From: Candidatus Thorarchaeota archaeon
GTDB lineage: Archaea > Asgardarchaeota > Thorarchaeia > Thorarchaeales > Thorarchaeaceae
Assembly (NCBI GenBank): GCA_048882325.1
Contig: JBHLRS010000050.1
Coordinates: 1 to 19,380, forward strand
Reading direction: 5' to 3'
DNA: 19,380 bases
Made by a program: the position numbers and the translations under genes. The notes below the pieces were generated by a model, which searched no databases, was not told the origin of the DNA, and worked only from the letters and a program-made list of their open reading frames with translations. This document shows positions 1 through 19,380 of the stretch, one piece after another (within the stretch, counting starts at the first letter, position 1; the number at the start of each line of letters is the position of its first letter).

Positions 1-328
1 AGATGAAGAAGGAGAACATCGTGGTGTTCAAGGCAGCTATAGCTGGAATGGAATAAGTGTAGACTATGTAATGCCCTCCAGCCGTAAAGATATTCAAGAG
101 AAGCTATCCATTCGACAGGATACAACAATCTCGTTCAGGGTGATAGGGCATATCCGCTCTGAAAAACTTCATGTAACTCTATTTTCAGGAATGAATATCA
201 TACTACACGAAGCTATCGAAACGGAGATGAAAGTTCAAGTCCCAAAGGGGACTTATCATCTTAATATTATGGCGACTTGGGAAGGACAAGGCGATGTTTC
301 GAATGTCTTTTTGATTGAGGTTGTGTGA
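1..328 (+). CDS. Hypothetical protein, 3' part only (runs in from left of window); beta-strand-rich
   Basis: Frame 2 is open from nt 2 (DEEGEHRGVQGSYSWNGISVDYVMPSS...) to TGA at 326-328, so the ORF-track start at 71 is probably internal. Alternating hydrophobic pattern (YHLNIMATW, VFLIEVV) suggests a beta-sandwich. Confidence 0.6.
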   Translation, partial: DEEGEHRGVQGSYSWNGISVDYVMPSSRKDIQEKLSIRQDTTISFRVIGHIRSEKLHVTLFSGMNIILHEAIETEMKVQVPKGTYHLNIMATWEGQGDVSNVFLIEVV

Positions 329-469
329 AAATTCTCATCAAGAAGAATAAGACTGGTTAAGCTTGAAAATAAGATTAGGATGGGTTAAAATGCTCACTCC
401 CTATGATGGTGTCGATTGAAATCTGCAACTCCATACTAATACCTAGTTTACCAACGACAATTGTATTCG

Positions 470-1579
470 TTAAGGGGAGCGATTTCGATTCCCCAGGGTT
501 GCGTTTGCTACCGATGTCACCCATTTTGCGCTGATGATGAAAGGATATACTATGCCTTTCACAAATTTCCTGAATGTCGAAGATTTTTCCATTTTTCTGT
601 TGATGGCTGGAGTAAATTGATAATAGCGGTTCAGAATCGATTCGAATGGAGCCTTGAACCTCGAATTCAAAACGATCTCATCCCTGAACTGTCGAAGATA
701 CTGCAAGTTTGAAAGCATCACTGGGAGTGATGAACTGGAAACAGTTCTTGTAATAGGACAAATACTTTTACAACTCCCATAGATAGATTGAATCCCATTC
801 TTATCATCTGTTCTTAGGGTTCGTCGTTTCCCACTATAGTAGGCATACATCACAGCTTGAGTGTCTGTTGAGTGTGATAAACCCAATATATGACCTAGCT
901 CGTGAAGAGCCACGGTAACAAGATCAAATCCAGTCGGAGGGTCATCATCAGTCCACAGTTCGTCCTCATCAAAGTGTAGTCTTCCATCTTGAGGGTAGAA
1001 AGCATGCGCTAAAACACCCCCTGGACCATCAAAGGCAGAGCCATCGCCGTGATCTCCCGATTCCCAGCTCAGACTTATATCGCCTCCAGATTTTACTTCG
1101 CTAAAACTAACACATGATTCTGAAGCCCATTGATTAAATGCATCCAGAACAGCTCTCCTCACTACGCTCTGGGCCAAGTCTGGGGTATAATTGAGGAAGC
1201 GGTACGTGAGAGCTAATTTGTCCCACTTTCTTCCACTATAGACATAATCGTCGACCTGCCCTTCAGACACCAAAAAGTCTGGGAGTCCGCATCTTGGCTT
1301 CAGCATTAGATTGATTGTCGGTTTATCAAGGATTCCTGTGACTGGTAGACTGTTAAATCGTTGGAACTCTTTGAGTGCTATTTCTGTTTTATTATCGAAA
1401 TCTTTGGGTTCTGGTTCTTCAATAGCCTTTTCTAGGTCAACTTTCACACCGAATGGTGCAACCTCGTCAGGACGAATGTAGCCAAATTTTTTGAGGTAAC
1501 CCTGTAGACGACCTACTTCGTCGCCTTTATCGCCGGTTTTTAACCCAATTTGAGTTGGTACTTCTATTCTGTTCACCAT
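470..1579 (-). CDS. Matrixin (peptidase M10A, MMP-like) with PGBD-like pro-domain, cysteine switch and C-terminal CFI-box-CTERM-like domain
   Basis: PGBD-like LKTGDKGDEVGRLQGYL...ALKEFQRFNSLPVTGILD; cysteine switch PRCGLPD (aa 95-101); structural Zn/Ca loop HGDGSAFDGPGGVLAHAFYP...HFDEDELW; HELGHILGLSH (aa 226-236); Met-turn AVMY; SD-like GGTGA at 1587-1591 on the minus strand. Confidence 0.93.
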   Translation of the reverse strand: MVNRIEVPTQIGLKTGDKGDEVGRLQGYLKKFGYIRPDEVAPFGVKVDLEKAIEEPEPKDFDNKTEIALKEFQRFNSLPVTGILDKPTINLMLKPRCGLPDFLVSEGQVDDYVYSGRKWDKLALTYRFLNYTPDLAQSVVRRAVLDAFNQWASESCVSFSEVKSGGDISLSWESGDHGDGSAFDGPGGVLAHAFYPQDGRLHFDEDELWTDDDPPTGFDLVTVALHELGHILGLSHSTDTQAVMYAYYSGKRRTLRTDDKNGIQSIYGSCKSICPITRTVSSSSLPVMLSNLQYLRQFRDEIVLNSRFKAPFESILNRYYQFTPAINRKMEKSSTFRKFVKGIVYPFIISAKWVTSVANATLGNRNRSP

Positions 1580-1761
1580 TAGAATATCACCACAACTATT
1601 GTTCTTTCTTGTCGGGCTTAGCAGACAGAGAGAATACTAGTGGCAAAACGAAGGACAAGACAAACCGTATGTACTCTTTCAAAGAACCACTCGAACGTAG
1701 CAAGTATCTTCCCCTCTGAATCGGAGTCCCGACCGATCCCAATACCTATAATGGCCTTTAC

Positions 1762-1803
1762 AATATATATTTTTCCAAAAGATTTTTTTCTTAATTTTGG
1801 AAA
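1762..1803 (-). promoter_or_regulatory. Putative BRE/TATA promoter of the matrixin gene overlapped by a 9-bp inverted repeat
   Basis: Minus strand reads GGAAAA-ATATATAT (purine-rich BRE-like element plus TATA). TTTCCAAAA (1772-1780) and TTTTGGAAA (1795-1803) form a perfect IR with a 14-nt spacer. Confidence 0.35.
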
Positions 1804-2113
1804 GTGGCTTATTTGCGATTACGTGGGCACCTTTTGGTGTCGAGTGAAATGAACAACGGTTAGAAGCGAAATCAATCATCTTTCATGCCTACAATCATGG
1901 CGTAGGTCTCTCCTCATTGTGATGCTAGTGAATATCATACAGATAGGATTGTGCTCAATCTATATCATACTCTTCCTACGTCTTGTTTGAGATAATAGAT
2001 ACCTCTGCATAGTTCGTACAGTATTGGACAACCAATAATTTGTACCCGCCTCATAATACTCACTGTAAAAAGCCTCTTACAAAAAGAAGAATTAGGCAAG
2101 GAGCCAAGTTGAA

Positions 2114-2455
2114 ATGACTACTACGACTAAGGACACCCCACCCAGTGTTGAAGCAGAGCTATATGAGCTCAGTATGCCCGGAAGACTGTTGGGAAAAGAA
2201 GTTCTAGATAACAGAGCCAGAAGAATTGGCATTGTGCGAAGCATCAGGATTGCGCTTAATCCAACACGCTCAGAACTCATTGTTAAGGGCGCCGAGGTGG
2301 AATTCCCTGTTGATTTCTCAAAGGTAGATGCAGTTGGAACAGTAGTCCAGCTTAACTCCGTTGTGAAAGACGCTGAGGAGATTGAGGTCCACGATGTCAT
2401 CAGACTTCAGAAAGAGGTTCTAGACGACATCAAATCATATCTGGGTACTCGCTAA
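2114..2455 (+). CDS. PRC-barrel domain protein with C-terminal helix
   Basis: LLGKEVLDNRARRIGIVRSIRI...VDFSKVDAVGTVVQL matches the PRC-barrel pattern (L.GK.V.D..G..IG.V....I ... I....V..VG..V.L); AGGAG upstream. Confidence 0.8.
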   Translation: MTTTTKDTPPSVEAELYELSMPGRLLGKEVLDNRARRIGIVRSIRIALNPTRSELIVKGAEVEFPVDFSKVDAVGTVVQLNSVVKDAEEIEVHDVIRLQKEVLDDIKSYLGTR

Positions 2456-2474
2456 ACTTTACATCTGACATATT

Positions 2475-2520
2475 CGAAGATTTAATAGTGGTGAGCGTTG
2501 CATTTTCCTATCTGGAGGTG
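2475..2520 (+). promoter_or_regulatory. Putative BRE/TATA (CGAAGA-TTTAATA) and SD (GGAGGTG) for deoC-aor
   Basis: TTTAATA at 2481-2487 preceded by purines; GGAGGTG at 2514-2520, 5 nt before the ATG at 2526. Confidence 0.5.
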
Positions 2521-2525
2521 TTTCC

Positions 2526-3347
2526 ATGGACCTCACTATGGAAAAACTAGCCAAGATGATTGATCACACTGTTCTAAAACCGGAAACAACCAGGGCAAAG
2601 ATCAAACAGCTGTGTGATGAGGCAACTATCTATGAATTTGCTGCAGTTTGTATCAATCCTATTCATGTTCCATATGCTGTGGAACTACTCAAGGATACTG
2701 ATGTGAAAGTTTGTGTTGTAGTAGGATTCCCTCTAGGTGCTACAACACCTGCGGTGAAAGCATGTGAAACAGCAGATGTTGTTGCAGCTGGTGCTCAGGA
2801 GGTTGACATGGTAATCAATGTCGGAGCAATGCGAGATGAGAATTATGACCTTGTCAAGCGTGATATACAGGCCGTAATAGAGGCTTCTGGAGACGCACAT
2901 GTAAAGGTCATTCTAGAAACTGGATACTTTACTGATGATCAGAAGGTAAAGGCATGCCTGATTTGCAAAGAAGCAGGAGCTGATTTTGTCAAGACATCAA
3001 CTGGATTTGGTCCCATGGGTGCCACCCCTCATGATGTCAAGCTGATGCGGGACACAGTTGGTCCCGATATGGGTGTCAAGGCTGCAGGTGGAATTCGCTC
3101 GTTCAAAGATGCAATTCGTGTTATCGATGCTGGAGCAAATCGTCTTGGAACCAGTGCCGGTGTAGCCATTGTGGAGGACTTTAGATGGGCTCAATACAGT
3201 GACTCTTGGATGACACCGGACAGACCATGTTGGACCTGTCCAAGTCGAATGGCGAACATGGCAAAGCAACCGAAAGAGGTCTACAAGTGGTACAAGGAAC
3301 GTTGTCTCACTTGTCCCGATAAGGAGCACAATGTGTTCACTGATTAG
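2526..3347 (+). CDS. deoC: Deoxyribose-phosphate aldolase (DERA) with extra C-terminal Cys4 extension
   Basis: [29 protein letters not shown], Schiff-base Lys in [22 protein letters not shown]. Confidence 0.97.
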
Positions 3348-3359
3348 GAGGTCTAATGA

Positions 3360-5150
3360 ATGTCTAAGTCTTCACTATATGCTGATGTCCCAATTCTACA
3401 TGTCAACCTGAGTGACAAGAGTATTCGTAGAGAACCAATCGCTCCTGAGATCTTCAAAGAATACCTCGGTGGTCGAGGACTTGGTGTCAAACTTGTCTAT
3501 GACCATCTTGCTCCAGGAACCGATGCACTCTCTCCCGAGAATATCCTTGTGTTTGCGGTAGGCCCCTCAACAGCGACGAGGGTTCCAACTGCAGGAAGAT
3601 TCGTAGTGGTCACAAAGTCTCCAACAACTGGAACTATGTTCGATTCTCATGCTGGAGGATATTTCGGTGCTCAATTGAGAAGAGCAGGGTTCGCAGCTGT
3701 GGTCCTTTACGGAAAAGCGGAGTCTCCAGTGTACCTCTGGATCAATAATGACGAGGTCGAAATCAGAGATGCATCAAAGGTCTGGGGTAAGGATGTCTAT
3801 GAAACAACCGACCACCTGTTGAGAGAAACCGATGAAAAGGCACAAGTCGCTTGTATAGGTCCAGCTGGAGAGAATCTAGGGTTAATGGCTGCCATCATGA
3901 CAGACAAACACAGAGCAGCTGGTCGTGGTGGAGTCGGGGCTGTAATGGGATCTAAGAACCTCAAAGCAATCGTAGCAAAGGGGACCGGTGAAGTCAATTC
4001 TCATGATCAAGAACGTCTCAATGCTGCAGTAGAGCGGGCTCGAAGATTAATCAAGAAGAACGCTGTCACTAACAAGTCACTCCCTGTTTATGGTACTCCT
4101 GTGCTTGTGAGTGTGGCAAATGAATTAGGCATGCTTCCTACAAACAACTTCCAAGAAGGCACATTCAATGATGCTGATGGCGTGTCAGGTGAGAAACTCT
4201 TAGAACGGTTCTCTGCAGGCACTTACAACTGTCATGGATGCCCGATAGGCTGTGGCCGTACAAGTCTGATAAAGGGAGAGAAGATAGGTGGACCAGAATA
4301 CGAGTCACTCTGGGCTCTTGGTCCTCAGTGTGGTATTAATGACTTGGAATGGATTGCAATCGCTAATGACAGATGCAACCATCTCGGTCTAGACACAATT
4401 TCTACAGGATCCACAATTGGTGCTGCAATGGAACTCGTTGAGAAAGGGAAACTAGATGCACCCCTGAAATTCGGTGATACAACTGGCATTCTCGAAATCA
4501 TCGAGGACATAGCCTATATGCGAGGTCTTGGGGCTGAGATGAGCGAAGGGTCAAAGAGGTTGGCTGAACGTTATGGTGCACCAGAATTAGCCATGCAAGT
4601 GAAAGGGCTTGAACTCCCGGCTTATGACCCACGTGGAGCACAAGGTCACGCGCTTGGCTATGCCACCTCAAACCGAGGAGGTTGTCACTTGCGGTCATAC
4701 TTGATCGGTCCCGAGGTTCTAGGTTCTCCCGTCTTAGTTGACCGTGATAGGCCCGATGGAAAGGCTGACCTTGTGATGCTCTATCAGGACTTGTCAGCAG
4801 CTATGGACTGCATGGTCGTCTGTCGCTTCACAAACTTTGCTTGGACTGTTGATGACTATGCAGAGATGATTTCTGCAGGAACTGGATTAGAGCTCAGTGG
4901 TAGAGATTTACTTCAACTGGGTGCGCGAATTTACAATCTAGAGCGCCTCTTCAACCTGCGGGAGGGATTCACCTCGAAGGACGACACGCTCCCGCCAAGG
5001 TTCTTCAAACCACTCCCAGAGGGCGGCTCACGAAAGCGTGTAGTACATCTGGAACAGATGCTGAAGGAATACTACAAACTCCGTGGATGGGACAAAGAAG
5101 GTAGACCAACCAAAGACACGTTGAAGAAGTTGGACCTTCCGGTTTCTTGA
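3360..5150 (+). CDS. aor: Tungsten-dependent aldehyde:ferredoxin oxidoreductase (AOR family)
   Basis: YLGGRGLG, KSP.TG, AAGRGGVGAVMGSKNLKAI, [4Fe-4S] ligands CHGCPIGC plus a distal Cys (DCMVVCRF), GPEYE, GLDTIS, AYDPRG, RGGCH; SD GGAGGT at 3347-3352. Confidence 0.95.
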   Translation: MSKSSLYADVPILHVNLSDKSIRREPIAPEIFKEYLGGRGLGVKLVYDHLAPGTDALSPENILVFAVGPSTATRVPTAGRFVVVTKSPTTGTMFDSHAGGYFGAQLRRAGFAAVVLYGKAESPVYLWINNDEVEIRDASKVWGKDVYETTDHLLRETDEKAQVACIGPAGENLGLMAAIMTDKHRAAGRGGVGAVMGSKNLKAIVAKGTGEVNSHDQERLNAAVERARRLIKKNAVTNKSLPVYGTPVLVSVANELGMLPTNNFQEGTFNDADGVSGEKLLERFSAGTYNCHGCPIGCGRTSLIKGEKIGGPEYESLWALGPQCGINDLEWIAIANDRCNHLGLDTISTGSTIGAAMELVEKGKLDAPLKFGDTTGILEIIEDIAYMRGLGAEMSEGSKRLAERYGAPELAMQVKGLELPAYDPRGAQGHALGYATSNRGGCHLRSYLIGPEVLGSPVLVDRDRPDGKADLVMLYQDLSAAMDCMVVCRFTNFAWTVDDYAEMISAGTGLELSGRDLLQLGARIYNLERLFNLREGFTSKDDTLPPRFFKPLPEGGSRKRVVHLEQMLKEYYKLRGWDKEGRPTKDTLKKLDLPVS

Positions 5151-5198
5151 AATAGCTAATCTGAGTGGCTCCATCAGAACCAATGGAGATGGAACTAA

Positions 5199-7151
5199 CT
5201 GGCCAGAGGAAACCGAAGACGCAGGAAATTCCGTAGAGGGCACGCTCCATATCTTGCAAAAATCCGTTTCTTCTGGTGCGATACTTGCAATGTGCCTCGC
5301 ATTGCAAAGACTGAGTGTAGCGCATGCAGAACCATGTCGAGAAAGATTGAACTCTCTCCTCCTGGAGACCCTTTTCCTGCCATGGAGGGACATCTTGAGC
5401 GTGCAAAGATTGCCATCGATGCACAGTATGGCAATGGAGTCGGTGCAGAGTTACTCCCATCTGACAAGACCATCATTCTGAACAAGGTGTCTTCACTTGA
5501 TGCGATGTATGAGATTATTGTTGATGGCTACATTGTGGGTCGGTTAAGGTTTGAAATACCAAAACGAAGTTACACTTTCCTTCTGTCACTTGAGGGTGCC
5601 CGTAGGATTGGTACTGTGAGTAGACAGAAGTGGGTCACAATTCACGATGGAGTCTTGAAGTACCTGAAAGATGGTGCCAACCTCATGGTTCCTGGAATAG
5701 TGGGGTGTGACTCAGGGATTCAAGTTGATGATGAGGTATGGATCGCAGACACTAATGGTCAAGTTGTAGGATCCGGAATATCCCGAATGACTGGAGCGGA
5801 TATGGCAAAAGAGAAGAAAGGCTTCGCAGTTAAGATCCGTGCGGTTGAAGACCCGACGCCATCCTCTGAGAATTCAAAGTCTGCCTCATGGGAGGATGCA
5901 GTGAATGCCAACCTGAGCGACTTGACCAGGGTAGAAGACGAAGCAGTTGCCTTCGTCAAACGTATCGCTGCAAAAGAAGACCTCCCAATAGTTGTGGGAT
6001 TCAGTGGTGGAAAGGATTCACTAGCCACCTATCTTGCAGTTGAAAAAGCCATAGGATCCAGTCCGCCAATCTTCTTCATGGATACAGGGATTGAACTCCC
6101 TGAAACTATTGAGTACATCAAACAATTTGCGAAGTCTCGAGGTGTATCGATTATCGGGCAAGAGGCAGGAGACCGGTTCTGGGAGTCTGTTGATATCTTT
6201 GGCCCTCCAGCTCGTGACTTTCGATGGTGTTGCAAGGTCCTGAAGCTTGGTCCTGCGGCCACTTCGATAGCTGATGAGATGGGTGGAGAAACCCTGAGCT
6301 TCATGGGTCAACGAAAGCTGGAGTCCTTCCAAAGATCGATTGAGCCACGGGTGACAGAGAACCCGTGGGTTCCCGGTCAGCTGTCAGCAAATCCAATTCA
6401 GAACTGGAACGCTCTTGAGGTATGGCTCTATATCTTCAGGGAAAAATCCGAATTCAATCAGTTGTACAACCAAGGGTACCACAGAATGGGCTGTTATCTT
6501 TGTCCTTCTTCTCCTCTGGCTGAGTTGGAAGGTCTCCGTGAAACTCATCCTGAGTTCCATGAGAAATGGGAGTCTAAGATGCAAGAATGGGCGCAAAAGT
6601 ATGGTTTTCCTGATGAATGGATTGAGATGGGTTTTTGGAGATGGAAGAAGCTACCGAAAGGTCAGATGGAACTGATCAATAAACTTGGACTGGATATTGA
6701 ACCTGACCGAACGAGTCCAGGTGAAGACCTTGAGCTAAAGGTCACCAAAGGAATTGCTCCATGTACTAAATCTGGCTTCAGTCTTGAAGGTGCATTCTCT
6801 TCCGGTGTTGATTTGAACAGGATTTCCAAAGTGTTTCCAATCTTAGGTCAGACAAGACTATCTGAGGAGATGGGCGTCGTTCGAACCAAGAGTGGTGAAA
6901 ACAGCATTTCACTCTTCAGTTCAGGTTCTGTTGTGGTAAGAGGAAATGATGAAAAAACTGTTGAGCGGCTGACAGAGAAGATGGCACGTGCAGTTCGAAG
7001 AGCTATCTTTTGCCAAGAATGTGGTTCGTGTGTCCCTCAGTGTGAACATGGAGCACTTTCTTTGGACAAAGGAAAGATTACTGTGGATGAGGAGAAATGC
7101 ACAAACTGCCTCAAGTGCGATAATTGGCCTTGTCCAACATACCTTGCATGA
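5199..7151 (+). CDS. Archaeal PAPS/APS-reductase-family protein: Zn-ribbon + PUA + PP-loop [4Fe-4S] domain + C-terminal ferredoxin-like domain; probable CTG start
   Basis: WCDTCNVP...CSAC ribbon lies partly upstream of the ORF-track start at 5292; PUA-like GANLMVPGIV...VVGSG; GFSGGKDS; RWCCKVLK; RMGCYLCP; CQECGSCVPQC...CTNCLKC...C. An in-frame TAA at 5196-5198 bounds the ORF. Confidence 0.9.
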   Translation: MARGNRRRRKFRRGHAPYLAKIRFFWCDTCNVPRIAKTECSACRTMSRKIELSPPGDPFPAMEGHLERAKIAIDAQYGNGVGAELLPSDKTIILNKVSSLDAMYEIIVDGYIVGRLRFEIPKRSYTFLLSLEGARRIGTVSRQKWVTIHDGVLKYLKDGANLMVPGIVGCDSGIQVDDEVWIADTNGQVVGSGISRMTGADMAKEKKGFAVKIRAVEDPTPSSENSKSASWEDAVNANLSDLTRVEDEAVAFVKRIAAKEDLPIVVGFSGGKDSLATYLAVEKAIGSSPPIFFMDTGIELPETIEYIKQFAKSRGVSIIGQEAGDRFWESVDIFGPPARDFRWCCKVLKLGPAATSIADEMGGETLSFMGQRKLESFQRSIEPRVTENPWVPGQLSANPIQNWNALEVWLYIFREKSEFNQLYNQGYHRMGCYLCPSSPLAELEGLRETHPEFHEKWESKMQEWAQKYGFPDEWIEMGFWRWKKLPKGQMELINKLGLDIEPDRTSPGEDLELKVTKGIAPCTKSGFSLEGAFSSGVDLNRISKVFPILGQTRLSEEMGVVRTKSGENSISLFSSGSVVVRGNDEKTVERLTEKMARAVRRAIFCQECGSCVPQCEHGALSLDKGKITVDEEKCTNCLKCDNWPCPTYLA

Positions 7152-7223
7152 AGAGTCAATTACTACCATGTAACAGCAAGGTTATTATCTCCGCTTTTGA
7201 CAGAAGCCTCGGTCGAGCACGAA

Positions 7224-8564
7224 ATGTTGGCAGCGATTAGTTTGCACATCTACAGGTATCGGAAATACCTGGTGCTCACACTTGTTATTTCACTAATCGC
7301 TATACCTATCGCTGACACTCTTGTCATAGAGCGAGACCGCAATAGAAACGAGATGTATGGTGAGGCTTTCTGGCAATACGGATTCGGAGTCTATACACTG
7401 ACTGACACTGACCTGGCTGAACTTATGGGAGAACATTTCAATGACACTTTTCATGAACTCCCATCGTATCTGGGAGGAATTGCATATGAGTATCCTGTCT
7501 TTGGTTTGATATTCTTTGCAGTTGCCACATGGCTGTTTCCTGGCGAGGGAGGTCTACAGCACTTATGGATCAACTTCCTGTTAGCCCTTGTATTCAATTT
7601 GAACCTGGTTCTAATTGCAATACTACTGAAAGACAAACTCCAGACGAAAAATTGGGCTCGGATGTTCTTTGCTGGTTACTTTGTATATGGCCTTGTCATG
7701 TCTTCGGGAGGAGGGAAACTTGAACCACTTGTAGACTGCTTGCTGCTAATGGCACTGGTACTCTGGCAGGAGGGACAATATGGCAAAGCAATGTTTACAC
7801 TTGGTTTGAGTGTACAGACCAAAGTATACTCAGTTGTAGTGTTTCCAGTACTTTTCCTGACAAATCCTGTTTCATCGATATGGTTCCTCGCATCAATGCT
7901 TGTTTCGGTGATTCCATCATTCTTTGGAGCCAGTTTTGACTCCCTCATATCGCACTTCCTAAACACGTCCAGCTATAGTGTGTACATCGTAAATCCAATT
8001 TTCCCGGGGTTGATCTGGGCCACTCCTGTAGACCCAAATGCGGCTGTAATCGAATATTACTGGTGGCCACCTGCCGCTATTCCGCTATTCCTCTATGCAT
8101 TCTTCCTACTGATGACAATCAGACGATATCTTCCATCAAAGAAAGACTTTGAAGGCAAATCGATTCGATTTAAGCTGCTGGAACTCAAACCATTCTATCT
8201 ATATCTACTACCCGGCATACTCTTCGTGTTTCGCTGGATTATGCCTTGGTATCTATATTGGTTGGCTATCGTCGTTTTACTATTTGACAAAGATGAACAG
8301 GCAGTAGGTTATATGAAACAGCTAACGGTTGTGGGTTTTCTATACCTAATAGGTCTGTTCTGTAACTGGCACTACTTCATCTCATATCCATTGCCTGACT
8401 TCATTGGACACTTTCCGCAGGGCGAAAACACCATTCTAGGAGTGGCTCTAATTGCTATTCTTGCAAGTCTGACATACGTACTATGGAGATGGGAATTCAA
8501 TCGCAGGGACAGAAAACAAAAGCTAATTCGTGAAGCAGAAATTCGTGGAGAACTCATTATCTGA
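7224..8564 (+). CDS. Polytopic membrane protein, GT-C (GT87/PimE-like) glycosyltransferase-like
   Basis: Many hydrophobic segments; first-loop YEYPV motif; LGLSVQTKVY (G....K.Y) and MPWY motifs typical of GT-C folds. Start could be TTG 7197 or ATG 7224. Confidence 0.6.
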   Translation: MLAAISLHIYRYRKYLVLTLVISLIAIPIADTLVIERDRNRNEMYGEAFWQYGFGVYTLTDTDLAELMGEHFNDTFHELPSYLGGIAYEYPVFGLIFFAVATWLFPGEGGLQHLWINFLLALVFNLNLVLIAILLKDKLQTKNWARMFFAGYFVYGLVMSSGGGKLEPLVDCLLLMALVLWQEGQYGKAMFTLGLSVQTKVYSVVVFPVLFLTNPVSSIWFLASMLVSVIPSFFGASFDSLISHFLNTSSYSVYIVNPIFPGLIWATPVDPNAAVIEYYWWPPAAIPLFLYAFFLLMTIRRYLPSKKDFEGKSIRFKLLELKPFYLYLLPGILFVFRWIMPWYLYWLAIVVLLFDKDEQAVGYMKQLTVVGFLYLIGLFCNWHYFISYPLPDFIGHFPQGENTILGVALIAILASLTYVLWRWEFNRRDRKQKLIREAEIRGELII

Positions 8565-8566
8565 TA

Positions 8567-9028
8567 CTAACGAGGAGTCCCATTCTCACGATAATAATCA
8601 ATTATGCGCTGTCTAATCAATGTCGACGAACAAAGTCCATCTGCATCACGTTTCTCCAATCTCACAATCTTGGTGTTCAGACCCTTATCCGCGAAGAGGG
8701 CTTCCAATGCACTTGTGTCAGTGTATTGGTCATATCCAAGTGCAATAATGTCGGGTTTGACCTCTGAAACAATCTTGGTGTGGTCATCCGTGTCTAGACC
8801 AACTATGGCTCTATCAACAAACTTCAATGACTCAACAATCCTACGTCGCTGTTCTGCAGGAAACACTGGTGGCGCCCCACGTTCCCTGACAATGGTCTTG
8901 TCCAGAGCAATGACCACAATTAGCTCCCCGTCTTCTCCAGCCAGTTCTTTTGCCTGTTCAAGATAGGAAACATGCCCAAGATGAAGGATGTCGAACTTTC
9001 CCGCTGCAAGGACTCTTTTTCCTTTCAT
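8567..9028 (-). CDS. ribL: Archaeal FAD synthase (cytidylyltransferase-like nucleotidyltransferase)
   Basis: RVLAAGKFDILHLGH (HxGH), R..IVESLKFVD, KPDIIALGYDQ, CSSTLIRQRI; ~150 aa length matches RibL. Confidence 0.82.
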   Translation of the reverse strand: MKGKRVLAAGKFDILHLGHVSYLEQAKELAGEDGELIVVIALDKTIVRERGAPPVFPAEQRRRIVESLKFVDRAIVGLDTDDHTKIVSEVKPDIIALGYDQYTDTSALEALFADKGLNTKIVRLEKRDADGLCSSTLIRQRIIDYYRENGTPR

Positions 9029-9046
9029 CGGGATAACACCTGTGAC

Positions 9047-9307
9047 TTAGTCCTCATCCACAGCGAGGAACATATCGCTCTCAGTGATAACCTCAACACG
9101 ACGTTTTGTTTTGGTTATCTGACTGACATGAACAAGTCCATTGATCTCAAGCTGTAACAGAGCTGCGTTGAGTTCTGCTTCACTTGGTTCTGTTCCAAGT
9201 TCTTTCTTCAGTGCTCTGATGAGTTCGTCGTCAAGGATAACTCCGCGTCGCTTCTTTACTATATCGACGACCAAATTCGTCATAGGCATTGCATTCCATG
9301 GAGCCAA
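9047..9307 (-). CDS. Small conserved-looking winged-helix protein downstream of cdc48
   Basis: TTG start with GGTGAG SD; helix-helix-helix plus beta-hairpin pattern (ELNAALLQLEINGLVHV...KRRVEV); acidic C-terminus. Confidence 0.75.
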   Translation of the reverse strand: MAPWNAMPMTNLVVDIVKKRRGVILDDELIRALKKELGTEPSEAELNAALLQLEINGLVHVSQITKTKRRVEVITESDMFLAVDED

Positions 9308-9326
9308 GTTCTTCTCACCTTACTGA

Positions 9327-11534
9327 TTATCCGTAGATTGCATGAGCATGCTGGTCTACCTCTGTGGTTCTACGGAGTGTCTTGTCCATCTTCCGGTAAC
9401 GCTCTAGCATCTCTTTAGTCACTGAAGAGTGTACTGACTCGATTGCTTCTTCGAAATGTTTCCACGAAACAACGTCGTTATCAAAATCATCCCTAAGAGC
9501 TCTCATTCCTGCTTCTCTACAGATTGCCTCGATGTCTCCACCAACATAGTGCTCAGTCATTTCTACGAGCTTGCCGATCTGTTTTTCAACATCATCCGCC
9601 AGTGGCATTCCCTCTGTGTAGATTTGAAAGATTGCTTTCCTGCTTTCGGAATCAGGTGCGTCAACGTAAACAAATCTGTCAAACCTGCCTGTTCTGAGCA
9701 AAGCTTTGTCTATGAGTTCAGGACGGTTTGTTGCTGCAATCACTACAATGTCCTTCATTGACTCAAGTCCATCCATCTCCGTCAGGAGCTGACTGATTAC
9801 TCTCTGATTGTGTACTGCTCCTGGACCATCTCCTCCAGCTCCCCTTGTAGGTGCTAGGGCATCAATTTCATCGAAGAATATGATAGCAGGTGCTGCAGTT
9901 CTCGCCTTTCGGAAGACCTCTCGGATTGCCTTCTCGCTCTCCCCAACCCACTTTGAAATGAGTTCAGGACCTTTTACACTGATGAAGTTAGCCTCACTCT
10001 CAGTTGCTACTGCTCGTGCCAAGAGTGTTTTACCACATCCTGGAGGTCCAAAGACGAGTACTCCCTTTGGTGGAGTGATTCCTAGGCGACGGAATGATTC
10101 GGGTCTCTTAAGAGGCCATTCAACAACCTCTTTCAGTTCTTGCTTAGCCTTTTCAAGCCCTCCGATGTCACTCCAACTCACATCTGGAACTTCAATGAAG
10201 ACCTCTCTGACAGCTGATGGCTGTATCTCTTTCAGAGCCTCAAGGAAATCTCCATTATGAACCTCTAGCTTTTCGAGTACATCCTGGGGTATCTCGTCAG
10301 CCTCCAGGTCTATTTGAGGAAGGTATCTTCTAAGTGCCTTCATGGCCGCCTCTCTGCATAGTGCATTGAGGTCTGCACCAACAAATCCATGAGTAATCTT
10401 GGCAAGATTCTGAAGATTGACTGTGCCATCACCCTCTGTGGTCAAGGGCATTCCCCTTGAGTGGATAAGAAGCACCTCCAGTCTTCCCGTTTCATCAGGC
10501 ACTCCAATCTCAATCTCACGATCAAACCTGCCAGGGCGACGAAGTGCTGGATCCAGTGCGTTCACTCGATTTGTTGCACCTATAACTACAACCTGACCAC
10601 GTACCTTGAGTCCATCCATTGTAGCTAGAAGCTGTGCAACTACACGTCGCTCAACCTCACCCTGTACATCTTCCCTCTTGGGTGCGATTGCATCCAACTC
10701 ATCGATGAATATAATACTCGGGGCGTTCTCTTCTGCTTCTTCAAAGATTTTTCGTAGTTTTTGCTCTGATTCACCATAGAACTTGGACATGATCTCTGGA
10801 CCATTGATATGAACAAAGTTTGCCTCAGACTCTCCAGCAACAGCCTTTGCCAGTAGTGTCTTTCCTGTGCCTGGCGGTCCATGAAGAATCAGACCTCTTG
10901 GCGGATCAATTCCCAGTCTCTTGAAAATCTCTGGGTGTTTCATCGGAAGCTCCACCATCTCTCTGATTCTTTGAATCTCATCAGACAACCCACCAATTTC
11001 CTCGTAGGTCACCTGTGCCGCACCAACAACATCTCCGGTTGGCTTCTCTGCAATGGCTAGTATTGTGGAATGCTGAACCACAACTGTTCCAGTTGGTTTT
11101 ATGGAAGTAACCTTGAACGGTATAGCTCTCCCAAGAATTGGAATGAAAACAGTGTCTTGGGTTGTAACAGGACAGTTCAGGAGCTTTCGCTTGACGAATT
11201 CCTCAAATCGTGGCTCTGGTCTGATTGGCACAGAGGTTGGCGCAAGTGTCACATTCTTTGCTGGTTCTTCATTGGCTCGAGTGACAGTCACCTTCTCACT
11301 CAGACTTACCCCTGCGTTCCTTCTGATTCGACCATCCATCCGTATGATCTCGCGACCTTTGTCGCCCTGATACGCTGGCCAAGCAATAGCTGCAGTGACT
11401 CTCTTGCCCTTAATCTGGATAATGTCTCCAGTTCTGACTCCCAGCTTCTCCATTGAAACAGCGTCAATACGGACTATGAACCTGCCAATGTCTCTGTGTT
11501 CGGCCTCTGCGACCTTAAGAATAATTTCGACCAT
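9327..11534 (-). CDS. cdc48: Cdc48/VCP (p97/VAT) AAA+ ATPase
   Basis: N-domain (LKVAEA...DIGR, IIRMDG..R.NAGV); D1 [22 protein letters not shown]; D2 [28 protein letters not shown]; C-terminal HbYX (IYG). ATG 11534 preferred because the track's TTG start overlaps the GGAGG SD. Confidence 0.98.
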
Positions 11535-11659
11535 TTCGTTGAAGCATCCTCCCAATTCGTTATTATACTATGAGAAACCGGACGGAATGTGTCAAATCAT
11601 TGAAATTCGTCCTGCTTCTGCTATTCAATGTTTCTTTGTTTGCCCATTTAATCAGATAC

Positions 11660-11680
11660 AGAACCTGTGTATATAGTTCT
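11660..11680 (-). promoter_or_regulatory. Putative cdc48 TATA box flanked by an AGAAC-N11-GTTCT inverted repeat
   Basis: Minus strand reads AGAAC-TATATACACAG-GTTCT. Confidence 0.3.
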
Positions 11681-11742
11681 AAGGGTGTTTAATACCTGTT
11701 AGAGGGCCCTGGGAGAGTCAAGAATTCGTGGATTACGCGCCA

Positions 11743-12009
11743 CTACATCCTGGAAACTCTTTCCACTTCGACCTGTGACACTCCCTCGACAGCGCTTATG
11801 GCCTCTTCTATATCGTCAGTACCACCCATTGACTCATCTCTTGCGAGATTCATTCTTAGTGCTTTGAGTCCAAAAGCCACTGGCTGTGTTTCTGTTGCAC
11901 CTAAATCCGTTCCCTCTGGAATCACATTCTTGATTTTTTCAAGTAGGTCATCTAAGTCAACTTCAATGTCTTCGGGCATAATCCGTAGGGTCATAACTAC
12001 TCGTGCCAT
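11743..12009 (-). CDS. ef1b: Translation elongation factor aEF-1beta
   Basis: MARVVMTLRIMPEDIEVDLD...PVAFGLKAL...GGTDDIEEAISAVEGVSQVEV; GGAGA SD before ATG 12009. The track's longer N-terminus overlaps the Zn-finger gene. Confidence 0.96.
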   Translation of the reverse strand: MARVVMTLRIMPEDIEVDLDDLLEKIKNVIPEGTDLGATETQPVAFGLKALRMNLARDESMGGTDDIEEAISAVEGVSQVEVERVSRM

Positions 12010-12031
12010 TATGTTCGTCTCCAAAATTCGA

Positions 12032-12199
12032 CTATGGCCCCTCGAACCCGCAATTCGGGCAAGTGTACCTGTTAGAGAATCGCCTGCACGACTCACATCG
12101 CCAGATAGTGAACTCACCACATGATGGACACTTGAACTTCACACCGTCCTCCTGAGGAGAAACAGACGCGTGACACGAAGTACACCTGATAGCTCTCAT
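12032..12199 (-). CDS. Small Zn-finger protein (DUF1610 / HVO_2753-like), not in ORF track
   Basis: MRAIRCTSCHASVSPQEDGVKFKCPSCGEFTIWRCESCRRFSNRYTCPNCGFEGP: four CxxC pairs and a terminal GFEGP; this family usually lies upstream of aEF-1beta. Alternative TTG start at 12208. Confidence 0.93.
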   Translation of the reverse strand: MRAIRCTSCHASVSPQEDGVKFKCPSCGEFTIWRCESCRRFSNRYTCPNCGFEGP

Positions 12200-12357
12200 A
12201 GTTGCCAAATTATCACCAGAAGGTTTACTGATACCTAGGGCACCAGTTTTGGGGGCGTGCTGATGAGTTATTATAAATCTGTCGAAGTGTAAGTATCATC
12301 CCCAAGCATATATTCTTGAGATACGTCTGATTGTATAAACAACACGGAGCGGATTGA

Positions 12358-13422
12358 ATGGGTACAAAGCTCGGGAACATAGTTGATGCGACACCAATCT
12401 CACTGGCAGACCTGTCAGGAAAGAAAGTTGCCATTGATGCCTTCAACGCAATCTATGCATTTCTCTCCATTATCAGACAACCCGATGGAACCCCTTTATC
12501 AGATAGACAAGGAAGAGTGACCAGTCACCTTAGCGGCCTGTTCTACCGTAACATTAACCTTCTGGAGAATGGAATCTATCCTGTGTATGTATTCGACGGT
12601 GAAGCTCCAAAGTTAAAGGCAAGAGAGGTTGAAAAAAGGCGAGAGATCAGAGAGACCGCATATGTCGAGTGGCAGGCGGCCAAAGCTGAAGGCAGAATTG
12701 AGGATGCGCTTAAAGCTGCTAAAGGAAGCTCTCGACTGACTTCTCCAATGATTGAGGAGAGTAAGCAGCTACTTGTTGCTTTGGGAATCCCAGCCATCCA
12801 AGCACCCTCAGAGGGTGAAGCTCTTGCTGCACAAATGGCCCGTGATGGAGTAGTTTGGGCAAGCGCTAGCCAAGACAATGATTCGCTTCTCTACAATTGT
12901 CCTCGGATGATTCGAAACCTCTCTCTGTCAGGAAGACGCAGAGGAGGGAGATCTTCGAAACCAGTTACTCCTGAGCTCATCGATCTCGACAAGAACTTAC
13001 GACTATTGGAACTTACACGAGAACAGCTCATCGATGTAGCAATCCTGATAGGTACCGACTACAACGATAATGTGACGGGTGTGGGTCCGAAAACAGCTCT
13101 GAAGCTTGTAAAAAAACATGGCTCTTTAGAGGACATCGAATCCGCCTTCAAGAGCTCAAAGAATCCCAAGGATAAGGAGAAACTTGTTGAGATTCAGGGC
13201 ATTCCATATGATGAAATCCGAGAGATCTTTCTCAATCCTCCACAAATGGAAACAACAACCCCCGAATGGTCCAACCCAAAGCCTGATGAGATTCAGAAGA
13301 TTCTCTGTTCAGAACATGACTTCAGCGAGTCTAGAGTGCAGAAGTCACTTGAGAGATTAACAAATGCACTTGAGGAACTACGAGACTCGACACTTCAGAG
13401 TTCACTCTCTGATTTCTTCTAA
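12358..13422 (+). CDS. fen: Flap endonuclease 1
   Basis: AIDAFN, IRQPDGTPL, TSHLSGLFYR, VFDG, APSEGEA, SQDNDS, GTDYN, GVGPKTA; C-terminal PIP box QSSLSDFF. Confidence 0.98.
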   Translation: MGTKLGNIVDATPISLADLSGKKVAIDAFNAIYAFLSIIRQPDGTPLSDRQGRVTSHLSGLFYRNINLLENGIYPVYVFDGEAPKLKAREVEKRREIRETAYVEWQAAKAEGRIEDALKAAKGSSRLTSPMIEESKQLLVALGIPAIQAPSEGEALAAQMARDGVVWASASQDNDSLLYNCPRMIRNLSLSGRRRGGRSSKPVTPELIDLDKNLRLLELTREQLIDVAILIGTDYNDNVTGVGPKTALKLVKKHGSLEDIESAFKSSKNPKDKEKLVEIQGIPYDEIREIFLNPPQMETTTPEWSNPKPDEIQKILCSEHDFSESRVQKSLERLTNALEELRDSTLQSSLSDFF

Positions 13423-13424
13423 CT

Positions 13425-13442
13425 TCCGTGACGGATATATAG
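13425..13442 (+). promoter_or_regulatory. Palindrome TCCGT-G-ACGGA directly upstream of a TATA-like TATATAG for the RPA32-like gene
   Basis: Seen directly in sequence; GGTGA SD precedes ATG 13484. Confidence 0.35.
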
Positions 13443-13483
13443 TGACACTACGAGGCATTAGTAAGGTACGGTGAATAGCTCAA

Positions 13484-14170
13484 ATGAGAGAGAGAATAAC
13501 TGCAGTCAGAGCTTCCATCTCTGACATCACCAATGGTACTTACTCGGATGACAATGGCCCACATGTGGTTTCTCCCTTCGGTGTCGAACTAAGGCGAGTG
13601 GTGCTTATCGGATTCGTTGTGAATAAGTTTCACAGGGATGCTGATGACACAGGTAAGAAGCGGTTTGAGAGTATAACACTGGATGATGGGACTGAAACCA
13701 TTGGAGTGAAAGTCTGGGGTGAGGATGAAGCGAATGTCCTTGAAGGAGTAAAAGAGAATATTCTGGCCATGGTGATTGGCAAGGTACGAATGTACAATGA
13801 CGAGATTCATGTAATACCCGAAGTGGTCAGAGAGTTGACCGACCCCAACTTCATGAGCCTTCATCTTATGGAACGGTACAAAGCTATTCTGAATCGTAGT
13901 GGTGTATCTCTGCCTGATACGATGGAACAACAACAGGAACTGCTGCCATCAGCTCCTGCAAAACCTGTTTCTGGAAAGCTAGCGAATGATATCATTGCGT
14001 ACGTTAGACTGGAAGCGCCTCCTGAAGGAATACCTCTGAAGGATATTGTTGCGTACTTTGAGAAGAAAGGACAGGACTCTGAGAGGACTCAGACCAAGGT
14101 CTTCAATCTCGTTGCTGAGGGTGCACTCAATGAGGTCAGTATTGGACACTTCCGCACATCAGACATGTGA
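13484..14170 (+). CDS. RPA32/RPA2-like ssDNA-binding subunit (OB fold + helix + linker + winged helix)
   Basis: RVVLIGFVV, ITLDDGTETIGVKVW, VIGKVRMYNDE, DPNFMSLHLME helix, Q/P-rich linker, WH-like IIAYVR...GIPLKDIV...VFNLVAEGALNEV...HFR. Confidence 0.8.
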   Translation: MRERITAVRASISDITNGTYSDDNGPHVVSPFGVELRRVVLIGFVVNKFHRDADDTGKKRFESITLDDGTETIGVKVWGEDEANVLEGVKENILAMVIGKVRMYNDEIHVIPEVVRELTDPNFMSLHLMERYKAILNRSGVSLPDTMEQQQELLPSAPAKPVSGKLANDIIAYVRLEAPPEGIPLKDIVAYFEKKGQDSERTQTKVFNLVAEGALNEVSIGHFRTSDM

Positions 14171-14224
14171 TCAAGGCATCAGTCGGAGCAATACCTTCAA
14201 TAGCGATTAGGAGAGAAATCATGT

Positions 14225-14638
14225 ATGGACGACTACGACAAGCTTCTAGATAGAGCCCGTTCACAGGTGCCTGAGGATGCCTTCAAAAGATCCGGAGAAC
14301 GATTTCAGGTTCCTGATGTTCAAATGATTGTTCAAGGGAACAGAAGTATCTGGCAGAACTTTCAGGAAATCATCAATATCCTACATCGTCCTGGAAAAGA
14401 GGTTTTGAAGTTCGTAGCTCAGCAGCTCGGAACTGCAGGAAACATAGAGGGCAGCAACGCTCTGTTCAATGGTAAGTTTAACCAAGAACAGGTAGACGAT
14501 GTTCTCAACCGTTACATCGACTCGTATGTTATTTGCCCTGTTTGTACTCGTCCAGATACCGAAATCCAGAAGGACGACAATGTATATCTGCTTGTATGTA
14601 GCGCGTGTGGGGCTAGAACTGCCATACGTCCTGTCTAA
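14225..14638 (+). CDS. eif2b: Translation initiation factor aIF2 beta subunit
   Basis: YDKLLDRA, ERFQVP, NFQEI...L.R, YVICPVCTRPDT, CSACGA. Confidence 0.96.
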   Translation: MDDYDKLLDRARSQVPEDAFKRSGERFQVPDVQMIVQGNRSIWQNFQEIINILHRPGKEVLKFVAQQLGTAGNIEGSNALFNGKFNQEQVDDVLNRYIDSYVICPVCTRPDTEIQKDDNVYLLVCSACGARTAIRPV

Positions 14639-14654
14639 CCGGAGGGACCCAGAA

Positions 14655-14954
14655 TTGGTGCAGGTCTACATGCGAGTGAGCGAAACACACGAGCACTATG
14701 TTGTAGCAATGTGCGATAAGAGCCTCTTAGGAAAGACCCTGAAGCAGGGTGAACTGCATTTCAAAGTGAGTGAGGAATTCTACGGTGGAGAGCTTGTTGA
14801 CCTCAAAGTTTGCATGCAGCACCTTGAGAAAGCAACAATTGCGAATATGGTGGGAAAGAAGACCGTAGAGGCTGCAATGAATGCAGGTCTAGTACATGAG
14901 CAGGCAGTCCTGTATATTGAGGGTCATCCACACGCACAATGGGTCAAGCTCTAG
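14655..14954 (+). CDS. DUF424 family protein
   Basis: VVAMCDKSLLGK, VSEEFYGG, ATIANMVGKKTVEAA, IEGHPHAQ; TTG start at 14655 with GGAGGG SD at 14641-14646. Confidence 0.9.
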   Translation: MVQVYMRVSETHEHYVVAMCDKSLLGKTLKQGELHFKVSEEFYGGELVDLKVCMQHLEKATIANMVGKKTVEAAMNAGLVHEQAVLYIEGHPHAQWVKL

Positions 14955-15001
14955 TGCTGACAACCTCCACTGCCGCCACTACACAGACCATCCTGACTCA
15001 T
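14951..15001 (-). CDS. Candidate 16-aa micro-protein MSQDGLCSGGSGGCQH
   Basis: ATG preceded by AAAGGAGTAGGAGAACTG; its TAG overlaps the DUF424 TAG in a CTAG palindrome. No family recognised. Confidence 0.4.
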   Translation of the reverse strand: MSQDGLCSGGSGGCQH

Positions 15002-15081
15002 CAGTTCTCCTACTCCTTTCAGATATGTTCGAACGGACTGTACTTACGTTTTGTACTCAACAGTCCACGTTTTAAGCAAAA

Positions 15082-16185
15082 ATGTATGACAAACTCAGGT
15101 TGGTTCAATTGAAAGCTCCCTGTTATCAATGTGGGGAAACTGCAGTCATTGATGGTCTTTGTGCCAACTGCTACAACAAGGAACATCCTTTAATCACAGT
15201 CAAAACTCCACTATCACTACTCAGCTGTAAAAGATGCGGGTCAGTGAAGATACCAGGTGGCTGGAAGAAATTATCCTTTGATGCTGCAGATTCATATGAT
15301 CTTTGGCCTCATCAGTTAGACATTCTCCTGGACACAGAAGTCAAACCTCTCGCTCGTGGAATCGAACTTGAAATTCAAGAGGAGAAAAGACTAGACCGCG
15401 TTCTTCATGTTGTGCTAAGAGCTATCGGGAAATCTCATGAGGCTCTCCCCCCTCATGAGGAAGAATATTCCATTGAGGTCAGATTCTCATATGGAACCTG
15501 CGACACCTGCGGAATGCAAAGTGGAGGTTACTATGAAGCAACACTTCAGATTCGTGCCGATGGTCGACAACTGACAGATGAAGAAGAGGACGACATAGTC
15601 CAAATTGTGACTGAGATGACAATTGCTCAGTATGGCTCTGATGACAAGGCCTTTGTAACAAAGGTCAGCAGTGATAAATTCGGTATGGATTTTCAAATAG
15701 GCTCTGAGCACCTGTGTCGCTCCATCGCTGATGTTCTTGAGTCCAAGTATCTGGCTCAACGAAAACAGAACTACAAGCTTGTAGGCCAGGACAAGGGTGG
15801 TAAGGACAAGTTTCGCACAACAATTTTGATCCGACTCCAAAGGTTTGGAATAGGTGACTTTGTGAGGGTGCTTGAGAATCCTTGCCAGGTCTTAGCAATG
15901 AGTAAGGGTGGTCTCACCTGCTTTGATTTGGTACAAAGACAGCGATTCACGATGAATCCCAAGAGCTCCAAGTGGCGCTCCCTTGAGTATCTGACCTCCA
16001 AAGATGACAGACGGGAGTTTATGGTCACAACAAGGGTGTACGGTCAACCTGTCCAGTTGATGGACTCTGAAACCTACGAAATACGGGAAATCGATGAAGA
16101 TCTTCTTGACGAGAGTATTGAAGCTGGGTCTTCTGTCTACGGTTTACTAGTCGATGAGGAATTCTTCTTACTCCCTACCGAATAG
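15082..16185 (+). CDS. nmd3: Nmd3-family large-subunit ribosome biogenesis protein
   Basis: CYQCG...GLCANC, CKRCG....GGW, CDTC...SGGYYEATLQIR, KLVGQD..GKDKFRTTILIR, C-terminal VQLMDSETYE. True start may be TTG 15109. Confidence 0.93.
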   Translation: MYDKLRLVQLKAPCYQCGETAVIDGLCANCYNKEHPLITVKTPLSLLSCKRCGSVKIPGGWKKLSFDAADSYDLWPHQLDILLDTEVKPLARGIELEIQEEKRLDRVLHVVLRAIGKSHEALPPHEEEYSIEVRFSYGTCDTCGMQSGGYYEATLQIRADGRQLTDEEEDDIVQIVTEMTIAQYGSDDKAFVTKVSSDKFGMDFQIGSEHLCRSIADVLESKYLAQRKQNYKLVGQDKGGKDKFRTTILIRLQRFGIGDFVRVLENPCQVLAMSKGGLTCFDLVQRQRFTMNPKSSKWRSLEYLTSKDDRREFMVTTRVYGQPVQLMDSETYEIREIDEDLLDESIEAGSSVYGLLVDEEFFLLPTE

Positions 16186-16278
16186 AATCAGGTTTCGGTA
16201 CGCTTAAATGGCCTCTCCAAGACTCCTGCAATAGTCGCTATAGGACAGTGTAGTCCAGCGATTGAACGGAGGAATATT

Positions 16279-16614
16279 TTGTCCCGTAAGAAAGGCGGCA
16301 GAAGACCGCAACAAGGTGATAGTCCAGACGAGCCTCTTAGAGTGAGGACCCCTAGACGTGATGATGGAGAGATGTTTGGAATCATTATCCAGATGCTGGG
16401 GTTTGACAGAGTCCGAGTCAGATGTGAGGATCAAAACATCCGTATAGGTCGGATTCCTGGTAGGATGAAGAAGAGAGTCTGGATGAGAATAGGTGATACT
16501 GTACTTATCACACCCTGGGATTTCCAGAGTGATGAGAAGTGTGATGTAGTCTATAGATATCGAGGCAACGAGATAGACTGGCTCCAGAAAAAGGGCATCC
16601 TCAAGATGTTCTAA
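16279..16614 (+). CDS. eif1a: Translation initiation factor aIF1A
   Basis: GEMFGIIIQMLG..RVRVRCED, RIGRIPGRMKKRVWMRIGD, PWDFQSDEKCDVVYRY; TTG start with GGAGG SD. Confidence 0.97.
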   Translation: MSRKKGGRRPQQGDSPDEPLRVRTPRRDDGEMFGIIIQMLGFDRVRVRCEDQNIRIGRIPGRMKKRVWMRIGDTVLITPWDFQSDEKCDVVYRYRGNEIDWLQKKGILKMF

Positions 16615-16673
16615 TAGGAAGTCAATCCTTTTTTGAGGACAGTTTCCTACTTCACATGACTTCATGTGAGTAG
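16615..16673. promoter_or_regulatory. Two overlapping inverted repeats between aIF1A and rio1
   Basis: TAGGAA (16615-20) / TTCCTA (16644-49) enclosing TCCT-TTTTTG-AGGA; TCACATGA-CT-TCATGTGA (16652-16669) extended by CTAC/GTAG. Confidence 0.5.
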
Positions 16674-16694
16674 CATTCAGGAAGGCAAACGACA

Positions 16695-17483
16695 TTGAAG
16701 AGAGCTGATGAGCAACACGAGAAGATCATCTCGGAACTCGACCGCCGTAAACTGAAACGACGGAAAGATGATGACGAGTTCAAAGTAGTGGAGGGTGTAA
16801 TTGATGCACCAACCCTCAAGACACTCTACAAGCTCCTGAATAGGGGAACCATACAGGCACTTCATGGCGCCATCAGCACAGGGAAAGAAGCCAATGTTTA
16901 CAGAGGAGAGGATGCCAATGGTAAACCTGTCGCTGTGAAGATATACCGCGTTTCTACTGCTGAAACTGATTTCATGCTTGAGTATATTGTGGGAGACCCA
17001 CGATTCAAGAAGATCAAGCGCCGAAGTCGTTCGCTTATTCCTCAATGGGCAACAAAGGAATACAAGAACCTCAAGAGATACCATGATGCAGGTATTCGCG
17101 TTCCAAAACCTATTGATATCGAGCGCAACGTATTGGTAATGGAGTTCATTGGTGATGTTAAACGCAATCTACCTGCACCTCTAATGAAGAACGTTGAGAT
17201 TCCCTCTCCGGTGAAGACATTCAATGAGATTATTCGGATGATAGAAAATGGTTATACAAACGCTGGTCTGGTGCATGCTGATCTCTCCGAGTACAACATC
17301 CTATGGCTGAAGAAACCAATTTTCATTGATGTGTCACAGGCTGTTCTGATAGGTCATGATTATGCGAAAAAGTATCTATTCCGTGACATTCAAAACATAA
17401 CCAACTACTTCACGAGATTGGGTGTCGACACAGAAGACCCAGAGATCATTGCCAGACATATAGTTTCAGTTGGTGATACATGA
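16695..17483 (+). CDS. rio1: RIO1 atypical Ser/Thr kinase/ATPase
   Basis: ISTGKEANVY, AVKIYR, YIVGDPRF, W..KEYKNL, LVMEFIG, VHADLSEYNIL, IDVSQAV; TTG start. Confidence 0.96.
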   Translation: MKRADEQHEKIISELDRRKLKRRKDDDEFKVVEGVIDAPTLKTLYKLLNRGTIQALHGAISTGKEANVYRGEDANGKPVAVKIYRVSTAETDFMLEYIVGDPRFKKIKRRSRSLIPQWATKEYKNLKRYHDAGIRVPKPIDIERNVLVMEFIGDVKRNLPAPLMKNVEIPSPVKTFNEIIRMIENGYTNAGLVHADLSEYNILWLKKPIFIDVSQAVLIGHDYAKKYLFRDIQNITNYFTRLGVDTEDPEIIARHIVSVGDT

Positions 17484-18050
17484 ATGCTCTATCATGAAAC
17501 AATCAAGGTGCCCGAGGACCGAGTGGGTGTCATTGTTGGACGGAATGGTAGGGTACGACGTCGTGTTGAACAACTAGCCAATGTTAAGATAGAAGTGAAC
17601 TCTGAGGGAGTTGTGACCATAACTGCGCCTGAGAAAACAGAGGACCCAGTTCTAGCATGGAAGGCTCGCGATATCATTCGGGCAATGGCAAGGGGGTTCA
17701 GTCCCAAAAACGCACTCACTCTGATTGATGATGATATGCAACTCATTGTCATATCACTTCGTGATGTTGTGGGGTCTTCACAGAGTCAGATGAAACGTGT
17801 CGCGGGACGTATCATCGGAGAGAATGGACGTACTAGACGTGTAATTGAACAGACCACGGAAACAAAGATCTCAATCTATGGTAAGACGGTGTCTATTATT
17901 GGGATGAGTCCAGGTCTTGACTATGCTAGACGCGCCATCGACATGCTTGTGGCTGGAGCTCCTCATAGTGCAGTCTACTCTCGCTTGGAGAAGATGCGTA
18001 GAGACATGAACCGCCAGCGGGCTGAACTCTGGGAAGATACTGACCTATGA
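17484..18050 (+). CDS. KH-domain pre-rRNA processing protein (Dim2/Pno1-like)
   Basis: RVGVIVGRNG, KARDIIRAMARGFSP, GRIIGENGRTRRVIE, GAPHSAVY; directly abuts the rio1 stop (TGAATG). Confidence 0.93.
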   Translation: MLYHETIKVPEDRVGVIVGRNGRVRRRVEQLANVKIEVNSEGVVTITAPEKTEDPVLAWKARDIIRAMARGFSPKNALTLIDDDMQLIVISLRDVVGSSQSQMKRVAGRIIGENGRTRRVIEQTTETKISIYGKTVSIIGMSPGLDYARRAIDMLVAGAPHSAVYSRLEKMRRDMNRQRAELWEDTDL

Positions 18051-18103
18051 TGCCTGTAATACCCTGTCTAATATGACTAACCACTCCTTAATTCTTGAGT
18101 AGC

Positions 18104-19380
18104 ATGAGTCATCAAAATACAATAGATGCTAGTTTCGCAAGTATCTCACCAGCAGAGTTCTTCTATAGGAATCGACAGATGGCTGGTTTTGGCAATCCTA
18201 CTCAGGCTGTCTATTCTACTGTGCGTGAGTTAGTTGAAAATAGTCTTGACTCATGTGATGATGCACAGACCTATCCATCTATAGACGTTGTGATACAAAA
18301 TGTCCAGTCTGATCTGATTACCATAAAGGTTTCAGATAATGGAACAGGAGTTCCCACAGACCAAGTACCCGAAGCATTTGGTCGTGTGCTCTATGGAAGC
18401 AAGTACTCTCAACAGCAGAAACGGGGAACTTTCGGTCTCGGAGTCACTATGGCTATCCTGTATGGCCAAATCACCACAGACTCTCCGGTAGTCATTCATA
18501 CTAGAACACAAGACAACAAGGGGTTCATCTATCGATTATTAGTAGACGTCGAGAACAATAGCCCAGTTATAGAATGCAAAGAGCCCCTTAATCGCTCACA
18601 AATAGGTACAACAGTCATCGTCCAACTAAAGGGTGATCTAAACAGAGCACAAGAAAGAATCATAGAGTATCTACGCCTCTCCACCATCTCTACGCCTCAT
18701 TCAACAATCACTCTGAGTATTGATGACGAAATGCATTTGAATCTGGGAGGTTGGTCTAGAAACATTCCAGCTCCAATCAGACCATCCAAACCACATCCGA
18801 GATCAGTGGATATGGAGGTCCTTCGAAGACTCATAACAAGACATGGTGAAGCGACTCTCAATGAATTTCTCCGCAAGTCCTTTCAGAAGATTGGGGTTAG
18901 AACCTCGGGACGTTTTCTAAAGTTCATGAACTTGAATCCAGACAGAATCGTTTCAGACTTGAGTAGAGATGAACTCGTCAGACTTGCTCAGGCATTGAGA
19001 AAGTATGATGGTTTCGAGAGTCCAGATAGCAAGTGTCTAAGTCCTATTGGAAAGGTTGAATTTCTAAGTGCTGTAAAATCGGTCTTCAATGTTAGGTTTG
19101 CTGAATATTCTAAACGTGGAGTCAGTGAATGGCAGGGTAATCCCTTTGTGATCGAGTCCATTATTGCAACTGGGGACGATTTTCCGCGTTCTGATGTACC
19201 CACACTCTACAGATTTGTGAACCGCGTTCCTCTTCTGTATGACGCAAATGAGGATATCTTGACAAGAGTCCTGAAGAGAGTGAATTGGTCCCGATATGGT
19301 ATTAGCACGTCGGAGCCAGTGACTATGTTCATTCATCTCTGTTCAACCAAGATACCATTCAAAGCCGCTGGAAAACAATC
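18104..19380 (+). CDS. top6B: DNA topoisomerase VI subunit B (truncated by window end; absent from ORF track because no stop is reached)
   Basis: Manual translation is open to the end: SISPAEFFYRNRQMAGF, RELVENSLDS, VSDNGTGV, GSKY...RGTFGLG, KPHP, RFVNRVPLLYD, STKIPFKAAGK. Confidence 0.96.
   Translation, partial: MSHQNTIDASFASISPAEFFYRNRQMAGFGNPTQAVYSTVRELVENSLDSCDDAQTYPSIDVVIQNVQSDLITIKVSDNGTGVPTDQVPEAFGRVLYGSKYSQQQKRGTFGLGVTMAILYGQITTDSPVVIHTRTQDNKGFIYRLLVDVENNSPVIECKEPLNRSQIGTTVIVQLKGDLNRAQERIIEYLRLSTISTPHSTITLSIDDEMHLNLGGWSRNIPAPIRPSKPHPRSVDMEVLRRLITRHGEATLNEFLRKSFQKIGVRTSGRFLKFMNLNPDRIVSDLSRDELVRLAQALRKYDGFESPDSKCLSPIGKVEFLSAVKSVFNVRFAEYSKRGVSEWQGNPFVIESIIATGDDFPRSDVPTLYRFVNRVPLLYDANEDILTRVLKRVNWSRYGISTSEPVTMFIHLCSTKIPFKAAGKQ

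Follow-up and report, generated by a model that had tools for sequence, protein, structure and literature searches.

A predicted cysteine-switch metalloproteinase zymogen on a horizontally gained two-gene cassette in a Thorarchaeota archaeon

A Candidatus Thorarchaeota genome encodes what is, by its sequence, a complete matrix metalloproteinase (MMP) zymogen, with a pro-domain, a cysteine switch, and a catalytic domain that match those of human MMPs. The gene lies beside that of a small beta-sandwich protein, and this two-gene cassette was gained horizontally and recently, in one Thorarchaeota species; we have very little doubt about this. Because of the distribution of the protease and the evidence for an insertion, and not because of the tree alone, we conclude that it is neither an Asgard eukaryotic-signature protein nor a relic of the ancestor of the eukaryotic MMPs. 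This removes a tempting false member from the list of eukaryotic-signature proteins. What is new here is the architecture, which combines the lack of a signal peptide with a tail that resembles CFI-box-CTERM, along with the so far unstudied partner; the M10A type of zymogen was already known. Below, the window is the whole stretch of DNA that we analysed (19,380 nucleotides), and coordinates refer to it unless a locus is named.

Domains of the protease

An earlier note, made from the DNA letters, read positions 470-1579 as an M10A zymogen with a PGBD-like pro-domain, PRCGLPD, a Zn/Ca loop, HExGHxxGxxH, and a Met-turn. Pfam and alignments to PDB structures bear this out:

470..1579, minus strand: gene for an M10A matrixin zymogen of 369 amino acids without a signal peptide (single open reading frame with an ATG start)
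1304..1525, minus strand: PGBD-like pro-domain, residues 19-92 (Pfam PF01471, PG_binding_1, E 2.5e-13; aligned to the pro-domains of proMMP-1, -3, and -10)
1277..1297, minus strand: cysteine switch PRCGLPD, residues 95-101, with C97
776..1246, minus strand: catalytic domain, residues 112-268, with predicted mature N-terminus Y112 (Pfam PF00413, E 2.4e-51)
959..1051, minus strand: structural Zn/Ca loop (aligned to MMP-1 and -8)
872..904, minus strand: catalytic zinc motif HELGHILGLSH, residues 226-236
842..856, minus strand: Met-turn AVMYA, with M244
536..760, minus strand: basic amphipathic helical tail that resembles CFI-box-CTERM, residues 274-348 (NF041770, 34.2 bits, E 1.7e-8)

The Peptidase_M10 match, at residues 118-268, covers the full Pfam model and scores 174 bits against a cut-off of 24. 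The ligands of the structural zinc (H177, D179, H192, and H202) and the residues of the calcium loop (D184, G185, G187, V189, D204, and E207), as well as HELGHILGLSH and M244, match MMP-1, -3, -8, and -10 residue by residue in the alignment. So the protease has what marks M10A (HExxHxxGxxH with the catalytic Glu, the Met-turn, the Peptidase_M10 domain, and the Zn/Ca ligands), and it has what marks a cysteine-switch zymogen, namely a helical pro-domain of 70-90 residues that ends in PRCGxPD. The top PDB matches are human zymogens: proMMP-1 (1su3, E 6e-47), proMMP-3 (1slm), proMMP-10 (9csx), and proMMP-7 (2mze/5ue2). These alignments cover the pro-domain and the catalytic domain together, with E of about 1e-46 over both. 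We conclude from these motifs that the protease is a true member of M10A and a predicted cysteine-switch zymogen. Peptidoglycan binding can be rejected as the role of its pro-domain, as MMP pro-domains have this very Pfam fold.

In a six-frame translation of the 3.6-Mb genome, PRCGxPD occurs just once, in the switch of this protease. R96, C97, P100, and D101 are unchanged across 21 close homologues, and R96, C97, and D101 are unchanged across 35 diverse ones. Across four homologues, pN is 0.17-0.25 versus pS of 0.53-0.88 in all parts of the protease, including the pro-domain. Residue 1 of the mature chain of karilysin aligns with Y112, which is nearly invariant in the homologues, so Y112 is the likely mature N-terminus. 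That the protease would be latent as a zymogen is well supported by homology, and the cysteine switch is very probably functional. Latency of this kind is established MMP biochemistry.

The earlier note did not mention the missing signal peptide, the tail, or the convergent gene for the 120-residue beta-sandwich protein. In a hydropathy scan (rather than a dedicated predictor), no signal peptide is apparent: the N-terminus is polar, with a hydropathy of 0.25, and the start codon is backed by 20 homologues, whose starts align with it to within a few residues. The scan also shows no membrane helix anywhere in the protease, tail included (maximum 19-residue hydropathy of 1.23). MMP zymogens of the animal and plant type are secreted or anchored to the membrane, and the scan shows neither trait here. 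More broadly, the mammalian zymogens (MEROPS M10A) share the pro-domain, PRCGxPD, the Zn/Ca sites, HExxHxxGxxH, and the Met-turn with this protease, but it has no signal peptide, hemopexin domain, membrane or GPI anchor, or furin-type site. In their place it has a CFI-box-like tail, and it has a gene-linked beta-sandwich partner where mammalian MMPs have TIMP.

The last 100 residues form a basic, amphipathic helical tail (15 K+R versus 4 D+E), in which C274 is nearly invariant among homologues. The tail shares its leading Cys and an LRxFRD...YY...P helical core with NF041770; it differs in having CPI for CFI, in lacking a terminal membrane helix, and in belonging to a protein without a signal peptide. 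Its score does not reach the curated cut-off for membership in NF041770 (40 bits), and the tails of nine homologues also match below that cut-off, at 32.3-39.5 bits. We classify the tail, from this profile match, as a divergent relative of CFI-box-CTERM that lies below the cut-off. About 19 database clusters have the full protease-plus-tail architecture, at 57-82% identity, and one of them is named Ca. Bathyarchaeum. A literature search on CFI-box found nothing. The AlphaFold model of the full protease has a pLDDT of 41.5.

The insertion and the distribution of the protease

The protease and its partner are encoded on a 2.26-kb insert between a small conserved gene (at 2114 in the window) and a gene for a Hef/ERCC4 helicase, which are 2.26 kb apart in this genome. 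The insert is bounded by 28-bp direct repeats:

2..328, plus strand: convergent partner gene, residues 13-120 of a 120-residue Ig/FnIII-like beta-sandwich protein
1865..1975, plus strand: remnant of an ArsB/CitMHS-type transporter, 37 codons (tblastn, 59% identity, E 8e-9)
2053..2080, no strand: first copy of the 28-bp direct repeat that bounds the insert
L003 11761-11788, about 180-210 bp before the start of the window: second copy of the repeat

The start of the partner gene is on contig C54, which overlaps the start of the window by 77 bp; the complete gene is at L003 11252-11614, minus strand. In 21 congeners the site is empty: the small gene directly adjoins the helicase gene, there is one copy of the repeat, and every position of the 28-bp element is at least 90% conserved across these genomes. 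Four other congeners have different cargo at this site, i.e., an ArsB/CitMHS transporter (G008 and G022), an amidohydrolase (G015), or an unknown ORF (G001). The transporter remnant in the window is shared with G008 and G022; the simplest account is therefore that the protease cassette took the place of older cargo once the genus had already diversified.

The site is an insertion hotspot within the genus: at least four genomes have the element duplicated, over 14-29 bp, on either side of cargo of unrelated kinds. The duplications flank the protease cassette, the ArsB/CitMHS transporter (twice), and the amidohydrolase; the insert in G001 is without a clear second copy. The element may be a shared promoter of the two divergent genes, and it would be kept twice because each flanking gene needs one copy. 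We rejected the idea that the repeat is a Xer/dif module, which would have two inverted 11-bp arms around a 6-bp spacer and a XerA-type recombinase in the host: the repeat is not palindromic. No tyrosine recombinase (PF00589) was found in this genome, which is 93% complete, while 14 of 14 control genomes were positive. In other hosts, the cassette has no repeat of this kind on its flanks.

The earlier note had offered horizontal acquisition as one of two readings, and this one has held up, given the empty sites, the single Asgard genome of 400 with the protease, and the similarity of the cassette to that of Ca. Bathyarchaeum. Over 1.6 kb, the DNA of the cassette shares 69-70% identity with that of Ca. 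Bathyarchaeum (L008) and of L091. Of the host genes around the cassette at those two loci, those that have a match in this genome have only a distant one, at about 28-50% amino-acid identity. Also, the GC content of the cassette is 0.415 versus 0.443 for the genome. The identical protease is found in the same gene context on contigs of six further records, which are up to 74.5 kb long. Because the same protein and context recur in these records, the protease is not an artefact of assembly or binning, and we rejected contamination as well.

The DeoC and the RIO kinase encoded in the window cluster with proteins named as Thorarchaeota. The protease was not found in any of the 27 congeners or 85 members of the family that we searched. 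A full-length match occurs in 1 of 400 Asgard genomes and in 1 of 41 relatives, and in each case it is this genome. The remaining Asgard matches are partial and are mostly zincins with signal peptides, which have HExxH but neither the pro-domain nor the switch. One fragment assigned to a second Asgard genome (L152, G086:C586) lies at the end of a contig and has a PGBD-like stretch and a divergent RICGTPD before an HExxH domain; it sits on a very long branch. Among species representatives, no protease was found at the thresholds we used in 401 Bathyarchaeia or 301 Nitrososphaeria, in sets that have no positive control. Phage records gave no match, and the plasmid matches are bacterial switch-matrixins with at most 44% identity. 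Asgard eukaryotic-signature proteins are expected across lineages at native loci, and this gene is in one genome of 400, at a site that is empty in its relatives. A literature search on Asgard plus MMP found nothing.

The cysteine switch beyond eukaryotes and the origin of eukaryotic MMPs

The earlier note took the pro-domain with PRCGxPD as a hallmark of animal and plant MMPs, and this part of it fails. Strict PRCGxPD is present in 83 of 116 non-eukaryotic homologues, and RCxxxD is present in 114 of them, so judging from the motif, the PRCGxPD switch is not specific to eukaryotes. A hydrophobic N-terminus is seen in only 10 of the 116, some of which are incomplete sequences. Named carriers of the switch include Actinomycetota (Nonomuraea, Microbacterium, and Actinomadura), Myxococcota (myxobacteria), Acidobacteriota (Pyrinomonadaceae), Chlorobiota (Chlorobiaceae), Bacillus (including its plasmids), Nitrososphaeraceae, and Ca. 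Bathyarchaeum. The C-terminal domains of the homologues vary and include lectin propellers, ricin-B, FG-GAP, and hemopexin. Thus many free-living bacteria and archaea have the full MMP zymogen, with both the pro-domain and the cysteine switch. The switch has been described for mammals and probably other animals, plants, and fungi, while karilysin uses an aspartate (PMC6949598). A recent phylogeny of MMPs does not mention Asgard archaea, the propeptide, the cysteine switch, or a peptidoglycan-binding domain, and so the pro-domain and switch are a character that has not been used in the debate over the origin of MMPs, for which the root is unresolved (PMC12587646). Some related switch-matrixins (L203 517-15950, L198, and L200 1579-2844) are encoded near a LodA-type oxidase, S8, M1, or M36 proteases, a patatin, or a serpin, and these neighbourhoods suggest islands for antagonism or scavenging.

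We inferred a tree from the pro-domain and catalytic domain of 70 sequences (LG+C20+F+G4), after excluding 40 long or redundant ones. The trees are without algal, fungal, or Methanosarcinaceae sequences, and several sequences were labelled as eukaryotic from sequence features rather than from their names. The protease forms a clade with the Bathyarchaeum sequence and other tail-bearing proteins (support of 100/99). The animal MMPs (97/90) lie away from it, within a group of bacterial switch-MMPs (96/90). The plant MMPs (100/100, on a long branch) are on the same side as the protease of a split with 87/85 support, and their position shifted in a quick tree, so we regard their grouping with the partner-linked, archaea-associated lineage as unstable. 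A sister position of the protease to its eukaryotic homologues was not recovered in the best tree. The approximately unbiased (AU) test rejected neither the grouping of the protease clade with animals (p 0.164) nor its grouping with animals and plants (p 0.14), and because of this the tree is suggestive only.

Could the protease nevertheless have come down vertically within the Asgard archaea and be related to the ancestor of eukaryotic MMPs, as the earlier note had considered? The host is a member of the Thorarchaeota, the protease is a full zymogen like those of eukaryotes, and the AU test does not reject the grouping of its clade with animals, with or without plants. But vertical inheritance is already contradicted by the insertion within the genus and the empty sites. 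The lack of a full-length match in the 399 other Asgard genomes (and in any congener or other family member) and, in the best tree, the position of the animal MMPs among bacterial switch-MMPs also speak against it. Parsons and Fournier also rule out that the family was inherited vertically, and they interpret the archaeal MMPs as having been transferred recently (PMC12587646). We consider this idea extremely improbable. The microbial MMPs that they described, including those of Methanosarcinaceae, are likewise sparse in archaea and due to horizontal transfer; the switch-bearing and mostly signal-less prokaryotic group, with its partner, was not described there (PMC12587646).

The partner protein and possible functions of the cassette

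The partner belongs to a family of 49 clusters, and no Pfam family scored above threshold in any of 44 members. Of 87 genomes in the order, only this one has it. In 10 loci the partner gene adjoins an M10A gene or is one gene away, and in one more it is 5.7 kb away; three of these 11 loci were chosen blind, starting from the partner. In the tail-bearing clade the partner gene is convergent with the protease gene, and in L094 and L185 the two are co-oriented and the partner gene comes first. It is also found with homologues whose tail is missing or of another kind (L185, L201, and L094), so the linkage outlasts rearrangements and swaps of the tail. The partner is absent from bacterial-type loci (fetched with flanks of about 4 kb), and no partner gene lies within 8 kb of P0218 (L203), a member of the wider protease lineage. 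The partner is under purifying selection, with pN far below pS between hosts. It has no signal peptide or membrane helix. In L184 (6535-7555), the protease is split into ORFs for the pro-domain (118 amino acids) and the catalytic domain (202 amino acids), and the partner is intact. At one locus only (L187 3565-5091), a phage-tail-sheath gene, as in contractile injection systems, is directly beside the partner and protease genes, which is a possible hint of an export route.

The partner is modelled with a pLDDT of 90.7 as an Ig/FnIII-like sandwich. The best fold match (Z of 8.0) is a generic beta-sandwich, and neither TIMP nor potempin is among the fold matches listed. The closest Atlas models are YtkA-like or Ig-like proteins of Bacillota (TM up to 0.84), with feature matches below 0.9. 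A weak search among longer proteins found no fused form. A predicted complex of the partner with residues 1-272 of the protease scored 0.60 versus 0.00 for the best control, with at least 85% contact agreement between runs and a partner pLDDT of at least 85. Of 80 solved complexes, 58 attain the mark for a complex, and so do 2 of 110 mismatched pairs. However, only 7 of the 80 solved complexes reached it with scores of 0.60 or less, as did both of the mismatched pairs, and because of this we view the score as weak support, raised somewhat by the prior linkage of the genes. Because no interface was given, the prediction does not separate an inhibitor from a chaperone or a substrate. Tentatively, the partner may bind the protease, and it is rather doubtful whether it would inhibit it.

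As a whole, we lean towards the following model: a mobile cassette for a protease that is stored in the cytoplasm and kept latent by its cysteine, along with a candidate inhibitor. The cassette landed at the hotspot between the small conserved gene and the helicase gene. By homology, a three-helix pro-domain would lay PRCGLPD over the cleft, and C97 would complete the set of four ligands around the catalytic zinc. If C97 were oxidised, or the pro-domain clipped off, the mature enzyme would result, starting near Y112. Because it lacks a signal peptide and a membrane helix, the protease most likely stays in the cytoplasm, where it is made, and storage there is probable. Its basic amphipathic tail might bring it to the inner face of the membrane. 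The reducing cytoplasm would keep it latent; once set free, through lysis, predation, or non-classical export, it would become active and could act in antagonism or in protein scavenging. The partner, which travels with this protease lineage whatever the tail, might bind the pro-domain or catalytic part as a second safety catch, much as PotA does for karilysin.

The comparison to karilysin from Tannerella forsythia, which as of PMC9890683 was the only non-mammalian MMP to have been characterised both structurally and functionally, goes only so far. Both are prokaryotic and have similar M10A catalytic domains (E 7e-39), with the mature N-terminus of karilysin aligned to Y112, and each has a small neighbouring ORF, of about 100-130 amino acids, for a candidate regulator (PMC9890683, PMC6949598). 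But karilysin is secreted, and its pro-segment, of only 14 residues, works by an aspartate switch, while this protease has a pro-domain of about 110 residues, a cysteine switch, and no export signals. PotA is a co-transcribed OB-fold lipoprotein, while the partner is Ig/FnIII-like, convergent, and without export signals. It counts against our model that in the CFI-tail clade the partner is convergent rather than co-transcribed, unlike the potempins, and that the modelled partner is a generic beta-sandwich with no known MMP inhibitor among the fold matches listed. Furthermore, the lectin-propeller, ricin-B, and FG-GAP domains of many homologues, like the structural calcium sites, point to an enzyme that works outside the cell.

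A different explanation, which we consider unlikely, is a nutritional protease that is secreted or on the surface and would digest protein in the sediment, with the CFI-box-like tail as an export or sorting signal and with the partner as a chaperone for folding or export, or a surface accessory, instead of an inhibitor. NCBIfam treats CFI-box-CTERM as a C-terminal domain, and 10 of 10 tails that we tested match it; the calcium sites of MMPs fit extracellular conditions; the partner is nearest to the YtkA-like and Ig-like models from Bacillota; and Parsons and Fournier tied microbial MMPs to animal-derived substrate (PMC12587646). But neither protein has a signal peptide or membrane helix, the tail has CPI rather than the CFI motif proper and scores below the cut-off, and the partner accompanies homologues that are tail-less or have other tails. 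The lack of export signals, together with the tight linkage, would also fit an intracellular two-part switch for signalling or defence, with the partner as a dedicated substrate or activator, and weak predicted binding fits a substrate as well as an inhibitor. Against this, the partner is compact and all-beta with no obvious cleavable linker or effector domain, there is no defence-gene context at the site, and we found no fused form (which is weak evidence). We see this second alternative as improbable.

It is less probable still that the cassette is a neutral passenger, which would be intact but which this host would neither express nor use, with a linkage that reflects co-mobilisation only. 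The very patchy distribution (including its absence from the Bathyarchaeia and Nitrososphaeria sets, which lack a positive control) and the split copy in L184 are what a passenger might leave behind. However, pN is far below pS in both genes between hosts, and the linkage survives changes of orientation (convergent or co-oriented) and of the C-terminal domain. Returning to the cytoplasmic latent protease, if it is true that the partner inhibits it, then the partner would be a third natural scaffold for MMP inhibitors, after TIMPs and PotA. A bolder conjecture, which we put forward as a long shot, is that the partner is the first representative of a new, Ig/FnIII-like class of MMP inhibitor, which would guard a widespread and so far undescribed group of signal-less prokaryotic switch-MMPs, and that this group gave rise to the complete eukaryotic zymogen twice, with animals receiving it from the bacterial branch and land plants possibly from near the archaea-associated branch.

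We also note two other genes in the window. DeoC (2526-3347) has a C-terminal extension with four cysteines (CWTC...CLTC) that is conserved in congeners and is possibly a metal-binding add-on. And beside FEN1, positions 13484-14170 encode an RPA32-like protein, with an OB-fold (Pfam tRNA_anti-codon, E 1e-5) and a C-terminal part that resembles a winged helix.

Follow-up and report, generated by a model that had tools for sequence, protein, structure and literature searches.

A Cys4-tailed DeoC and a co-occurring AOR in Thorarchaeota: a probable two-gene route from deoxyribose to acetate

Why would the gene for a deoxyribose-5-phosphate aldolase (DERA; deoC) stand directly ahead of a gene for an AOR in the genome of a Thorarchaeota archaeon? 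Classical deo operons, such as deoCABD of E. coli and dra-nupC-pdp of Bacillus, pair deoC with deoA, deoB or deoD, not with AOR. DERA releases glyceraldehyde-3-phosphate and acetaldehyde, and tungsten AOR oxidizes acetaldehyde to acetate with the reduction of ferredoxin; the two genes could thus belong to one pathway, or they could be neighbors by descent.

Organization and putative expression signals of the locus

The pair was analyzed within a contiguous stretch of 19,380 nucleotides (the window). Both genes are encoded on the forward strand, with the following features:

2474–2488, forward strand: putative BRE/TATA-like promoter element, TCGAAG ATTTAATAG, upstream of deoC
2514–2518, forward strand: deoC ribosome-binding site GGAGG, its GGAG columns invariant or nearly so in 17 Thorarchaeota loci
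2526–3347, forward strand: deoC, 273 amino acids, a TIGR00126 member, with the stop codon TAG at 3345–3347
2526–3176, forward strand: catalytic barrel of DeoC (residues 1–217), a short-type class I deoxyribose-5-phosphate aldolase
3177–3347, forward strand: C-terminal tail of DeoC (residues 218–273; CxxC-21-CxxC) and the stop codon
3347–3351, forward strand: aor ribosome-binding site GGAGG, which overlaps the stop codon of deoC (TAGGAGG conserved across 20 loci)
3360–5150, forward strand: aor, 596 amino acids, AFOR_N and AFOR_C domains, with the start codon ATG at 3360

The initial annotation had placed aor 12 nt downstream of deoC, with its Shine–Dalgarno sequence on the deoC stop codon, and the coordinates of the stop codon, the ribosome-binding site and the aor start agree with this. 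The same arrangement is repeated in 20 related loci, in which TAGGAGG lies over the deoC stop and is followed by a short gap (2–12 nt, a range that comes from crude start calls). A TATA-like element had also been proposed ahead of the pair; it reads TCGAAGATTTAATAG, with the deoC ATG 38 nt further on, and across 17 Thorarchaeota loci the BRE/TATA-like block (consensus CGAAGGGTTAATAG) is the best-kept part of an otherwise diverged intergenic region, in loci with tailed and tailless DeoC alike. Judged by its sequence, this block is a candidate promoter. The surroundings of the pair are housekeeping genes; the window contains no other nucleoside gene, and no phosphorylase, mutase or transporter adjoins the pair.

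The DeoC barrel, its Cys4 tail, and the AOR

DeoC scores 289.4 bits against TIGR00126 (cut-off 117.3; model positions 2–210 of 211), and residues 7–217 align with solved short-type DERAs (PDB 5dbu, 6d33, 3ngj; EC 4.1.2.4), end to end and with 283 bits in the case of 5dbu, with the catalytic Lys and Asp kept. D94 (DMV), K156 (VKTSTGF) and K185 (GVKAAGG) align to 5dbu and are invariant in 20–21 orthologs; we take K156, D94 and K185 to be equivalent to E. coli K167, D102 and K201, that is, the Schiff-base lysine and its partner Asp and Lys. The AF2 model of the barrel has a pLDDT of about 90 and alternating strands and helices. The closest tailless relatives are DeoCs of Bacillota, at about 60% identity.

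Compared with the solved DERAs, DeoC has an additional conserved tail of 56 residues with four cysteines, which none of the DERA structures retrieved in a search of the PDB covers. The presence of this Cys4 tail, noted in the initial annotation, is upheld: C235, C238, C260 and C263 are invariant in 20–21 orthologs, as are W221, W228, W236, Y253, Y256 and F271, and the tail is conserved at least as well as the barrel (70–97% identity). Homologous tails were found in proteins labeled as Cloacimonetes and Hadarchaeales, and an apparent tail in a Bacillota locus (L040) was dismissed as tblastn read-through, the ORF there having no tail. The AF2 prediction for the tail is of moderate confidence within whole DeoC (pLDDT 55–73), and for the tail alone (pLDDT 68, pTM 0.43) it is helical; a rubredoxin-like redox role is judged unlikely, because the predicted structure is helical rather than a rubredoxin-type sheet. 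The tree of DeoC barrels is poorly resolved, and neither supports nor contradicts a single origin of the tail. A tail HMM searched against 50%-identity representatives yielded few matches, likely because tailed DeoCs cluster under tailless representatives, and does not count as a census.

The AOR matches AFOR_N (281.6 bits) and AFOR_C (481.8 bits) with full-length coverage, and resembles AOR sensu stricto (P. furiosus 1aor; 9mqx, 9g7j, 8c0z) in its two-domain architecture, length and Cys motif. Its placement within the family, which the initial annotation had left to be settled, falls with AOR sensu stricto: it scores 636 bits against 9mqx, 603 against 1aor, 600 against 9g7j and 510 against 8c0z, vs. 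333 for FOR, 219 for WOR5, 211 for BamB and 55 for the GAPOR model (cut-off 1300). C291, C294, C298 and C488 (CxxCxxxC and a distal Cys) are invariant in 21 orthologs and are presumably the ligands of the [4Fe-4S] cluster, after P. furiosus AOR. AOR-family genes number 12 in this genome. A single clade (SH-aLRT 99) contains all 18 DeoC-linked AORs and leaves out the 11 other paralogs of the genome, and the DeoC-linked AOR outscores two tested paralogs against the solved AORs (636 vs. 519 and 441 bits). It differs from AOR sensu stricto, then, in forming a clade of its own, which accompanies tailed DeoC. The AOR of Aromatoleum has partner-subunit genes, aorA and aorC; no genes of this kind are present in the window.

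Co-occurrence of the tail and AOR

Across the Thorarchaeota family, the order of the locus is constant: orf113-deoC-[aor]-PUA/PAPS-orf455-CTPtr-cdc48. Where DeoC is tailed (7 loci sampled), aor lies between deoC and the PUA/PAPS gene; where DeoC is tailless at the same site (14 loci sampled; DeoCs 47–61% identical), there is no aor. In a census of the family (86 genomes; ortholog defined by at least 65% identity), the AOR ortholog was found in 65 of the 69 genomes of tailed genera and in 0 of the 16 of tailless genera, and five near-complete tailless genomes encode only AOR paralogs, with 39–42% identity. Tailed deoC-aor pairs also occur without the Thorarchaeota flanks, in three Asgard families (f14, f11, f22) and on two metagenome contigs (L166 and L167). 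In the pooled Asgard and metagenome samples, AOR adjoins 20 of 23 Cys4-tailed DeoCs, vs. 0 of the 95 tailless DeoCs with enough flanking sequence (31 Asgard and 64 metagenome loci). The three Cys4-tailed DeoCs without an adjacent AOR are those of genomes G001, G006 and G009; in G006 and G009, an AOR that is 55–57% identical is located elsewhere in the genome. One further Asgard family (f8) has a homologous DeoC tail that lacks the cysteines, and the next gene there is MutS.

As related genomes are not independent, separate events are fewer than these counts suggest, and amount to about six independent contexts. The adjacency, whose restriction to one genome the initial annotation had named as grounds for refutation, extends to 65 of the 69 genomes of tailed genera and to five unrelated gene contexts. 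Because the presence of aor follows that of the DeoC tail, and because the pair recurs in those five contexts, the link between deoC and aor is more than inherited gene order: in archaea and in probable bacteria, the tail and AOR have been gained or lost jointly.

Proposed route, alternative readings and known systems

Since the tail and AOR are gained or lost together, tailed DeoC and AOR very probably constitute a fixed route from deoxyribose to acetate and reduced ferredoxin. We consider it likely that the two genes, deoC and aor, are a catabolic cassette by which 2-deoxyribose-5-phosphate is cleaved and the acetaldehyde is oxidized. The family membership of both proteins, the close coupling of the genes, the co-occurrence of the tail with this AOR clade and the nucleoside operon of one relative are observed; the substrate, the direction, metal binding and the physical complex are deduced. 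Deoxyribose-5-phosphate would be derived from deoxynucleosides by PNP/UDP-type phosphorylases and a PGM/PMM-type pentomutase; DeoC, as a class I aldolase, would split it into glyceraldehyde-3-phosphate and acetaldehyde; and the dedicated AOR, with tungstopterin and a [4Fe-4S] cluster, would oxidize acetaldehyde to acetate and pass two low-potential electrons to ferredoxin. The 56-residue Cys4 tail most likely binds a metal, probably zinc, and it would fasten the aldolase to AOR for a direct hand-over of the volatile, toxic aldehyde.

The connection to nucleoside catabolism that the initial annotation proposed finds support in one metagenome operon, on contig L166, with the gene order deoC(tailed)-aor-ThiS/MoaD-like-pyrimidine nucleoside phosphorylase (pdp)-HAD hydrolase-nucleoside:H+ symporter. 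A search for the enzymes upstream of DeoC, which the annotation had suggested locating in the genome, turned up 5 PNP/UDP-type phosphorylases and 3 PGM/PMM-type mutases but neither a DeoA-type nor a DeoB-type gene, in a genome that is 93% complete. This negative result and the housekeeping surroundings of the pair speak against the proposed route.

Whether DeoC docks on AOR was addressed by complex prediction, which gave a score of 0.41 (the highest of 3 controls scored 0.00, and one run out of three 0.05), with at least 23% of contacts agreeing between runs and a partner pLDDT of at least 83. Among 80 solved complexes, 58 pass the mark that this score passes, against 2 among 110 mismatched pairs, although passing scores of 0.60 or under comprised only 7 of the 80 solved complexes together with both passing mismatches. 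Taken on its own, a physical DeoC–AOR complex is weakly suggested by the model, at odds that we put slightly short of even. The more specific proposal, that the Cys4 tail binds metal and serves as the docking module of a new acetaldehyde-channeling complex with AOR, and that the pair is a mobile cassette spread among Asgard, other archaea and bacteria, is advanced tentatively.

The two enzymes might instead cooperate without contact, the tail being a structural metal site, an oligomerization element or a redox/metal sensor of DeoC. The weak complex score with its one low run, the moderate pLDDT of the tail, and the three tailed DeoCs (G001, G006 and G009) that are not linked to any aor gene are all compatible with this; yet the tail tracks the AOR ortholog within one family, which is hard to explain if it serves DeoC alone, and its conservation matches or exceeds that of the barrel, so that we regard this reading as rather unlikely. 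Far less credible is that deoC and aor are adjacent through inherited Thorarchaeota gene order only, with no functional link: orf113 to cdc48 are indeed syntenic across the family, but within this fixed order aor is the only gene whose presence varies with that of the tail, and the five contexts outside it contain the pair again. We give this reading almost no weight.

It is also conceivable that the substrate of AOR is a different aldehyde: the glyceraldehyde-3-phosphate that DeoC sets free, which would be a GAPOR-like role, or an aldehyde derived from amino acids. The pairing of AOR with DeoC would then be incidental to acetaldehyde. AOR enzymes have broad aldehyde ranges, and the substrates of the 12 AOR-family genes in the genome are not assigned. 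However, the score against the GAPOR model is far below its cut-off, the solved structures closest to the protein are AORs proper, and a clade of its own that follows a tail specific to DeoC indicates a DeoC product as the substrate; an aldehyde other than acetaldehyde is thus improbable. A biosynthetic direction, in which AOR would reduce acetate with reduced ferredoxin and DeoC would condense acetaldehyde with glyceraldehyde-3-phosphate to deoxyribose-5-phosphate, appears more improbable still. Both reactions are reversible, and AOR-type reduction of acetate to acetaldehyde occurs in ethanol-forming acetogens; moreover, a role of DeoC in balancing DNA precursors in Thermococcus has been proposed, as mentioned in a survey of encapsulins (PMC8346489). 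Against this, the genome encodes an ordinary ribonucleotide reductase, and therefore DeoC is not needed to make deoxyribose, and the L166 pair sits within a catabolic set of nucleoside phosphorylase, HAD hydrolase and nucleoside importer.

As in classical deo operons, deoC would supply the aldolase step of nucleoside catabolism, and the L166 operon retains pdp and a nucleoside transporter; the clustering with phosphorylase, phosphopentomutase and transporter genes is, however, absent from the window and present only in this distant relative. Unlike usual deoC genes, the gene is tied to AOR rather than to deoA, deoB or deoD, and the fate of acetaldehyde would be set beside deoC by a ferredoxin-linked tungsten-type enzyme. 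A functional likeness is to the aldolase–dehydrogenase channeling complexes DmpG–DmpF and BphI–BphJ (PDB 1NVM), cited in PMC3962088. The common logic is the pairing of an acetaldehyde-releasing aldolase with an enzyme that consumes the product, by which a reactive, volatile intermediate is sequestered. There is no homology, the proteins here being of the DeoC and AFOR families, and the likeness is functional only, a physical complex being putative here. In DmpFG, a class II metal aldolase (DmpG) works with an acylating, NAD-dependent dehydrogenase (DmpF) that forms acetyl-CoA, whereas the deoC-aor pair encodes a class I aldolase and a tungsten-type AOR, which would yield acetate and reduced ferredoxin. 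Literature searches found no paper in which DeoC or DERA is joined with AOR as a unit; the encapsulin paper gives DeoC operons for Thermococcales only, with no link to AOR (PMC8346489).

The industrial use of DERA as a biocatalyst is limited by acetaldehyde toxicity, and a partner enzyme that removes the aldehyde in nature may have practical value. The Cys4 tail could mark the DeoC-linked AOR clade for metagenome annotation. As a fusion tail that might dock one enzyme on another, it is also a small and testable example. If the route is correct, it would assign a physiological substrate to one of many AOR paralogs, a long-standing gap in this enzyme family, and a tail-docked DeoC–AOR would correspond to DmpFG in an anaerobic, ferredoxin-linked form. 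In the anoxic sediments that Asgard archaea inhabit, extracellular DNA and nucleosides steadily provide deoxyribose as a source of carbon; a hard-wired DERA–AOR route would explain how these anaerobes get rid of toxic acetaldehyde with neither NAD nor CoA, and would yield reduced ferredoxin with which to produce hydrogen or reduce CO2.

The deoC-aor locus and its two enzymes

The window comes from an Asgard genome of 3.6 Mb (93% complete), and its nearest public relatives are labeled Candidatus Thorarchaeota. The features at and around deoC, which encodes a deoxyribose-5-phosphate aldolase (DERA), and aor, which encodes a tungsten-type aldehyde:ferredoxin oxidoreductase (AOR), are as follows; the remaining genes are housekeeping genes (FEN1, aIF2-beta, NMD3, RIO kinase, KH-domain protein, Topo VI B, CDC48).

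470-1579 (-): archaeal protein with peptidoglycan-binding and matrixin (M10) metalloprotease domains and a weak CFI-box-CTERM match
2114-2455 (+): orf113, 113 aa, directly 5' of deoC; no Pfam or NCBIfam match
2474-2488 (+): BRE/TATA-like block TCGAAGATTTAATAG, upstream of deoC
2514-2518 (+): GGAGG, between the BRE/TATA-like block and deoC
2526-3347 (+): deoC, 273 aa; TIGR00126, 289 bits vs. a cut-off of 117
3360-5150 (+): aor, 596 aa; AFOR_N and AFOR_C, both full
5169-5188 (+): inverted repeat CTCCAT-8 nt-ATGGAG, 19 nt past the aor stop; could be a transcript-end stem-loop or chance
5292-7151 (+): PUA/PAPS gene (PUA, PAPS-reductase-like, 4Fe-4S dicluster protein); NF010368, 610 bits, named 'hypothetical'
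7197-8564 (+): orf455, 455 aa, after the PUA/PAPS gene; no family assignment

The junction of the two genes reads GAT TAG GAGG TCTAATGA ATG; thus, the intergenic gap is 12 nt and the aor ribosome-binding site overlaps the deoC stop, both as described in the initial annotation. The TATA-like element that it placed before deoC was likewise found, and is the best-conserved stretch of an otherwise diverged spacer across 17 Thorarchaeota loci.

By sequence, DeoC and AOR are each an ordinary member of a well-known family. The clade of the AOR, left undecided in the initial annotation, is assigned to AOR sensu stricto: the protein scores 636, 603, and 600 bits against solved aldehyde:ferredoxin oxidoreductases (9mqx, 1aor, and 9g7j, respectively) and 510 bits against the Aromatoleum enzyme (8c0z), vs. 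333 for FOR, 219 for WOR5, and 211 for BamB, and its score on the archaeal GAPOR model is 55 bits (cut-off 1300). C291, C294, C298, and C488, which by comparison with the Pyrococcus enzyme are the [4Fe-4S] ligands, are invariant among 21 orthologs. The genome encodes 12 AOR-family genes and a single deoC; two of the other paralogs score lower against solved AORs (519 and 441 bits).

DeoC residues 7-217 match solved short-type DERAs end to end (5dbu, 283 bits), and residues 218-273, a tail with four cysteines (Cys4: C235, C238, C260, and C263), are without equivalent in the solved DERAs. With only the tail as query, 52 protein clusters were recovered, every one of them DeoC and nearly all 273 aa long, with tails 70-97% identical; the cysteines (CxxC-21-CxxC) do not vary among orthologs, nor do several aromatic residues. 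Profile searching and another protein search added more distant tailed DeoCs, some of which are labeled Cloacimonetes (bacteria) and Hadarchaeales (archaea); the four cysteines are retained in every one. AlphaFold2 models the barrel confidently and the tail moderately (pLDDT 55-73 in the whole protein); the tail alone is predicted to be mostly helical (pLDDT 68).

Co-distribution of the DeoC tail and aor

Synteny of the order orf113-deoC-aor-PUA/PAPS-orf455-CTP-transferase extends over 25 Thorarchaeota loci, but because the whole stretch is conserved in close relatives, adjacency there proves little alone. The decisive evidence is a gene-order sample of 60 DeoC loci over 400 Asgard genomes, in which the frame (orf113 ... 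PUA/PAPS-orf455-CTPtr-cdc48) is unchanged across the taxonomic family of the window. Besides g1, the genus of the window, seven sampled loci from genera g4, g6, g9, g10, g12, and g16 have a tailed DeoC, with aor between deoC and the PUA/PAPS gene, whereas in 14 loci (g2, g8, g11, g13, g14, and g15) the same site holds a tailless DeoC of only 47-61% identity and aor is missing. When all 86 genomes of the family were surveyed, with orthologs defined by at least 65% identity, the AOR ortholog is present in 65 of 69 genomes of tailed genera and 0 of 16 of tailless genera. In three of the four unmatched genomes, DeoC is located at or close to the end of a contig or the genome is very incomplete, and the fourth has no DeoC match. 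The best matches in five near-complete tailless genomes are paralogs only 39-42% identical, which in the tree are orthologs of other paralogs of the source genome. With the frame fixed, this pattern indicates that tail and AOR were gained or lost as one unit. The tailless DeoC (L106-L119) is a different lineage at the same chromosomal site, so that tailed deoC-aor cassette and tailless deoC look like in-place replacements of one another.

Within this frame, orf113 is 80-98% identical over all Thorarchaeota loci, exceeding the conservation of DeoC or AOR, and is kept irrespective of tail and aor; the PUA/PAPS gene and orf455 show family-wide synteny, directly 3' of aor, or of deoC where aor is absent. 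Three g10 genomes (G333-G335) encode a second AOR, 48-49% identical to the DeoC-linked one and closer to it than any paralog of the source genome.

The tailed pair also occurs without any Thorarchaeota flanking genes in three other Asgard families: f14 (~70% identity, M42 peptidase gene upstream), f11 (~50%), and f22 (~54%). Among 80 metagenome loci from a scan seeded by distant tailed DeoCs, AOR is immediately downstream in 4/4 with the Cys4 tail and 0/64 tailless loci whose downstream sequence extends for 600 nt or more. One of these contigs (L166), probably bacterial, has the order tailed deoC-aor, ThiS/MoaD-like gene, pyrimidine nucleoside phosphorylase, HAD hydrolase, and NupG-type nucleoside:H+ symporter, placing the pair within a recognizable nucleoside-catabolism operon. 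On another (L167), the tailed pair is closely preceded by a gene for a ParE-family toxin (685-936, +). When the two samples are pooled, AOR follows 20 of 23 Cys4-tailed DeoCs vs. 0 of 95 tailless ones, counts in which related genomes are non-independent and which represent about six separate contexts; the adjacency is thus not confined to this genome. All 18 DeoC-linked AORs examined constitute a single clade (SH-aLRT 99), to which none of the 11 other paralogs belongs. In both the AOR and the DeoC tree, sequences from f14 are nested in the Thorarchaeota group, consistent with the two genes having been transferred together as a cassette.

Cys4-tailed DeoCs without adjacent AOR occur in G001 (family f3) and in G006 and G009 (f6); the latter two encode an AOR elsewhere (55-57% identical), which falls in the group neighboring the linked clade. 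In f8 (L129-L136 and L165), a homologous tail (W...KQPKEVY.YY) has lost all four cysteines, and the gene after deoC is a full-length MutS. Co-occurrence of the tail with an adjacent AOR is therefore frequent but not strict. A second, tailless DeoC type forms the C-terminus of ~480-aa open frames in f11 (L140-L142 and L164) and L139, with ~250 N-terminal residues lacking a Pfam match; in G066, the DeoC-containing open frame is 1261 aa.

Nucleoside genes, possible docking, and the proposed role

The nucleoside-pathway genes implied by the initial annotation were found in part. The source genome encodes five PNP/UDP-type phosphorylases, three PGM/PMM-type mutases (archaeal phosphopentomutase comes from this family), and six PfkB kinases; neither a DeoA/TrpD-type (Glycos_transf_3) gene nor bacterial DeoB was found in this 93% complete genome. 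A Glycos_transf_3 match (thymidine and AMP phosphorylases, TrpD) is present in 14/14 control genomes and none in this one. Ribonucleotide reductase is encoded, so deoxyribose can be synthesized without need of DeoC.

Co-occurrence, together with a weak complex prediction, raises the tentative possibility that the tail serves to dock the aldolase on AOR. The DeoC-AOR prediction scored 0.41, vs. 0.00 for the best of three controls, with at least 23% of contacts shared between runs and partner pLDDT of at least 83. The mark for this score is met by 58/80 solved complexes and 2/110 mismatched pairs, yet passing scores of 0.60 or lower comprise only 7/80 solved complexes and both mismatches.

A full-text literature search, with most subscription journals outside its coverage, found no paper on DeoC and AOR as a unit or on a DERA with a tail. 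The closest functional analogue is DmpG-DmpF/BphI-BphJ, an aldolase-dehydrogenase pair that sequesters acetaldehyde (work cited in PMC3962088); it is unrelated to DeoC-AOR in sequence, cofactor, and product. The tail-AOR association holds in this analysis, as does the nucleoside-operon variant.

The comparative evidence supports well the view that deoC and aor quite probably constitute a functional unit, for which a catabolic direction is the best reading. DeoC would cleave deoxyribose-5-phosphate to glyceraldehyde-3-phosphate and acetaldehyde, and AOR would oxidize the acetaldehyde to acetate with reduction of ferredoxin.
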